64,000 nucleotides of DNA, taken from assembly GCA_017620205.1 (NCBI GenBank), contig JAFZQX010000003.1, positions 3,713 through 67,712 on the forward strand, read 5' to 3'. The notes beneath the pieces were generated by a model. The model saw only the letters and a list, made by a program, of their open reading frames with translations, did not search any database and was not told the DNA's origin. This DNA comes from Clostridia bacterium (GTDB taxonomy: Bacteria; Bacillota; Clostridia; UMGS1883; UMGS1540). Of this stretch, positions 1 to 64,000 are shown in pieces; within the stretch, counting starts at the first letter, position 1, and each line of letters starts with the position of its first letter. Position numbers and translations under genes: made by a program.

Positions 1-695
1 TTATTTGGACACTTGCTACAGCAAAGCTGAATATCATAAATCCCGCCCTTTTTCCGCCTCCCGGAAAGGTATTCAAACAGCTTATCGAGGATAACAAAAA
101 AATATTTGTTAATATCATAAGCTCGCTCGGAATTATTTTGCAGGGCTATTTGCTCGGAGCTGTTGTTGCAATACCTCTCGGTCTGTTTCTCGGCTGCAGC
201 GCAAGGCTGGGTAGTGCCGCCACGTATATTTCAAAATTTTTCGGCGCAATTCCGCCTATTGTATATATCCCTTACGGAATAGCGCTGCTTCCGACATTCA
301 GATCGGTATCGGTATTTGTAATTTTTCTGGCGACATTCTGGCCGGTTCTTGCCGGAACCATGAGCGGAGTTATGAATGTAGATAAAAAAACGATTGATTC
401 CGCAAAGGTGCTTAATGTAAACAAGCTTTCCATGTTGTTTTCGGTTATCCTTCCCGCGTCCTTGCCTGAGATTTTTATAGGCTGCAATCAGGGTTTAACG
501 GTTTCGTTTATCCTTCTTACATCTGCGGAAATGATAGGCGCGCGCAGCGGTTTGGGATATTATATCAAGAACTATTCGGACTTCGGTGATTATACAAGAA
601 CACTTGTGGGACTTATTGTAATAGGCGTTGTGATTGTATTTATTTCGTTCCTTTTCAATAAGCTGCAGAAATATCTTTTAAGATGGAAATACTGA
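1..695 (+). CDS. ABC transporter permease, 5' partial (NitT/TauT SsuC-like binding-protein-dependent inner membrane component)
   Basis: ORF is open to the window start in the frame of the 138..695 ORF. Multi-TM protein with a permease signature. 11-nt gap to the next gene. Confidence 0.7.
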   Translation, partial: IWTLATAKLNIINPALFPPPGKVFKQLIEDNKKIFVNIISSLGIILQGYLLGAVVAIPLGLFLGCSARLGSAATYISKFFGAIPPIVYIPYGIALLPTFRSVSVFVIFLATFWPVLAGTMSGVMNVDKKTIDSAKVLNVNKLSMLFSVILPASLPEIFIGCNQGLTVSFILLTSAEMIGARSGLGYYIKNYSDFGDYTRTLVGLIVIGVVIVFISFLFNKLQKYLLRWKY

Positions 696-706
696 GGAGG
701 TAACAT

Positions 707-1228
707 ATGATAGAAGTTTTATGGCACGGCAGAGGAGGACAGGGAGCCTTTACTGCCGCAAAACTCCTCGGAGCTGCATTTACTCTGAAAGACAATAGAT
801 ATGCGCTTGCGTTTCCGTCTTTCGGGCCGGAGCGCAGAGGAGCGCCAATCAGGGCATTTACAAAGCTTGATACAAAACCGATAGGGAACCGCAGTGAAAT
901 AACAAAAGCCGATTTTTGTATATTTCTTGACGACACACTGTTTGGCGAAGCGGCTTTCGACAGCTTAAAGCCGGGCGGTAAGATTTTAATAAATACAAAA
1001 AAGAGTTTTGAAGATGGCAGAGTAATTGCTATTGACGCCGATAAAATTGCAGCCGAGATCATAGGATTACCTATAACAAACACAATCCTGCTCGGAGCGC
1101 TCGCGGCTGTATCGAACAATATTGATATTAAAGAAATAGAGACGGCAATTATGCAGAATATGCCCTATAAGCTCATAGAAAAAAACGTAAAAGCCATAAA
1201 AGCGGCATATGAGGAGGCGCAAATTTGA
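707..1228 (+). CDS. porC: 2-oxoacid:ferredoxin oxidoreductase gamma subunit (PorC-like)
   Basis: N-terminal GRGGQG motif typical of POR/VOR gamma subunits. RBS GGAGG lies upstream. Confidence 0.8.
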   Translation: MIEVLWHGRGGQGAFTAAKLLGAAFTLKDNRYALAFPSFGPERRGAPIRAFTKLDTKPIGNRSEITKADFCIFLDDTLFGEAAFDSLKPGGKILINTKKSFEDGRVIAIDADKIAAEIIGLPITNTILLGALAAVSNNIDIKEIETAIMQNMPYKLIEKNVKAIKAAYEEAQI

Positions 1229-1515
1229 AACCGTATTTAAGAAATAAAATACCTTCCTCACCGGAAGAAATACCGGAAAACACCGCTTATGAAGCGGGCT
1301 ATCTTGTAACAAAGAACGCGGGCTGGAGAAATGTTAAACCCGTTATAAGCATAGGTAAGTGCGTGGGGTGTCTTAACTGTTATCTCTATTGTCCCGACGG
1401 GGTAATATACCAAGACAACGGTAAAGCTGCAATAGACTATGATTTTTGCAAAGGCTGCGGTATATGCAGAAAAATCTGCAAAACAGGCGCGATAGAAATG
1501 GAGGCGGAAAAGTAA
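1225..1515 (+). CDS. porD: 2-oxoacid:ferredoxin oxidoreductase delta subunit, 2x[4Fe-4S] ferredoxin
   Basis: Two CxxCxxCxxxCP-type cluster motifs. Overlaps its neighbours by 4 nt and 1 nt. Confidence 0.8.
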   Translation: MKPYLRNKIPSSPEEIPENTAYEAGYLVTKNAGWRNVKPVISIGKCVGCLNCYLYCPDGVIYQDNGKAAIDYDFCKGCGICRKICKTGAIEMEAEK

Positions 1516-2687
1516 TGGCGAAAAAATTCTTATCGGGCAATGAAGCGTTTGCCTACGGAGTAAGCCTTGCGCGTCCGCAGGTGATATCGGCTTATCCCAT
1601 AACGCCTCAGACTATTGTTGTTGAAAAGCTGTCTGAATTTGTTGAAGACGGCAGTCTTAAAGCAGAATTTATCCATGTTGAGTCGGAGCACTCAGCGCTG
1701 TCATGTGCAATGGGGGCGTCGTCTGTCGGCGCAAGAGCATTCACAGCCACTTCATCGCAAGGGCTTTTGTATATGGCAGAGTGCCTTACATATGCCGCAG
1801 GCGGAAGATTTCCCATTGTAATGATGAATGCCAACCGTTCAACTGCGCTTCCGTGGAATATTTACGGCGATCAGCGCGACTCGCTTTCACAGCTTGACAG
1901 CGGCTGGATTCAGGCATACGCGGAAAACGCTCAGGAAGCGCTTGATCTGGCTCTTATGAGTTTTTATATAGCGGAACACAAGCGTGTTTCAACTCCGTTT
2001 ATGGCAAATCTTGACGGTTTTGTACTGACTCACACTTATGAAGTTGTTGATATTCCCACTCAAGATAAGGCGGACGAATTTTTACCGGGATATGAAACGG
2101 AGAACAAGCTTGACCTTGAAAACCCCAGAAATCTTGCTTTTTCCGCAGGGCCCGAACACAATACGGTATTTAAATACAAAGAGCATTTGGGACTTTTAAA
2201 TTCTAAAAAAGCAATAGAAGAAGCAGAAGCAAAGTTTTCAAAAATTTTTGGCAGACAGTACAGCGGTCTTGTGGAGAAATACAAAACGGATGACGCAGAG
2301 TATATTTTGATAACGGTTGGAAGTATATCGGGACTTGTCAAAGAGGTTGTTGACGGGCTGAGAGCTTCGGGGAGAAAAGTCGGTCTTTTAAGACTCCGCT
2401 ATTTAAGGCCTTTACCGAATGAGGAAATAGCCGATGCCCTGAAAGGGGCAAAAGCGGCGGCCGTGCTTGAAAAAGACATTTCGTTCGGTAATGAAGGCAC
2501 AGTATATACAAATGTCAATTCCGCTTTGCATAAAGCAAAAATAAATATTCCTAATTCAAATTATATCGGCGGTCTCGGAGGAAAGAATATTTCGGCAGAG
2601 GAAATAAAAAGCATTTTTGACGATATGGAAAAGGGAAAGTCAGCGGTTAAGTTTCTCGGAATAGGAGGTGCTTTTGATGGCAATTAA
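1515..2687 (+). CDS. porA: 2-oxoacid:ferredoxin oxidoreductase alpha subunit
   Basis: MAKKFLSGNEAFAYG... N-terminus typical of the POR alpha subunit. The ATG at 1515 overlaps the porD stop. The track ORF started earlier, at 1446. Confidence 0.85.
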   Translation: MAKKFLSGNEAFAYGVSLARPQVISAYPITPQTIVVEKLSEFVEDGSLKAEFIHVESEHSALSCAMGASSVGARAFTATSSQGLLYMAECLTYAAGGRFPIVMMNANRSTALPWNIYGDQRDSLSQLDSGWIQAYAENAQEALDLALMSFYIAEHKRVSTPFMANLDGFVLTHTYEVVDIPTQDKADEFLPGYETENKLDLENPRNLAFSAGPEHNTVFKYKEHLGLLNSKKAIEEAEAKFSKIFGRQYSGLVEKYKTDDAEYILITVGSISGLVKEVVDGLRASGRKVGLLRLRYLRPLPNEEIADALKGAKAAAVLEKDISFGNEGTVYTNVNSALHKAKINIPNSNYIGGLGGKNISAEEIKSIFDDMEKGKSAVKFLGIGGAFDGN

Positions 2688-3564
2688 CGCAAAAACACTT
2701 GATAAGACCGAATATTTTTACGGTCATAAAGCCTGCGCGGGATGCGGAGGAAGCCTTGCCGTCAGAATTGCGCTGAAAGTTTTGGGAGAGAGGTCAATAG
2801 CGGTACTTCCTGCGGGATGTATGTCGGCAGTCGGTTTCAATTTTCCGCAGCTTTGCTTCGGAAATAACGCAATAATTTCTACATTTGCGGGAACGGCATC
2901 CATGCTTACCGGTGTTGAAGCGGGGCTTCGGGCGCAGGGAATTAAAGACTTTCACGCTGTAGGCTTTGCGGGCGACGGAGGAACCGCGGATATCGGCATT
3001 CAGGCGCTTTCGGGCGCAATAGACCGAAACGATAATATCATTTATATTTGTTATGACAATGAAGCTTATATGAATACGGGTATTCAAAAAAGCTCATTAA
3101 CGCCGTTCGGCGCGAAAACCACAACAACGCCTGCGGGAAAGAATATTCGCGGCAATTTAAGACCAAAAAAGAATATGTTTGAAATTGTTGCGGCACACGG
3201 CATTCCCTATGCCGCAACCGCAAGCATAGGCTATATAAATGATTTCATGCGTAAAGTCCAAAAGGCTTCCGAGATAGAAGGAACAAAATTTATTCATGTT
3301 CTTGCCCCGTGCCCGACAGGATGGGGAGTGCCGACAGACGCAACGGTTGACATAGCAAAAGAAGTAGTTGACTGCGGACTTTGGTATCTCGCGGAATATG
3401 AGGACGGTGAGTTTAAACTAAATCACAGACCGTCAGTTTTTACAGACGCAGGAGAATATTTAAGAAAGCAAAGCAGGTTCAGACACCTAAAGGATGAAGA
3501 TATAGAGACTATAATAAATGCCCGTGATAAAAAATGGGATTTTATAAATAAGAACTTTAAATAG
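2677..3564 (+). CDS. porB: 2-oxoacid:ferredoxin oxidoreductase beta subunit (TPP-binding)
   Basis: CAGCGG motif and a GDG...N TPP motif. RBS AGGAGG lies 7 nt upstream of the ATG at 2677. Confidence 0.85.
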   Translation: MAINAKTLDKTEYFYGHKACAGCGGSLAVRIALKVLGERSIAVLPAGCMSAVGFNFPQLCFGNNAIISTFAGTASMLTGVEAGLRAQGIKDFHAVGFAGDGGTADIGIQALSGAIDRNDNIIYICYDNEAYMNTGIQKSSLTPFGAKTTTTPAGKNIRGNLRPKKNMFEIVAAHGIPYAATASIGYINDFMRKVQKASEIEGTKFIHVLAPCPTGWGVPTDATVDIAKEVVDCGLWYLAEYEDGEFKLNHRPSVFTDAGEYLRKQSRFRHLKDEDIETIINARDKKWDFINKNFK

Positions 3565-3581
3565 ATTATGGAGGTTAAAAA

Positions 3582-4922
3582 ATGAGCAGAGATATAAATA
3601 ACAAATTCTGGGATGAGGAGCTTGAAACTCTTCCCCGCGAAGAGCTTGAAAAAAGACAGCTTGAGGATTTAAAAGAGATAGTAAAGTTTGCGTATGATAA
3701 CGCGCCTTATTATAAGCGTTCCTTTGATGAGGCGGGCGTAAAGCCGGAAGATATAAAGACACTCAAGGACATTGAAAAATTCCCGTATATAGATAAAAAG
3801 ACACAGCGTGATACGCAGGGCGTAGGTTCGTTTTTGGGCGAGCTTGCGGCCGTTCCCGAGGAAGATGTAGTATTTATCTCAACGTCTTCGGGTTCAACGG
3901 GTGTTCCGACAATGAGCCCCTTTACAAAAAAAGATTTTGATGAGTTTCAGGAAACAGAGAGCCGCTGGTTCTGGCAGGTGGGAATGCGTCCGAGTGACCG
4001 CTATGTTCATGCGCTGAACTTTTCTCTTTATGTAGGCGGTCCCGACGTAATCGGGGCGCAGAATCTCGGCGCCCTTTGTATCTGGGGCGGTACACTTCCG
4101 AGCGAAAGACTTCTCTTTGTTTTGAAAACATATCAGCCGACAGTTATATGGACTTCGCCGTCATACGCATGGCAGCTCGGAGAAAAGGCTTTAAAGAGCG
4201 GAATAGATCCCAAAAAGGATTTAAACATAAAGAAAATTATAGTAGCCGGCGAGCTCGGCGGTTCAATAGAAGCTACAAGACGCGCAATTGAAGATATATG
4301 GGGCGCAGAGGTATATGACTTTTACGGTCTTTCAGATATTTTCGGTGCTTGCGCCGCAATGTGCGAAGCAAAAGACGGCTTACATATAGCAGAAAACCAT
4401 ATCCTTGTAGAAACGGTTGACATTCATACGGGCGAAATACTTGAGCCCGGACAGGTCGGCGAGCTTGTATTTACAACGCTCCGCAAACACGCAAGACCGC
4501 TTATCCGTTTCCGCACAGGCGATATAGGCTGGATAGACAAAACAAAGTGCTCGTGCGGAAGAACACACGGAAGAATTCATATCCAGGGCAGAAAGGACGA
4601 TATGTTTATCGTGTCTGCCGTTAATGTTTTCCCGAGCGATATCGAAGCGGTTGTCAGAGAACAGGAAGGCATAACGGGTGAATATCTTATCCGTATTTTT
4701 GAAAGAGATTTCACCAATAAATATTCGGTTGAAATTGAAAAAAATGCTGACAACACAAAAGATGATGAAACGATAGCATCGGAAGTATCTGCTGCACTTA
4801 AAGCACGTATCGGCGTAAAGCCCACAAGCGTTGTTGTTCATCCCGACGGCGGACTTGATACACGCTCAGAGCATAAATCAAGAAGAGTAATCGATGAAAG
4901 AAAGATAGATTATTCAATTTAA
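3582..4922 (+). CDS. phenylacetate-CoA ligase family (PaaK-like, AMP-forming)
   Basis: STSSGSTGVPT adenylation motif and the PaaK-family N-terminus. Confidence 0.8.
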   Translation: MSRDINNKFWDEELETLPREELEKRQLEDLKEIVKFAYDNAPYYKRSFDEAGVKPEDIKTLKDIEKFPYIDKKTQRDTQGVGSFLGELAAVPEEDVVFISTSSGSTGVPTMSPFTKKDFDEFQETESRWFWQVGMRPSDRYVHALNFSLYVGGPDVIGAQNLGALCIWGGTLPSERLLFVLKTYQPTVIWTSPSYAWQLGEKALKSGIDPKKDLNIKKIIVAGELGGSIEATRRAIEDIWGAEVYDFYGLSDIFGACAAMCEAKDGLHIAENHILVETVDIHTGEILEPGQVGELVFTTLRKHARPLIRFRTGDIGWIDKTKCSCGRTHGRIHIQGRKDDMFIVSAVNVFPSDIEAVVREQEGITGEYLIRIFERDFTNKYSVEIEKNADNTKDDETIASEVSAALKARIGVKPTSVVVHPDGGLDTRSEHKSRRVIDERKIDYSI

Positions 4923-4949
4923 TTTATAGATTCACGGAGGGGGTTCAAA

Positions 4950-6134
4950 ATGCCTGAAATATCAAAACGAACCGAAACATTTACCGATTCTGTAATCAGA
5001 AGAATGACAAGAATTTCTCTCAAATATGACGCTGTAAATCTTTCACAGGGATTTCCGGATTTTAAACCGCCCAAAGAAATACTTAAAAGGCTCAGCGAAG
5101 TTGCAAACGAGGATTTTCATCAATATTCAATAACATGGGGTGCGCAAAACTTCCGTGAGGCGCTCGCAGAAAAACAGTCGGCTCTTATGGGCAGAGAAAT
5201 AGATCCCAACAGAGAAATAGTAGTAACCTGCGGAAGCACGGAAGCGATGATGGCGGCAATGATGACAGTTACAAATCCGGGCGATAAGGTCATTGTATTT
5301 TCACCGTTTTATGAAAACTACGGCGCGGATACAATTTTATCCGGGGCAGAGCCTATATATGTTCCGCTTCATCCGCCCGAATTCAATTTCAGCGTTGATG
5401 AACTTGAGAAGGCTTTTTCTCAAAAGCCGAAAGCGCTTATTCTTTGCAATCCATCTAATCCCTGCGGAAAAGTATTTACATTTGAGGAGCTTAAAATAAT
5501 AGCCGATCTGGCAAAGAAGTATGACGCATTTGTAATTACCGATGAAGTATATGAACATATAGTTTATGAGCCGTATAAGCATATTTATATGGCGTCTCTT
5601 CCGGGTATGTGGGAGCGGACAATTTCCTGCTCGTCCCTTTCAAAAACATACTCTGTAACGGGTTGGAGACTCGGATATATTATAGCACCTGAAAATGTTA
5701 TTGACGCGGCAAAAAAAGTGCACGACTTTTTAACGGTCGGCGCGGCGGCGCCTTTGCAGGAGGCGGCTGTAACAGGTCTTAAATTCGGTAATGACTATTA
5801 TAAACAGCTTCAAAACAAATACACCGAAAAGCGGAACCTGTTTCTTAAAGGCCTTGACGATATCGGCATAGCGCACACGGTGCCGCAGGGGGCATATTAC
5901 ATTTTGCTTAATATCAGCGAATTCGGCTTTGATAGCGATTTGGAATTCTGCGAAACGCTTGCGCGCGATGTCGGCGTCGGAGCGGTGCCGGGCTCAAGCT
6001 TTTTCCGCGAAGATGTAAATAGCCTTATAAGGCTTCATTTTGCAAAAAAGAACGAAACATTACTTGAGGCCTTAAACAGGCTTGAACACATAAGAACAAA
6101 GATTAAAAAACGTAAATCATACCCCTTATTTTAA
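4950..6134 (+). CDS. PLP-dependent aminotransferase class I/II (aromatic or aspartate type)
   Basis: Aminotransferase fold motifs (SLSKTYSVTGWRLGY). Last gene of the operon before a terminator. Confidence 0.8.
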   Translation: MPEISKRTETFTDSVIRRMTRISLKYDAVNLSQGFPDFKPPKEILKRLSEVANEDFHQYSITWGAQNFREALAEKQSALMGREIDPNREIVVTCGSTEAMMAAMMTVTNPGDKVIVFSPFYENYGADTILSGAEPIYVPLHPPEFNFSVDELEKAFSQKPKALILCNPSNPCGKVFTFEELKIIADLAKKYDAFVITDEVYEHIVYEPYKHIYMASLPGMWERTISCSSLSKTYSVTGWRLGYIIAPENVIDAAKKVHDFLTVGAAAPLQEAAVTGLKFGNDYYKQLQNKYTEKRNLFLKGLDDIGIAHTVPQGAYYILLNISEFGFDSDLEFCETLARDVGVGAVPGSSFFREDVNSLIRLHFAKKNETLLEALNRLEHIRTKIKKRKSYPLF

Positions 6135-6135
6135 A

Positions 6136-6175
6136 AAAACCGCAAACGGCTTGTTCGTTTGCGGTTTTTTAAAAA
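6136..6175. terminator. bidirectional rho-independent terminator
   Basis: aaaaaaaccgcaaacggcttgttcgtttgcggtttttt. A GC stem flanked by an A-run and a T-run, between convergent genes. Confidence 0.8.
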
Positions 6176-6179
6176 TTAC

Positions 6180-6551
6180 CTATTTATATGCAACTGCATC
6201 TATTTCCGCCAGCGCTCCTTTCGGCAGGGCGGAAACCTCTACACAGGAACGGGCGGGTTTGTTTTTAAAGTATTTGGCGTATACTTCGTTGAATTTTGCA
6301 AAATCGTTTATGTCTTTCAGAAAACAAGTTGTTTTAATAACATTGTCAATGCTGCTGCCCGCTTCTTGCAAAACTGCGGACAGATTTTTAAGTATCCTTT
6401 CTGTCTGCGTCTCAATATCGGCGTGAACAACTTCTCCCGTAACGGGGTCTATAGGCATCTGACCCGAGGTGTAGATAAAATCGCCTGCTTTAATCGCCTG
6501 CGAATATGGCCCTACGGCTTTGGGGGCGGTTATTTCTTGTGTTTTATTCAT
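6180..6551 (-). CDS. ridA: RidA family reactive-intermediate deaminase (YjgF/TdcF)
   Basis: Full-length match to the RidA family in length and motifs. Confidence 0.85.
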
Positions 6552-7702
6552 CGTATTTTCCTTCTTTCATTATTATTTCCGGTTTCATCGAATTTTTCAA
6601 GAAACGAATGCTTTATGCCGTTTTGCTTGTACCCGATAAGGGTATCAAGATTTACGTTTTGTATGCTTTTATAAATATTGTTTTTAATTTGCGGATTGTC
6701 TTTTTCAAGCTCTGCAATCAGTTGTTTTGTTACCTGCCGTTTTGATTTGTTATCTGGATTACAGGAGGTACAGGTGTCGGTGAATTTACATGCGCATTGC
6801 AGAAAGTGCAGTCCGTTGTAATCGCGCCAATGCTTTATATCCTTTTCGTGAATCAAATATAGCGGTCTGATAAGCTCCATACCCTCAAAATTAGTGCTGT
6901 GCAGCTTTGGCATCATAGCCTGCATCTGACCGCCGAACAGCATACCCATCAGCGTTGTTTCAATAACATCGTCAAAATGATGACCGAGCGCGATTTTGTT
7001 GCACCCAAGCTCTTTTGCTTTGCTGTACAAATAGCCGCGTCTCATCCTCGCGCATATATAACACGGCGATTTTTCGATATGAAGCACCGACTCAAAAATA
7101 TTAGTTTCAAAAACGGTTATGGGGATATCCAAAAGACGTGCGTTTTCCTCTATGATTTTTCTGTTTTCCGCAGAATATCCCGGATCCATCACAAGGTAAA
7201 CTACTTCAAAGGGATATTTGTTGTGGCGTTTAAGCTCCTGAAACAGCTTTGCCATAAGCATACTGTCCTTGCCGCCCGAAATACAGACGGCAACCCTGTC
7301 GTTTTCCTTTAAAAGCTCATATTCATTAAGCGCCAAAGTGAACTTGCTCCAGATGCTTCTGTGAAACTTTTTTATAATGCTGTGTTCCATATCTTTTGCT
7401 TTATCTCTGTTTTCCGAGAGCGTTTTAAGCATATAGCCGTAGTAACCTTCTTTGAGATTTACGGCATTATATCCACGGCTTCTAAGCTCTTCGGAAACAT
7501 TATAGCTTATTATGCCGCTTTTACACATAACTACAATGAGCTTATCTTTTTGGAGCTCCGCAAGTCTGTCATTGATTTCGTTTTGAGGAATACTTACCGC
7601 GCCTTTTATGCTGCCGTATTTAAACGCAATTTCATCGCGGATGTCAACTATTATATAATTATCTAAACTGTTTAAATCCTTAACCGATATTTCTTCTTTC
7701 AT
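6548..7702 (-). CDS. ttcA: rhodanese domain fused to a TtcA-like PP-loop tRNA thiolase (2-thiocytidine synthetase family)
   Basis: N-terminal rhodanese with the active-site Cys (VVMCKSG). Then an SGGKDS PP-loop plus CxxC and C-x-x-x-x-x-C-x-x-C clusters as in TtcA. Confidence 0.7.
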
Positions 7703-7784
7703 TGTTCCGCCTATCTCCGCTCAATACGGTTTGCTTGTTTCATAAAAGTGTTCCGCCTTGCCCTTTGAGATTTTGGGGGAGGGG

Positions 7785-8939
7785 TTATAAACGCTTTTTA
7801 ATTTGAGTTATTGCTTTTTCCAATACGCTTTTCGGACAGGCAATATTCATGCGCATAAACCCGTTTCCGCCTTCTCCGAAAATAAAACCGCTGCTCATCC
7901 AAACGCCGCAGTCACGTATGAAGAATTCTTCAAGTTCACGGGAGTTTAAGCCGAGTTTCCGGCAATCAAGCCACATTAAATATGTGCCTTCCGGCGCTAT
8001 GGGTTTGATTTTTGTGTTTTCAAAGCTCTCTATTACGTAATCCGCGTTGCTTTTCAGATATTTCAGTAATTGCTGCAGCCACTCTTCGCCATGCCTATAT
8101 GCCGCTTTTGCGGCTGCCGCGGACATTATGCCCATTTCGCCCGCACAAGTTGACAGTATTTCTCTCTCTGTTTTATTGCGGATATCCGTGTTTGCTATTA
8201 TTAAATTGGCGCCTTTTATTCCCGCAAGATTAAATGTTTTTGTAACAGAAGTTACAGCTACCGTTATATCTGCCGCTTCTTTTGACAATGACGCTGCCGG
8301 GAAATGATTTTTAAACACCAGATCCGAATGGATTTCGTCGGAAACTATTATGACATTATGCCTCTTGCAAATGTTAACTACATTGCAAAGCTCTTCTTTG
8401 TCCCATACTCTGCTTACGGGATTGTGAGGAGAACAAAAAAGAAGAAGTTTTACGTTTTCTTCAACTATTCTGTTCTCAAGGTCATTAAAATCAATATAAT
8501 ACTTCTGCCCGTCAAAATTTAATACGCTTACAACGGGTCGCCTTTTAAGGGATTTTATAATGTTTAAAAAGGGGTGATATACCGGCTGCATAATAAGAAC
8601 GGAATCACCGGCTTTTGACAGAGCTCTGATTGCTGCCGATATCCCAAACAAAACGCCCTCACAGGGGACAATCCAATCTCGCTTTATATCAAAACCAAAC
8701 CGTTTTTTGTTCCATTTAATCAAAAGATCATAGTATTCATCGTCAAGCTCCGTGTAGCCGAATATGCCGCATTCAGAAGCAGACTGCAGGGCGTCTGTTA
8801 TTTCGGGCGCTGTCTTAAAATCCATATCCGCCACCCACATTGGAATAACATCGCTTACATCGGGATAACGGGGATGCTTCTTATACTTTATTGAATTTGT
8901 GTTTTTACGGTTATAGACCGTGTCAAAATCATATTTCAT
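7785..8939 (-). CDS. patB: PLP-dependent C-S lyase, MalY/PatB family (cystathionine beta-lyase/cysteine desulfhydrase-like)
   Basis: MKYDFDTVYNRKNTNSIKY... N-terminus characteristic of PatB/MalY. Start chosen at the internal ATG that abuts the tcdA stop. Confidence 0.8.
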   Translation of the reverse strand: MKYDFDTVYNRKNTNSIKYKKHPRYPDVSDVIPMWVADMDFKTAPEITDALQSASECGIFGYTELDDEYYDLLIKWNKKRFGFDIKRDWIVPCEGVLFGISAAIRALSKAGDSVLIMQPVYHPFLNIIKSLKRRPVVSVLNFDGQKYYIDFNDLENRIVEENVKLLLFCSPHNPVSRVWDKEELCNVVNICKRHNVIIVSDEIHSDLVFKNHFPAASLSKEAADITVAVTSVTKTFNLAGIKGANLIIANTDIRNKTEREILSTCAGEMGIMSAAAAKAAYRHGEEWLQQLLKYLKSNADYVIESFENTKIKPIAPEGTYLMWLDCRKLGLNSRELEEFFIRDCGVWMSSGFIFGEGGNGFMRMNIACPKSVLEKAITQIKKRL

Positions 8940-9688
8940 TTTATTAAATCTTTTATTACCTCTCCCGCTATTATAAGCCCCGCAACGCTCGGCACAAAAG
9001 CGTTGCTGCCCGGAACCTGATTGCGTACCGTACACGTTCTTTTTGTGTCAGGCGGACAAATGCAGTGGTGCTTACATGAATTATCGTCACTTTCAATCGG
9101 CGTTAAGGGAGACTCTTTTGAATAAACACATTTGAGCTTTTTTATTCCTCTTTTTCTGCACTCATAGCGCATAACTTTAGCAAGCGGACAAACAGAAGTT
9201 TTGTAAATATCCGCAACTTCAAATTTTGTGGGATCGAGTTTGTTGCCCGCGCCCATGCAAGAAATAATGGGAGTTTTGGTATCCGCCGCATTTTGAACTA
9301 AGGCTATCTTGCCTGTTACGGTATCAATAGCGTCTACAACATAATCGTAAAGTGAAAAATCAAACTCCGCGGCGGTTTCGGGCGTGTAAAAGGTTTTGTA
9401 GGTGCTTATTTTTATCCCGGGATTTATCTCCGCGATTCTTTCTGCGGCCACATCTACCTTGTATTTGCCGACAGTTTTTCTTGTCGCGTAAATTTGTCTG
9501 TTGATATTTGTCAGGCATATTTTGTCGTCATCTATTATATCTATGGCGCCTATACCGGAGAGGGCAAGCGCTTCCACGGTAAAGCCGCCTACACCGCCTA
9601 TCCCAAACACGGCAACGCGGGAGACCCAAAGCTTTTGCATTGCGTCTTTGCCTAAAATAAGCTCTGTTCTTGAATATTGATTCAACAT
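8936..9688 (-). CDS. tcdA: tRNA threonylcarbamoyladenosine dehydratase TcdA/CsdL (ThiF/MoeB E1-like)
   Basis: VAVFGIGGVGG...EALALSGIGAIDIIDDDKICLTNINRQ closely parallels E. coli TcdA. Confidence 0.85.
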   Translation of the reverse strand: MLNQYSRTELILGKDAMQKLWVSRVAVFGIGGVGGFTVEALALSGIGAIDIIDDDKICLTNINRQIYATRKTVGKYKVDVAAERIAEINPGIKISTYKTFYTPETAAEFDFSLYDYVVDAIDTVTGKIALVQNAADTKTPIISCMGAGNKLDPTKFEVADIYKTSVCPLAKVMRYECRKRGIKKLKCVYSKESPLTPIESDDNSCKHHCICPPDTKRTCTVRNQVPGSNAFVPSVAGLIIAGEVIKDLIK

Positions 9689-9700
9689 AAAATGTACTCC

Positions 9701-10276
9701 TTAAAGGATGTTTTCATAAATACTTTCACAGCTTCTCATTGCTAAAATTGTTTTGGAAATCAAATCGTCCAAAGACCATCCGAGCATTTCGGCGCCGCGC
9801 TCTATGACTTCTCTTGAACAGCCGGCGGCAAAATTTGAGTTTTTATACTTTTTCTTAACTGATTTGAGTTCAAGATCCGAAACGCTTTTTGAAGGTCGCA
9901 TAAGGGCAACAGCTCCGATAAGACCGGTAAGCTCATCTGCGGCATATAATACTTTTTCCATTTCGTGTTCAGGCTCTATATCAACCGTTATGGCGTAGCC
10001 GTGGCTTGCGGTTGCGTGAATCAATCTTTCGTCAAGCCCAAGCTCGCGCATTATTTCCTGTTCCTTTATACAGTGCTGAGTGGGAAACTGCTCAAAATCA
10101 AGGTCGTGAAGAAGACCTACTATACCCCAGAAATCTGCTTCATCACCGTATCCGAGCTCTCCTGCAAAATAGCGCATTACGCCTTCAACAATAACTGCGT
10201 GCTTTAAATGAAAATTGTCTTTATTATATTCACAAAGCAAATTCCACGCCGCATCTCTTGAAATCTCTTTATTCAT
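9701..10276 (-). CDS. HD-domain phosphohydrolase (HDIG-type)
   Basis: An H...HD...D metal-ligand pattern. The start was moved to the internal ATG with an RBS. Confidence 0.6.
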   Translation of the reverse strand: MNKEISRDAAWNLLCEYNKDNFHLKHAVIVEGVMRYFAGELGYGDEADFWGIVGLLHDLDFEQFPTQHCIKEQEIMRELGLDERLIHATASHGYAITVDIEPEHEMEKVLYAADELTGLIGAVALMRPSKSVSDLELKSVKKKYKNSNFAAGCSREVIERGAEMLGWSLDDLISKTILAMRSCESIYENIL

Positions 10277-10475
10277 CGTCTGACCCTCTTTCTTATCAAA
10301 CGGCAGTAAATACCTACTAATTTTATATATTATATACTTTTTTGCTATTAAAGTCAATCGTTTTGGGCCAGAAAGGCAGGCGCATAATATCTTTTGTTTA
10401 TATATAAAAGCTATAGCAAAGGAATAAACTATACATTTCTATAGCATTCAGGTATAGCTGCGCCAAAAAAATAGT

Positions 10476-10506
10476 ATTGACATATAATAAAAACGGTGTT
10501 ATAATA
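10476..10506 (+). promoter_or_regulatory. sigma-A promoter (TTGACA-17-TATAAT)
   Basis: Exact consensus -35 and -10 hexamers with a 17-nt spacer, about 55 nt upstream of the leader ORF. Confidence 0.8.
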
Positions 10507-10532
10507 CCTATAAAACACGTAGGATTTATAGG
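10507..10532. promoter_or_regulatory. perfect 8-bp inverted repeat CCTATAAA-N10-TTTATAGG at the transcription start
   Basis: Palindrome immediately after the -10 element. Possible operator or 5' hairpin. Confidence 0.45.
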
Positions 10533-10559
10533 ATATAAACTGCTGAAAGGAAATATATC

Positions 10560-10649
10560 ATGAAAAACATTAATAAATCACGTCAGATGAATAATTGTTT
10601 CTGTTGCTGTATTTTATGTGTCCGCATAGGCGATACGGTCTGTTTGTGA
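10560..10649 (+). CDS. Cys-rich leader peptide MKNINKSRQMNNCFCCCILCVRIGDTVCL (putative attenuator)
   Basis: RBS AAAGGA lies 9 nt upstream. 6 of 29 codons are Cys. The stop is 21 nt before an intrinsic terminator. Sits ahead of the Met-to-Cys operon. Not in the ORF track (below 60 aa). Confidence 0.55.
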   Translation: MKNINKSRQMNNCFCCCILCVRIGDTVCL

Positions 10650-10670
10650 TTGCTTTTTTTAAAGTATAAC

Positions 10671-10711
10671 GGCTCCGTCTATGTGTATAAAAGCAGGCGG
10701 AGCCTTTTTAT
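10671..10711 (+). terminator. intrinsic terminator/attenuator (GGCTCCGTCT...AGGCGGAGCC + TTTTTAT)
   Basis: 10-bp stem with one G-U wobble, a 14-nt loop and a U-tract, located in the 5' leader 27 nt upstream of the first structural gene. Confidence 0.65.
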
Positions 10712-10737
10712 ATATCATAAAGAAATGAGGATAGCTT

Positions 10738-11652
10738 ATGACATTATACAGGGAAAGCGTAACGGCAAAAATATGTGCTTTTTCAAGAGCGCATCACTCA
10801 ATGCGGAAAAGCTCAAAAATATTTGATGACAACCTCGCATTTGATATTCTGGGTAAAAAAGAATATGAAAGAATAGGACAGATGATAGAGAACGGATTTA
10901 AAAATCGTGAATATAATCCATTAAGCGCTTTCAACAAGCAATTTGTTTCGGAAGAAATAGAAAAATATATTTCTCCCATAACGCTTTCAAGAGCCGCTTT
11001 TGCGGAAGAAAGTCTTCTGCAGTTTGCCGAAAAGAAAGGCGCCTGTCAGTATGTTATTTGCGGTGCGGGAATGGATACGTTTCCATTTCGCAACGAAAAC
11101 AGGAATATAAAAATATTTGAACTTGATTATCCCGATACGCAGGAGTATAAACTGAAAAAAATCAATGAGCTTAAATGGGATATCCCGTCTGATGTTTACT
11201 ATGTGCCGATAGACTTTTCGAAGGACGATATGAGTATAAAGTTAAAAGAAGCCGGATTTTCAAAAGATATACCGACATTTTTTTCAATACTCGGAGTAAC
11301 ATATTATCTTACGCTTTCGGTTTTTACAAAGACGCTTGAGATGATAAATGAAATATCGTCTCCCGAAAGCGAAATAGTTTTTGATTATCCCGATGAAACA
11401 ACATTTGCCGGCAAAGACAATGAAAGGGTATTGCGTCTTCGCCAGATAGCGTCGGGACTCGGCGAGATAATGAAACAGGGCTTTAGCCTGAATGAAATTG
11501 AAGAAGCGCTCAAAAAAAGCGGTTTTGGAATAAAAAAGCATCTGCCGCCCGGGGAGATACAAAAAACACTTCGCGGGCGCGGCTACAGCCAACAGGCGTT
11601 TGAAAACATCCATTTAATCAAAGCGGTAAAAGGAAAGGAATTTAAAATATGA
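10738..11652 (+). CDS. class I SAM-dependent methyltransferase (TIGR00027/LCM-like O-methyltransferase family)
   Basis: Rossmann SAM-binding core (VICGAGMDT). First gene of the operon, overlapping metK by 4 nt. Confidence 0.65.
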
Positions 11653-12824
11653 GCAGTTTTATTTTTACATCGGAATCGGTAACAAGCGGTCATCCCGATA
11701 AAGTCAGCGATATAATTTCCGATTCAATTCTCGATGCGTATCTTGAAAAGGATCCTCATGCGAGAGTTGCGGTTGAAACAGTGGTAAAAAACAACACCGT
11801 GATTTTAGCGGGTGAAATATCGTCAAATGCAAAAACGGATATTGAAAATACAGTGCGGAAAGCGATAAATGAAATAGGATATAACAGAGGGGAACTCGGT
11901 TTCAGCGGCGATACGGCTGAAATAATAATTCGCATAGACAAACAGTCTCCCGATATAGCACAGGGAGTAGACAGCGCACTTGAAAGCCAAAGCGAAATAG
12001 GTGCGGGTGATCAGGGAATGGTTTTCGGATATGCGTCGGATGAAACGGAGGAGCTTATGCCTTTGCCCATATCCCTTGCGCATAAGCTTGCAAAAAAGCT
12101 TCAGGAAGTCCGTGAAAACGGCACTCTCCCGTATCTCCGCCCAGACGGAAAAACCCAGGTTTCGATCAAATATGAAAACGGCGTACCGGCAGGAATTGAC
12201 ACCGTTTTAGTATCCGCACAGCATGATGAAGACATAACGCAGGAACAAATCCGGAAAGATATAACAGAATATGTTATCAAACCCGTTATACCCGGGGAGT
12301 TTCTTGATATTACAACAAAAATACTTGTAAATCCTACGGGCAGGTTCGTAATAGGAGGCCCTGTGGGCGACAGCGGTCTTACAGGGCGCAAGATTATTGT
12401 AGATACATACGGAGGCGCCGCAAGACACGGCGGCGGTGCGTTTTCCGGGAAAGACCCGACAAAGGTTGACAGAAGCGCGGCATACGCGGCAAGATATGCT
12501 GCAAAAAATATAGTTGCGGCGAAGCTTGCAAAGAAAGCGGAGATACAAATCGCGTATGCAATAGGCGTTGCAAATCCCGTTTCGGTAAGCGTTGATACTT
12601 TCGGAACGGGCGTTGTTGCAGATGACAAGCTGCACGCGGCAATACTTGAAGTGTTTGATTTCAGACCCAAAGCAATCATAAAAGAGCTGGAGCTTCAAAA
12701 ACCGGTATATAAAGAAACCGCAGCTTACGGTCATTTCGGACGGGACGAATCTTTGTTTAATTGGGAAAAAACAGATAAAGCAGCACTGCTTATCGGATAT
12801 TTAAGAGAGCGTGGAGAAATATGA
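11649..12824 (+). CDS. metK: S-adenosylmethionine synthetase
   Basis: Canonical GHPDK motif and GGGAFSGKD motif. Confidence 0.95.
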
Positions 12825-13282
12825 AAACTATTGCGAGCTTTACAGTAAACCACGATAAACTGCAGAAGGGCATTTACATTTCAAGAAAAGACGGGGATGT
12901 TATTACATACGACATAAGAATGAAAAAGCCAAACGGCGGCGACTATCTTTCAAATGAAACTATTCATACAATAGAACATCTTTTTGCAACGTATGTGAGA
13001 AACGGAGCTTTTTCCGAAAGCGTAATATATGTCGGCCCTATGGGCTGCCGTACAGGGTTTTACTTTATCCTTAGAGATAAAGTGTCTCATGCCGAAGTGA
13101 TTTCACTTACAAAAGAAGTTTTTGCTTTTATCGCAAACTTTGAAGGCGCGATACCGGGAACAAGACGCATAGAGTGCGGCAATTACCTGGAACACAACCT
13201 TAAGGACGCAAAAAAAGAAGCAAGGGGAATGGGCAAAGTTTTATCGGACTGGACAGAGGAACAAATGTATTATGAAAACTAA
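12821..13282 (+). CDS. luxS: S-ribosylhomocysteine lyase
   Basis: HTIEH motif and the conserved C of the LuxS family. Confidence 0.9.
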
Positions 13283-13997
13283 TAAACTGATAGGCGTTAT
13301 AGGCGCAATGGAAAGCGAAACTGAAAAGATTAAAACATTGCTTACGGAAAAGCGTCTGTTTACCGAAAGCGGAATAGAATTTGTCAGGGGACGGCTGCAC
13401 GGGCAAGATGTTATTGTTGCCAAAAGCGGTATCGGAAAAGTAAACGCCGCAATATGTACGCAGATTATGATAGATAAGTTCTCTGTTGACTCAATAATCA
13501 ATACAGGCGTCGCGGGGGCAATTGACAAACGGCTGAGCGTGGGTGATCTGATAATCGGAACAACGCTTGTCCAGCATGATTTTGACGTAACTGCGTTCGG
13601 GTATTCCAAAGGATATATGTGTACGGGGAAAAACCCAAACGAGCCGACAAAGTATCATTCGGATAAACGCCTTGTAAATAAAATTTTCCGCGCGGCAAAA
13701 ACAAACTTAAAGGACAAAAGAATAATAACGGGCATCATAGCTTCCGGAGATGTGTTTGTTTCATCTTCCGAAGATAAAGAAATGTTAAAAGAGGTTTTTA
13801 ACGCGTCGGCAGTTGAAATGGAAGGCGCCGCAATTGCGCAAACGGCGGCGGCAGTTAGCGTTCCGTTTGCCGTTATAAGAACCGTGTCGGATAATGCGGA
13901 CGGAGAAGCAGAAAAATCTTTTGATATATTTGAAAAAGAAGCAGCCGAGCAGTCGGCATATGTAATAAATAAATTTATTGAATCGGAGGCAATCTGA
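13272..13997 (+). CDS. mtnN: 5'-methylthioadenosine/S-adenosylhomocysteine nucleosidase
   Basis: IGAMESE motif. Full-length Pfs/MtnN. Confidence 0.9.
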   Translation: MKTNKLIGVIGAMESETEKIKTLLTEKRLFTESGIEFVRGRLHGQDVIVAKSGIGKVNAAICTQIMIDKFSVDSIINTGVAGAIDKRLSVGDLIIGTTLVQHDFDVTAFGYSKGYMCTGKNPNEPTKYHSDKRLVNKIFRAAKTNLKDKRIITGIIASGDVFVSSSEDKEMLKEVFNASAVEMEGAAIAQTAAAVSVPFAVIRTVSDNADGEAEKSFDIFEKEAAEQSAYVINKFIESEAI

Positions 13998-13998
13998 A

Positions 13999-15159
13999 AT
14001 GAAAAGTTATAAAGAGATAGAATCCGCGCTTATACACGGCGGGATTTACGGTGATAAACAAACGGGAGCTGTAAATGTTCCTATTTACCAGACATCAACG
14101 TATGAGCAGGAAGCTCTCGGCAAGCATAAGGGCTATGAATATTCCCGCACGGGAAATCCTACCAGAGCAGCTCTTGAAGCGCTTATAGCCGAGCTTGAAG
14201 AAGGTACGGACGGCTTTGCGTTTGCGTCGGGAATGGCGGCTATCACGGCGGTGCTGAGCCTTTTTAAAACCGGAGACAAAATTATTATTTCAAGCAATGT
14301 ATATGGCGGCACCTTCCGCGTGCTTGACAAAGTCTTTACAAACTTTGGCATAGCATATTCCATAGAAGATACAACAGATATTGACGCCTTGGATAAAAAA
14401 ATAACTGACGATGTTAGGGCGGTTTTAATAGAAAGTCCGGCAAACCCGCTTTTGTCGGTTACCGATTTGTCCGCAGTTGCCGCGCTTGCCAAAAAACACG
14501 GAATTCTTACGATAGTAGATAATACTTTTATGACGCCGTATTTGCAAAAGCCCCTAAAACTCGGCGCCGATATTGTTTTGCACAGCGCAACGAAATACCT
14601 CGGCGGTCACAGCGACCTTGTAGCGGGACTTGTTGCGGTAAATTCCAAAGCGCTTGCAGAGCGTCTTGCGTTTATACAAAATGCGACAGGCGGTGTTTTG
14701 CAGCCGTTTGATTCTTTTTTACTTATACGCGGCATCAAAACTCTCGGAGTCAGAATGGACAGACATGTTGAAAATGCAGAAAAAGCGGCAGAGTTTTTAA
14801 GAAACCATAAAGCGGTCAAAAAAGTGTATTATCCGGGTTTTGAAGACGCCAAAGGTTATGAAATAAACAAAAAACAGGCAAAAAACGGCGGAGCTATGAT
14901 TTCCTTTGAGCTTTACGAAAACTACAATGCAGAAAAATTCTTCTCATCATTAAAGCTTATCGCGCTTGCCGAAAGTTTGGGCGGCGTAGAATCGCTTGTA
15001 TGCCACCCCGCCAGCATGACGCACGCCTCAATTCCGTATGAGACGCGCCAAAAGGTGGGGATTACGGACGGTCTTATTAGGCTGTCGATAGGTATAGAGC
15101 ATATAGATGATATTTTAAATGATTTAGAGCAGGCCATAACGGAAAGTGAGGTAAAATAA
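13999..15159 (+). CDS. mccB: Cys/Met-metabolism PLP enzyme (cystathionine gamma-lyase/homocysteine gamma-lyase, MccB/MetC-like)
   Basis: MetB/MetC/MccB family motifs including the PLP lysine region. Start at the internal ATG just after the mtnN stop. Confidence 0.8.
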   Translation: MKSYKEIESALIHGGIYGDKQTGAVNVPIYQTSTYEQEALGKHKGYEYSRTGNPTRAALEALIAELEEGTDGFAFASGMAAITAVLSLFKTGDKIIISSNVYGGTFRVLDKVFTNFGIAYSIEDTTDIDALDKKITDDVRAVLIESPANPLLSVTDLSAVAALAKKHGILTIVDNTFMTPYLQKPLKLGADIVLHSATKYLGGHSDLVAGLVAVNSKALAERLAFIQNATGGVLQPFDSFLLIRGIKTLGVRMDRHVENAEKAAEFLRNHKAVKKVYYPGFEDAKGYEINKKQAKNGGAMISFELYENYNAEKFFSSLKLIALAESLGGVESLVCHPASMTHASIPYETRQKVGITDGLIRLSIGIEHIDDILNDLEQAITESEVK

Positions 15160-16070
15160 TGAGTTATTATGAATCCATGCAGGATCTTATAGGAAACACC
15201 CCCATTGTAAAACTAAAGCACATTCCTTTGCCGGACGGTGTAAACCTTTTTGCCAAATTAGAGCTTTATAACCCTGCCGGCAGCGTTAAGGACAGGGTTG
15301 GAAAATATATGATAGAGCGTGCCGAAAAAGAGGGAAAGCTGAAACCCGGCGGAACTATTGTGGAAGGTACGGCAGGCAATACGGGACTTGGCATAGCTTT
15401 TGCGGCGCTTAACCGCAATTACCGCGTTATCTTTGCCGTGCCGACAAAATTCTCCGAAGAAAAGCAGACGCTTATGCGTGCGCTCGGAGCCGAAATTATA
15501 AATACACCGCGCGAAGACGGTATGCTCGGCGCTTCAAAAAAGGCTGAGGAGCTTAGAGAAGAAATACCCGGCGCCGTTTCTTTAAAGCAATTTGAAAATC
15601 CTGCAAATCCCCTTGCACATTATGAAACAACCGGACCCGAGATCTGGCGCGATTTAAGCGGAAAAATAGACTATCTGGTTGCAGGTGCGGGCAGCGGCGG
15701 TACATATTCGGGCGCGCTGCGTTATCTTAAGGAGCAAAACCCCGCTATAAAGGGAATACTTGCAGACCCCGTAGGCTCAACAATGGGCGGAGGCGAGCAC
15801 GGCGATTATAACATAGAGGGCATCGGAAACGACTTTATAGCAAAGACAATGGATATGTCACTTGTTGACGATGTTATAAAAATAAATGACGAGGAAGCGT
15901 TTTCTGGCGCCCGTATGCTGGCGCTCAGAGAAGGTATAATAGCGGGCTCGTCGTCCGGGGCGGCGCTTGCGGCAGCACAAAAGCTTGCAAAGAGCGGTGT
16001 TAAGGGAAATATTGTTATAGTTCTTCCCGACAGGGGCGACAGATATTTCAGTAAGAATTTATATTTATAA
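15159..16070 (+). CDS. mccA: cysteine synthase family (OAS-dependent cystathionine beta-synthase MccA-like / CysK)
   Basis: Canonical PLP-lysine motif (GSVKDR) of the cysteine synthase family. Operon context suggests reverse transsulfuration. Confidence 0.8.
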   Translation: MSYYESMQDLIGNTPIVKLKHIPLPDGVNLFAKLELYNPAGSVKDRVGKYMIERAEKEGKLKPGGTIVEGTAGNTGLGIAFAALNRNYRVIFAVPTKFSEEKQTLMRALGAEIINTPREDGMLGASKKAEELREEIPGAVSLKQFENPANPLAHYETTGPEIWRDLSGKIDYLVAGAGSGGTYSGALRYLKEQNPAIKGILADPVGSTMGGGEHGDYNIEGIGNDFIAKTMDMSLVDDVIKINDEEAFSGARMLALREGIIAGSSSGAALAAAQKLAKSGVKGNIVIVLPDRGDRYFSKNLYL

Positions 16071-16101
16071 AATTAAAAAATGCGAAAGCCGGGTGGAGTT
16101 T

Positions 16102-16539
16102 TTGAGAATATCAACAAAAGGGCGGTATGCTTTACGCGTGCTCGTATATCTTGCGGAGAATTTAAACGGTAACTATATCGCGTTAAAGGAAATAGCAAAA
16201 AGCCAACACATATCAAAAAAATACTTGGAACAAATCGTTCCCGTTTTAACGAGAAACGGACTGCTGCAGGTAAACCGCGGCTTTCAGGGGGGATACCGGC
16301 TCAGCCGTAACCCCGATAAATTTACAGTCGGCTCTGTACTGAGAATGACGGAGGGAAGCCTGTCTTCCGAGGGAAATAATGAAAGCGGTTTTGCAAACAG
16401 CGAATACGATGAAGACGGCGAAATACTCTTTGTATGGCAGGGACTTAATAAAACAATAAACACTTATCTTGACAGTATAACAATTCAAGATATTATAGAC
16501 AACAAACAGGATGAATATGTAAATGATTATGTAATTTGA
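16102..16539 (+). CDS. cymR: Rrf2 family transcriptional regulator (CymR/IscR-like)
   Basis: MRISTKGRYALRVL N-terminal HTH of the Rrf2 family. TTG start with a GGTGGAG RBS. Confidence 0.75.
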   Translation: MRISTKGRYALRVLVYLAENLNGNYIALKEIAKSQHISKKYLEQIVPVLTRNGLLQVNRGFQGGYRLSRNPDKFTVGSVLRMTEGSLSSEGNNESGFANSEYDEDGEILFVWQGLNKTINTYLDSITIQDIIDNKQDEYVNDYVI

Positions 16540-16578
16540 TGTTTGAAGCGAAAGTCTTTAAACAGGAGGAAAAAACAA

Positions 16579-17508
16579 ATGACACTGCAGCAAATATTTT
16601 ATGCGCTTACAATATCTGAAACAGGTTCGATGAACAAAGCGGCTGAGGTTTTGTTTATATCACAGCCGTCTTTGACAAACGCGATAAAAGAGCTTGAAAA
16701 AGACGTTGGTATAACCATATTTTCAAGAACGGGCAGAGGCGCCGTGCCTACAAAAGACGGAGAAGAATTTCTCCTATATGCCCGTCAGGTTTATCAGCAA
16801 TACGAGCTTTTACAGCAAAAGTATGGGGAAAAAGGAAACGTTAAACGGAAGTTCGGAGTTTCCTCACAGCACTATTCCTTTGCCGTTAAAGCGTTTGTGG
16901 AAACCGTTAAAAAGCTTGATTCAAGAAAATACGAATTTGCAATACGAGAAGAAAAAACTCATGTGGTAATTCAGGATGTCGGAAATCTCAGGAGCGAAAT
17001 AGGCATTATATATTTAAGCGATTTTAACCGTAAGGTAATAGAAAAAATGCTGAAAGAATATGAGCTTGAATTTCAAAAGCTGATAGAATGCAACGCTTAT
17101 GTATACCTATGGAAAAATCATCCTCTTGCAAAAGAGAAGTCAATCAGTTTTGAACAGCTGAGACAATACCCCTGCCTGTCTTTTGAGCAGGGCGAAAAGG
17201 GCTCCTTCTATTTTGCAGAGGAAATATTAAGCGATAGCGACTATGCGCAGACTATAAAGACATGCGACAGAGCAACCATGCTCAATTTAATGGTAGGGCT
17301 AAACGGATACACGCTTTGCTCGGGAATTATATGCGGTGAACTAAACGGAAGCGACTATGTAGTTGTTCCGTTTGAAGATGATGCAGTTAACCATAACAGC
17401 ATTTTAGAGATAGGATATATTATAAAAAAGCATGGCATCTTAAGCTCTGCCGGTGAAATCTACATCAAAGAAGTACAAAAATATTTGAAAGAGCAGTCGG
17501 ATATTTAA
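16579..17508 (+). CDS. LysR family transcriptional regulator
   Basis: N-terminal HTH with a LysR substrate-binding domain. AGGAGG RBS. Confidence 0.8.
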   Translation: MTLQQIFYALTISETGSMNKAAEVLFISQPSLTNAIKELEKDVGITIFSRTGRGAVPTKDGEEFLLYARQVYQQYELLQQKYGEKGNVKRKFGVSSQHYSFAVKAFVETVKKLDSRKYEFAIREEKTHVVIQDVGNLRSEIGIIYLSDFNRKVIEKMLKEYELEFQKLIECNAYVYLWKNHPLAKEKSISFEQLRQYPCLSFEQGEKGSFYFAEEILSDSDYAQTIKTCDRATMLNLMVGLNGYTLCSGIICGELNGSDYVVVPFEDDAVNHNSILEIGYIIKKHGILSSAGEIYIKEVQKYLKEQSDI

Positions 17509-17530
17509 TGGTTGCTGTGTTATAAAACCA

Positions 17531-17568
17531 AAAACAACTTTGTGCCATCATGGCACAAAGTTGTTTTC
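17531..17568. terminator. bidirectional terminator (perfect 15-bp inverted repeat)
   Basis: aaaaACAACTTTGTGCCAtcaTGGCACAAAGTTGTtttcg, between convergent genes. Confidence 0.85.
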
Positions 17569-17570
17569 GT

Positions 17571-17921
17571 TTAGTCATATATTATCTCGTTTAATATGAT
17601 TTCTTCGGCTTGCGCTTTGCAGACATTGGCAAGTCCAACCCATTTAAGCTGATCCTTTTGCTTTAACTCTTCCGTTACGCCTGCCGATTTCATCAAATTG
17701 GGCAAAATGCTTTCAAGCCTTTCTCTTGCAATTCTGTCAATCTCATTTAAGTGCGGAACAAGTTCTGCGTGAAGTATCAGTCTGTTCCATAATCCCGTCC
17801 TTTGATTTTTTAAATATTCCTCCCGCATCATTCCGTATTTTCCGTATGTTCGTTTTGTTTCAGGATAACTCAAATTCGGCAAATAATAATCTCCCGCTTT
17901 CCTGTAAGTAATCTCTTTCAT
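17571..17921 (-). CDS. TnpV-like small transposon-associated protein
   Basis: Size and N-terminus (MKEITYRK..DYY.PNL) resemble TnpV proteins of Tn4451-family elements. Recalled similarity only. Confidence 0.45.
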   Translation of the reverse strand: MKEITYRKAGDYYLPNLSYPETKRTYGKYGMMREEYLKNQRTGLWNRLILHAELVPHLNEIDRIARERLESILPNLMKSAGVTEELKQKDQLKWVGLANVCKAQAEEIILNEIIYD

Positions 17922-18192
17922 AAATAAACCATCCTTTCATATTTGATGATTTCATTTTAAACCACTTTTGAAATATACACAACGCTGTCAAATTTTAAAA
18001 GCTCCGAATGGAGCGCAGACCGCAGAAGTTTTTTCTGCGTTTTGGGGGATTGGGGAAGTCGCCCCAACAAGCAAAAATGCAAATTCCGCACATCTGCGGG
18101 ATTTGCATTTTTTGTGCTTTTAGGTCATAAAAGCATCGCTTGCCGGAATGTCCGACTAAAAAATTTTTTCAAAATAGGGTACCGAAAGTACT

Positions 18193-18215
18193 GTTTTTAT
18201 TCCATATAAGTGAAG
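18193..18215. repeat. 23-bp direct repeat copy 1 (GTTTTTATTCCATATAAGTGAAG)
   Basis: Exact copy occurs again at 18279..18301. Confidence 0.9.
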
Positions 18216-18278
18216 AGATTTTTCTAATCACATGAAAACAATTTGTAAACATTTTGGAAATGACCCTCTCAAAACCCC

Positions 18279-18301
18279 GTTTTTATTCCATATAAGTGAA
18301 G
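18279..18301. repeat. 23-bp direct repeat copy 2
   Basis: Exact copy of 18193..18215, 86 bp downstream, just before a TTGACA. Confidence 0.9.
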
Positions 18302-18406
18302 GGTGTTTTTTGACACGCTTGCAAAATAATCGGTTTGTGTTAGATTTAAGGTAAAGCCTGATTGTTGCGGCTGACCTTAATATGCAAACAAAAGGAGGTC
18401 AGCAAA

Positions 18407-18595
18407 GTGCGGAATAAGGATAAGCGTCAGCCGCAGGGAACAAACAAATACGAATTTGAAGGACGCGAGTATATCGTCGAGTCTGTTTATAATGATAACG
18501 GACTTGAAGATATAGCCAGTATATTAAGAAGGATGATACTTTGCCAAGCGCAGACGCTAAAGGAGAAACACAATGAAAAGCAAAACCAGGGATAA
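18407..18595 (+). CDS. small hypothetical protein upstream of and overlapping the recombinase gene
   Basis: GTG start with a strong AAAGGAGG RBS. 62 aa. Overlaps the recombinase start by 23 nt. Confidence 0.4.
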   Translation: MRNKDKRQPQGTNKYEFEGREYIVESVYNDNGLEDIASILRRMILCQAQTLKEKHNEKQNQG

Positions 18596-20255
18596 AACAG
18601 CTTCACTTTATTTAAGACTCAGCCGAGATGACAATTTGGAGGGTGAGAGCTACAGCATCAGCAATCAAAAGAAGCTTTTGACAAAAGTAGCAAAAGAAAA
18701 GGGATATACAAATCTGCTTATCTATATCGATGACGGAATTTCGAGCGTTACTATGAACCGTCCCGGATATACCGGCATGATTGAGGATTTTGAAAACAAT
18801 AAATCTTCGGCACTGTTTGTAAAGGATTTGTCGCGAATAGGCAGAAACTATATTGAAGTCGGAAAACTGACAGAGGAATTTCTGCCTGACCACGATATTC
18901 GTCTTGTTGCGGTTTCGGACGGTATTGACAGTCAGGAAGGCGAGAGCGAGTTCGCACCTATTAAAAACTTGTTTAACGAGTGGTACGCAAGAGATATCTC
19001 AAAAAAACGCCGAATAAGCAATAAGATAAAAGGCAATTCGGGCGAGCCGCTGAGCCTGCCGCCTTACGGATATATAAAAGATCCCGATGGGAAGGGATGG
19101 ATTATTGATGAGGAAGCAGCCGGCGTAGTCAGAAAAATCTTTGATATGAGTATGGAAGGTTACGGTACAAGTCAAATAGCAGACGTGCTTGAAGACAAAA
19201 AGATTTTAACGCCGATAGAATACTGTAAAAGCAGAGGAATTAAAAAACCGAGCAACAAACAGAAAGTAGGTCTTTACTGTTGGAATTCCTCTACAGTAAA
19301 CAAAATTCTCGGTACGCAAGAGTATTGCGGAGATATTATAAACTTTAAAACGTATTCAAAATCGTATAAGAACAAAAAGCGATATGCCAATAATCCCGAG
19401 AATATTGTTGTGTTTAAAGACGCTAATCCCGCTATAATTGAACGCGCGGTATTTGAAAAGATACAGAGCAAGAGGGGCAAAACGCGAAAACGAAAAACTG
19501 CGACAGGCGAAAAGAATATGTTTTCGGGACTTCTTGTGTGTGCCGACTGCGGCAGCAATATGGGTTATCACTTTAATCAGGTAAATCACGAAATAACATA
19601 TTTCAACTGTACAGGTTATAATAAAGGTAAACGTAAAATCTGTAATTCAACGCATTATATAAGAACGGACTTTTTGGAACAAGTCGTATTAGGTGAAATT
19701 AAAAGGCTAACAAAGTTTGCTCAAAAGTATGAAGATGAGTTTGCGGAGCAGGTGATGGGCGCTACTATAAAAAATCTTGAAGAAGAAGTATCGCTGAAAG
19801 AGAAGGAACTTAATAAATTAAAAGCGAGAGATAAAGAAATTGATGTACTGTATGAAAAGATTTACGAAGACAATGCCCTCGGCAAGATAAATGATGATCG
19901 CTTTGCAAAATTATCATCCAAATACGATGAAGAACAAAAAGAAATAAGCGACAAAATTAAAGTCTTAACTGACGAAATATCCGAAAAGAAAAGCAAAACA
20001 GTAACGGCTGATATGTTTTTAGACGCGGTGCGTAAATATACAAGGATAAAGAAGCTGACGCCGCAGATTGTAAATGAGCTGATTGAGAAAATAGAGGTTT
20101 ATCAATCCGAAAAGATTGACGGCAAAACAGTTCAACGCCTAAGAATACATTATAACTGCATAGGTACAATGGAAATACCGAGATTAAAACAAATACCCGA
20201 TAATCAAGTAAAAATCCACACCAGACAAGGCGTGGACATAGAATATTATGCATAA
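18573..20255 (+). CDS. large serine recombinase (resolvase/invertase N-domain + recombinase + zinc ribbon + coiled coil)
   Basis: SLYLRLSRDD catalytic motif with the nucleophile Ser. 560 aa, with the Cys-rich zinc ribbon and coiled coil of large serine recombinases. Confidence 0.85.
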   Translation: MKSKTRDKTASLYLRLSRDDNLEGESYSISNQKKLLTKVAKEKGYTNLLIYIDDGISSVTMNRPGYTGMIEDFENNKSSALFVKDLSRIGRNYIEVGKLTEEFLPDHDIRLVAVSDGIDSQEGESEFAPIKNLFNEWYARDISKKRRISNKIKGNSGEPLSLPPYGYIKDPDGKGWIIDEEAAGVVRKIFDMSMEGYGTSQIADVLEDKKILTPIEYCKSRGIKKPSNKQKVGLYCWNSSTVNKILGTQEYCGDIINFKTYSKSYKNKKRYANNPENIVVFKDANPAIIERAVFEKIQSKRGKTRKRKTATGEKNMFSGLLVCADCGSNMGYHFNQVNHEITYFNCTGYNKGKRKICNSTHYIRTDFLEQVVLGEIKRLTKFAQKYEDEFAEQVMGATIKNLEEEVSLKEKELNKLKARDKEIDVLYEKIYEDNALGKINDDRFAKLSSKYDEEQKEISDKIKVLTDEISEKKSKTVTADMFLDAVRKYTRIKKLTPQIVNELIEKIEVYQSEKIDGKTVQRLRIHYNCIGTMEIPRLKQIPDNQVKIHTRQGVDIEYYA

Positions 20256-20265
20256 AAACGAAAAT

Positions 20266-20295
20266 GGTCTTATAGGACTCAGATCCTATAAGACC
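20266..20295. terminator. perfect 12-6-12 palindrome GGTCTTATAGGA-ctcaga-TCCTATAAGACC (terminator of tRNA-Leu; possible recombinase site)
   Basis: Followed on the minus strand by ATTTTCGTTTTT. Confidence 0.6.
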
Positions 20296-20303
20296 ACCCG
20301 TAA

Positions 20304-20387
20304 TGGTGCGAGTGACGGGACTTGAACCCGTACGCCATAAGCACACGCCCCTCAAACGTGCCTGTCTGCCAGTTCCAGCACACTCGC
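20304..20387 (-). tRNA. tRNA-Leu (anticodon GAG), class II
   Basis: 7-bp acceptor stem GCGAGTG/CACTCGC, discriminator A and CCA. 3-bp D stem with an 11-nt D loop (AACTGGCAGA). Anticodon loop TTGAGGG. 12-nt variable arm. T arm with GGTTCAAGTCC. Confidence 0.8.
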
Positions 20388-20410
20388 ATAAATTATTAAC
20401 AACAGATGAT

Positions 20411-20439
20411 ATTATAACAAATAGAAATGTACTTGTCAA
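20411..20439 (-). promoter_or_regulatory. sigma-A promoter for tRNA-Leu (TTGACA-17-TATAAT)
   Basis: Perfect consensus on the minus strand, about 25 nt upstream of the tRNA 5' end. Confidence 0.75.
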
Positions 20440-20460
20440 TAGGTTTTGCAAAAAAAGTTA

Positions 20461-21183
20461 TCAATAAATCACAAATCCGCCGTTTGGGCTTAAAACTTGC
20501 CCTGTATAGAATTTGTTTTCCGCAAGAAACAACACGGTTTTGGCAACATCTTCGGGAGTTCCGAATCTGCATGCAGGAGTATTATCGATTAATTCGTTTT
20601 TTTCTTCCTCTGAAATATCAAACATCATATCTGTCTCTATTATTCCCGGCGCTATTGCATTTACAGTTATGCCGGAGGGTCCAAGCTCTTTTGCGAGAGC
20701 TTTTGTAAAGCCTAAAAGTGCTGCTTTTGAAGCTGAATAATGAACTTCGCACGAGCCGCCGACGATGCCCCACATAGAGGAAATATTAATAATCGCGCCG
20801 CTTTTTTCGTGCAGCATATATGGGAGTGCGGCCTGAGAGGCAAAAAATGCGCCCGTAAAGTTTATATTCATCATGTTTTGCAAATCATCTTCGGTAATAT
20901 CGGAAAACAGCTTCTGCTCGGCAATTCCTGCGTTATTTACAAGCAAGTCAATGCCGCCGAAGCGATCTGCCGCAGAATTTATCATTTCAAACACTTCTTT
21001 TTTTTGGGAAATGTCTGCTTTGTAAAGCATATGCGGCGCAGAGCCGAGTTCATTTGAAAGCGACTTTGCTTCGTCTTCCGACCTGTTGTAGTTTATTAAA
21101 ACATTATATCCGTTTTTTGAAAGGAGAAGCGCACACGCTCTGCCTATCCCGCGCGATGCGCCTGTTATAATCGCTGTTTTCAA
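20461..21183 (-). CDS. SDR family oxidoreductase (3-oxoacyl-ACP reductase FabG-like)
   Basis: TGASRGIG cofactor-binding motif and the SDR fold. Confidence 0.8.
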   Translation of the reverse strand: MKTAIITGASRGIGRACALLLSKNGYNVLINYNRSEDEAKSLSNELGSAPHMLYKADISQKKEVFEMINSAADRFGGIDLLVNNAGIAEQKLFSDITEDDLQNMMNINFTGAFFASQAALPYMLHEKSGAIINISSMWGIVGGSCEVHYSASKAALLGFTKALAKELGPSGITVNAIAPGIIETDMMFDISEEEKNELIDNTPACRFGTPEDVAKTVLFLAENKFYTGQVLSPNGGFVIY

Positions 21184-21184
21184 A

Positions 21185-22846
21185 TCAAACCATGCCTTTC
21201 GTGTTCAGCATATCCAAAGCAGCTGAACGTGCGTTTTCCGTTATTTCATTGCCGCTTATCATTCGTGCTATTTCGTCAACTCTTCCGTCTTTGTCAAGGA
21301 GATTTACAGAAGTTTTTACATCACTGCCGTTTGTGCTTTTTTCTATTAAGTAGTGGTTATCTCCCTGAGACGCAATCTGAGGGAGATGCGTTATTGATAT
21401 AACTTGCTTTTCTCTGCCGAGCTCGTGCATTTTTTCTCCGATTTTTTGTGCGGCGCGTCCTGAAACGCCTGCGTCAATTTCATCAAAAATAAGCGTCTGC
21501 ACTTCATCGGCATCGGATAAAACAGTTTTTATCGCAAGACAAATGCGTGACATTTCACCGCCGGACGCTATGTTTTGAAGCGGCTTTGGGGGCTGTGACG
21601 GATTTGTTGAAACAAGAAATTCTATTGTGTCTCTGCCGGAGAGCGTGTATTCACCGGTTTCGTGTTTTACATCAAATATAACGTTTTTCATATCTAGCTC
21701 TGCTAAAGCCGAACAAGTGTTTTGGGATAGTTTGTCAGAAGCTTCTTTTCTGCTTTGTGTAAGCTTTTCTGCAACTTTATCGAGGCTTTCGGAAAGCGTT
21801 TCTATGCTTTTTTCAAGCTCTTTTTCTCTTTTATCGGAAAACTCTATTTCATCTGCTTCGTTCCTGCAGTTTTCCGCATACTGAAGTATTTCCGGAATTG
21901 TGTTTCCGTATTTTGATTTGAGCTTATAAATTGTTTCAAGTCTTTCTTCAACCGCTGAAAGCTCAGATGGATCAAAATCAAGTCCTTCAGCGTAAGAGGA
22001 CAGTGAGTGAGCAGCGTCTTCAACTTTAAAAAGCGCGTCATTTATAGCGTCGGAAATGGGAGAGAGCGCGTTGTCAAGGCCTGCGGCATTGTTCACTAAA
22101 GAAGCTGCAGCGCTTAAAGCTTCATATGCCGTTTGCTCACCGCCATAAAGCGCGGAATAAGCAGACGATGTACTTTCGCGCAGCTTTTCGCCCGAACGCA
22201 TGATTTTGCGTTTCTGTTCAAGCTCTTCGTCCTCGCCTTCGGCAAGCGCGGCACCGTCTATTTCATCTATCCAGAATTTAAGTATATCAAGCCTTTTGAG
22301 CTTTTCTGACTTTTTTTCTTTTATATTATCCAGTTCTTCTTTTGCTTTTTTTAGATCTTCAAAAACACTTTTGTATTCGGAAAGAACGGCTTGGTTTTTG
22401 GCAAGAGAATCTACAAATGTTATATGGCTGCTCTGCGACAAGAGCTTTTGTCCGTCATGCTGACCGTGAATGTTTATAAGATAGGGTGCGGCGGATTTAA
22501 GCCCGGCAACGGTTGAAAGCATGCCGTTTATTTTGCATACGTTTCTGCCGTCTTCGTGAAGCTCGCGGCTGATGAGAAGCTCGTTTCCTTCAAAGTCGCC
22601 TAAAATCGCTTCAAGTCTTGACTTTTCGGTATCTGTCAGAGTGAAAACAGCCTCAACCAAAGCCTTTTTTTCTCCAAAACGGATAAGATCACGGCTTCCG
22701 CGTTCACCGAGAGCCATATTGAGGGAATCGATAATAAGCGATTTTCCTGCGCCCGTTTCTCCCGTAAATACACTGAAACCACGTTTAAACGAAATCTCCG
22801 CGTGGGATATTACGGCTATATTTGTAATATTGAGCTGTGTTAGCAT
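21185..22846 (-). CDS. recN: DNA repair protein RecN
   Basis: Walker A GETGAGKS, a long coiled-coil middle region and a C-terminal signature. Confidence 0.9.
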   Translation of the reverse strand: MLTQLNITNIAVISHAEISFKRGFSVFTGETGAGKSLIIDSLNMALGERGSRDLIRFGEKKALVEAVFTLTDTEKSRLEAILGDFEGNELLISRELHEDGRNVCKINGMLSTVAGLKSAAPYLINIHGQHDGQKLLSQSSHITFVDSLAKNQAVLSEYKSVFEDLKKAKEELDNIKEKKSEKLKRLDILKFWIDEIDGAALAEGEDEELEQKRKIMRSGEKLRESTSSAYSALYGGEQTAYEALSAAASLVNNAAGLDNALSPISDAINDALFKVEDAAHSLSSYAEGLDFDPSELSAVEERLETIYKLKSKYGNTIPEILQYAENCRNEADEIEFSDKREKELEKSIETLSESLDKVAEKLTQSRKEASDKLSQNTCSALAELDMKNVIFDVKHETGEYTLSGRDTIEFLVSTNPSQPPKPLQNIASGGEMSRICLAIKTVLSDADEVQTLIFDEIDAGVSGRAAQKIGEKMHELGREKQVISITHLPQIASQGDNHYLIEKSTNGSDVKTSVNLLDKDGRVDEIARMISGNEITENARSAALDMLNTKGMV

Positions 22847-22870
22847 GTTAAACCACCAATCCCCGGGAAG

Positions 22871-23320
22871 TTAAATGAGTTCTTTCAGGCTTTCCGCCAA
22901 AACCTTTGCTTCTTTTTCGCTTTTTGTAACGACAAGCACGGTGTCATCGCCTGCTATTGTACCTAATACCTCAGGACGTTCCATTCCTTCTATTGTGATA
23001 GCGGCGGCTTGCGCCATGCCCGATAAAGTTTTTATAATTATCTGATTTAAAGCGCTGTCGATATTTACTACTGAATTTGAAAAAATAGTTTTAATTCTCG
23101 CGCCGCCTTTAATGGGGCTTATATCTGTTCCCTGAGTATAGCGGTATCTTCCGTCGCCTGTCTGGCGTTTCATTATCTGCAAATCTTTAATATCTCTTGA
23201 AACGGTAGCCTGTGTAACTTTAAAGCCGAGAGCGTTGAGTTCATCCGTGAGCTCTTTTTGCGTTTCAATTATTTTGGAACTGATAAGAGATAAAATTGTG
23301 TTGTGTCTTTTTTGTTTCAT
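22871..23320 (-). CDS. argR: arginine repressor ArgR/AhrC
   Basis: N-terminal winged HTH. recN-argR-nadK synteny. Confidence 0.8.
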   Translation of the reverse strand: MKQKRHNTILSLISSKIIETQKELTDELNALGFKVTQATVSRDIKDLQIMKRQTGDGRYRYTQGTDISPIKGGARIKTIFSNSVVNIDSALNQIIIKTLSGMAQAAAITIEGMERPEVLGTIAGDDTVLVVTKSEKEAKVLAESLKELI

Positions 23321-23333
23321 AACTTGTCTCCGA

Positions 23334-24176
23334 TTATTGTAGTTTTTTTTGCAGCAGTTCATAAAAGCCGCTGCTGCCAAGCTTTATTAACTGAGTGTAA
23401 TGCTTTGATTTTTTTATTGTTACTGTTTCGCCGCAGCAAAGGGGACAGCCGTTTTTGCCGTCTGCCGTTACTGCGTTGTCATTATGATCGTCAAAGGCTT
23501 TTGTCAGGGTTACGGTTTTGTCCGGCGGTACAACTATCGGACGTGCATGAAGCATGTGCGGACAAATTGGCGTAATAAGCATTGCACATAGGTCAGGGTC
23601 AATTATCGGTCCGCCCGCCGAGAGGGAGTAGCCTGTTGAACCGGTGGGCGTTGAAATGATAACGCCGTCTGCGAGATAGTTGCCCAAAAACTCGTTTTCT
23701 ATGTGAATTTCTATGTTGCCGAGTCTAGCAAAGCGTGTTCTTGTCACTGTAATATCGTTTAAAGCCGTAAAAGACTCATGCGTTCCGTCAGAATGTGTTA
23801 CATCGGCTTCTATCATCATTCGTTTTTCGGTTTTACAGTTGCCGTCTTTAAGTTCTTTGAATCCCCACTCAAAAAAGTCTTCTTTCTCACAGCCGGTTAA
23901 AAAACCGAGTCTGCCCATATTTATTCCGAGAATGGGTTTGTTATTTTCAGCGGCTTTTAAAGCTGCTGAAAGCAGAGTGCCGTCGCCGCCGAGAGTTATT
24001 ACAATGTCGCAAAGCGTATACAGATCGGCTTCGCGTACAAATTGAACGTTTTCAATACGGCCTTTTAAATCTTCGTGAGCATAAATACATGCAAACTCAG
24101 ACAGAATTTTGCAAAGATGGCGGGTGTTTTTTAAACCGTCGTCTGAAGCAGAGTTTGGTATTACTGAAATTTTCAT
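23334..24176 (-). CDS. nadK: NAD+ kinase
   Basis: GGDGT motif and the NADK family. Confidence 0.9.
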   Translation of the reverse strand: MKISVIPNSASDDGLKNTRHLCKILSEFACIYAHEDLKGRIENVQFVREADLYTLCDIVITLGGDGTLLSAALKAAENNKPILGINMGRLGFLTGCEKEDFFEWGFKELKDGNCKTEKRMMIEADVTHSDGTHESFTALNDITVTRTRFARLGNIEIHIENEFLGNYLADGVIISTPTGSTGYSLSAGGPIIDPDLCAMLITPICPHMLHARPIVVPPDKTVTLTKAFDDHNDNAVTADGKNGCPLCCGETVTIKKSKHYTQLIKLGSSGFYELLQKKLQ

Positions 24177-24198
24177 AATAATTATCCTTTCGGAAATA

Positions 24199-25632
24199 CT
24201 AGCGGTTTAAATAGTATGATATAAGACCCCTGACTATAGGTCCGCATGTCGCACCGCCCGAAGTGCCCGCGTTTTCAACCATAACACAAACGGCAATTTC
24301 GGGGTCTTCCGCAGGAGCAAAAGCTATAAACCAGGCATGAGAAGCGCCTGTGTTTTCTGCTGTTCCCGTTTTGCCTGCAACTTTTATTCCGGATATGGCG
24401 GCTGAAGTACCGGTGCCGGAATTTACGCAGCCTATCATAAGATCTTTGATTCTTTCTGCGGTCGATTTTGAAACGGCGTTAGAAAGGACTTCGGGCTCGT
24501 TGTAGTATACGTTGCGCCCGTCGGAAAGGTCTGCGCTTTCGACAAGATAAGGGCGCATCATCACACCGTCGTTTGCAATTGCCGCGGCAACAAGCGCCAT
24601 GTTTAGCGGCGTAACCTGCGTATCGCCCTGTCCTATTCCGACGGCAGCCACGTTTGTTCTTTCCGAATCCTTCAGACAGCTTGTGTCTGCGGTGGGAAAG
24701 TCATAGTTTATGTCTTTGCCTATCATAAATTTATGTGCTGCCGAAAGCATTTTATCATAACCGAGCTCGTCCGCAAGAGACAGAAATACTACATTGCTTG
24801 AGCGTGCAAACGCTTCTTTTATATCTGTATTTCCGGGACCTTTCTCGTTTGAATTGTGGAACGTGTGTCCGTGTATCGTTACAGAACCGTTATCTACAAA
24901 CGTCTTGTCGGCTATACCGTTTTCGATAGCCGCCGACGCAGTAATTGTTTTAAAAACGGAACCCGGTTCATAAAGACCGCTTGTTGCGCGGGCAACGAAA
25001 ACGCTGTCAGATCTTGAGGATAGTTCTGCCCATTTGCTTTCTGTAAGATTATATGTGCTCGGGTCAAAATCGGGTTTCGAAACAAGCGCGAGTGTTGCGC
25101 CTGTTTTGGGATTTAAAGCTACTATTGACCCGTTTCTATCGCCTAAAAGTGAGTATGCTTTTTCCTGAAAATCATGGTCTATCGTTAAAGTTATGTCGGC
25201 GCCTTCTTTATATTCTTCTCCGGTTATAAGCTGCCTTAAATCAAAAACCTTGTTTGAAATGCCGGTGCCGGAAAGATAAGGGTTAAAAGATTTTTCAAGC
25301 TTGCTTTTGTCAAACTTGTCATTGCAGTAGCCTATGACATGACAATAAATGTTTTCATAAGGATAATGCCTTATCTGTACCGTTGACCTGTCCTTCTTTG
25401 ATTCGCTGCCGTCTGATTCTTCAAATTCGCTGTATGCGAGTTTTTCACCGTCTGCGGAATAAATGGTCCCGCGTTTTATACGTTTTGCCGCTTCAATTAT
25501 TCTGGGGTTTTTGTCGGATACGGCAAGCGCGGGCGCTTTGAATATCTGAAACCAGGTAAGATATGCCACAAGAGAGAGCATAAGCAGTGTGAGTATAATC
25601 AGCGCGTGAATAATCTTTTTGTTATATGACAT
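24199..25632 (-). CDS. penicillin-binding protein 2 / transpeptidase (PbpA-like)
   Basis: N-terminal TM anchor and SxxK/SxN/KTG transpeptidase motifs. Start at the internal ATG (MSYNKK). Confidence 0.8.
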   Translation of the reverse strand: MSYNKKIIHALIILTLLMLSLVAYLTWFQIFKAPALAVSDKNPRIIEAAKRIKRGTIYSADGEKLAYSEFEESDGSESKKDRSTVQIRHYPYENIYCHVIGYCNDKFDKSKLEKSFNPYLSGTGISNKVFDLRQLITGEEYKEGADITLTIDHDFQEKAYSLLGDRNGSIVALNPKTGATLALVSKPDFDPSTYNLTESKWAELSSRSDSVFVARATSGLYEPGSVFKTITASAAIENGIADKTFVDNGSVTIHGHTFHNSNEKGPGNTDIKEAFARSSNVVFLSLADELGYDKMLSAAHKFMIGKDINYDFPTADTSCLKDSERTNVAAVGIGQGDTQVTPLNMALVAAAIANDGVMMRPYLVESADLSDGRNVYYNEPEVLSNAVSKSTAERIKDLMIGCVNSGTGTSAAISGIKVAGKTGTAENTGASHAWFIAFAPAEDPEIAVCVMVENAGTSGGATCGPIVRGLISYYLNR

Positions 25633-26887
25633 CCGAGAGCTCTCCTTCCTTGCTTGATATTGCCTGAAGAATAGCCAGAGATACAAAGCAGGAGGCGAGA
25701 GATGAGCCGCCTGCGCTGATAAACGGAAGCGTAATACCTGTCATGGGAATAAACTTTATTACGCCGCCTATTATTATAAACGTCTGATAGCAAAACATCG
25801 CTGATATGCCGAGAGATACTGCTTTGTTAAACGGTCTTGTGGCTCTTAATGATATTCTTATACCGCGATATACAAAAAGCATAAAAAGCATAATAACCGC
25901 AACGCCGCCGACCATGCCGAATTCTTCGCAGATTGCGGCAAATATAAAATCGTTTTTAACGAGAGGTATATATCTTGGACTGCCGAGAGTAAGACCTGTG
26001 CCGGTAATGCCGCCTGAAGCCATAGCGTAAAGAGTTTGAACTATCTGGCGGCTCTTGTCCGGATCGAAATAACCGAAGGGATCACGCCAGATTGCTATTC
26101 TTTCCTGAATATGCGACACTTTCATCATGCCTACATAAGCGCCGCCTGCAGCCAAAACGGCATTGATCGCAAGAAACTTAAACCCCTTGCCGAGAACGTA
26201 CTGCAGTGTAAAATATATAAGGAAGTATAAAAGCGCGCTGCCCCATTCTTTCTGAAGGAGGAGAAAACCTATATAAAGATATGCAACGCACATAATAACA
26301 AGCTGTCTTTTTTGAGAAATAGCGTCACGTCTTCTTGCTTTTTTCGTAGTTTTGATGTCATAGTTTGTATAAAGGCCGGAAAGTGCGAGAATGAAAAGGA
26401 TTTTTATTATTTCAGAAGGCTGTATTGTTATGGGTCCGAGATCTATCCAGTTCTTGGCGCCGTATACTTCACTGCCGAACGCTTTAGTTACAACAAACAG
26501 AAAAACCGAAAGTGCAATGTAAATTCTGACTATTCTGGGGTCGTTCCATATACTCAAACGTCTGTAAACAGTGTAGACAACAAAAAAACCTACCATTCCA
26601 ACATAGAAGAACATAACCTGATTATGCGCCGCAGTTTCGTCGAGCCTTAAAAGAGAAATAATACCTATTGCAAAAATCATTGAAACGATGAGGAAAAGGT
26701 ACTCATCGCCGAAAGAGGCAAAAAGAATCAGTGAATACGAGGCAAGGATAAGCACCAAAAGCGCCGCCATATTCTGAAGCGCCGCTGTGTCAAAGCCGTC
26801 GTTTGATACATATAAAATACCAAAACCTATTAAACTGACAATCAGTACAATAATAAGAGGCACGAGCCTCCCGAATTTTCTTATCAT
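25622..26887 (-). CDS. rodA: FtsW/RodA/SpoVE family peptidoglycan glycosyltransferase
   Basis: Polytopic membrane protein of the SEDS family. Confidence 0.85.
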   Translation of the reverse strand: MIRKFGRLVPLIIVLIVSLIGFGILYVSNDGFDTAALQNMAALLVLILASYSLILFASFGDEYLFLIVSMIFAIGIISLLRLDETAAHNQVMFFYVGMVGFFVVYTVYRRLSIWNDPRIVRIYIALSVFLFVVTKAFGSEVYGAKNWIDLGPITIQPSEIIKILFILALSGLYTNYDIKTTKKARRRDAISQKRQLVIMCVAYLYIGFLLLQKEWGSALLYFLIYFTLQYVLGKGFKFLAINAVLAAGGAYVGMMKVSHIQERIAIWRDPFGYFDPDKSRQIVQTLYAMASGGITGTGLTLGSPRYIPLVKNDFIFAAICEEFGMVGGVAVIMLFMLFVYRGIRISLRATRPFNKAVSLGISAMFCYQTFIIIGGVIKFIPMTGITLPFISAGGSSLASCFVSLAILQAISSKEGELSDVI

Positions 26888-26902
26888 ATCAAAAATCCCT
26901 GC

Positions 26903-27421
26903 TTATTTCTTTTCGCTTTTGTCCGTAATATAGATAAACGAGAGTTGTCCGAAACTTATTTTGTCGCCGTTTATAAGCTCTATGGGGTCGCCGCGAAGAG
27001 GCGTTCCGTTTAGAGTTGTTCCGTTGGTGCTGTTTAAATCATGAATGTAGCAAGCATCCTCACGGCATAGGATTTCGGCATGAACGCTTGAGAGGAAGGG
27101 GTCGTCTATGCGTATCTCACAAGTTCTGTCACGGCCTATTTTCACATCAGCCGCAATCTCATAGCTTTCGCTTATGGGAAAATCAAGGCTGCTGCGTATG
27201 TTGAGCAGTTTGAGATAAGTACCTACATTTCCGGAAGATTTCTTTTTCATCATAACGGCAATATCGGAACTAACCATTTTTATTATACGTACTATAAAAA
27301 TATATATCAGTAAAACAAAAATAATAGAGAACAGTCTTGGAACGAGTGCCAATATACCTAAATCCTGAATAGAAATCACTCCTTTGCTTAAAAATCGTAA
27401 ATAACCCATGAGGGTATTCAT
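26903..27421 (-). CDS. FHA domain-containing membrane protein (FhaB-like)
   Basis: N-terminal TM segment and a C-terminal FHA domain. Confidence 0.75.
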   Translation of the reverse strand: MNTLMGYLRFLSKGVISIQDLGILALVPRLFSIIFVLLIYIFIVRIIKMVSSDIAVMMKKKSSGNVGTYLKLLNIRSSLDFPISESYEIAADVKIGRDRTCEIRIDDPFLSSVHAEILCREDACYIHDLNSTNGTTLNGTPLRGDPIELINGDKISFGQLSFIYITDKSEKK

Positions 27422-27558
27422 TCCATAACTATTATATTATAACTTAGTTTCAGTCAAATATCAATAGAAAAAGGGTATTTTTATTAAAGTTTTCACATTT
27501 TTATGCACGACGGCATATAATATGGTTGAGAACTGAAAAATCAGTAGGAGGAATTCAT

Positions 27559-28359
27559 ATGGCAGAAAATAATGAACGCCGCAGAGACGCGGTATGCATT
27601 GAGACAAAGCAGATATACGATTCCTGTAAATCAAAGGAATGCTTGGAAAACTTGAGAGTGTACTTAAGCGAAGCCGGTCAAAGCCTTGCAGACAACGCAA
27701 CGGGCGTTAAACTGCGGGATGCTGAAGTTATTTGGGTGTTTACCGATGTGGAACCCGTTGAGTTCAGCCCCGGCTTTTATACAGTTGATCTTAAATATTT
27801 CTTTAAAGTAACGCTTGATGTTTATTCAAATACAGGCGGTGTACGGCGCATTGCGGGACTTTCGGTGTTTGAGAAAAAAATAGTGCTTTTCGGTTCTGAA
27901 GGCAATGCAAAAATATTCACGTCAAAATTTCGCCGCGGCGAAGATGATATTCAGAATTGGAAGAAAACAAACCTCCCCGAAGCTGTTGTAGAAACTGTAA
28001 ATCCTGTGGTACTCTCGGCAAAGTTGGTTGACTGCACCTGCACGTCCCATTGCGACTGCTTCGATGTAGACCTGGCAAATATTCCTGAGTGCATTTGCCG
28101 CGTTTTTGATGAAGCTTTAATCAAGGGCGGAGACGGCAAGAGGGTTTATGCAACCCTGGGTATGTTTACTATTGTAAGGCTTGAAAGAGAAACACAGCTG
28201 CTTGTGCCCTCATACGATTTTTGTATTCCCGACAATGAGTGCGAGGGTGCCGTTGAAAGCGATCCGTGCGAGCTTTTTGAAAATCTCGGTTTTCCCGTTG
28301 ATGAATTTTTCCCGCCGGCCAAGTGCAGTTTTGAAAAAGCGGACGGCTGCTGCGAATAA
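27559..28359 (+). CDS. hypothetical protein, Cys-rich C-terminal half
   Basis: AGGAGG RBS plus ATG. No family recognised. Many CxC/CxxC pairs in the C-terminal half. Confidence 0.6.
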   Translation: MAENNERRRDAVCIETKQIYDSCKSKECLENLRVYLSEAGQSLADNATGVKLRDAEVIWVFTDVEPVEFSPGFYTVDLKYFFKVTLDVYSNTGGVRRIAGLSVFEKKIVLFGSEGNAKIFTSKFRRGEDDIQNWKKTNLPEAVVETVNPVVLSAKLVDCTCTSHCDCFDVDLANIPECICRVFDEALIKGGDGKRVYATLGMFTIVRLERETQLLVPSYDFCIPDNECEGAVESDPCELFENLGFPVDEFFPPAKCSFEKADGCCE

Positions 28360-28428
28360 GAATAAAATCACCTTCGTCGCGTATGAAACGGCCCGTTTTG
28401 CGCAAAATATCGGCGGAGGTGATTTTTT

Positions 28429-28593
28429 ATGGCTAAATCGTATTACGACCTGTTTGAGCTTTTGGAAGACAACACGGAGGCCGATGGCTTTTTTCGCGGC
28501 TTGCCCGAATACGCGCGTGAAATAATAGAAGACCGCGCGGAAAAAATACAAAGCATAAAGGATCTGAAAGACACTGCGGAAACACTTCTATGA
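28429..28593 (+). CDS. small hypothetical protein (54 aa, acidic)
   Basis: GGAGGT RBS 8 nt upstream. Followed by an 11-bp perfect hairpin. Not in the ORF track (below the size threshold). Confidence 0.4.
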   Translation: MAKSYYDLFELLEDNTEADGFFRGLPEYAREIIEDRAEKIQSIKDLKDTAETLL

Positions 28594-28661
28594 GACAGAA
28601 GGTACACCTTCTGTCTCGCTGAAAAAGAATAAATCGGGAATATTCGGTAAAAATAGGGAAG

Positions 28662-29102
28662 GTGAGAATAATGATGGGAACTGTGTTTTCCGTAATAGCC
28701 GGCGCCGCCATGAGTGTTCAGGGCGTATTTAACACCGCGGTTTCCGGCACGGCGGGACTTTATGAAGCCAATACTTTTATACAGGGTACAGCGTTTTTGC
28801 TGTCTCTTGTATTGGGGCTGTTTTTGGGTGACGGAAGCTATAATAAGCTGTTTTCCGTAAACAAGATTTATCTTACGGGCGGTATTTTAGGCGTTTTGAT
28901 AACCGTTTTTGTCATGCTTGCGATAAAGCACAAAGGCGCAACGGTAGCTGTTTCCGTTATACTTGTTTCTCAGCTTCTGACAGCGGCGCTTATCGATGCG
29001 TTCGGCCTGTTTGAAACGCAAAAAATAGCTTTTGGACTTTATAAATACTTGGGTCTTTTGCTTATGATTGCGGGCGTAATTATTTTTAAAAAGGAGATAT
29101 AA
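28662..29102 (+). CDS. DMT-superfamily small membrane protein (DUF606/YdcZ-like)
   Basis: Four to five TM helices and DUF606-like glycine-rich motifs. Confidence 0.55.
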   Translation: MRIMMGTVFSVIAGAAMSVQGVFNTAVSGTAGLYEANTFIQGTAFLLSLVLGLFLGDGSYNKLFSVNKIYLTGGILGVLITVFVMLAIKHKGATVAVSVILVSQLLTAALIDAFGLFETQKIAFGLYKYLGLLLMIAGVIIFKKEI

Positions 29103-29109
29103 AAAAGAT

Positions 29110-29463
29110 ATGGATTATTTAAACGCTTTTTGGGTGGGCGGCTTAATATGCCTTTTGGGACAGATACTGATAGATAAAACTAAAATGACGCCTGCCAGAA
29201 TTTTGGTAACTTTTGTTTGCGTTGGCGTGCTTTTGTCTCTTTTGGGGCTTTACAAGCCGCTTGCGGATTATGCGGGCGCGGGCGCAACCGTCCCGATTTT
29301 AGGCTTTGGACATGCTCTTTTTCAGGGGGTTAAAAAGGCGGTTGATGCGGAAGGACTTTTCGGGGCTTTAAAAGGCGGTCTTGCCGCGGTATCCGCAGGA
29401 CTTGCAGCGGCAATATTCTTCGGTTTTTTGGCCGGTATTATTTTCAAACCAAAATCACGATAA
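29110..29463 (+). CDS. spoVAEB: SpoVAC/SpoVAEB family sporulation membrane protein
   Basis: AGAGATVPILGFGHAL and a C-terminal FKPK, as in B. subtilis SpoVAC/SpoVAEB. Confidence 0.7.
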   Translation: MDYLNAFWVGGLICLLGQILIDKTKMTPARILVTFVCVGVLLSLLGLYKPLADYAGAGATVPILGFGHALFQGVKKAVDAEGLFGALKGGLAAVSAGLAAAIFFGFLAGIIFKPKSR

Positions 29464-29480
29464 AATATGCACTTTTATTT

Positions 29481-29509
29481 GACTTTATTTGTAATATGTG
29501 GTATAATTT
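29481..29509 (+). promoter_or_regulatory. sigma-A promoter (TTGACT-17-TATAAT with an extended -10 TG)
   Basis: Near-consensus, about 35 nt upstream of lysA. Confidence 0.75.
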
Positions 29510-29543
29510 CTGTTAAGTATATAATGATTTGAGGATGATTAAA

Positions 29544-30842
29544 ATGTTTATTTCAAAGTCCCTTGGGACAAACAAAGACGGTAATTTAACAATAGGCGGC
29601 GCCGATACAACGGTTTTGGCAAAAACTTTCGGTACTCCGCTGTACGTTTTCGATGAAAACCTGATAATAGAAAATATGCGTTCCTATAAGGAAAGCATAG
29701 ATACATATTATGACGGACGCGGAATAGTTTTTTATGCCTCCAAAGCGTTTTCCTGCAAAGAGATGGCAAGAATAGCAAACCGTGAAGGCTTGGGACTTGA
29801 CGTCATGAGTGGCGGTGAGCTTTTTACCGCGCAGACGGCTGATTTTCCGCTTGACAGAGTATGTTATCACGGCAACAACAAGGATTTTGAAGAAATTCAG
29901 CAGGCAATTGAAAGCGGTGTCGGCAGAATTGTGGCTGACAGCGGCGAAGAGCTTCAGCTTATAGATTCTATAGCGAAAACGCTTAACAAAAAACAAAAAG
30001 TTTTGCTCCGTGTAACGCCGGGCGTTGAGGCGCATACACATGAGTTTATCCAGACGGGACAAATTGACAGTAAATTCGGCGTAACTCTTGAAACCGGAGC
30101 CGCTTTTGATGTTATCGATAAGGCGAGAAAACTTGAAAATATAGAATTTGCAGGTCTTCACAGCCATATAGGCTCTCAGATTTTTGACGAAGAGCCGTTT
30201 ATATGCGCGGCACGCCTTTTGGTTGGTTTTATGGCTAAGGTAAAAAAAGAGCTCGGTATAAATCTTTATGAACTCAATCTCGGCGGGGGATTTGGAATAA
30301 AATATACTAAAGAGGACAAGCCTAAGCCGTACAGAACATATATGCAGGATCTTATTGCCGGTCTTTGCCGTGCTTGTGATGACTTTAAAGTTGAAAAGCC
30401 TTTCCTTATGGTTGAACCCGGCCGTTCTATAGTAGGTGCGGCAGGTATAACTCTTTATACAGTAGGCGGAGTTAAAAACATACCCGGAATACGCAAATAC
30501 GTGTCCGTAAACGGCGGTATGAGCGACAACCCGAGATATATTCTCTATGAAGCGGAATACGAAGCGCTTTTGGCGGAAAAGCCTTATGAAGAAGGAACAG
30601 AAACGGTTACAATAGTCGGAAAGCATTGCGAATCGGGTGACGTGCTTATAAAAGATATTAAAATGCCCGAAATAGAAAGAGGAGATATTCTAGCCGTGCT
30701 CGCAACAGGTGCATATAACTATTCAATGGCGAGCAACTATAACCGCGTTCCGCGCGCGGCGGCAGTAATGGTGCGCGACGGTGTTCCGAGAGTTATTATA
30801 AAACGCGAGTCTTATGAAGATATTGTGAGGAATGATATATAA
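29544..30842 (+). CDS. lysA: diaminopimelate decarboxylase
   Basis: Fold-III PLP decarboxylase motifs. Confidence 0.9.
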   Translation: MFISKSLGTNKDGNLTIGGADTTVLAKTFGTPLYVFDENLIIENMRSYKESIDTYYDGRGIVFYASKAFSCKEMARIANREGLGLDVMSGGELFTAQTADFPLDRVCYHGNNKDFEEIQQAIESGVGRIVADSGEELQLIDSIAKTLNKKQKVLLRVTPGVEAHTHEFIQTGQIDSKFGVTLETGAAFDVIDKARKLENIEFAGLHSHIGSQIFDEEPFICAARLLVGFMAKVKKELGINLYELNLGGGFGIKYTKEDKPKPYRTYMQDLIAGLCRACDDFKVEKPFLMVEPGRSIVGAAGITLYTVGGVKNIPGIRKYVSVNGGMSDNPRYILYEAEYEALLAEKPYEEGTETVTIVGKHCESGDVLIKDIKMPEIERGDILAVLATGAYNYSMASNYNRVPRAAAVMVRDGVPRVIIKRESYEDIVRNDI

Positions 30843-31489
30843 TGATGGGACTTACTCTCAGGGAAATGATTTTAAGGCTTCCCGTTTTGTTTATTGCCAT
30901 ATCTGTCCACGAATACAGTCACGGATACGCGGCATATAAAATGGGCGACGGAACTGCAAAAATGCAGGGGAGACTTACTCTAAACCCCTTGGCGCATATA
31001 GATATACTCGGCGCTTTGTGCATGGTCCTTTTCGGATTCGGCTGGGCGAAAGCCGTGCCGATAAATCCGAATAATTTCAGAGACCGTAAAAAAGGCCTTG
31101 TATTGGTATCGCTCGCAGGTCCCCTTTCAAACTTTTTTATTGCAATTATAGGCGCCGTGCTTTACGGCATTTTTGCCCGTTTTAATTTCGGCAGCTTTAA
31201 CATTGAATTTGCGGAAGTTTTTTACGGGCTGATGAACCAGCTTATTTTACTTAACGTTTGCTTCGGCGTGTTTAACCTTTTGCCGATACCGCCTTTGGAC
31301 GGCTCAAAAATAGTAGGCGCGTTTTTGCCGTACAGGATTTATTATAAAGTATTGGAGTATGAAAGATACGCTTTTCCCGTACTGCTCATTCTGCTTTATA
31401 CTAATATTTTGAGCAAAGTTCTTTTTATACTTATAAATCCGGTTTTAAAAAGCATAAATAGCTTGATAAATTTTATAGTTAACATATGA
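30842..31489 (+). CDS. site-2 protease (M50) family zinc metalloprotease
   Basis: HEYSH (HExxH) within a TM segment, and an LDG motif. Confidence 0.75.
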   Translation: MMGLTLREMILRLPVLFIAISVHEYSHGYAAYKMGDGTAKMQGRLTLNPLAHIDILGALCMVLFGFGWAKAVPINPNNFRDRKKGLVLVSLAGPLSNFFIAIIGAVLYGIFARFNFGSFNIEFAEVFYGLMNQLILLNVCFGVFNLLPIPPLDGSKIVGAFLPYRIYYKVLEYERYAFPVLLILLYTNILSKVLFILINPVLKSINSLINFIVNI

Positions 31490-32211
31490 CGGATAAAGTT
31501 TTAAGATTTTCGCTTGAGGTTTATGACGGCCCTTTGGATCTTCTCTTAAACCTTGTGCGGAAGAATAAGATTGACATATTTGATATACCGATAGCAGAAA
31601 TAACTTCTCAGTATTTGGATGAGCTTCATAGGATGGAAGAAGCTGATATTGAGATAAGCTCGGAATTTCTCGTTATGGCGTCACAGCTGCTTTTGATGAA
31701 GTCGCGCGCGCTGCTCCCGTCGGAAGAACCCACGGAGGACGAGATGACGCCCGAACAGCTTGCCGAAAGACTTGAGGAGTACAGAAAAATAAAAGAAGCG
31801 GCAAAAATGCTTGATGAGATTCAGTTTTCTTCGGAGGCGCTTTTCTTTAAAAAGCCCGAAAAGCTCCAGAAAGGTCCTATAGAAAACGTAAACATGGAAA
31901 AGGATTTGCTTTTTGAAGCTTTTAAAAGCGTTTTATCCCGCGTTGAGGACAGGCTTCCGCCGAAGAAAGAGAATTTTCAGGGTATAGTGGGCAGAGAGAA
32001 AGTTTCGCTGCCCGATAAAATACGCGATGTTTTAAAATTTGTAAACACAAGAAAGAAAACATCTTTTGAGAGCATATTTGAAAGCTCTAAGACAAAAGGC
32101 GAAGTTGTTACTGTATTTCTTGCCGTTTTGCATCTTATTGCGAGAGGAAAGATAAAAATGCATGAAAGAGGCGGCAAAATAACAATTACAAAAAGCGGTG
32201 ATAAAGCTTGA
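31486..32211 (+). CDS. scpA: segregation and condensation protein A
   Basis: ScpA family N-terminus. Confidence 0.9.
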   Translation: MTDKVLRFSLEVYDGPLDLLLNLVRKNKIDIFDIPIAEITSQYLDELHRMEEADIEISSEFLVMASQLLLMKSRALLPSEEPTEDEMTPEQLAERLEEYRKIKEAAKMLDEIQFSSEALFFKKPEKLQKGPIENVNMEKDLLFEAFKSVLSRVEDRLPPKKENFQGIVGREKVSLPDKIRDVLKFVNTRKKTSFESIFESSKTKGEVVTVFLAVLHLIARGKIKMHERGGKITITKSGDKA

Positions 32212-32753
32212 CGGAAAAACTTAAAAACGCTGCGGAAGCGATACTTTTCAGCTGCGGAGAACCTGTTTCAACGGTTGAAATAGCAGAGGCGCTCGGTGTG
32301 TCAAACAGACTTGCTGTTGATATTATAGAAGCGCTTCAAGCGGAATATGACAAAGAACGCCGCGGCGTTAAAATAATAAAACTGGCGGATTCATATCAGC
32401 TTTGTTCGAGAGAAGATTATTTTGAGTTTATAAGAAATGTTACGGAACCGAGACGCCGTCAGGCGCTGACCGCCCCTACGCTTGAAACGCTTTCGATAAT
32501 AGCTTACAATCAGCCAATAACGAGGAGCAGAATAGAGTTTATTCGCGGCGTTGACTGCACCGCGAGCATAGCAAAGCTTTCGGAACGCGGCCTTATAGAC
32601 GAAGTCGGCAGAATGGATACGCCCGGCAAACCGATACTGTACGGCACAACGGATGAGTTTTTAAGATGCTTCGGACTTTCTGATATAAGCGAGTTGCCGG
32701 AGCTTTCTGAGGCACCGCAGCAGGAGGATTTTTTGAAAAATAGCGAGGAGTAA
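32208..32753 (+). CDS. scpB: segregation and condensation protein B
   Basis: ScpB winged-helix. Confidence 0.9.
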   Translation: MTEKLKNAAEAILFSCGEPVSTVEIAEALGVSNRLAVDIIEALQAEYDKERRGVKIIKLADSYQLCSREDYFEFIRNVTEPRRRQALTAPTLETLSIIAYNQPITRSRIEFIRGVDCTASIAKLSERGLIDEVGRMDTPGKPILYGTTDEFLRCFGLSDISELPELSEAPQQEDFLKNSEE

Positions 32754-32759
32754 CGGCTC

Positions 32760-33344
32760 ATGACTGTTTTAATTATTGTTTTGGCAGTTTTAGCACTGCT
32801 TCTTTTGCTGCCTGTAAAAGCAGATGTATCTTTTCTGCTTTTGGGCGGCCAAGACAGGCTTTGCGTTAAAGCCGGAATAGTTGCTCCTTTTTTGACGGTT
32901 TTTGATTCGACTAAAAAGAAAGCAAAGAAAAAAAAGAAAAAAGAAGAATCGGAAACGGAGAAGGAAGAGCCGGATAAGAAAAAAGAAAAGAAAAATAAGA
33001 AAAAATACAGTTTTGAGCAGATTAAAAAACTGCTTAAGATGGTTTTTGACGCTCTTGCGTTTGTAAAAAAGCATCTGGTTATTTCAAACCTTAAACTGCA
33101 TTTTCATATGGGGTTTGACGACGCGGCTCAAACAGGAATTGCGGTAGGTTCCGCATGGGGCTTTTTATATGACTTTGTCGCGCTTTGCGACAGGAAGTTT
33201 AAGCTTAAAAAGCACAGCGTACATGTTGCCCCCGATTTTACGCAGGAAGTTTTTGAAACAGATTTGAATGTGAAATTAAGCTTTAAATTAATATATGCAA
33301 TTATAGTTGCGGTTAAAATTTTGAAAGGAATGAGAAAACTATGA
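32760..33344 (+). CDS. ytfI: DUF2953 (YtfI-like) sporulation-associated membrane protein with a K/E-rich linker
   Basis: N-terminal TM segment and a poly-K/E low-complexity segment. Paired with ytfJ. Confidence 0.6.
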   Translation: MTVLIIVLAVLALLLLLPVKADVSFLLLGGQDRLCVKAGIVAPFLTVFDSTKKKAKKKKKKEESETEKEEPDKKKEKKNKKKYSFEQIKKLLKMVFDALAFVKKHLVISNLKLHFHMGFDDAAQTGIAVGSAWGFLYDFVALCDRKFKLKKHSVHVAPDFTQEVFETDLNVKLSFKLIYAIIVAVKILKGMRKL

Positions 33345-33742
33345 GTGAATATCCTATTTCCGAACTCGTTGCATCTGCAATGAAAAACATTAAAGACATG
33401 GTAGACGTAAATACAATTATAGGAACGCCTATTGAAACAGCGGACGGCACAACCATTATCCCTGTTTCCAAGGTAAGCTTTGGTTTCGGTGCGGGCGGCA
33501 GTGAGTTTGAACCGAAGAAAAGCGAAGTAAAAGATGGCCTTTTCGGCGGCGGAAGCGGCGCGGGCGTGTCAATAAGTCCTCTCGGCTTTCTCGTTATTTC
33601 ACCTGCGAGCGAGGTGAAAATGATTCCCATATCAAACGGCGAACTCACAGGTATTAATCAGTTTATACAGAACTTCCCGGAAACGTTTGATAAAGTTTCG
33701 GCTTTCGTGCAAAAGAGAAAAGAAAAGAAAATGGACGATTAA
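33341..33742 (+). CDS. ytfJ: sporulation protein YtfJ (GerW family)
   Basis: VSKVSFGFGAGGSE and GGGSGAGVSISPLGFLVI signature of the family. Confidence 0.8.
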   Translation: MSEYPISELVASAMKNIKDMVDVNTIIGTPIETADGTTIIPVSKVSFGFGAGGSEFEPKKSEVKDGLFGGGSGAGVSISPLGFLVISPASEVKMIPISNGELTGINQFIQNFPETFDKVSAFVQKRKEKKMDD

Positions 33743-33752
33743 TTTAAAACGC

Positions 33753-33790
33753 CGTTTCCACAAAATAGCGGAAACGGCGCTTTCTTTCGG
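33753..33790 (+). terminator. rho-independent terminator
   Basis: cgccgtttcc...ggaaacggcg followed by ctttctttc. Confidence 0.7.
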
Positions 33791-33799
33791 AGGAAATAC

Positions 33800-34225
33800 A
33801 TGTTTTATTATATTTGGCCTATCGCGCTTGTTGTGCTGTCAAACGTTTTTTACCAAATTTGCGCGAAATCCGTGCCGGGCGGCATGAATCCGCTTGCTTC
33901 TTTAACCGTTACATATCTTGTGGGTGCGGCGGCGAGCGCCATGCTGTTTTTTATACTTGGCGGCGGCAATCTTTTTAAAGAATACACAAAGCTGAACTTC
34001 GCGCCTTTCGTGCTTGGTATAGTTATAGTCGGTCTTGAGGTCGGGTTTATATATGCCTATAAGGCTGGATGGCAGATAAGCACAGCTTCAATTGTTCAAA
34101 GCGCGTTTTTGGCAGTTGCGCTCATATTTGTTGGACGGCTGTTATACGGCGAGCCGCTTACGTGGAATAAGCTACTCGGCATTTTACTGTGCCTCTTGGG
34201 GCTTGGTTTGATTAATTTAAAGTAA
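33800..34225 (+). CDS. EamA/DMT family small transporter
   Basis: About 4 TM helices of the EamA type. Confidence 0.55.
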   Translation: MFYYIWPIALVVLSNVFYQICAKSVPGGMNPLASLTVTYLVGAAASAMLFFILGGGNLFKEYTKLNFAPFVLGIVIVGLEVGFIYAYKAGWQISTASIVQSAFLAVALIFVGRLLYGEPLTWNKLLGILLCLLGLGLINLK

Positions 34226-34267
34226 ATTAAAAGAGTTTGCGATATTTTGTCGCAAGCTCTTTTTGCT

Positions 34268-34297
34268 GTATAAATAATACCGCTGAAGGCAATAATT
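34268..34297 (+). promoter_or_regulatory. forespore-type (sigma-F/sigma-G) promoter GTATA-15-GGCAATAATT
   Basis: Matches the sigma-F consensus GyATA-15-GGnnAnAnTw, about 45 nt upstream of sigG. Confidence 0.55.
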
Positions 34298-34342
34298 ATT
34301 AGTGCCGCAGATTACATATTTTTGTATTCGGAGGACACCCAA

Positions 34343-35116
34343 ATGGCACTTAATAAAGCACATATCTGCGGCGTTAATACATCTTCTTTACCTCTTTTGT
34401 CCGATGAGGAAAAAGAAACTCTCATACTAAAAGTAAAAGCGGGCGACAAAAAGGCGAGAGAGGAGCTTATAAACGGCAATCTGCGCCTTGTTTTAAGCGT
34501 TATACAAAGGTTTTGCGGCAGGGGCGAAACGCCCGATGACCTTTTTCAGGTCGGCTGCATTGGGCTTATAAAAGCCATTGACAATTTTGATCCAAAATTC
34601 ATGGTAAAATTTTCCACTTATGCCGTGCCTATGATAATTGGCGAGATAAGAAGACACCTGCGCGACTATAACAGCATACGCGTCAGCCGTTCCCTGCGCG
34701 ATATTGCGTATAAGGCGCTGACGGTAAAAGAAAAGCTTACAAATAAAAACAGGAAAGAGCCTACAATTGAAGAAATAGCGAAAGCCATGGATATTCCGAA
34801 AGAAGAAATTGTTTTCGCGCTGGACGCAATACTCGATCCCATATCGCTGTATGAGCCCGTGTATCATGACGGGGGTGACGCCGTGTTTGTCATGGACCAG
34901 GTTTGCGACGAAAAAAACAGGGACGAAGAGTGGATAGAAAAAATATCTTTAAAGGAAGCTATGAAGCATCTCGGAGAGCGCGAAAAGCAAATACTGAATA
35001 TGCGTTTTTTCGCGGGAAAAACACAGATGGAAGTGGCGGACGAGATAGGAATTTCGCAGGCGCAGGTGTCCCGTCTTGAAAAAAGCGCGCTTACTTCAAT
35101 GCGCAAATTCATTTGA
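34343..35116 (+). CDS. sigG: sporulation sigma factor SigG
   Basis: Close to B. subtilis SigG across regions 2 to 4 (LVNGNLRLVLSVIQRF, KFSTYAVPMIIGEIRR, IRVSRSLRDIAYKAL). Confidence 0.85.
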   Translation: MALNKAHICGVNTSSLPLLSDEEKETLILKVKAGDKKAREELINGNLRLVLSVIQRFCGRGETPDDLFQVGCIGLIKAIDNFDPKFMVKFSTYAVPMIIGEIRRHLRDYNSIRVSRSLRDIAYKALTVKEKLTNKNRKEPTIEEIAKAMDIPKEEIVFALDAILDPISLYEPVYHDGGDAVFVMDQVCDEKNRDEEWIEKISLKEAMKHLGEREKQILNMRFFAGKTQMEVADEIGISQAQVSRLEKSALTSMRKFI

Positions 35117-35166
35117 CAAAAAGCGTCAAAAAATGTATAATTATCAGTATATGAGAGGTTACATTT

Positions 35167-36252
35167 ATGAATATACTTTACTTGATAAATCACGCCGGCA
35201 GAGCCGGAACAGAAAAATACGTATACAATTTAACAAAGGCATTTAACGGCAAAAAGGCAAACTGCCATTTCGCATATAACGAGCCGGGTCTTTTGTCGGA
35301 GCAGATGGAAGAGCTCGGCGTTCCCATGTTTCGCTTGGAGATGAAAAACCCGTTTGATTTAAAGGCGGCAAAAAAGCTCGCGAAATACTGCAAGGAAAAC
35401 AAAATAGATATTGTCCATTCGCAGTACCCGCGCGAAAATTATATTGCGATTTTATCAAAGCTTTTCGGCAGTGGGGCAAAGGCAATATATACTTGCCACC
35501 TTACATATTTCCCGCCGAAAATCTGGAATTTGATGAATAAAATCGTTATGCGCAAAAACGACAGAATAATAGCCGTTTGCAATTACGGTAAAGAAATACT
35601 GTGTCAGATAGGAGCACCGCGTGAAAAAATAGACGTAATCTTTAACGGTATTCCTAAACCCTCTGCTCCCGTTCGCGACAGAAGCGTTTTAAAAGAGATA
35701 GGCGTAAGTGAAGATGCCTTTGTAATAGTTACGCTCTCGCGCCACAATAAAGAAAAAGGTCTGCCGTATCTTGTGCGCTCAATGAAGCGTCTCAGAGAGA
35801 AAACAGACAAAAACTTTGTATGCCTTATAGCGGGCGACGGTCCGCTTTTTGATGAAACGTGCAGTTACATAAAAGAGCAGGGAGCGGAGGACTATGTCAA
35901 AGCTTTGGGCTTTAGAAAAGATACGGAAAAAATCCTCAGCGCCTCGGACGCTTTTGTAAACAGCGCGGAGTGTAACGAAGCTTTAAGCTTCGCCATACTT
36001 GAAGCCATGGGACACGCTCTGCCTATTGTCGCGACCGATATAGGCGGCAACCCCGATATAGTAAACCCTGAACACTTCTGCGGCGAACTCGTGCCGTACG
36101 GCGATGAAAACGCCATGAGCGACGCCTTCCTTCGCCTTATGAATGACAGCGAATACTATAAAAAATGCAGCGGCGGCGCATTTAACACCGTTTCAAGCGT
36201 TTTTAATTTAGACGAGCTTATGGAAAAAACATTTGAAGAGTATATCTTTTAG
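35167..36252 (+). CDS. glycosyltransferase family 4
   Basis: GT4 C-terminal motifs (E...E). Confidence 0.75.
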   Translation: MNILYLINHAGRAGTEKYVYNLTKAFNGKKANCHFAYNEPGLLSEQMEELGVPMFRLEMKNPFDLKAAKKLAKYCKENKIDIVHSQYPRENYIAILSKLFGSGAKAIYTCHLTYFPPKIWNLMNKIVMRKNDRIIAVCNYGKEILCQIGAPREKIDVIFNGIPKPSAPVRDRSVLKEIGVSEDAFVIVTLSRHNKEKGLPYLVRSMKRLREKTDKNFVCLIAGDGPLFDETCSYIKEQGAEDYVKALGFRKDTEKILSASDAFVNSAECNEALSFAILEAMGHALPIVATDIGGNPDIVNPEHFCGELVPYGDENAMSDAFLRLMNDSEYYKKCSGGAFNTVSSVFNLDELMEKTFEEYIF

Positions 36253-36277
36253 CAAATTACATCGGAGGAATCTCAAA

Positions 36278-37597
36278 ATGAGAAAAATAACAGCACTTAT
36301 TTTAAGTATAATTATATTTTCACTTGGTGCGGTTTCCGTGACAGCCGATGGGAATAACATTGAGGGCCTAAAGGAGTGCATGGACGCGCTTTGGATGAAA
36401 AACTATTATACAGAGAAACAGTTTGCCGAAATGCGCGAAAAAAGAAAGGCAGAATATACGGATGAATTTTGGCGAACGCCGTGGGAGACACGGCGGAATC
36501 TTGAATGGAGATATATAAAATACCCCGACGACGCGGAGGCGGAGCTGTCATATCGTATAGAAACTCGTATGCCGGATCCTGACGATAGCTTGTGGGTAAC
36601 ATGGCTGAATGATCCAGATATGAATTATTGTAATGTGTACGCACAGAACGGGGTTTTTGATTATATTTTCAGCGATACAGGATATTGGACTTATTATAGA
36701 AAGTATTCAGGCAGTGTAATGCGTACGGACGGGACTTTTTTAAAAGTCAGAACTGCAAACAAGAGGGAAACATATATATCAATATACTCGGACTCGGATG
36801 AACTTGATTTTATTAAAGATATTAATGGTATTGCGGATTTACTTGGCAGTGCGGGAGTAAAGACGGTTTATGATGTTAAAATATTTGGAACAGGGTTTAT
36901 GTCAAGTGAAATGCGTTTTTTGTATTTTAAGTGTGATAACGGTGATTATCTTATTCGATTGTCAACTACGAATACTGCTACGGATCAAAATGTCTATCTG
37001 CCGATAATGGAACGTTTTCAATTGTATACAGCTAAAGAAGCAATGCAAAAAATATCGGACGTTTATTTAAGTGACAATCACGATGAACGTGAATTTGGAT
37101 TGAAACAAGCAAAAAGCATTGCTGCCGTAAAACCGACATTTGAAGAAGAGGCAGAGGCATTACAACAGGCGGGCCTTTTGCAGGGAAACGAAAAAGGGCT
37201 TGATTTGTTAAAGCCCCTATCCCGTATTGAAGCAACTGCGCTCCTTGTACGCGCATTGGGTCTTGAAAATGAGCCTGCGGCGGAGCAGTCAGAGTTTGCG
37301 GATATACCTAATGGTCATTGGGGAGTAAAATATGCTAACATTGCGGCTGAAAAAGGAATAACAAAAGGTGTTGGCAATAATGAGTTTGCACCAAATAGTC
37401 TTGTTACAGATAATCAGTTTGCAACGCTTGTGCTTCGCAGCGCAAATGAGAGTGATTTTAATTGGGAAACGGCAATTGAGACGCTGACGGAGCGCGGAAT
37501 AATTACTCCGGAAGACGCTTCAACCATGGATTTATTTACTCGCGGCGACGCGGCAAAGATTATATATGAGGCACGCGAAAAAGGATTGTTAAGATAG
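36278..37597 (+). CDS. secreted protein with C-terminal S-layer homology (SLH) domains
   Basis: Signal peptide, then three SLH-like repeats at the C-terminus. Confidence 0.65.
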   Translation: MRKITALILSIIIFSLGAVSVTADGNNIEGLKECMDALWMKNYYTEKQFAEMREKRKAEYTDEFWRTPWETRRNLEWRYIKYPDDAEAELSYRIETRMPDPDDSLWVTWLNDPDMNYCNVYAQNGVFDYIFSDTGYWTYYRKYSGSVMRTDGTFLKVRTANKRETYISIYSDSDELDFIKDINGIADLLGSAGVKTVYDVKIFGTGFMSSEMRFLYFKCDNGDYLIRLSTTNTATDQNVYLPIMERFQLYTAKEAMQKISDVYLSDNHDEREFGLKQAKSIAAVKPTFEEEAEALQQAGLLQGNEKGLDLLKPLSRIEATALLVRALGLENEPAAEQSEFADIPNGHWGVKYANIAAEKGITKGVGNNEFAPNSLVTDNQFATLVLRSANESDFNWETAIETLTERGIITPEDASTMDLFTRGDAAKIIYEAREKGLLR

Positions 37598-37628
37598 AAA
37601 ACAAAAATATACAATATATTAAAAATAA

Positions 37629-37660
37629 GGGATTGTACAAAAAACGTACAATCCCTTAAA
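37629..37660. terminator. bidirectional terminator (perfect 12-bp stem AAGGGATTGTAC/GTACAATCCCTT)
   Basis: Between the SLH gene and the convergent tyrS gene. T-rich on the minus strand. Confidence 0.8.
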
Positions 37661-37670
37661 TGTTTCTGTA

Positions 37671-38900
37671 TTATTTGAGTGTGATTTTAAGATAAGCTTT
37701 CTTACCGCGTCTTGCGATAATTCCGTCGCCCTTCAGTTCGTCGGCTGTGATCGTCATATCAAAGTCTGTTACCTTGTTGTCGTTAATTGTAAGACCGCCC
37801 TGCTTTATAAGGCGCTTTGCTTCTGATTTTGAGGGGAGCAGACCGCAGTCAACAACTAAATCTACTACGTTTATGCCGTCGCCTACTTTGCTCTCTTCTA
37901 TTTCAGCCGTAGGCATATCTGCAGATACGCCGCCTGCGGAGAATACCGCGCGTGCCGCATCCTGTGCACGTCTTGCTTCTTCTTCGCCGTGAACAAGCTT
38001 TGTAACTTCAAAGCCCAGACGCTCTTTAACTTCGTTTAAAGCAGCGCCTTCGAGTTTTTCGTATTCTTTGATTTCTTCCATCGGCAGGAACGTTACAAGT
38101 TTTAAGAAACGGCAAACGTCATCGTCGCCGACGTTTCTCCAGTACTGGTAAAAGTCATAGGGAGATACCTTTTCGGGGTCGAGCCAAAGAGCGCCCTTAG
38201 CCGTTTTGCCCATCTTTTTGCCTTCGCTGTTTGTAAGGAGCGTAAACGTCATGCCGTATGCCTGCGCGTTTTCTTTACGTCTGATAAGGTCAATACCGCC
38301 CAAAATATTGCTCCACTGGTCGTCGCCGCCGAGCTCAAGTTTTGCACCGTACTGCTTATAGAGCTGTAAAAAGTCGTAGCTTTGCATAAGCATATAGTTA
38401 AACTCAATAAACGAAAGTCCTTTTTCAAGACGCGTCTGGAAACACTTTGCGCGAAGCATTTCGTTTACGGAGAAGCAAACGCCTATATCACGCAAAAACT
38501 CAATGTAGTTAAGGTTACGAAGCCAGTCCGCATTATTTACCATTATAGCCTTGCCCTCGGAAAAATCAATAACGGAGGAGAGCTGTTTTTTAAAGCATTC
38601 GCAGTTGTGGTTAATGGTTTCAACGGTCATCATCTGGCGCATATCCGTTCTGCCGGAAGGGTCGCCTACCATGCCCGTGCCGCCGCCTACGAGTGCTATC
38701 GGGCGGTGACCCGCAAGCTGCATGTGGCGCATAACGACCATCTGCAAAAAGTGACCTATATGCAGGCTGTCTGCCGTGGGGTCAAAGCCTATGTAGAAAG
38801 TAACTTTCTCTTTTCCGAGTAATTCTCTTATCTCTTCTTCATGTGTAGTCTGCGCGATAAGACCGCGCTCTTTTAAGGTATCAAATACGTTTTCAGACAT
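37671..38900 (-). CDS. tyrS: tyrosine--tRNA ligase
   Basis: HIGH and KMGKT motifs. C-terminal S4 domain. Confidence 0.95.
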
Positions 38901-38920
38901 CTGTAAATCTCCTTTTAATT

Positions 38921-39844
38921 CTAAAGTGCTCCCAGCAGTGCAAAAAACAGCGGGATTGTAACGATACTTATTATATTTGAAACAAATGTTGTTTTCGCGC
39001 CTGTTGTGCCGTCGCCGCCGTATGCGGAGGGGAAGACAACACTATTGAGTCCCATCGGCATACAAAGCATAGCTCCTGTGATAATAGTTATTGTCTTGTC
39101 AACTTTTAGCAAGAGCATAATAGCGAGCACTACGCCCGGTATAAGTATTGCACGAATCAAAGCCGCGAGATAAAATTTCGGTTTTGTAAGCAAATCGCCT
39201 ATATCTACGCCGCCTAAAATAAAGCCTGTAAGTATCATGGCGCAGGGCGACATGCACCCTTTTGAAGCTTCTATTGTCTGCTGCAAAAAGCCCGGAAGTT
39301 TAATACTAAACAAACCTACAACCATGCCTATTGCCATCGCAACCATGCTGGGGTTTAATATTTTCTTAAGCGTAAACTGACGTTTCGGGTTTAATATATA
39401 AATTCCGTATGTATAAATGACAACGAGAAACGGAATTGAAAACATCATCATTTTATAAAGCATATCGCTGCCGAAAACTGCACCGACGAGTGGCCAGCCC
39501 ATGTAGCCGATGTTTGGGATAAGAAAGCTGTACATATAAACATCTTCCTGTAAATTGTTTTCCGCAAACATTTTGGCAAACATCTTTGAAATGAAGAATG
39601 TAAAGAATAAAACAATACATCCCGCCAAAATAAACGGCGCGTTTTCGCTCATAGTCTCAATATGAAAATGCTCCGCGAATGTCAGATATGTCATTGCGGG
39701 GAGAAAGAAGTTTACTATAAGCGCCGATAAAACTTCTGAAACCGATGGTCCTCCTATTCCTTTTTTCCTTACGAAATACCCTATAACCATAAAGGTAAAC
39801 ATCATAAGAATTTGATTCACCGTTGTAATAAATGTCTCTTGCAA
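38921..39844 (-). CDS. AEC (auxin efflux carrier / malate permease-like) family transporter
   Basis: Ten-TM AEC family. Confidence 0.75.
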
Positions 39845-39859
39845 AGTAATTGCCCCTTA

Positions 39860-40693
39860 TTAATCCATAAATTTGCTGCGAAGCAGCCTTATTTCTTTTT
39901 CGTATCCGTCAATTTCATTAGGCGTTTCAAGATAGAATGGGAGAGAGCGAAGCGTTTTGTTATTTATAACGTTTTCAAAAGTTTCAAGCCCCAAATATCC
40001 TTCGCCTATTTTCTCGTGCCTGTCCTTGTGGCTTTCAAACGGATTTTTTGTGTCGTTTATATGTATCGCGCAAAGGCGGTCTATGCCTATTACTCTGTCA
40101 AACTCCTCTAAAACGCCCTCGAGGTTTTCTTTTATATCATAGCCCGCGTCATAAACATGACACGTGTCAAGACAAACGCCCATTTTGTTTTGAAGTTTTA
40201 CACCGTCTATAATTTCTCGAAGCTCTTCAAAACGGGAGCCGACTTCGCTGCCTTTGCCCGCCATTGTTTCAAGCAATACGGTTGTCGTCATGTCATCCCA
40301 TAAAATCTCATTGAGCGCGTCTGTTATTAATTTGATGCCGGTTTCAAGGCCTTGCCCCACATGGCTTCCCGGGTGGAAGTTATACATATTTCCGGGCGTG
40401 TATTCCATTCTTTTAAGGTCGTCCGCCATTGTGTTTTTCGCAAATGTGCGTATGCCTTCATCAGCGGAGCATAGGTTTAGTGTATACGGCGCGTGTGCCA
40501 AAATCTTTTCTATGCCGGTGGCTTTACAAAACTCCAAAAACGCGTTAACGTCGTTTTCGTCTATCGCTTTTGCCGTACCGCCGCGCGGGTTGCGCGTGAA
40601 AAACTGAAATGTGTTGGCGCTTATATCAACGGCTTGTCTGCCCATGGCAAGATAGCCCTTTGAAGCTGAAAGATGACAGCCTATCGTAAACAT
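39860..40693 (-). CDS. nfo: deoxyribonuclease IV (endonuclease IV)
   Basis: Xylose-isomerase-like TIM barrel with Nfo motifs. Confidence 0.85.
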
Positions 40694-40697
40694 AATA

Positions 40698-41111
40698 TCA
40701 CTGCCTTTCGTATTCGCGGACGCTTTCAATAAGTTCGGATACGCTCGAGAACCACTCGCGTATCATATGGCGCATCATGCCAACGTTTTCCGATTTTGCT
40801 TTGAGTCCGAATATTGTTTTGCCCATGCCGTACGCCGCGCCTATCTCAGCCCAAGCGTCACAGCCGGAAGGCCCGATATATATTATCAGATCAGCATTCG
40901 TCACAGAAGTTACGCAAAAGTCAAAAACCTTTCTGCCTACGTCGCTTTTTATAAAATTGTCAAGGTCTTTATTTGATAAAAACGCTTCTTCCGGTCTGCC
41001 TTCGCGAAGCCAGGAAAGTATCTCATGACCTTCTGCTTCAAGCATTTCCGTAAGCATTTCAACAGCGTGCTGGTGCTTCCATGATGCCGCTATGTATATC
41101 TTCAATATCAT
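40698..41111 (-). CDS. YtoQ / nucleoside 2-deoxyribosyltransferase-like family protein
   Basis: Size and pattern resemble the YtoQ family. Weak call. Confidence 0.4.
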
Positions 41112-41176
41112 CAGCCCTTTCTAAATTCAATATTCTATCACAAAATTCTCTGTTTGTATATACTTTTTTTTTAATT

Positions 41177-42988
41177 TTATAAATTTAACGTGCGCAGGGA
41201 ATTGAGTATTGCAATAACGCATACGCCGACATCTGCAAATACCGCCAAAGCCAGCGGCATACCGAACGCGCCGCAGAGTATCATGATAAGAAACTTTATA
41301 AAGAGCGATACGAATATATTCTCTTTCGCTATAAGTACGGCTTTGCGCGCTGTTTTTATAGCTGTTGGAAGCGATGACGGACTGTCGTTCATAAGCACAA
41401 CATCTGCCGCTTCAATAGCGGCTTCGCTGCCAAGTGCGCCCATGGCGGCGCCTATATCGGCGCGCGCTATTGAAGGCGCATCGTTTATGCCGTCGCCAAC
41501 GAATATAAGCGGCGCGCCGCCTGTCATTTTTTCTATTTCCGCCGTTTTTTCGTGCGGCAAAAGCTCCGCCTTAAAGCTGTCAAGACCAATTTCGCCGCAT
41601 ACCTCTTTTGCCGTAGCCGCGGTGTCGCCCGTAAGCATTGCGCACTGCTTTATGCCTAGATCTTTAAGCTCTTTTATTGTGTTTTGAGATTCGGGGCGAA
41701 CGGTATCGCAAAGCATTAAATACCCGGCGTATTTACCGTCAACCGAAACGTGCAGTATGCAGCCGCCCTGAATTTCTTCATACTTTGCGCCTTCCATTGC
41801 CATCATTTTGCCGTTGCCGACGGCAACGCGCATGTCGTTTATGTTTGCCACAACGCCGTGGCCCGCAATTTCCTTTGTGTCTTTTATATCATAGCCGCTT
41901 GGCTCTTTGCCGTAAGCTTCGCGCAGATAAACGGCGATGGGGTGGGAGGAGTAGTATTCCGCGCAGACGCAGAGCGCGAAAAGCTCTCTTTGCGTCATGC
42001 CTTCGGCGTGAACGCGCCGGAGTTCAAATTTCCCGCTTGTAAGCGTTCCGGTTTTGTCAAAAACAGCTTTGTCCGCCCTTGAAAGTAAATCCAAAGTATG
42101 ACTGTTTTTTATAAGTATACCGTGCTTTGAAGCACTGCCTATCCCTCCGAAAAACGCGCAGGGAACACTTATTAAAAGAGCGCACGGGCACGATACTACA
42201 AGAAACGATAACGCCCTGTAAATACTCTCTTTAATGCTCATTCCGAAAACGGGCAGAATAAGCGCAAGCAAAACCGCTATTATAACGACAGCCGGAGTAT
42301 ATTTCTTTGAAAAACGCGTTATAAAACGCTCCGTGCTTGATTTTTTGTCCGCGCTTTCCTCGATAAGCTGAAGGATTTTGGAAACGGTTGAGGTTTCATA
42401 AGTGCTTTCCGTTTTAATTTCAACCGTGCCCGAAAGGTTTATAAATCCGCTTATTGCCTTATCACCGGTGCCTGCGTCGCGCGGGATAGACTCGCCGGTT
42501 AAAGAGGCTGTGTCAAAAGACGTACTGCCGGAAACTATAACGCCGTCTAAGGGAACCTTCTGACCTGCGGAAACAACGATAATATCTCCGAGCTTTACTT
42601 CGGATGCGTGTACCTTTTCTATACCGTCGCCGCGCTTTACAAACGCTTCGTCCGCACGCATTTCGGCGAGAGAGGATATGGACGCGCGCGATTTGTCGCT
42701 TGCTATATCGCAGAGAAGCTCTCCCAGCTGATAGAAAAGCATAATAGCCGCGCCCTCGGGAAATGCGCCTATACAAAATGCGCCGATGGAGGCTATTGTC
42801 ATCAAAAAGCACTCGTCAAATACTTCGCCGTGAATTATATTTTCAACGGCTTCTTTCAAAACAGGGAAACCGCAGATAAGAAAAGAAGCGATATAAAGCG
42901 CCAAAGAAAGATAAAAGCTATCTCTTAATAAAAAGCCTAGGCACAAAAGTATGAGAGACAGTATAATCAGTGAAATTCTCTTTTTCAT
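41177..42988 (-). CDS. cadA: heavy-metal (Cd/Zn/Co-type) P1B-type ATPase without an N-terminal metal-binding domain
   Basis: CPC in TM6, DKTGT, GDGIND. Confidence 0.85.
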   Translation of the reverse strand: MKKRISLIILSLILLCLGFLLRDSFYLSLALYIASFLICGFPVLKEAVENIIHGEVFDECFLMTIASIGAFCIGAFPEGAAIMLFYQLGELLCDIASDKSRASISSLAEMRADEAFVKRGDGIEKVHASEVKLGDIIVVSAGQKVPLDGVIVSGSTSFDTASLTGESIPRDAGTGDKAISGFINLSGTVEIKTESTYETSTVSKILQLIEESADKKSSTERFITRFSKKYTPAVVIIAVLLALILPVFGMSIKESIYRALSFLVVSCPCALLISVPCAFFGGIGSASKHGILIKNSHTLDLLSRADKAVFDKTGTLTSGKFELRRVHAEGMTQRELFALCVCAEYYSSHPIAVYLREAYGKEPSGYDIKDTKEIAGHGVVANINDMRVAVGNGKMMAMEGAKYEEIQGGCILHVSVDGKYAGYLMLCDTVRPESQNTIKELKDLGIKQCAMLTGDTAATAKEVCGEIGLDSFKAELLPHEKTAEIEKMTGGAPLIFVGDGINDAPSIARADIGAAMGALGSEAAIEAADVVLMNDSPSSLPTAIKTARKAVLIAKENIFVSLFIKFLIMILCGAFGMPLALAVFADVGVCVIAILNSLRTLNL

Positions 42989-43353
42989 TCGTTTTCGCCC
43001 CTTTCGTTTATATGGTCAAGTCCGAGTTCGAATATCGCCTTAATATGCGCGTCGTCAAGCGAATAGAAAACGTTTTTGGACTCCCTTCTGTATTTTACAA
43101 GTTTAGCGTCTTTTAAAATCTTAAGCTGATGCGAAATAGCAGATTTTGTCATAGACAAAAGCGCTGCCAGATCGCAAACGCATAGGGGGGCGGTATCAAG
43201 TGCAGAAACTATGCGTATTCTCGTTGTGTCGCCCAAAACCTTGTATAAAGCCGCTATCTCCAAAAGCGATTTTTCGTCCGGCATGTTTTTCTTCGCAACG
43301 GAAACCGCGTCGGAATGAATAACGTCACAGTCACATGTATAAGCGTTTTTCAT
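42985..43353 (-). CDS. cadC: ArsR/SmtB family metalloregulator (CadC-like)
   Basis: N-terminal Cys pairs with an ArsR HTH. Overlaps cadA by 4 nt. Confidence 0.8.
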   Translation of the reverse strand: MKNAYTCDCDVIHSDAVSVAKKNMPDEKSLLEIAALYKVLGDTTRIRIVSALDTAPLCVCDLAALLSMTKSAISHQLKILKDAKLVKYRRESKNVFYSLDDAHIKAIFELGLDHINERGENE

Positions 43354-43501
43354 ATATATCAATCCTTTCGCACAGTTGAATGTTTGTTCAACTATATTAT
43401 AATTGAATAACCATTCAATTGTCAAGCCTTTTTTGAAATTTCTTGATTTTTTTTAAAAACTAAGATAAAATCTATATATAAATCTATAAAAGGTGAGTTA
43501 A

Positions 43502-44719
43502 TTGAAAAAAGAAAGAATAATATATCTTATAATTACGATACTGTTTATTTTGGCTAGCGTTACAATTCTGCATAACACCGATATGTCCGATAACGTAATG
43601 CTGTCAAAGGCAATACAGGTAATAATAATCCTGTTTCTTATAAGAATCTCTTACGGTTGTGCCGCGTTTATAAGACGGCAGTACAGGGAACAGAAGTATT
43701 CTTACGGAATAGTAATGAATTTGGGTCTGCTTATATTTATAAACATAAATATCTTAAGACAAATAAACTTGCTTATACAGAACTGGAAAATCTTAAGTAT
43801 TGTTGATATATATAACAACACTCTTGAATCTTTTTCGTTTTTTGCCATGCTTACATTGCCGTGTATTGCGATAATGGCAATATATTGTATCATAACAAAT
43901 ATAATTCTTATAAAGAAAGAAGGCTTTACATACAGAAACCTTTTGGGCGTTTTTGTCGGCTTTTTTGTGATTTTAGGCCTTTTCGGCAGTCAGGGCGTTT
44001 ATATGCTAACGTCGCATCTTTTAAAGGGACATAGCCTTATGATAGTCAAAAAGCTTTTTGATGTTATGATAAACGTAATACTTTCGTATTTTTATACGCT
44101 TATGCTCGCAACTGTTTACTGCAACGCGAGGGCGGGAGGGCATACTCCTGCATATGATAAGGATTATGTTATAATACTCGGCTGTATGGTGCGCAAAGAC
44201 GGCAGCTTACCGCCGCTTCTGCGCGGCAGAGTAGATAGGGCGATAGACTTTGCCGAAAAACAAAAAGAAAATACGGGCAAAGAAGTGATATTTGTCCCTT
44301 CAGGCGGCAAGGGCAGCGATGAAACAATAGCCGAAGCAGATGCTATGAAGAACTATTTAATAGGACGCGGCATAGGTGAAGAGAGAATAAGACCGGAAAA
44401 TAAATCGCTAAACACTTACGAGAACATGAACTTTTCAAAAAAAATTATCGATGCCGGAAAAGATGACACGAAGATAGGCTTTTCAACTACAAATTTTCAC
44501 GTTTTCAGAAGCGGCGTAATAGCAAACGACTGCGGTATTGACTGTGAAGGCATGGGCAGTAAAACGAAATGGTATTTTTACACAAACGCGCTTATAAGAG
44601 AATTTATAGCAAACCTAGCAAGTGAGAAAAAGAAGCATATTGCTTTAATTACCATGATGAGCTTATCATCAATCGCATTGGTTGTGATAGGCTGTGTTTA
44701 TCAGCTGATACGGTTTTAA
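43502..44719 (+). CDS. membrane protein with a C-terminal DUF218 (YdcF/SanA-like) domain
   Basis: About six N-terminal TM helices, then the DUF218 core. TTG start with RBS. Confidence 0.6.
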   Translation: MKKERIIYLIITILFILASVTILHNTDMSDNVMLSKAIQVIIILFLIRISYGCAAFIRRQYREQKYSYGIVMNLGLLIFININILRQINLLIQNWKILSIVDIYNNTLESFSFFAMLTLPCIAIMAIYCIITNIILIKKEGFTYRNLLGVFVGFFVILGLFGSQGVYMLTSHLLKGHSLMIVKKLFDVMINVILSYFYTLMLATVYCNARAGGHTPAYDKDYVIILGCMVRKDGSLPPLLRGRVDRAIDFAEKQKENTGKEVIFVPSGGKGSDETIAEADAMKNYLIGRGIGEERIRPENKSLNTYENMNFSKKIIDAGKDDTKIGFSTTNFHVFRSGVIANDCGIDCEGMGSKTKWYFYTNALIREFIANLASEKKKHIALITMMSLSSIALVVIGCVYQLIRF

Positions 44720-44744
44720 CAGATAATTGTTTTATAAAAAAGCA

Positions 44745-44773
44745 TTGACAAATTAAAAATAGTGTGTTAAACT
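44745..44773 (+). promoter_or_regulatory. sigma-A promoter (TTGACA-17-TAAACT) of the DUF2325 operon
   Basis: Consensus -35 with a fair -10. The iron-box palindrome begins 10 nt downstream. Confidence 0.55.
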
Positions 44774-44783
44774 TTATAGCAGA

Positions 44784-44799
44784 GTTAGCAAAGGCTAAC
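44784..44799. promoter_or_regulatory. operator palindrome GTTAGC-AAAG-GCTAAC (putative DtxR-family iron box)
   Basis: Perfect 6-4-6 palindrome. Same motif at 45134, 55112, 55615 and 55715. Confidence 0.6.
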
Positions 44800-44833
44800 T
44801 ATTAAACGGATATAAAATCAAGGAGAATAGTTT

Positions 44834-45121
44834 ATGAGCATAGTTATTGTAGGGGGACATGACCGCATGCATTGCCGCTATAAGGAAATATGCAAAAACT
44901 TTGGTTGTAAATGTAAGGTCTTTACACAATGTCCCGCCAATTTTCAAGGGAAGATAGGAAATCCCGATGTGATTATAGTTTTCACAAAAACAGTAGCGCA
45001 TAAGATGCTGAATGTTGTTTCAAGCAAAGCGTCCCAATCGGGCATAACGGTAAAATACTGCAATTCTTCGAGCGCCTTTGCGCTGAAAGAATGTCTGACT
45101 TCCCATCTTCAAATCAGTTAA
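44834..45121 (+). CDS. DUF2325 family protein
   Basis: About 95 aa with an MSIVIVGG N-terminus, recalled as DUF2325. Confidence 0.5.
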   Translation: MSIVIVGGHDRMHCRYKEICKNFGCKCKVFTQCPANFQGKIGNPDVIIVFTKTVAHKMLNVVSSKASQSGITVKYCNSSSAFALKECLTSHLQIS

Positions 45122-45133
45122 TTTTTTTTGGCA

Positions 45134-45157
45134 TTTAGTTAGCCTGTGCTAACTAAA
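45134..45157. promoter_or_regulatory. extended operator palindrome TTTAGTTAGC-CTGT-GCTAACTAAA
   Basis: Perfect 10-4-10 palindrome between the DUF2325 and DUF3793 genes. Confidence 0.6.
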
Positions 45158-45173
45158 TTAAGGAGGCTTTTGG

Positions 45174-45725
45174 TTGGAAAAAATAATAGCATATCACTGT
45201 GCGCCTGCGCTTGCCGGAATAAAACCGTCAAATCTTGTTTCAATTTCAAAAGAAAATACTCAGGATATAGCTTCTGAAATTGAAAGGCTAAACAAGCTGC
45301 TGAATTGTAAAGACATTTATATTGAAAAAATACATGAATGTACGTCCAGGGTCCTTGCGATAGTATACAGAAAAAAAGTGCTTTTAAGACATCTGAAAAA
45401 AGCCGAGTCGATTAAGTTTTTACGGAAATACGGTTACAGAGAGGCGGAAAAAACGGAAGATTTCATGGAAATTCTTAAATACAGGCTATCAAACTCACCG
45501 GAATTTCCGCATGAAATAGGAGTTTTTCTCGGATATCCAATAAACGATATTTACGGCTTTATTCATCATAAAAATGAAGGGTGTCTTTTGTGCGGAGAGT
45601 GGCGGGTTTATCAAAATGCAGATGAAGCAAAAGAGCTTTTCAGAAGATTTAAATTCTGCCGTAATGCACTTTTAAAAAGAATAGAAAGTGGCGTAACGCT
45701 TGCGGAGGTTTTTTGTACAATTTGA
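45174..45725 (+). CDS. DUF3793 family protein
   Basis: TTG start after AGGAGG. Family assignment from recalled similarity. Confidence 0.5.
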   Translation: MEKIIAYHCAPALAGIKPSNLVSISKENTQDIASEIERLNKLLNCKDIYIEKIHECTSRVLAIVYRKKVLLRHLKKAESIKFLRKYGYREAEKTEDFMEILKYRLSNSPEFPHEIGVFLGYPINDIYGFIHHKNEGCLLCGEWRVYQNADEAKELFRRFKFCRNALLKRIESGVTLAEVFCTI

Positions 45726-45777
45726 AACAAGTTTACTTTAGTAAGTAAATTGTTAATATAAAAAGGAGGTTTTACAA

Positions 45778-46209
45778 ATGAGTAAAACAGCAATTATTTA
45801 TTGGAGTGGCACAGGAAACACTGAGATAATGGCTAAAGCCGTTTTAGTTGGCGCAGCAGAAACAAACCCCGAAACGGAGCTTTTTCATGTTTCTGAAATT
45901 ACGCCCGATACAGCTGCTTCATACGATACACTCATACTTGGGTGCCCCGCTATGGGATCAGAGGTTTTGGAGGAGGAGGAATTTGAGCCGTTCTTTACGG
46001 AGCTTGAAGCAAGCCTTGCGGGTAAAAAAGTCGGTCTTTTCGGCTCATACGGTTGGGGTGACGGCGAATGGATGCGCAACTGGGAAAAACGCGTTGAAGA
46101 CGCAGGAGGAAATCTGTTGGGCGGTCAAGGCCTGATTGTAAATGACGCTCCAGACGAAGCGGCACTTGAAGAGTGCAGAGAATTAGGAAAATCGGCTTCG
46201 GAAAGTTAA
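45778..46209 (+). CDS. fldA: short-chain flavodoxin
   Basis: The T/SGTGNTE FMN phosphate-binding loop. 143 aa. Confidence 0.9.
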   Translation: MSKTAIIYWSGTGNTEIMAKAVLVGAAETNPETELFHVSEITPDTAASYDTLILGCPAMGSEVLEEEEFEPFFTELEASLAGKKVGLFGSYGWGDGEWMRNWEKRVEDAGGNLLGGQGLIVNDAPDEAALEECRELGKSASES

Positions 46210-46267
46210 AAACAGATGTGATTGGGGCTGTCTTAATATAGTGCAGAACGGACAAACTGAACCCGAA

Positions 46268-46316
46268 GGCGTACGAGGGTACGTCGAGAGGTGAAGTTTG
46301 TTCGTAGCAAAAAGCA
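46268..46316. repeat. conserved intergenic segment (copy 1) GGCGTACGAGGGTACG...GCAAAAAGCA
   Basis: About 80% identical to 61310..61350. Flanked by the inverted repeats TTGGGGCTGTCT (46222) and AGACAGCCCCAA (46446). Confidence 0.6.
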
Positions 46317-46461
46317 TTAATTTATTAAAAAATTCGTCAAAACGAATTTTTACATCAAGTTTTTAAAAGAACTACAATCGATAAAAACGTCAAACTATCA
46401 GGATTTTTACCCGTTTTTTCTGCTTTTTGCGGTCTGTGCATAGTGAGACAGCCCCAACTGC

Positions 46462-47241
46462 TTATCCAAGTGCAACATCAAGTATCATCATTAATGTAAA
46501 GCCGAGTGAAAACAATATAACCCCGATGTTTGAATGTTTTCCCGAAGACATTTCGGGGATAAGTTCTTCAACAACAACATATATCATAGCACCTGCCGCA
46601 AAGCTCAGAAAATATGGCATTGCCGGTATGATAAACCCTGCCAAAAGCATTGTAAGCACTGCCGCAACTGGCTCTACCGCGCCTGATAAAACACCGTCTG
46701 CAAACGACCTTGCTTTATTTCTGCCCTCCGCGTGAAGCGGCATGGATATAATTGCACCTTCAGGAAAATTCTGAATAGCAATACCAAGCGAAAGTGCCAA
46801 AGCGACCCCCGCCGTTATATTGGCAGAGCCTGAAAGATACCCCGCATATAAAACACCGACAGCCATTCCCTCCGGTATATTATGAAGTGTAACGGCTAAA
46901 AGAAGCATTGTCGTTTTGGAAAAACTGCTTTTCGGACCCTCCGCCTTGTTTGCATCCATGTGTAAATGCGGAATGCTTTTATCCAGTATGAGCAGAAATA
47001 ATATACCAAGCCAAAATCCAATCGTTGCAGGAACAAACGAGAATTTCCCAAGATTGTCCGACTGTTCGAGTGACGGAATGATAAGACTCCATACAGAGGC
47101 CGCTGTCATAACGCCCGCTGCAAATCCTGTCAATGCCCGTCGGGTAGTTTTATTCATTTCTTTTTTCATGAAGAAAACACAAAATGCACCAAGAGATGTG
47201 CCTATAAAAGGTATTAAAACGCCGCAAAATATTTCAAGCAT
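46462..47241 (-). CDS. zupT: ZIP family metal (zinc) transporter ZupT/GufA-like
   Basis: Eight-TM ZIP protein with HNxPEG-type motifs (HNIPEGMAVG, QNFPEGAII). Confidence 0.85.
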   Translation of the reverse strand: MLEIFCGVLIPFIGTSLGAFCVFFMKKEMNKTTRRALTGFAAGVMTAASVWSLIIPSLEQSDNLGKFSFVPATIGFWLGILFLLILDKSIPHLHMDANKAEGPKSSFSKTTMLLLAVTLHNIPEGMAVGVLYAGYLSGSANITAGVALALSLGIAIQNFPEGAIISMPLHAEGRNKARSFADGVLSGAVEPVAAVLTMLLAGFIIPAMPYFLSFAAGAMIYVVVEELIPEMSSGKHSNIGVILFSLGFTLMMILDVALG

Positions 47242-47256
47242 GATAAAATCCACTCC

Positions 47257-47922
47257 TTACTTTGAGCCGCTGTCCGATAATGCTTCAGGGTTTTTATCGC
47301 CTATAATCCAATAATTACACTCGCCGTCACCGCAGGCAAGGGTTTTGTGCCGTATCAAAGTAGCGTGCATTGTTTTACAGGTGAGCTGATCTATGGCACA
47401 AAGATTTGGCAAAAAGTCTATATATCCGTATTTTCTTGCAAAATCATTTATGGGACAGGTATCAAAAACAAAAGCTATGCCCTTGTCGTGTTTTTCGGGA
47501 TTTAATCGTATTTCCCAAGTGCTGCCCCAATCTTTGCCGCGGTGCCTATCGGCTTTTTTCGCATAATTTGCAAAGTATTTATATATAAGTTTCATAAGCC
47601 ATTTCTTTTTTTCTAATTTATTCATATCAAAATGAGACAGCAGTTTTAGCTTTTTACCCATTGCAATATCTATAAGATCATTTAAATCTTCTTTTGTGAG
47701 TGTACGGTCAACAGCTTCATAAAATGCAAAAAACGCATAGACCAATAAGACATTATCTGCCATCATATTTTTTCTGCCGCCGAAATCGCCTTCTTCACGC
47801 AGCCATTTGTTATAGAGAGATAACGCCTTTTCAAAGCGTTTTTCGGCTTCTTCGGGGGTGTAATGCTCCGAAAGCCATTTTTTCACATAAGGCTCAAACT
47901 TTTTTAAGTATTTATCATACAT
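47257..47922 (-). CDS. L-2-amino-thiazoline-4-carboxylic acid hydrolase-like (ATC hydrolase family) protein
   Basis: C-terminal C...C...CGDGxC pattern recalled for the PF14196 family. Confidence 0.4.
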   Translation of the reverse strand: MYDKYLKKFEPYVKKWLSEHYTPEEAEKRFEKALSLYNKWLREEGDFGGRKNMMADNVLLVYAFFAFYEAVDRTLTKEDLNDLIDIAMGKKLKLLSHFDMNKLEKKKWLMKLIYKYFANYAKKADRHRGKDWGSTWEIRLNPEKHDKGIAFVFDTCPINDFARKYGYIDFLPNLCAIDQLTCKTMHATLIRHKTLACGDGECNYWIIGDKNPEALSDSGSK

Positions 47923-47987
47923 CAAACTGTCCTCCGTTTTTTTGCTTTCTGAAAGAATTACGGCATACATCTTGAAAGCTCCGATAA

Positions 47988-48437
47988 TTAAATCGTTCTA
48001 TGATTTAACAGTTTTATCCATTTTCTCTGTCTATGAGCATAAAAACAGTTAGCCCACATCCATATGAAGATCGTCTTCCATCCGGCATCTATATCAACCT
48101 TGTCAGTATATCTGCATCTGTTTACCGGTAATTCTTCGAGTATAATTTCATGATTCCATATAGGAACATGCTCATTTTCCTCATGTGTATATATTCCGTC
48201 ATCCAATTCAAATCTGATCACATGGATCGTATGAGTTCCAAATGGAATAATGCCAAACAACCTGAACTTAAACCGCGATGTACTTCCAACCTCCCAGGAC
48301 ATATTATCGGTTCTATCCACAGGTGTAAAAGTGGCATACGGATATGCAATATACTGAAGTGTCTTAAGTTTCAAAAGCCTTTTAAATACATGCTTTTTGC
48401 TGTCGGGTAGTATGCATGTCTTTTTAACTGTTTTCAT
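47988..48437 (-). CDS. hypothetical protein
   Basis: ORF in an operon-like array. No family recognised. Confidence 0.4.
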   Translation of the reverse strand: MKTVKKTCILPDSKKHVFKRLLKLKTLQYIAYPYATFTPVDRTDNMSWEVGSTSRFKFRLFGIIPFGTHTIHVIRFELDDGIYTHEENEHVPIWNHEIILEELPVNRCRYTDKVDIDAGWKTIFIWMWANCFYAHRQRKWIKLLNHRTI

Positions 48438-48527
48438 GATATATTCCTCTCTGTTCATAGTCAGTTAGAAGTAACGCTGTTTAAGCATCTTTACAGTTTC
48501 AATTGCGGATACGGCAAAAAGCACAGT

Positions 48528-49196
48528 TTAAATGCTTTTCCATTTAGTGTTTTTCTTTTCTGAGTAATAAATTGCCGCATACATCAATAGCCAGCCAAAC
48601 GATTCAAAACCGCTGTCGGCACCCATAAAAGAGAAAGGTATAAAATTTATGAGCTGACCGATAAGAGCAATTATTATGGGGTTTAGAATTACCGTCCATT
48701 TAGGGAGTTTAATGTCTCCTTTCAGCACTATGCCAAACCATGCTATGGTTACGAGCACATCCGTAAAAACAAACTGCAAAATAAGCGGTATAGATACGCT
48801 TTTTGCAACGCGAAAAAGCATACCCTTTGCAAGCTCTGTATTGCCGGTTGCTTCAAAGCCTGCGTTAAATATCACTATCAGCATACAAATAGCAATATGT
48901 ATAAACGTAAAAAACAGAATTCCCGCATAATTGCTTATTTTAAAAAGCTTAACGTATTTGCTTTTGGGATGCCTGGCTTCAAGCATTTTGCAGGTTTCGA
49001 TTGCGGAAACGGCAAAAAGTACGGCGCAAAGCATACCAAGTACGGCCGAGAGCGCAAGCCGCCAATCCGCTACTACATTCCAGACCATTTTGCCCGTGCT
49101 GTCCGTGCCGATGGAGTTGATTCCCATTAAATAATCGCCTATCATTGCAAGGGAAAACGCAGGAATGGCAAGGAATATCTTTTGTTTTCTTGTCAA
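48528..49196 (-). CDS. hypothetical polytopic membrane protein
   Basis: About six hydrophobic helices. Confidence 0.45.
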   Translation of the reverse strand: MTRKQKIFLAIPAFSLAMIGDYLMGINSIGTDSTGKMVWNVVADWRLALSAVLGMLCAVLFAVSAIETCKMLEARHPKSKYVKLFKISNYAGILFFTFIHIAICMLIVIFNAGFEATGNTELAKGMLFRVAKSVSIPLILQFVFTDVLVTIAWFGIVLKGDIKLPKWTVILNPIIIALIGQLINFIPFSFMGADSGFESFGWLLMYAAIYYSEKKNTKWKSI

Positions 49197-49211
49197 TTAT
49201 AACACCTTCTT

Positions 49212-49994
49212 TTATTTTATTCCTGTAAGTAAGGTTGAAGATTCTAAAAAAAGCCGTTTTGCTTCACGTTTTGTCATAAACATGCCGTTTGCCGTATTTA
49301 TAAGTTCAACCTTTTCATAACCTTCATTTTTAAGTTCCCCGACAAATTTTTGCATATCACCGCAGCGAATGGGGGACATAAGATCGTGTATTGCAAATGT
49401 GCCGCCTTTTTTAAGTACGCGCAGTGTCTCGCGCAAAAGAGCCTGCTTATCTGCGCCTACAATATTGTGATAAACATAATTGCTTAAAACGCAGTCAAAG
49501 CTCTCATCCGGAAAGTCAAGTTTTTTTGCGTCGCCTTTTTGGAAAGTAACGTTTTTTACACCCTCGGCTTCGGCGTTTTTTTCACACAGTTTTTTACTGA
49601 AAGACCTGTAATTCTTTCCCCAACGGTCAACGCCTGTTATCTGCGCTTTCGGGTTTTTCTTTGCGCACGCAATGGTTAATGCGCCGCTGCCGCAGCCTAT
49701 GTCAAGTGCGTGCCCGCCTTCGGGTACCTTTATAAAATCCGCAATGCCTTCTATGATATGCTTTGACAGCTTCCGTCTCCCTTTATATGAAAACGCTTGA
49801 TACCATGATATGAACATAAAAGAGCAAGCACCTGATACAAGAGTCAACATGGACAGAAAGATAAAACAAAAAGCACGCAGTCTTACGGCGGTTATTTGCT
49901 GCGTCAGTATTAACAACACAACCGAAACGGCAGTAAGTACGGGCGGAACTGTAACCATGCTTTTCGGTACCCAATTACGGTAATCTGCTTTCAT
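49212..49994 (-). CDS. class I SAM-dependent methyltransferase with an N-terminal TM anchor
   Basis: LDIGCGSG motif I and downstream methyltransferase motifs. Confidence 0.7.
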   Translation of the reverse strand: MKADYRNWVPKSMVTVPPVLTAVSVVLLILTQQITAVRLRAFCFIFLSMLTLVSGACSFMFISWYQAFSYKGRRKLSKHIIEGIADFIKVPEGGHALDIGCGSGALTIACAKKNPKAQITGVDRWGKNYRSFSKKLCEKNAEAEGVKNVTFQKGDAKKLDFPDESFDCVLSNYVYHNIVGADKQALLRETLRVLKKGGTFAIHDLMSPIRCGDMQKFVGELKNEGYEKVELINTANGMFMTKREAKRLFLESSTLLTGIK

Positions 49995-50000
49995 TTTGTT

Positions 50001-50258
50001 TTACCCCCTTTGCCAGAAGTGCTTCGTATCTTCAACTATTTCTGTTTTTACCGACAGAATTTTATATCCTGTTTTTCCGATGGCTTTTTGCAGTTTTAAT
50101 TCATCGGGATAGAAATCGGTTATAAAAGTTGTTTCGCCTTTTCTGTAAGAAGATTTTACTTTTTTGGCATCGGGATAAACCGTTCTTATTGCGTGGTTTA
50201 TATGTGTTTCACACATCCCGCAGCCCATACCTTCAATTTTAAAAGTAGTTTTAATCAT
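50001..50258 (-). CDS. heavy-metal-associated (HMA)-like domain protein
   Basis: MGCGMC (MxCxxC) metal-binding motif near the N-terminus. About 85 aa. Confidence 0.5.
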   Translation of the reverse strand: MIKTTFKIEGMGCGMCETHINHAIRTVYPDAKKVKSSYRKGETTFITDFYPDELKLQKAIGKTGYKILSVKTEIVEDTKHFWQRG

Positions 50259-51021
50259 TTTTAGTCCTTTCACACATGCGCGTAATTTCTTTTGCAAACG
50301 TATCCGGCAGCTTCGTCGCAAGACCGCCGTGACCTATGCCTTTAAACATTTTAAAACGTATGTTTGGTATATTGTTTTTTACAAATTTTATATCTTTTTC
50401 CCTGTCTTTTGTTTCGCTTTCAGCATACCAGTATTCAATGTTTTCACAACCGGTTTTGTTTGTTGCAGGCAATGAAAAATTGTTGCAGGAATCAAACGTA
50501 TTCCATACTGTTCTGGCGCTCATCATTTTAAGAACTACTGCTATGTATTCGAGCTCTTTTTTTGAATAATTGTCGGTTGTAAACGCCCTTTGAAGAAGCT
50601 TTGCACCGCCCGCTTTACCGAGCATAATCAGAATAAAATCTTTTACTGCAATAAACCTTGTTAAAATATAAGGCATCCTGTATGGTGCAATACCGCCGTC
50701 AATTACGGCGCTTTCCGGCTTTATTCTGCCCTCGGCAAGCATACGTATTATAATCGAACCGCCCATAGAGCAGCCGTATATACACGCGATTTCTTTTTTT
50801 ATATTTTCCATTATGTGTTTCGTAAGTTCATCTGCTGTTTTCTCAACGCTTTCAAAATCGCTTTTTCTATCTTTGTCATATCCGGGTAGGGCGGGGACAA
50901 TAAGATGAAACCGCTTCTCCAAAAGCGGTATTACATATTCAAAATAGTCCCACATAACGCAGGAGGGGTGAATAAGCAACACAGCTTTTTCGTTTTCTTT
51001 TCCAAATTCGTGTATTGTCAT
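50251..51021 (-). CDS. alpha/beta hydrolase
   Basis: GCSMGG nucleophile elbow. Confidence 0.7.
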   Translation of the reverse strand: MTIHEFGKENEKAVLLIHPSCVMWDYFEYVIPLLEKRFHLIVPALPGYDKDRKSDFESVEKTADELTKHIMENIKKEIACIYGCSMGGSIIIRMLAEGRIKPESAVIDGGIAPYRMPYILTRFIAVKDFILIMLGKAGGAKLLQRAFTTDNYSKKELEYIAVVLKMMSARTVWNTFDSCNNFSLPATNKTGCENIEYWYAESETKDREKDIKFVKNNIPNIRFKMFKGIGHGGLATKLPDTFAKEITRMCERTKND

Positions 51022-51033
51022 TTTGAATACCCC

Positions 51034-51516
51034 CTAAAATAACATTGTTACTATGCCTGCAGGGATGGCGGCGAGAATAAGCCATAATATGGCAAGTATG
51101 CCTCGTTTTATAAACATCCCGCCCCAACTTTGAATATATGGTACGCCCTCCATACCTTTAATTTTCCAAAGTCTGCCGTAGCCTACCCAAACCTTGTCAA
51201 TAATGATACCGTCATATATATTCATTATTTCTAAAAACAAGAGAGATTGAAGGTAAGCGTTTTTAAAATAGCCGTTTCTGTTCACCGCACCAATCAAAAT
51301 AACAAGCACGGTCAGTAAAATGATACAAAACGGCAGCATAAACCGCATTTTCTTTTTTTTGATTGTTTGCCTGTCGGAAAGACCTATACTTATTGCTTTT
51401 CTTTGATATTTCTCCGGATAGAAATAAAGTGCGTTTACCGCACCGCCCACGGCTGACAGCCTTACAAGCAGAGTAAACAAAACGCAAAATCCTATTATTT
51501 CAAAAACAAGTAGCAT
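51034..51516 (-). CDS. hypothetical membrane protein
   Basis: Three to four TM helices. GGAGG RBS before the internal ATG. Confidence 0.4.
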   Translation of the reverse strand: MLLVFEIIGFCVLFTLLVRLSAVGGAVNALYFYPEKYQRKAISIGLSDRQTIKKKKMRFMLPFCIILLTVLVILIGAVNRNGYFKNAYLQSLLFLEIMNIYDGIIIDKVWVGYGRLWKIKGMEGVPYIQSWGGMFIKRGILAILWLILAAIPAGIVTMLF

Positions 51517-51712
51517 ATTTTGCCTCCGGTTATTTCTTTCTGCAAACGGCGTGCATTCTGAAAAAGCGTTTATGTCATATCGCATTCAAATACTGCTATC
51601 GGGAGAATCTTTTTTACAGAGATTATATACACTTGGGCTATTGTCCTCAAAGTGCTTTGCCGCTTTGTCAAATTCTTTTATTGTCAGCTTTTTCAGATCC
51701 GTTTTCCATACC

Positions 51713-52387
51713 TCATTTTACGCACTCAAAGCACCCTTCAGACAGCACCGTTTCAACCTTTGCGGTTGTATACATATTTTGCAGACGGTTTAAAAGAGAG
51801 TCTTTTGTGTCAAACGGCGGGTTAAAATAGCCTTTGGGAACATACGAGGTTTTAATAAACCAATCCGTTCTTTTGCACTCGCCTTCTATATACGTACAGC
51901 CGCAGAACGTGCCGCCCGGCTTTAAAACTCTATATAGCTCGGAAAAAGCTGCGTCCTTATCGGGAAACACGTGCAGACCGTTCATGGAAAGCACAATATC
52001 AAACGTGTTGTCTTCAAACGGAAGTTTGCCTACGTCACCCTGACAAAACGAAATGTTTTTTATATCCATATCTTTTGCGCGTTTCTCGGCGTGCGACATC
52101 ATTTCATTTGAATAGTCAAGACATGTTATATCGGCACCCGTCAAATCTTTATATATCGGCATTGTAAGTATTCCCGTGCCGACGGGCACTTCCAGAAGCT
52201 TGCCGCTGAAACCGTCGGGAATAGGGCGCGTTGCAAGGCGCTGATATTCTCTGTCTTTGTTTTTGTCCATTTTCCATATAACGTTACTGACAATACTTCC
52301 TATAAATCCCGTGCCTGTTATAATGTCGTCGTATAATCCGCCTTTGCTTCCTGCATAATCAAATGCTTTTTTCGTTTTATCTTTCAT
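51713..52387 (-). CDS. class I SAM-dependent methyltransferase (type 11)
   Basis: LEVPVGTG motif I, an acidic loop and motif III. Confidence 0.7.
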   Translation of the reverse strand: MKDKTKKAFDYAGSKGGLYDDIITGTGFIGSIVSNVIWKMDKNKDREYQRLATRPIPDGFSGKLLEVPVGTGILTMPIYKDLTGADITCLDYSNEMMSHAEKRAKDMDIKNISFCQGDVGKLPFEDNTFDIVLSMNGLHVFPDKDAAFSELYRVLKPGGTFCGCTYIEGECKRTDWFIKTSYVPKGYFNPPFDTKDSLLNRLQNMYTTAKVETVLSEGCFECVK

Positions 52388-52472
52388 GATATCATCTCCC
52401 GATATAATTTTATGGCACATTTGGAGTTTAGTCAAATATAAGAGAATAAAGGGACAAAAATGTCCCTTTACC

Positions 52473-52619
52473 CTAATTCTTATGACACTCTCCACACATG
52501 GGGCATGAGCCGCAGGAGCAACCGCAGGATGATTTACCTTGCTTTTTGTTTTTCACCATTTTAAATATTATGCCTGCGACTATGGCAATAAGGATAATGC
52601 TTATTATAACATTCGCCAT
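52473..52619 (-). CDS. FeoB-associated Cys-rich small membrane protein (48 aa) MANVIISIILIAIVAGIIFKMVKNKKQGKSSCGCSCGSCPMCGECHKN
   Basis: Starts 3 nt after the feoB stop. One TM segment then a CGCSCGSC..C..C tail. Absent from the ORF track (below 60 aa). Confidence 0.65.
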   Translation of the reverse strand: MANVIISIILIAIVAGIIFKMVKNKKQGKSSCGCSCGSCPMCGECHKN

Positions 52620-52622
52620 GTT

Positions 52623-55097
52623 TTACGCCTCCTCAAGTTTTGTAGCCTCCTTATACTTTTTGATAAACAGCATGTATATCATAACCGCCAAGAGAGCTAA
52701 AGCTGCAATAAAGCCTATTATATTTATATTGCCGCTTACGGCTTTTCCGAACTGGTTTATCATAAGAGCTATTGCATACGCAAAGCCTGTCTGATACAAA
52801 ATCGCAAACCAAGTCCATTTGCGGTTGTTCATCTCGCGCTTTATAGCGCCTATTGCCGCAAAGCAAGGTGCACAGAGTAAGTTAAATACCAAAAATGCAA
52901 AGCCCGAAACGGACGTGAATGCTTCTGCAATGCCGCGGTATGCGTTTCCTGCACCGCTGTATAAAATACCCATAGTGCCGACGATATTTTCTTTAGCAAC
53001 AAGTCCCGTTATGGAAGCTACTGCCGCCTGCCATTTGCCAAAGCCGAGAGGTGCAAAGAGAGGCGCTATCAGACTTCCTATTCTTGCTAAAATTGATAAG
53101 TCAAGCTCGTCTTCCGAGAGCATTCTGAAGCCTTCATCCGTAAAGCCGAAGAAGCTTGTAAACCAAACAAATATAGTAGATAAGAGAATGATAGTGCCGG
53201 CCTTTTTAATAAACGACCAGCCGCGCTCCCACATGGAACGCAAAACGTTTGAAAGTGTAGGAAGGTGGTAGGAGGGAAGCTCCATAACGAAAGGCGCGGG
53301 CTGTCCCGAAAACATCTTTGTCTTTTTAAGCATTATGCCCGATATTACTATTGCCGCCATACCTATAAAGTATGCCGATGTAGCGATCCACGCAGAGCCG
53401 CCGAAAAGCGCGCCGGCGATCATAGCGATAAACGGAATTTTTGCGCCGCAGGGGATAAATGTTGTTGTCATTATTGTCATACGGCGGTCACGTTCATTTT
53501 CAATTGTACGGCTTGCCATAATACCGGGCACCCCGCAGCCTGTGCCTATAAGCATAGGAATAAACGATTTACCCGAAAGACCGAATTTTCTGAATATTCT
53601 GTCAAGCACAAATGCGATACGTGCAATATATCCGCAAGCTTCAAGAAACGCCAGGAGGAAGAATAGCACAAGCATTTGCGGCACAAAACCGAGCACTGCG
53701 CCGACACCCGCTATAATACCGTCTAAAATCAAGCCTTTTAGCCAATCTGCCGCGCCTGCTTTATCGAGCCAACCTTCTATAACCGAAGGAATACCTTTTA
53801 CCCAAATTCCGTAATTGGCAGGATCCGGCTCGTCAAAACCTTTTTCTTCAAAGTATTCTACCGCTTCTTTGTATGATACGGGAACTACGTCTTCACCGGC
53901 GTCTTCCGGAACTTCGTCAAAATAAACCGTCATAGCTTCTGTTGCCAACGTTTCTTCGTCTTCAACCTCAACAGTTGACGTTTCTTCTCCACTGATTTCT
54001 TTCATTTCAGCGAGTGCGGCTTCTTCGTCAAAATCCTCCGCTTCCGTGTCAAGCTCATAAAAAGCGTTTACGGCGTTTAAGCTATCCGTGTATTCTTCTG
54101 ATACTTCTTCATATTCTGCAGTTCCCTTGCCGAATAAATGCCAGCCGTCGCCGAAAAGTCCGTCATTTGCCCAATCTGTTGAAGCTGCACCTATGCCTAC
54201 CATTGAAATGTAGTAAACAAGAAACATAATCACGGCGAAAATAGGGAGGCCGAGCCATCTGTTTGTAACTACTTTATCTATTTTGTCGGAGCTTGATAAT
54301 TTACCCGTGTCCTTTTTCTTGTAGCATGTTTTTATAATCTCGGCAATACCTATATATCGTTCGTTTGTGATAATGCTCTCTGCGTCATCGTCAAGTTCGC
54401 GCTCTGCCGCTTTTATATCTTCCTCAATATGCGAAAGAGTTTCGGACGGGACGCCGAGCTTTTCAATGATTTTTTCATCGCGTTCAAATATTTTTATTGC
54501 GTACCATCTTTGCGCGTCATCTGACATATCATGCAGAGCCGCTTCTTCGATATGTGCTATTGCATGCTCAACCGCACCCGAAAAAGTATGCGGATGAACT
54601 TTTTTGCCGCCTTTGGCAGCTTTTATTGCGGCTTCTGCCGCTTCCATAATGCCGTCACCTTTTAAAGCCGAAATTTCAACAATAGGACATCCGAGCCTTA
54701 AAGATAACATATCCGTATTTAATTTGTCGCCGTTTTTTCTTACAACGTCCATCATGTTGACGGCTACAACAACGGGTATCCCAAGCTCTATAAGCTGAGT
54801 TGTGAGATACAGGTTTCGCTCAATATTTGTGCCGTCAACAATGTTTAAAATAGCGTCGGGCTTTTCGTCAATAAGATAATTTCGTGCGACAACCTCTTCC
54901 AATGTGTAGGGCGATAGGGAATAGATGCCCGGAAGATCTGTAACGGTTACGCCTTCGTGGCGTTTAAGCTTACCTTCTTTTTTTTCAACCGTTACGCCGG
55001 GCCAGTTTCCTACAAACTGATTAGAACCCGTAAGCGCGTTAAAAAGAGTTGTTTTACCGCTGTTTGGGTTTCCCGCAAGTGCAATTTTAATCTCCAT
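52623..55097 (-). CDS. feoB: ferrous iron transporter FeoB, with an acidic insertion of about 100 aa
   Basis: N-terminal G domain (GNPNSGKTT) with a polytopic permease. 824 aa including a D/E-rich insert. Confidence 0.9.
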   Translation of the reverse strand: MEIKIALAGNPNSGKTTLFNALTGSNQFVGNWPGVTVEKKEGKLKRHEGVTVTDLPGIYSLSPYTLEEVVARNYLIDEKPDAILNIVDGTNIERNLYLTTQLIELGIPVVVAVNMMDVVRKNGDKLNTDMLSLRLGCPIVEISALKGDGIMEAAEAAIKAAKGGKKVHPHTFSGAVEHAIAHIEEAALHDMSDDAQRWYAIKIFERDEKIIEKLGVPSETLSHIEEDIKAAERELDDDAESIITNERYIGIAEIIKTCYKKKDTGKLSSSDKIDKVVTNRWLGLPIFAVIMFLVYYISMVGIGAASTDWANDGLFGDGWHLFGKGTAEYEEVSEEYTDSLNAVNAFYELDTEAEDFDEEAALAEMKEISGEETSTVEVEDEETLATEAMTVYFDEVPEDAGEDVVPVSYKEAVEYFEEKGFDEPDPANYGIWVKGIPSVIEGWLDKAGAADWLKGLILDGIIAGVGAVLGFVPQMLVLFFLLAFLEACGYIARIAFVLDRIFRKFGLSGKSFIPMLIGTGCGVPGIMASRTIENERDRRMTIMTTTFIPCGAKIPFIAMIAGALFGGSAWIATSAYFIGMAAIVISGIMLKKTKMFSGQPAPFVMELPSYHLPTLSNVLRSMWERGWSFIKKAGTIILLSTIFVWFTSFFGFTDEGFRMLSEDELDLSILARIGSLIAPLFAPLGFGKWQAAVASITGLVAKENIVGTMGILYSGAGNAYRGIAEAFTSVSGFAFLVFNLLCAPCFAAIGAIKREMNNRKWTWFAILYQTGFAYAIALMINQFGKAVSGNINIIGFIAALALLAVMIYMLFIKKYKEATKLEEA

Positions 55098-55111
55098 TTC
55101 AATCTCCTTCC

Positions 55112-55129
55112 GGTTAGCAAACGCTAACC
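55112..55129. promoter_or_regulatory. operator palindrome GGTTAGC-AAAC-GCTAACC between feoA and feoB
   Basis: Perfect 7-4-7 palindrome. Confidence 0.55.
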
Positions 55130-55143
55130 ACTATTCAAAAAAA

Positions 55144-55365
55144 TTAGTCAACCAAAATCATCTGAGCGTCAGCTTTTCTTATAGAAAGCTCATATCCTCT
55201 GACAGTAACTTCAATCGGGTCGCCGAGAGGAGCTACTTTTCTAACTGAAATAGTTGTACCTTTTGTTACGCCCATGTCCATAATTCTGCGCTTCACCGCG
55301 CCTTCGCCGCTGAGCTTTGAAACAACCGCTGTTTCGCCTACTTTAACGTCTTTTAATGTTTTCAT
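55144..55365 (-). CDS. feoA: FeoA family protein
   Basis: SH3-like FeoA domain. 73 aa. Confidence 0.85.
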   Translation of the reverse strand: MKTLKDVKVGETAVVSKLSGEGAVKRRIMDMGVTKGTTISVRKVAPLGDPIEVTVRGYELSIRKADAQMILVD

Positions 55366-55376
55366 GATTATTCCTC

Positions 55377-55589
55377 CTAAATCAAAATTTTGCTTGCCAT
55401 TTTGGAATCAAGCGCAACTCTTGATTCTTTTATTTTTACAATAACATTTCCGCCTATTGTGTTTATTACGGTTGCGCTTCCGCCGACAGAAAAGCCAAGG
55501 TTTTCAAGGTGTTTTTTAACATCGGGCGTGCCGCCTATTTTTTTGATTATACATTCCTCGCCCGCTAAGGCAAAGCTGATGGGAATCAT
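55377..55589 (-). CDS. feoA: FeoA family protein (second copy)
   Basis: FeoA domain. Start moved to the ATG with an AGGAAG RBS. Confidence 0.8.
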   Translation of the reverse strand: MIPISFALAGEECIIKKIGGTPDVKKHLENLGFSVGGSATVINTIGGNVIVKIKESRVALDSKMASKILI

Positions 55590-55614
55590 AAAATCACTTC
55601 CTAAGTTCACATTT

Positions 55615-55631
55615 GTTAGCCTATGCTAACC
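55615..55631. promoter_or_regulatory. operator palindrome GTTAGC-CTAT-GCTAACC at +8..+24 of the feo promoter
   Basis: Lies between the -10 and the RBS of feoA. Confidence 0.6.
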
Positions 55632-55640
55632 TCTTAATAC

Positions 55641-55670
55641 ATTATAGTTACCCAAAGCTAACTTGTCAAT
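55641..55670 (-). promoter_or_regulatory. sigma-A promoter of the feoAAB operon (TTGACA-17-TATAAT), spacer carrying an AGTTAGC half-site
   Basis: Perfect consensus on the minus strand. Confidence 0.7.
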
Positions 55671-55714
55671 CCGTTTTCCGCAAAAAAATAAAGTTTGGTT
55701 AATATAAATAAACA

Positions 55715-55730
55715 GTTAGTCATAACTAAC
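55715..55730. promoter_or_regulatory. operator-like palindrome GTTAGT-CATA-ACTAAC upstream of the dtxR-family gene
   Basis: Variant of the same 6-4-6 motif. Confidence 0.5.
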
Positions 55731-55816
55731 CCGTTTGTTGTATATTTTTTGTTTTCTCGTTTATATGCTTGATTTTAGGAGAAAAAGATGGTAAAATATT
55801 AAAAAAGGGAGGTGCG

Positions 55817-56194
55817 TCTATGGCAAACGGTGAATCAAAAGAGATGTATCTTGAAACAATACTTATTCTATCAAAAGAAAATAAAACTGTCCGTTCTGTG
55901 GACATCAGTGAATATATGGGCTTTTCTAAGCCCTCCGTCAGCCGTGCAATGGGGCTTTTAAAAGACGCGGGGTATATAGAAGAAGATTACAGGGAAGGGA
56001 TTAACCTTACAAAAAAGGGAAAGCAGATAGCAGAAGATGTGTATGAAAGACACCTGACGCTTACAAAGATGTTTGAGTCTTTAGGTGTTGACCATGATAC
56101 GGCTGTTGATGACGCCTGTAAAATTGAGCATTTTATAAGCGATAAAACGTTTAAGGCTATAAAAAAGCATTTTGAAGAATATAATAAAGAATAA
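55817..56194 (+). CDS. DtxR/MntR family metal-dependent transcriptional repressor
   Basis: N-terminal HTH (PSVSRAMGLLKDAGYI) and a dimerisation/metal-binding domain. 125 aa with no SH3 domain. Confidence 0.8.
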   Translation, partial: SMANGESKEMYLETILILSKENKTVRSVDISEYMGFSKPSVSRAMGLLKDAGYIEEDYREGINLTKKGKQIAEDVYERHLTLTKMFESLGVDHDTAVDDACKIEHFISDKTFKAIKKHFEEYNKE

Positions 56195-56205
56195 AAATTT
56201 GATAT

Positions 56206-56240
56206 AAAAAACATCCGTGAGACCGAATGGTTTCACGGAT
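56206..56240. terminator. bidirectional terminator (CATCCGTGAGA...TTTCACGGATG)
   Basis: Stem flanked by A-runs and T-runs. Confidence 0.75.
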
Positions 56241-56257
56241 GTTTTTGTTAATGATTA

Positions 56258-56956
56258 TTATTTATCGCTTTCGAGATACTTATAAACAAGTGCTGCGACA
56301 GCAGCGCCAACTAACGGACCAACGATAAATACCCAAAGGCATGAAAGCGGAGAGCCGTTGCCTGCAAATGCTGCAACGAGAGCAGGACCAAAGCTTCTTG
56401 CCGGGTTTACGGATGTGCCTGTAAGGCCTATACCTAAAATATGAACGAGAGTAAGAGTTAGACCTATTATAAGACCGCCGAATGAGCCATGACCTGCTTT
56501 TTTGGATGTAACGCCGAGTATTGTCAAAACAAATATAAATGTAAGCACAATTTCAACGAGTAATCCGGCAACAGCGCTGCCGTTTACGCCTGCGAGACCG
56601 TTTGAGCCGAAGCCGCCTGTCATATCAGTTACGCCGCCTAGCTTGAAAACAGCAGCAAGTATTCCTGCGCCTGCGAAAGCGCCGAGACACTGTGAAACAA
56701 TATAACCTAAAAATTCGCCGCCGGTCATGCCGCCACTCATTAAAACGCCGAGAGATACAGCGGGGTTAATGTGACAGCCCGAGATATTACCAACGCAGTA
56801 AGCCATGCCTACAATTACAAGACCGAAAGCTAAAGCCGTGAGGATGTATCCGCATCCCGCGTCTGCCGCGCAGCCTACGAGCATTGCCGTTCCGCAGCCC
56901 ATAATAACAAGAACCATTGTGCCGATAAATTCAGCAATATACTTTTTTGTTTTCAT
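56258..56956 (-). CDS. aqpZ: MIP family channel (aquaporin Z / glycerol facilitator-like)
   Basis: Two NPA boxes (HINPAVS and NPARS). Confidence 0.85.
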   Translation of the reverse strand: MKTKKYIAEFIGTMVLVIMGCGTAMLVGCAADAGCGYILTALAFGLVIVGMAYCVGNISGCHINPAVSLGVLMSGGMTGGEFLGYIVSQCLGAFAGAGILAAVFKLGGVTDMTGGFGSNGLAGVNGSAVAGLLVEIVLTFIFVLTILGVTSKKAGHGSFGGLIIGLTLTLVHILGIGLTGTSVNPARSFGPALVAAFAGNGSPLSCLWVFIVGPLVGAAVAALVYKYLESDK

Positions 56957-57100
56957 AGAAAACCCCTCCTGAAAAGTTATTTTATTTAAAGCGTGCTATG
57001 CTTCAAATTACATGTATTATACCAAATATCGCAAAATTTGTAAAGTGTTTCGGGGAAATAATGTGCAGTGATATTTGATATCACTGCACATTGATTTGTG

Positions 57101-59596
57101 TTATTCTATTACTTCCGTATATTTTTCGTTATTATATAAATCGGTAAAAATATACATGGGTTTTGCTTTTGTTGTATCATAAAGCTCGGCATTGCTTATT
57201 TTATGATTGCCGTTATAAGTGATCTTGCCCTTTTCGCCGAACGTATAATTGTTGCGGAACGTACCGTCATATCCGTAGAAGTCATACATAAACTCGATTA
57301 CGTCGCCGTTTTCAAGAGTAACCATGCTCTTTGCAACGGTTTCGGTTTCGCCGTTTATATAGTCTATTGTAGCGCCTGCTATATATCCTTCCGGATGGCT
57401 GTCATCAAACACAATTAAGAGGTTTGCGCGTGTGCCGTTTAAGAGAACGGGAACACGGCCTGTTATAATACTGTTACCGTTTTCTTCAACACTGTCAACA
57501 TAATAGTACGGGATAGTTATACCGTCTATCGCGAGCCAAGTGCCGTCATATTCGCCTATCAGAGCGCCGTCAGCGGTAAAGTCAAATACGTTGTCGGTAC
57601 CGAGGTCTATATAGCCTTCGCCGTTATCATACCAAACGTTTAGTACTAATTCGTGAACGAGTTTCCACTGGTCTTCCGAAAGTCTTAAAACTTTTGTTCC
57701 GTTTTCGTCTGTCCACTTAAGAAGCGATGAGTCCAGCTGATTCTGCGAAATATAGTTTGCGTCATTCTGAACGTCTATATTGTTTCCGAGGAAACCGAAG
57801 TTTGAAGCAAGGTCTGCAAGATTGCCGAGCCCGCCGCTGCTTTCGGTAATGCCGGAAAGTCCGCTGAAATCTCCGCCGAGGAGGCTTCCGAGTAAGTCTG
57901 TCAAGTCACCTGCCGAAGCAGTTGATGAGCCCGTAGCTTCGCCGAGGATGGTTGAAAGCGGGTTGGAAGAGCCGCCCGATGCCGCCTGACCGCTTACTTC
58001 AAGGCTTGCAAAACGCTGAATGCAGTCCGCATAGCTGCTGTCCATGCCGATATCGTTGTATGTCTGTACCGCGCTTCCAACTTTTGATGTCTTCTTATAT
58101 GGGAAATAGATGGAAATGCCGTAAGCGTTTGTCATATTTGAAGATGTCTTATTGTATTTTACAGCGCTGAGGAGCGAATCTGCCAAAGCTTTGCTTTCAT
58201 CGGTTCCTATATTTAAAGCAAGGTTTACAAGGTCAATCTGGTCTATTTTGGTTGTCGGCGCAAATTCGCGCGTTTTGCTTCTCGCGTCCGAAACCTTTTT
58301 ATAGCCGTCTGTCTTCATAAGCTCTGTTGTTGAAGCAGAGAAGCTCTTTAAGCTTTCGGGAACAGTTGCCGAAAGCTCCGCAAGGTCAATGAGAGAGAGG
58401 GTTGTCTTCTGACCGGGGCATTTTCTCGCACATTCTGCGACAAAATCGTCTATTATATTTTTGCCGATTTCCGTTGTCGGCATAGAAGTATTCTGTGAAA
58501 GCTTTGTGAGCCAGTTTGTGTAATACCAGCCAACGCCGGGCTCTGTCTCTTCGGAAGCTATGAGATAATCTGCATAGTCGTTGAGCATCAATGCGTTTTC
58601 AAGAGTGCCCATAAGGCAAGCGTCAAACCCTACAAAGTCGAACGTTACGCCGCCCTGCGAGAGAGCTTCTTTGATGCCGGAAAGAGGCATTGAACCTGCC
58701 ATTTTGTTTTTCTCGTCATAACCGTAGCCGCTTATAGAGCCGCCGCCGTGATCCCACATGATAAGCTCGTATCTGTTTGCGGGGAAGTTTCTGCTGCAGT
58801 ATTTAATAAAGTTTGCAAGCGTTGCGGGTTTTACCATTGAGTCATTTCCTGCGTTTTGTTCGAGACAACGGACATTTCCGCTTTCAACTTTATAAATTTG
58901 GTTTACGCTGCTGCTTACAACATTGTTTTTCCATTTGGAACAGCCGCCTGTGAAAACGATTAAGTTTACATTAGAACTTATTGTGGCGTTCTGCATTTCA
59001 GCAAGGTCCGATGTAGCCATACCGTTTCTGGATTCAAGGTCTGTGCCGCAGAGATAAACCATAATAGTTACAACATCGCGGTTGTTGCCGAGTATTTGAG
59101 TGCGTTTTGCTCGCGCGTTTGATACAACGGAAGTATCGAGACTGCCCGTGTTAGCTTCCGTTACCCAGCCCTGAGAAGCTGACGCATTTCCACCGAAAAG
59201 ACTTGTAATGTCTGTTCCGCCTCCGCCTAAAAGTGAGCCGAGTAAATCTCCCGTGCTGTTGTCACCGCCAAGGAACGAGCCGCCGCATTTTGTGAGCATT
59301 AATATGATGAGCGCGCCAATAATTATGATAGGGAGTATGCCGCAGCCCTGTCTTGTTGTCTGACCGCCCGATGAGGAACCCCCGCCGAGGAGAGAGCCTA
59401 AGGGATTACTGCTGCTGTTGTTTCCGCTTGTGTTTAAGCTGCTTCCTGAGGTATTTTGAGGGTTGCTTTGCGGCTTTCTGCCGCTGTATCCGTCAGCTTT
59501 TCCAACGGGACCGCCGCTGTGCGACGTACCGTTTTGGAAATCGCTTTTACTTTTTCCGCTGACATATTTTTTTCTGCCTTGTGGTCTGTTATCCAT
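57101..59596 (-). CDS. clostripain-related cysteine peptidase (C11 family) with an N-terminal cytoplasmic G/S-rich region and a single TM
   Basis: H-G dyad (WDHGGG) and a D-A-C catalytic Cys (FDACLMG), typical of C11. Confidence 0.7.
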   Translation of the reverse strand: MDNRPQGRKKYVSGKSKSDFQNGTSHSGGPVGKADGYSGRKPQSNPQNTSGSSLNTSGNNSSSNPLGSLLGGGSSSGGQTTRQGCGILPIIIIGALIILMLTKCGGSFLGGDNSTGDLLGSLLGGGGTDITSLFGGNASASQGWVTEANTGSLDTSVVSNARAKRTQILGNNRDVVTIMVYLCGTDLESRNGMATSDLAEMQNATISSNVNLIVFTGGCSKWKNNVVSSSVNQIYKVESGNVRCLEQNAGNDSMVKPATLANFIKYCSRNFPANRYELIMWDHGGGSISGYGYDEKNKMAGSMPLSGIKEALSQGGVTFDFVGFDACLMGTLENALMLNDYADYLIASEETEPGVGWYYTNWLTKLSQNTSMPTTEIGKNIIDDFVAECARKCPGQKTTLSLIDLAELSATVPESLKSFSASTTELMKTDGYKKVSDARSKTREFAPTTKIDQIDLVNLALNIGTDESKALADSLLSAVKYNKTSSNMTNAYGISIYFPYKKTSKVGSAVQTYNDIGMDSSYADCIQRFASLEVSGQAASGGSSNPLSTILGEATGSSTASAGDLTDLLGSLLGGDFSGLSGITESSGGLGNLADLASNFGFLGNNIDVQNDANYISQNQLDSSLLKWTDENGTKVLRLSEDQWKLVHELVLNVWYDNGEGYIDLGTDNVFDFTADGALIGEYDGTWLAIDGITIPYYYVDSVEENGNSIITGRVPVLLNGTRANLLIVFDDSHPEGYIAGATIDYINGETETVAKSMVTLENGDVIEFMYDFYGYDGTFRNNYTFGEKGKITYNGNHKISNAELYDTTKAKPMYIFTDLYNNEKYTEVIE

Positions 59597-59635
59597 TGTA
59601 TTTACCTCCTGTTATGATTATCTTAAGTAAATGAA

Positions 59636-61138
59636 TTATCTTTTAAAATTACCGAGCAGCCCGCGTATAAAACGCCTGCCCAGCTCTCTGCCAATCGTAG
59701 TCGCTGCGGAATTAACAGTTTTTTGGAATGCGCTTTGCTTTTTTCTGCCTGTTTTACCGCTTGATGCTTTCTTTTTAGCTTCTTCTTTTTCTTTCTTTTC
59801 TTTTTCCTTTGCCTCAGCTTCGCGTGCCGCTTCCTGCTCTGCCTGCTCGCGCTCTTCGGAGAGAATCTCAAACGCCGAACGGCGGTCTATTGTTTCTTTG
59901 TATTTATTATCAAGAGGACTTGAAGATATAATCTCCTGAATTTTACCGTCATCTACTGCGCTCATAGAGCTTCTCGGCGGCAAAATGTTTGCGCGCTCAA
60001 CCATTGTGGGAACACCTTTTTCGTCAAGAACAGAAACAAGCGCTTCACCAACACCGAGCTCCTGCAGCGTGCGTTCGGTGTCAAAATCGGGGTTTGCCCT
60101 GAACGATTTTGCCGCATAGCGGACAGCCTTCTGCTCATTAGGAGTATATGCCCTCAAAGCGTGCTGAACGCGGCTTCCGAGCTGTGCCAGAACTGTTTCG
60201 GGAATATCCGCGGGGTTTTGTGATATAAACCAAACGCTTACGCCCTTTGAACGGATAAGGCGCACAACCTGTTCTACCTTTTCAAGAAGAGCTTTCGGAG
60301 CGTCGTTAAAGAGCAGATGCGCTTCGTCGAAGAAAAACGCGATTTTCGGCTTTTCAATATCGCCGACCTCGGGGAGCAATTCGTAAAGCTCGGAGAGCAT
60401 CCATAAAAGAAACGTTGCGTATAAAAGCGGATGTTGGAAAAGCTCCTGACACTCTAAAATATTCATCATGCCGCGACCGTTTTCGTCCCAGTCGAGCCAA
60501 TCTGCAATATCGAGTGCAGGCTCACCGAAGAATATTTCACCGCCTGCGTCTTCAAGAGATAAAAGCGCGCGCTGTATGGCGCCGACTGACTGCGACGTAA
60601 CATTTCCGTATGTGAGCTTGTAGTCATTTGCATTATCGCCAACGTGCTGTACCATGCTTCTTAAATCCTTTAAGTCAAGAAGCATGAGCTTTTTGTCATC
60701 GGCAATGCGGAAAACTATTCTTAATACGCCCGTCTGTGTATCGTTGAGTCCCAAAAGTCTGGCGAGAAGTTCGGGACCCATATCGGAAATAGTTGTCCTT
60801 ACGGGATGTCCCTGCTTGCCGTAAACATCAAAAAAACGGACGGGATATGTGGTATATGTAAAGTTTTCAATGTTCATCGTATCGATACTGCGGCGTATGT
60901 GCTTGTTTTCAACGCCTTCTTCGCACATGCCGGAAAGGTCGCCCTTTATATCGGCAACAAAAACCGGAACGCCCATTTCGGAGAGGGACTCCGCAATAAC
61001 TTTGAGTGTTACTGTTTTACCGGTACCCGTAGCGCCTGCTATAACGCCGTGGCGGTTGAGCATAGAAGGCTCTAAATAAACGCGCTCTTTGCCCGTCGCG
61101 AGCCATATTTTATTTTCATCTTGTAAATACATCTGCAA
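59636..61138 (-). CDS. DUF853 / HerA-FtsK-like P-loop NTPase (YjgR family)
   Basis: Walker A GATGTGKT and a K/E-rich C-terminal tail typical of the family. Confidence 0.7.
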   Translation of the reverse strand: MQMYLQDENKIWLATGKERVYLEPSMLNRHGVIAGATGTGKTVTLKVIAESLSEMGVPVFVADIKGDLSGMCEEGVENKHIRRSIDTMNIENFTYTTYPVRFFDVYGKQGHPVRTTISDMGPELLARLLGLNDTQTGVLRIVFRIADDKKLMLLDLKDLRSMVQHVGDNANDYKLTYGNVTSQSVGAIQRALLSLEDAGGEIFFGEPALDIADWLDWDENGRGMMNILECQELFQHPLLYATFLLWMLSELYELLPEVGDIEKPKIAFFFDEAHLLFNDAPKALLEKVEQVVRLIRSKGVSVWFISQNPADIPETVLAQLGSRVQHALRAYTPNEQKAVRYAAKSFRANPDFDTERTLQELGVGEALVSVLDEKGVPTMVERANILPPRSSMSAVDDGKIQEIISSSPLDNKYKETIDRRSAFEILSEEREQAEQEAAREAEAKEKEKKEKEEAKKKASSGKTGRKKQSAFQKTVNSAATTIGRELGRRFIRGLLGNFKR

Positions 61139-61309
61139 TCCTCCTTAAAAAGGTCGGTAAATATTAAATTATATTTTATCACAAAACTATGAAAATATCA
61201 ATATAAAAAGAAAAAAAGCTGTGAAATCACAGCTTCGGATTGATGACAAAGTCATCAGGATTAAAGGACGCTGAGAAACGTCGGTTTATTTCGCGAAATT
61301 AAATTCGTA

Positions 61310-61350
61310 GGCGTACGAGTGTACGGTAGAGTTTAAGTTCGCAAAAAGCA
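61310..61350. repeat. conserved intergenic segment (copy 2)
   Basis: Matches 46268..46316. Confidence 0.6.
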
Positions 61351-61354
61351 AACA

Positions 61355-61438
61355 GCCCCAAGAGATTGATATGTACCCCCTTTACTGGACAAAACAGTAG
61401 AGGGGGTACATATCAGATTTCGATAAGCTCTTGGGGGC
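61355..61438 (-). terminator. long nested hairpin plus U-tract (terminator of the barstar/RNase operon)
   Basis: Outer stem GCCCCAAGAG/CTCTTGGGGGC and inner stem GATATGTACCCCCT/AGGGGGTACATATC. The minus strand is followed by TTTGCTTTTTGCG. Confidence 0.6.
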
Positions 61439-61526
61439 TGGGATTTATAATATAAAAACTGTTACTGTTCTTATTTAACACTTAATATACGTTTTCCCTT
61501 GCGGTAGACCGAGTTTGTCAGTGACC

Positions 61527-61799
61527 TTAAAATGGGATAGTGAAGTGAATGTTACTCTTTTCCAGGTCTACGTCTTCCATAAGCTGCAGGAAAGACTGCC
61601 AACGTGTGCCGAGAGCTTCTGAAAGCAAGGAGGTATTAACGGCAATAATGCCTATCTCTTCCTGTGCGCTTGTAAGAACATCGTTTAAAGCGTCTAGGTT
61701 TTTGCCGTAACTCCGCGGCAAATCAAGAGCTTTAATAAACGCCTTGTGAAAATGCTTTGTGTTTTTAATTTTGTTTCCGTCAAGTATAATAATTTTCAT
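61527..61799 (-). CDS. barstar family (barnase inhibitor) immunity protein
   Basis: About 90 aa with a barstar-like motif arrangement. Overlaps the RNase gene by 4 nt. Confidence 0.65.
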   Translation of the reverse strand: MKIIILDGNKIKNTKHFHKAFIKALDLPRSYGKNLDALNDVLTSAQEEIGIIAVNTSLLSEALGTRWQSFLQLMEDVDLEKSNIHFTIPF

Positions 61800-62323
61800 T
61801 TCTGTTCATCTCCGTAAAGCAGCGTAAAGCTTTCATAATGGTCATCCGTATAATAAATAAGACCGTCATTTGAATAGATTATGCGCTTTGTACCGCGCTT
61901 TTTCTTGCCTAAGGTGTCTATATCGCATTCTTGGTATTTTCTGCCGTTCTTTTTAGGTAAAAGTCCTTCATAATTTCCGAATCTGTCACCGCCGATACAC
62001 TTGCCGGGTGCGTATTCATTCAAAGAGCCGCCCTGCCAGCCGAGAGCTTCAGCTTCCTTTTTTGATATATAGTTCTTCGGCAGACGTCCGTATGTATGAA
62101 TATACAAGGCAACATCGTCTTTCGAATCATATACGCCGTTTTCGTCAATCTTAGCTTTGTCCTCTTTCTGCTTTGAAGCCGGCGCTTCGGAAGCGGTGGG
62201 GGACAAGGTTGCGGAAGGTGAGGCGTTTTGCTGACTGCTTTTTGTTTTAAAGCGGCTGCACGCCGAAAAAACAAATACGGCAAGGAAAGCAAGCAGCAGC
62301 GCCGTTATTCTTTTAAATCTCAT
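61796..62323 (-). CDS. secreted barnase/N1-T1 family ribonuclease lipoprotein
   Basis: Lipobox LAVFVFSAC. Guanyl-specific RNase motifs (YQECDID, RGTKRIIYSNDGLIYYTDDHYESF). Confidence 0.7.
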   Translation of the reverse strand: MRFKRITALLLAFLAVFVFSACSRFKTKSSQQNASPSATLSPTASEAPASKQKEDKAKIDENGVYDSKDDVALYIHTYGRLPKNYISKKEAEALGWQGGSLNEYAPGKCIGGDRFGNYEGLLPKKNGRKYQECDIDTLGKKKRGTKRIIYSNDGLIYYTDDHYESFTLLYGDEQK

Positions 62324-62335
62324 AAGAATACCTCT

Positions 62336-63082
62336 TTATAATACTTTGTTCAAAAAGTCAATTGTACGCGGGTTTTTCGGATTAGAAAAGATTTCGGAGG
62401 GCGCGCCTTCTTCCATAATAATTCCTTCGTCCATAAACAAAACGCGGTCTGCAACTTCGCGTGCAAATCCCATCTCATGCGTAACAACTATCATTGTCAT
62501 GCCTTCTTTTGCCAGGCTTTTCATAACGTTTAAAACCTCGCCTACCATTTCCGGGTCAAGGGCTGATGTAGGCTCGTCAAAAAGCATGATATCGGGGTTC
62601 ATTGCGAGCGCTCTTGCAATTGCAACACGCTGCTTCTGTCCGCCCGAAAGTTGGGAGGGGTAGCTTTCCGCTTTATCTGAAAGTCCTACCGATTCCAAAA
62701 GCCTTAAAGCGTTTTCTTTTGCTTCTTGCTTATTCGCTTTTTTGAGGTCTACGGGTGCGAGCATTAAGTTTCTCAAAACATTCATATTCGCAAAGAGATT
62801 AAAATGCTGAAACACCATACCTATATTTTCACGTATTTTATTTAAATCAGCCTTTTTGTCGCTGATTTTATATCCGTCCACAACTATTTCGCCTTTGTTT
62901 ATGTTTTCAAGCCTGTTTATGCATCGCAGAAAGGTTGATTTACCGGAGCCTGACGGACCTATAACACAGACAACTTCGCCTTCGTAAATATCAACGGAGA
63001 TTCCCTTTAAAACCTCGTTGTGGCCAAATGACTTGTGAAGATCCGTAATATGAACTTTAACATTAGTTTTGTTTGCGGTCAC
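62336..63082 (-). CDS. amino acid ABC transporter ATP-binding protein (GlnQ-like)
   Basis: Walker A, LSGGQKQR and Walker B. Confidence 0.9.
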
Positions 63083-63752
63083 GGCTTAGCCTCCTTTCAA
63101 GTGCGTTTGCAACTTGCTGCAGAATCAGGATTACAATAAGATACATAACTGCAACAATGCCCCAGGTCTGAAAAGACTTGAACGTTCTCGCTATAACGTT
63201 CTGAGCCTTATTAACGAGCTCCGGGAATCCGATAACGGAAAGAATAGACGTATCTTTAAGAGTAATGATAAACTGATTAACTATACTCGGTATCATGTTT
63301 TTTATCGCCTGAGGCAGTACAACGCGGTACATTGAACGCCAGTAAGATAAACCGAGACTTCTTGCAGCTTCCATTTGTCCGGGGTCGATAGACTGTATAC
63401 CCGCGCGGATTATTTCTGACATATACGCGCCGCAATTGAGGGCAAGACATATTGTTCCTGCCTGAAGCGCCGTGAAAGTATACTTGTATCCCAAAATTGT
63501 GCGGATTCCGTACGGTACACCGTAAAAAACAAAAAATGCCAAAACAATCATAGGAACGCCGCGTATAAGATTTACGTATATTTTCGCTATAATTTTTGTT
63601 GCTTTGTTGTCGACAACGCTCATAAGTCCGAATATAATACCAAGGATGCATCCGAAAAAGAGACCCCAGAGGGCGAGTAAGAGCGTCTGGCCCATAGCCT
63701 TTGAAAGAAGCGGACCGTATGTTTTTAATATCTCAATCATGTTATTCTCCAA
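63063..63752 (-). CDS. amino acid ABC transporter permease (HisM/GlnP family)
   Basis: EAA-type permease motif. Confidence 0.85.
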
Positions 63753-63811
63753 TCAAAAGAATAAGGGTATCAGCCAAGGCCAATACCCTTAAGCATTTGC
63801 TTTAATGTTTA

Positions 63812-64000
63812 TTATCCGAGATAATTGTTGATGATTTCGTCATATTTGCCGTTTGCTTTAATGTTTTTAAGACCGGCGTTGAAAAGGTCAACCAGTTCCT
63901 GGTTGTTTGCATCGAATATTGCGAGACCGTACTGAGCAGGTTCGTTTTCGGTGCCTTCAACAAATTTCATTTCGAGTTCGCCTATCTTGATGTTGTATTT
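63812..64000 (-). CDS. amino acid ABC transporter substrate-binding protein, C-terminal fragment (5' end outside the window)
   Basis: Minus-strand frame reads ...GKYDEIINNYLG* and is open to the window end. Confidence 0.6.
   Translation of the reverse strand, partial: KYNIKIGELEMKFVEGTENEPAQYGLAIFDANNQELVDLFNAGLKNIKANGKYDEIINNYLG

Follow-up and report, generated by a model that had tools for sequence, protein, structure and literature searches.

Gut bacteria compete strongly for iron, and the textbook way in which anaerobes spare iron is to use flavodoxin in place of ferredoxin. The flavodoxin system ykuNOP of B. subtilis is under the control of Fur. Repression of flavodoxin by iron via Fur has also been described in C. 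difficile and predicted in Desulfovibrio (PMC6311696, PMC545781); C. difficile fldX responds to O2 as well, and recent work on the flavodoxins of Eubacterium limosum and C. difficile has treated the fld genes as stand-alone units. The notion that C. difficile fldX has DUF neighbours proved wrong, its neighbours being a proline iminopeptidase and a TetR regulator.

Iron and manganese uptake are also controlled by metalloregulators of the DtxR/MntR family. DtxR and IdeR, from Corynebacterium and Mycobacterium, recognize palindromic operators that overlap iron-uptake promoters, the DtxR operator being the 19-bp TTAGGTTAGCCTAACCTAA box. The enterobacterial MntR box, AACATAGCnnnnGCTATGTT, is a 6-4-6 palindrome (PMC1698941), and in the archaeal branch of the family SirR binds TTTwGA-N4-TCwAAA, while the sites of TroR are arranged in tandem, about 30 bp apart (PMC10783522). 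The sole member of the DUF2325 family to have been studied, Campylobacter jejuni Cj1384c, has PerR/RacRS as its regulators and is responsive to oxidative stress (PMC9426514).

Here we analyze a three-gene operon encoding a DUF2325 protein, a DUF3793 protein and a flavodoxin in a genome from gut Clostridia, using a 64-kb stretch of DNA (the window) that also contains a feo locus and the gene of a DtxR/MntR-family regulator. With a probability of roughly 0.7, and judging from sequence comparison, we take the palindrome RGTTAGY-N4-RCTAACY to be the DNA operator of this 124-aa two-domain repressor in an iron-repressed regulon. Such a system would resemble the Fur-controlled flavodoxins of C. difficile and Desulfovibrio, in which de-repression at low iron spares ferredoxin iron and Feo is co-regulated, but would differ from them in its repressor and from C. 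difficile fldX, which is monocistronic and has no DUF3793 or DUF2325 partner, in its gene content.

Operon, feo locus and palindromic sites

The three genes of the operon lie on the + strand with gaps of 52 nt, and a consensus terminator scan predicts no + strand terminator between them (Table 1). The third gene product scores 146.5 bits against TIGR01753 (cut-off 123) and 62.9 bits against PF00258 (cut-off 25), which agrees with the flavodoxin placed after DUF3793 in an earlier note on this DNA; the several Cys residues ascribed there to DUF2325 amount to seven in 95 aa. Transcription probably ends at the AT-rich hairpin downstream of the flavodoxin gene, which was missed by the consensus scan because of that composition; its helix is also present in the computed fold, where a larger structured intergenic region surrounds it. 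Some 10.3-10.9 kb away, domain searches identify two FeoA proteins and one FeoB in a single operon, assigning the locus to Feo ferrous-iron transport.

Table 1. Features of the 64-kb window, with positions counted from its first base
Feature	Position	Strand	Remarks
Operon promoter	44745..44773	+	TTGACA-17-TAAACT, with TG (extended -10); sigma-70-type, 10/12 in consensus scan
Candidate operator site A	44784..44799	.	GTTAGCaaagGCTAAC; perfect match; about +4 to +20
DUF2325 gene	44834..45121	+	PF10087, 103.2 bits (cut-off 33.6); 95 aa, 7 Cys
Candidate operator site B	45133..45158, core 45138-45153	.	11-4-11 perfect palindrome; between DUF2325 and DUF3793
DUF3793 gene	45174..45725	+	PF12672, 181.8 bits (cut-off 25.1); 183 aa, TTG start
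Short-chain flavodoxin gene	45778..46209	+	143 aa; PF00258 and TIGR01753
Likely operon terminator	46326..46354, bounds approximate	+	Hairpin and T-run; read from the sequence
feoB	52623..55097	-	FeoB_N, FeoB_Cyto, Gate and FeoB_C domains
Candidate operator site C	55113..55128	.	Perfect match; feoA/feoB junction, abuts feoB ribosome-binding site
feoA, second copy	55144..55365	-	PF04023, 79 bits
feoA, first copy	55377..55589	-	PF04023; start at the ATG preceded by AGGAAG, chosen by reading the sequence
Candidate operator site D	55615..55630	.	Perfect match; about +4 to +19 of feo promoter
feo promoter	55641..55669	-	TTGACA-17-TATAAT; 12/12 consensus match
Candidate operator site E	55647..55662	.	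1 mismatch; fills feo promoter spacer
Candidate operator site F	55715..55730	.	GTTAGT-N4-ACTAAC variant; upstream of regulator gene
Regulator gene	55820..56194	+	Two-domain DtxR/MntR-family metalloregulator; 124 aa from ATG after GGGAGG; PF01325 and PF02742

The palindrome GTTAGCNNNNGCTAAC (GTTAGC-N4-GCTAAC) occurs as four perfect matches in the 64 kb (sites A to D, B by its core), against none expected and none in 100 dinucleotide-preserving shuffles of the window. Two near-copies accompany them, site E with a single mismatch and site F as the symmetric T/A variant GTTAGTcataACTAAC, which brings the count to six where the earlier note had five. All six are confined to the DUF2325-DUF3793-flavodoxin operon or to the feoA-feoA-feoB/DtxR-family locus, and this site-specific placement led us to reject an origin by chance or from a repeat element.

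Site A starts 10 nt past the -10 of the operon promoter and hence falls almost exactly at the +5 to +20 proposed before. Site B, which reads ATTTAGTTAGC-ctgt-GCTAACTAAAT, begins 12 nt past the DUF2325 stop codon and ends 1 nt ahead of AAGGAGG, the ribosome-binding site of DUF3793; the extended copy announced at this point does exist, with arms of 11 rather than 10 nt. The motif likewise recurs at feo and the DtxR-family gene as claimed, at a greater distance than the 9 kb given. There, the feo promoter carries one site inside its spacer and one just downstream, and site F overlaps the -35 of a promoter candidate for the regulator gene (9/12, 55717-55746), with a second candidate, bearing a TG, located downstream of the site at 55769-55797.

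Conservation of the motif in other genomes

We compared the locus with 80 DUF3793 loci from other species, searching 700 bp upstream for the degenerate core RGTTAGY-N4-RCTAACY. The motif is found in 55 of the 80 loci, a 46-fold enrichment, and when up to two mismatches are allowed the 34 kb preceding the cluster contain 98 sites, versus 38 in 820 kb elsewhere. This conservation bears out the view of the palindrome as an operator-like element that is specific to the operon and the feo/DtxR genes. A common architecture is apparent, consisting of a TTGACA-17-TGnTAnnAT promoter in which the -10 is followed at 7-10 nt by one site and frequently, 33-36 bp beyond that, by another, and the arrangement of promoter and palindrome seen in the window recurs in eight loci. 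Among the 55 loci that carry the motif, 37 have an equivalent of site B placed 31-60 nt ahead of the start codon of DUF3793. Six loci have feoA/feoB junction sites like site C, and the other sites mostly precede feoA, feoB, or genes for DtxR-family, HMA-domain or ABC-exporter proteins. Half-site positions 6 and 11 vary between C/G and T/A in correlation with lineage, the T/A variant being the commonest form in other genomes. Literature searches combining the motif with DtxR returned Corynebacterium DtxR papers only.

Some lineages carry Fur boxes in place of the motif: two loci have them, one (L066) with a perfect TGATAATCATTATCA at -64, and Fur-like boxes are present in Veillonella. In the window, the operon promoter has no Fur box (TGATAATnATTATCA), the sole match being one with three mismatches inside the DUF2325 coding region.

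The intra-operon copies invite a different interpretation, in which sites B and C act mainly as RNA hairpins controlling translation, processing or stability, or as attenuators. Any transcribed palindrome can form a hairpin, both sites lie only a few nucleotides ahead of a ribosome-binding site, and the arms of site B are extended to 11 bp; in L084, moreover, a palindrome is kept 16 nt past the DUF2325 stop codon although no DUF3793 gene follows that it could regulate, an instance that the simple operator model does not account for. Across 86 sites, however, permutations reveal no excess of flank complementarity (38 observed versus 36 expected at the first flank position), and this absence of flank covariation argues for a DNA operator instead of an RNA hairpin. 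In addition, positions 6 and 11 would form a C-A mismatch in 11 of these sites, the arm sequence itself is conserved across phyla beyond what pairing would demand, promoter spacers that are not transcribed contain identical sites (site E), the hairpins are not followed by a T-run, and the whole window gives no Rfam match at the gathering threshold. We consequently rejected an RNA-hairpin nature of the palindromes on the flank complementarity test and the Rfam search, and regard a predominant RNA role for sites B and C as highly improbable.

The DtxR/MntR-family regulator and its probable metal

Both domains of the regulator exceed their cut-offs, the N-terminal winged-helix DNA-binding domain (PF01325) with 45.4 bits against 26 and the dimerisation/metal-binding domain (PF02742) with 52.2 bits against 27, in keeping with the DtxR-family gene that had been noted near feo. 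Alignments with PDB entries match its Met9, Cys99, Glu102 and His103 with Asp8, Glu99, Glu102 and His103 of MntR; in DtxR, the corresponding ligands are Met10, Cys102, Glu105 and His106 (MAFFT, with a DtxR sequence entered by hand). The 120 nearest homologues of the regulator keep all four residues without exception. The Met and Cys positions are said, following Guedon and Helmann in 2003, to set the Fe-sensing DtxR/IdeR apart from MntR. Since Met and Cys here replace the Asp8 and Glu99 of Mn-sensing MntR, the site can be classed as DtxR/IdeR Fe-type, which makes Fe2+ a more probable metal of the regulator than Mn2+.

Comparison with described regulators places the protein between known types. 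With DtxR and IdeR it has in common the winged-helix and dimerisation/metal domains, the Met/Cys/Glu/His ligands and palindromic sites overlapping iron-uptake promoters, with autoregulation and multi-site binding plausible in both. Unlike them, it ends at residue 124 and has no SH3-like C-terminal third domain, and the DtxR ancillary site is not kept, Val and Thr occupying the positions of His98 and Glu83 (in the alignment with the hand-entered DtxR sequence); its candidate operator is a 6-4-6 palindrome instead of a 19-bp box, its hosts are Clostridia and other anaerobes, and the sequences are only weakly similar (E about 1e-8). The enterobacterial MntR has two domains and a similar size, provides the best match of the regulator in the structural database and in NCBIfam (E. 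coli-type MntR PRK11050, 89.8 bits, below the cut-off of 153), and recognizes an operator with identical spacing and TAGC-N4-GCTA core (PMC1698941). It differs in its Asp/Glu selectivity residues, which are Met and Cys in the regulator, and in its targets mntH, mntS and mntP, which include neither feo nor flavodoxin. TroR and SirR of Haloferax are also small two-domain DtxR-family repressors of iron uptake with short-spacer palindromes and tandem sites about 30 bp apart, but their half-sites (TTTAGGC-N3-CCTAAA, TTTwGA-N4-TCwAAA), promoter type and regulon (siderophores, dpsA) are different.

The resemblance to MntR bears on a reading in which the same architecture is governed by Mn2+ or, for instance, by oxidative stress, making the operon a manganese or redox-stress unit. 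Among curated models, the MntR equivalogs come closest, and the operator core and spacing are common to the enterobacterial box. Distant orthologues in three of the loci have Asn or Asp at the Met position, so that metal specificity may differ between lineages, and those with Asp would fit a Mn-sensing protein. Some FeoB paralogues transport Mn2+, PerR regulates the DUF2325 homologue Cj1384c, whose induction by reactive oxygen species is strong, and oxygen induces C. difficile fldX. We nevertheless consider this reading unlikely: the invariant Met9 and Cys99 are Fe-type residues, the targets comprise feoAB and flavodoxin, the classic iron-limitation pair, in other lineages the corresponding position is taken by Fur boxes, and neither the window nor the loci examined have the motif at a gene for Mn transport (mntH, mntABC).

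Regulator genes lie beside the cluster or feo in 12 of the loci, and one source labels a homologue of the regulator 'Mn-dependent'. Directly up- or downstream of the cluster, four loci (L036 among them) encode a second, Cys-rich DtxR-like paralogue (type 2) with CxLC in place of CxxEH. This paralogue might be the protein that binds the palindromes, as the site immediately ahead of its gene in L036 and the lineage-correlated variation of half-site positions 6 and 11 would suggest, or a product of the operon might bind them as an autoregulator. Either alternative appears quite improbable, given that no type-2 paralogue is detected in the 64-kb window, that neither DUF model has a match to a helix-turn-helix or other DNA-binding fold, and that the motif precedes the regulator gene as well as marking the divergent feo promoter, a pattern typical of local repressors that control their own genes.

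Under the preferred reading, with the 124-aa protein as an iron-dependent repressor acting on these operators, a metal-loaded dimer would occupy them when Fe2+ is sufficient. Bound at site A just downstream of the operon -10, at sites D and E on the feo promoter and at site F at its own gene, the repressor would block initiation, whereas at the internal sites B, before DUF3793, and C, before feoB, it would probably act as a roadblock or shut weak internal promoters. When iron becomes scarce, the repressor would leave the DNA, allowing production of the Feo ferrous-iron importer and of flavodoxin as a stand-in for iron-sulfur ferredoxin, together with the two co-regulated accessory proteins.

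DUF2325 and DUF3793 as probable partners of flavodoxin and feo

Gene linkage in other genomes connects both DUF families to this response. Flavodoxin adjoins DUF3793 in 64 of 74 evaluable loci from Clostridia, Negativicutes, spirochaetes and Synergistes, and the DUF3793 gene almost always comes immediately before the flavodoxin gene, with overlapping stop and start codons in some loci. Cultured relatives whose layout is that of the window include Agathobaculum hominis M2, Eubacterium callanderi, Negativibacillus massiliensis, Butyricicoccus pullicaecorum and Porcipelethomonas ammoniilytica. DUF2325, in turn, is the last gene of a feoA-feoA-feoB-FeoB_associated operon in three loci, including L084. 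RNA-seq data from Faecalibacterium duncaniae show the flavodoxin gene CG447_01530 and the hypothetical genes CG447_01520 and CG447_01525 up, with log2 fold changes of 4.3-4.5, and induced together with feoA1A2BC (feoAABC) (PMC10781979 supplement). Both hypothetical genes adjoin the flavodoxin gene, and their match to DUF2325/DUF3793 is presumptive. The shared operator, the Fe-type regulator site, the linkage to flavodoxin and feo, and the Fur boxes support in silico the link to iron limitation that had been predicted for the operon, tying two uncharacterised families to the low-iron response in several bacterial phyla.

Close homologues of DUF2325 are strongly conserved, their mean column identity being 75% and GGHD, C14, C20, GCKCK and FTxTVAHKM being invariant; across the loci C20 and C25 are conserved, as are C14 and C27 in most members. 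Binding of metal by DUF2325 is plausible. Its AF2 model (pLDDT 91) has a generic four-stranded alpha/beta flavodoxin/CheY-like fold, and Foldseek finds no significant match in the PDB, its matches being of the generic CheY/flavodoxin-like kind at E above 0.008. Cj1384c is comparable in belonging to DUF2325, in size (about 100 aa) and in its 7 Cys, as well as in being stress/metal-regulated and adjoining an iron/haem-related gene (katA), but it is under PerR/RacRS control, is induced by reactive oxygen species and has no feo or flavodoxin linkage.

DUF3793 is a family of about 3,700 clusters at 50% identity, with invariant residues K17, Y88, H113-E114, Y121, D125, W143 and Y146. The best 150 matches from a search of 1.84 billion representatives are all single-domain proteins, with no fusions. 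Foldseek returns nothing significant in the PDB for its AF2 model (pLDDT 90.6), and profile searches against PDB sequences reveal no relatives of either DUF3793 or DUF2325. A sub-threshold match to a CCHC zinc finger, seen in 9 of 29 members, is the only recurrent one among its weak Pfam cross-matches; because the Cys/His residues behind it are not conserved across the family, we abandoned the notion that DUF3793 has a universal Cys4 or Cys/His metal site. The literature searched contains one unrelated mention of DUF3793 and passing mentions of DUF2325.

From gene linkage, DUF3793 is most likely a dedicated flavodoxin partner, either a maturation or docking factor or a flavodoxin-using enzyme, and DUF2325 most likely an accessory protein that handles iron or redox chemistry in the low-iron response. 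We advance only tentatively the joint and more specific proposal that DUF3793 is a hitherto unrecognised and widely conserved obligate partner of short-chain flavodoxins in anaerobes and DUF2325 a Cys-rich Fe(II)/redox accessory of the Feo/low-iron response. DUF3793 could then be an FMN-loading or maturation factor, or an enzyme or adaptor coupling flavodoxin to its redox partners, and the whole would constitute a new iron-sparing module, placed under DtxR-type repressors in some phyla and under Fur in others.

The kind of regulon described here is already known, and its link to DUF2325 and DUF3793 offers a good functional lead, supported in silico. Through the pairing in 64 of 74 loci from four phyla, two large DUF families gain a concrete and testable physiological context, in an operon whose operator is iron-type in most lineages and replaced by Fur boxes in some others. 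The analysis also provides a candidate operator and regulon, encompassing feoAB, fld, an HMA-domain protein and an ABC exporter, for a DtxR-family subfamily that is common in uncultured gut Clostridia, where Fur is usually assumed to govern iron regulation.

A palindrome shared by two loci

A scan of the 64-kb window for GTTAGC-N4-GCTAAC returned four perfect matches (sites A to D), with none in 100 dinucleotide-preserving shuffles of the window. A relaxed pattern added a one-mismatch copy (E) and the symmetric variant GTTAGT-N4-ACTAAC (F), and no further convincing copy was found across the 64 kb. The pattern scan and gene calls bear out the arrangement described in an earlier note, in which one palindrome serves both a DUF2325-DUF3793-flavodoxin operon and a feo/DtxR locus, and amend its details: the copies number six instead of five, the loci lie ~10.5 kb rather than 9 kb apart, and the arms at site B, reported as 10-4-10, extend to 11-4-11.

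Coordinates of features in the window and in loci from other species (L numbers)
Feature	Sequence	Position	Strand	Basis or remark
Site A	window	44784		perfect match
Site B	window	45138		perfect match; full palindrome 45133-45158
Site C	window	55113		perfect match
Site D	window	55615		perfect match
Site E	window	55647		one mismatch
Site F	window	55715		symmetric variant
DUF2325 ORF	window	44834-45121	+	profile match
DUF3793 ORF	window	45174-45725	+	profile match
Short-chain flavodoxin ORF	window	45778-46209	+	profile match
Promoter-like site	window	45722-45751		TTGAAA-18-TAAATT
Structured intergenic region	window	46218-46460		
ArsR-family regulator and P-type ATPase	window	41177-43425	-	upstream of operon
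ZIP-family transporter and ATC_hydrolase-family gene	window	46462-47970	-	downstream of operon
DtxR/MntR-family regulator	window	55820-56194	+	124 aa
HMA-domain proteins	L005; L008; L087	46-469; 1193-1603; 4441-4794		palindrome ahead
CydDC-like ABC exporter	L010; L014	748-4134; 2149-4018		palindrome ahead
Variant palindromes	L051	2520-2660		beside DtxR-family gene
DtxR-like paralogue	L004; L008; L035; L036	5239-5622; 5212-5586; 1495-1920; 7201-7665		Cys-rich
DUF2325 homologue	L084-L086	5001-5322		end of feo operon

The three operon ORFs, spaced 52 nt apart and with no + strand terminator predicted between them, follow a strong TTGACA-17-TAAACT promoter with a TG upstream of the -10. Site A begins 10 nt past this -10, and site B ends 1 nt short of the DUF3793 ribosome-binding site. 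A promoter-like site (9/12) with no operator close by lies between the DUF3793 and flavodoxin genes; if active, it would give flavodoxin a basal expression independent of iron. The second locus comprises feoA, feoA and feoB on the - strand and the regulator gene on the + strand. Its feo promoter is a perfect TTGACA-17-TATAAT, with site E in the spacer and site D at about +4 to +19; site C falls between feoA and feoB, and site F upstream of the regulator gene.

The operon neighbourhood is metal-related, and the palindrome is absent from the neighbouring ArsR, P-type ATPase, ZIP and ATC_hydrolase genes in the window. The flavodoxin and ZIP genes converge on a ~240-nt region bounded by an inverted repeat (TTGGGGCTGTCTTAATATAGTGCAGAAC ... 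GGTCTGTGCATAGTGAGACAGCCCCAA) that is long and imperfect. Its predicted folding energy is -91.3 kcal/mol (z = -8.2) for the + strand and -73.4 kcal/mol (z = -5.9) for the - strand. It matched no Rfam family at the gathering threshold, and its repeat arm has no other copy in the window and was seen only in contigs of the same species; candidate identities are a MITE-like insertion, a structured RNA and a bidirectional terminator of elaborate form.

Conservation and nature of the palindrome

Conservation was assessed in 80 DUF3793-encoding loci, taken from contigs of one genome per species, with neighbouring genes called by iterated profiles. The 34 kb upstream of the DUF cluster contain 98 sites with at most two mismatches, against 38 in the other 820 kb. 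Using a degenerate core (GTTAGY-N4-RCTAAC, at most one mismatch), at least one site was present within 700 bp upstream of DUF3793 in 55 of the 80 loci, a 46-fold enrichment, and in 37 of these 55 the proximal site starts 31-60 nt ahead of the start codon. Motif-bearing loci include Clostridia, Phascolarctobacterium, Treponema and Synergistes. The promoter context is also conserved: TTGACA, 17 nt, an extended -10 (TGnTAnnAT) and a first site 7-10 nt on, often with a second 33-36 bp beyond, a layout that site A reproduces exactly. In Brachyspira, an A/T variant of the palindrome overlaps its -10.

Outside this upstream region, most sites precede feoA or a DtxR-family gene or fall at the feoA/feoB junction, and a few lie ahead of small HMA-domain membrane proteins or an ABC exporter. 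The palindrome stands ahead of three membrane-anchored HMA-domain proteins (GMxCxxC) and of a CydDC-like exporter in two loci; both groups are probably further regulon members. Exporter genes similar to the latter rise alongside feo in Faecalibacterium duncaniae. At one locus (L051), 6-4-6 palindromes of another sequence (GTTAAG-N4-CTTAAC; GTTAAGagaaCTTAAC, GTTAAAcaaaTTTAAC) replace the motif beside the locus's own DtxR-family gene, which suggests co-evolution of operator and regulator.

Since two window sites are transcribed and adjoin ribosome-binding sites, the possibility that the palindrome acts as an RNA hairpin was tested. Across 86 sites, complementarity between the bases on either side of the core does not exceed that of permuted controls (38 at the first flanking position, 36.2 expected), and positions 6 and 11 form a C-A clash in 11 sites. 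Across phyla the sequence of the arms is itself conserved, identical sites occur in non-transcribed spacers, and the palindromes have no match in Rfam. Judged by its sequence pattern, the palindrome behaves as a site for a symmetric dimer with half-site centres 10 bp apart. This operator model leaves without explanation one palindrome (CGGTTAGtctttTCTAACCG) in L084-L086, located 16 nt past the DUF2325 stop codon, after a T-run, and with no DUF3793 gene downstream.

The candidate regulator and its probable metal

The protein encoded next to feo, with its start codon set after GGGAGG, belongs to the DtxR/MntR family; it has the DNA-binding and the dimerisation/metal domain but lacks a third one. 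Its best matches among solved structures are MntR proteins, followed by DtxR and IdeR; it falls below the MntR equivalog threshold, lacks an SH3 domain and classifies as Fe-type by its ligands. In PDB alignments, Met9 corresponds to MntR Asp8, and Cys99, Glu102 and His103 to MntR Glu99, Glu102 and His103. Met and Cys at the two selectivity positions correspond to the DtxR/IdeR state. Across the 120 closest homologues (60-91% identity), none of the six candidate ligand residues varies, and the invariance of these DtxR-type residues favours Fe2+ rather than Mn2+ as the probable metal. A caveat is that the Met is replaced by Asn or Asp in more distant orthologues from the compared loci.

The motif has the same spacing and TAGC-N4-GCTA core as the enterobacterial MntR consensus, quoted as AACATAGCnnnnGCTATGTT (PMC1698941), and archaeal DtxR-family members likewise use short-spacer palindromes and tandem sites, there ~30 bp apart (PMC10783522). 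As a further caveat, in four loci a second DtxR-like, Cys-rich paralogue directly adjoins the DUF2325/DUF3793/flavodoxin cluster, in L036 with a motif copy 18 nt ahead of its gene. It lacks the Met/Glu N-terminal ligands, its C-terminal metal motif reads DAxCxLC instead of DACxIEH (CxLC replacing CxxEH), and it may be a different sensor, for instance thiol- or Fe-S-based.

DUF proteins and the proposed iron response

In 64 of the 74 loci where the sequence extends far enough to tell, flavodoxin is the immediate neighbour of DUF3793, nearly always directly downstream. The two reading frames overlap in one Veillonella group, and the operator is retained at DUF3793 even in loci without flavodoxin. 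DUF3793 is a large family (~3,700 clusters at 50% identity) whose best 150 matches are all single-domain proteins of ~185 aa. Its AF2 model is confident (pLDDT 90.6), but neither fold nor profile searches returned a significant match in the PDB. The set of residues invariant in 80 diverse members (K17, Y88, F111, H113, E114, G116, Y121, D125, W143, Y146) resembles a ligand pocket or an active site rather than a Cys4 metal site; the cysteines are not universal.

DUF2325 is present in the window and in 18 of the 80 loci. In L084-L086, from another species, a 65%-identical homologue closes a feoA-feoA-feoB-FeoB_associated operon adjoining a divergent DtxR-family gene, with neither DUF3793 nor flavodoxin nearby; other genomes place DUF2325 within a larger feo-HMA-DUF2325-DUF3793-fld array. 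The subfamily is extremely conserved (invariant GGHD, C14, C20, GCKCK and FTxTVAHKM), and its modelled structure is an alpha/beta fold of flavodoxin/CheY-like type with four strands, conserved loops at the C-terminal strand ends and no specific structural match. The sole member discussed in the literature is Campylobacter Cj1384c, a 7-Cys, PerR-regulated protein encoded next to katA.

Several loci lacking the palindrome carry Fur-type boxes in its place. L066 has a perfect box (TGATAATCATTATCA) 64 nt upstream of DUF3793; a box with two mismatches at -38 in L039 and Fur-like TGAnAAT-N-ATTnTCA boxes on Veillonella promoters are suggestive support for the iron link, because AT-rich intergenic DNA inflates such matches. 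In published F. duncaniae RNA-seq, expression of flavodoxin CG447_01530 and of its two hypothetical neighbours CG447_01520 and CG447_01525, candidates for DUF2325 and DUF3793, increases by log2 4.3-4.5, alongside that of feoA1, feoA2, feoB, feoC and a ZIP transporter gene (PMC10781979 supplement). In C. difficile, iron represses flavodoxin through Fur, and the same control is predicted for Desulfovibrio.

The sites, their positions and conservation, the gene linkage and the ligand residues are observed; from them we infer that, when Fe2+ is sufficient, the metal-loaded regulator dimer would block initiation by occupying operators at or just downstream of the operon transcription start, within the feo promoter (spacer and start region) and ahead of its own gene. 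Internal copies ahead of DUF3793 and feoB would probably act as extra roadblocks or silence weak internal promoters. Low iron would de-repress all units: Feo would import Fe2+ and flavodoxin stand in for ferredoxin, with help from DUF3793, acting as a partner of flavodoxin, and from the Cys-rich DUF2325, acting as an accessory that handles iron or redox. Such a system would work like DtxR/IdeR regulons and Fur-controlled flavodoxin induction. In the open-access literature searched, no paper described the operator, the regulon or the pairing of DUF3793 with flavodoxin. DUF3793 may act as a dedicated flavodoxin accessory factor, and for both DUF families the predicted regulon is a strong lead to function.
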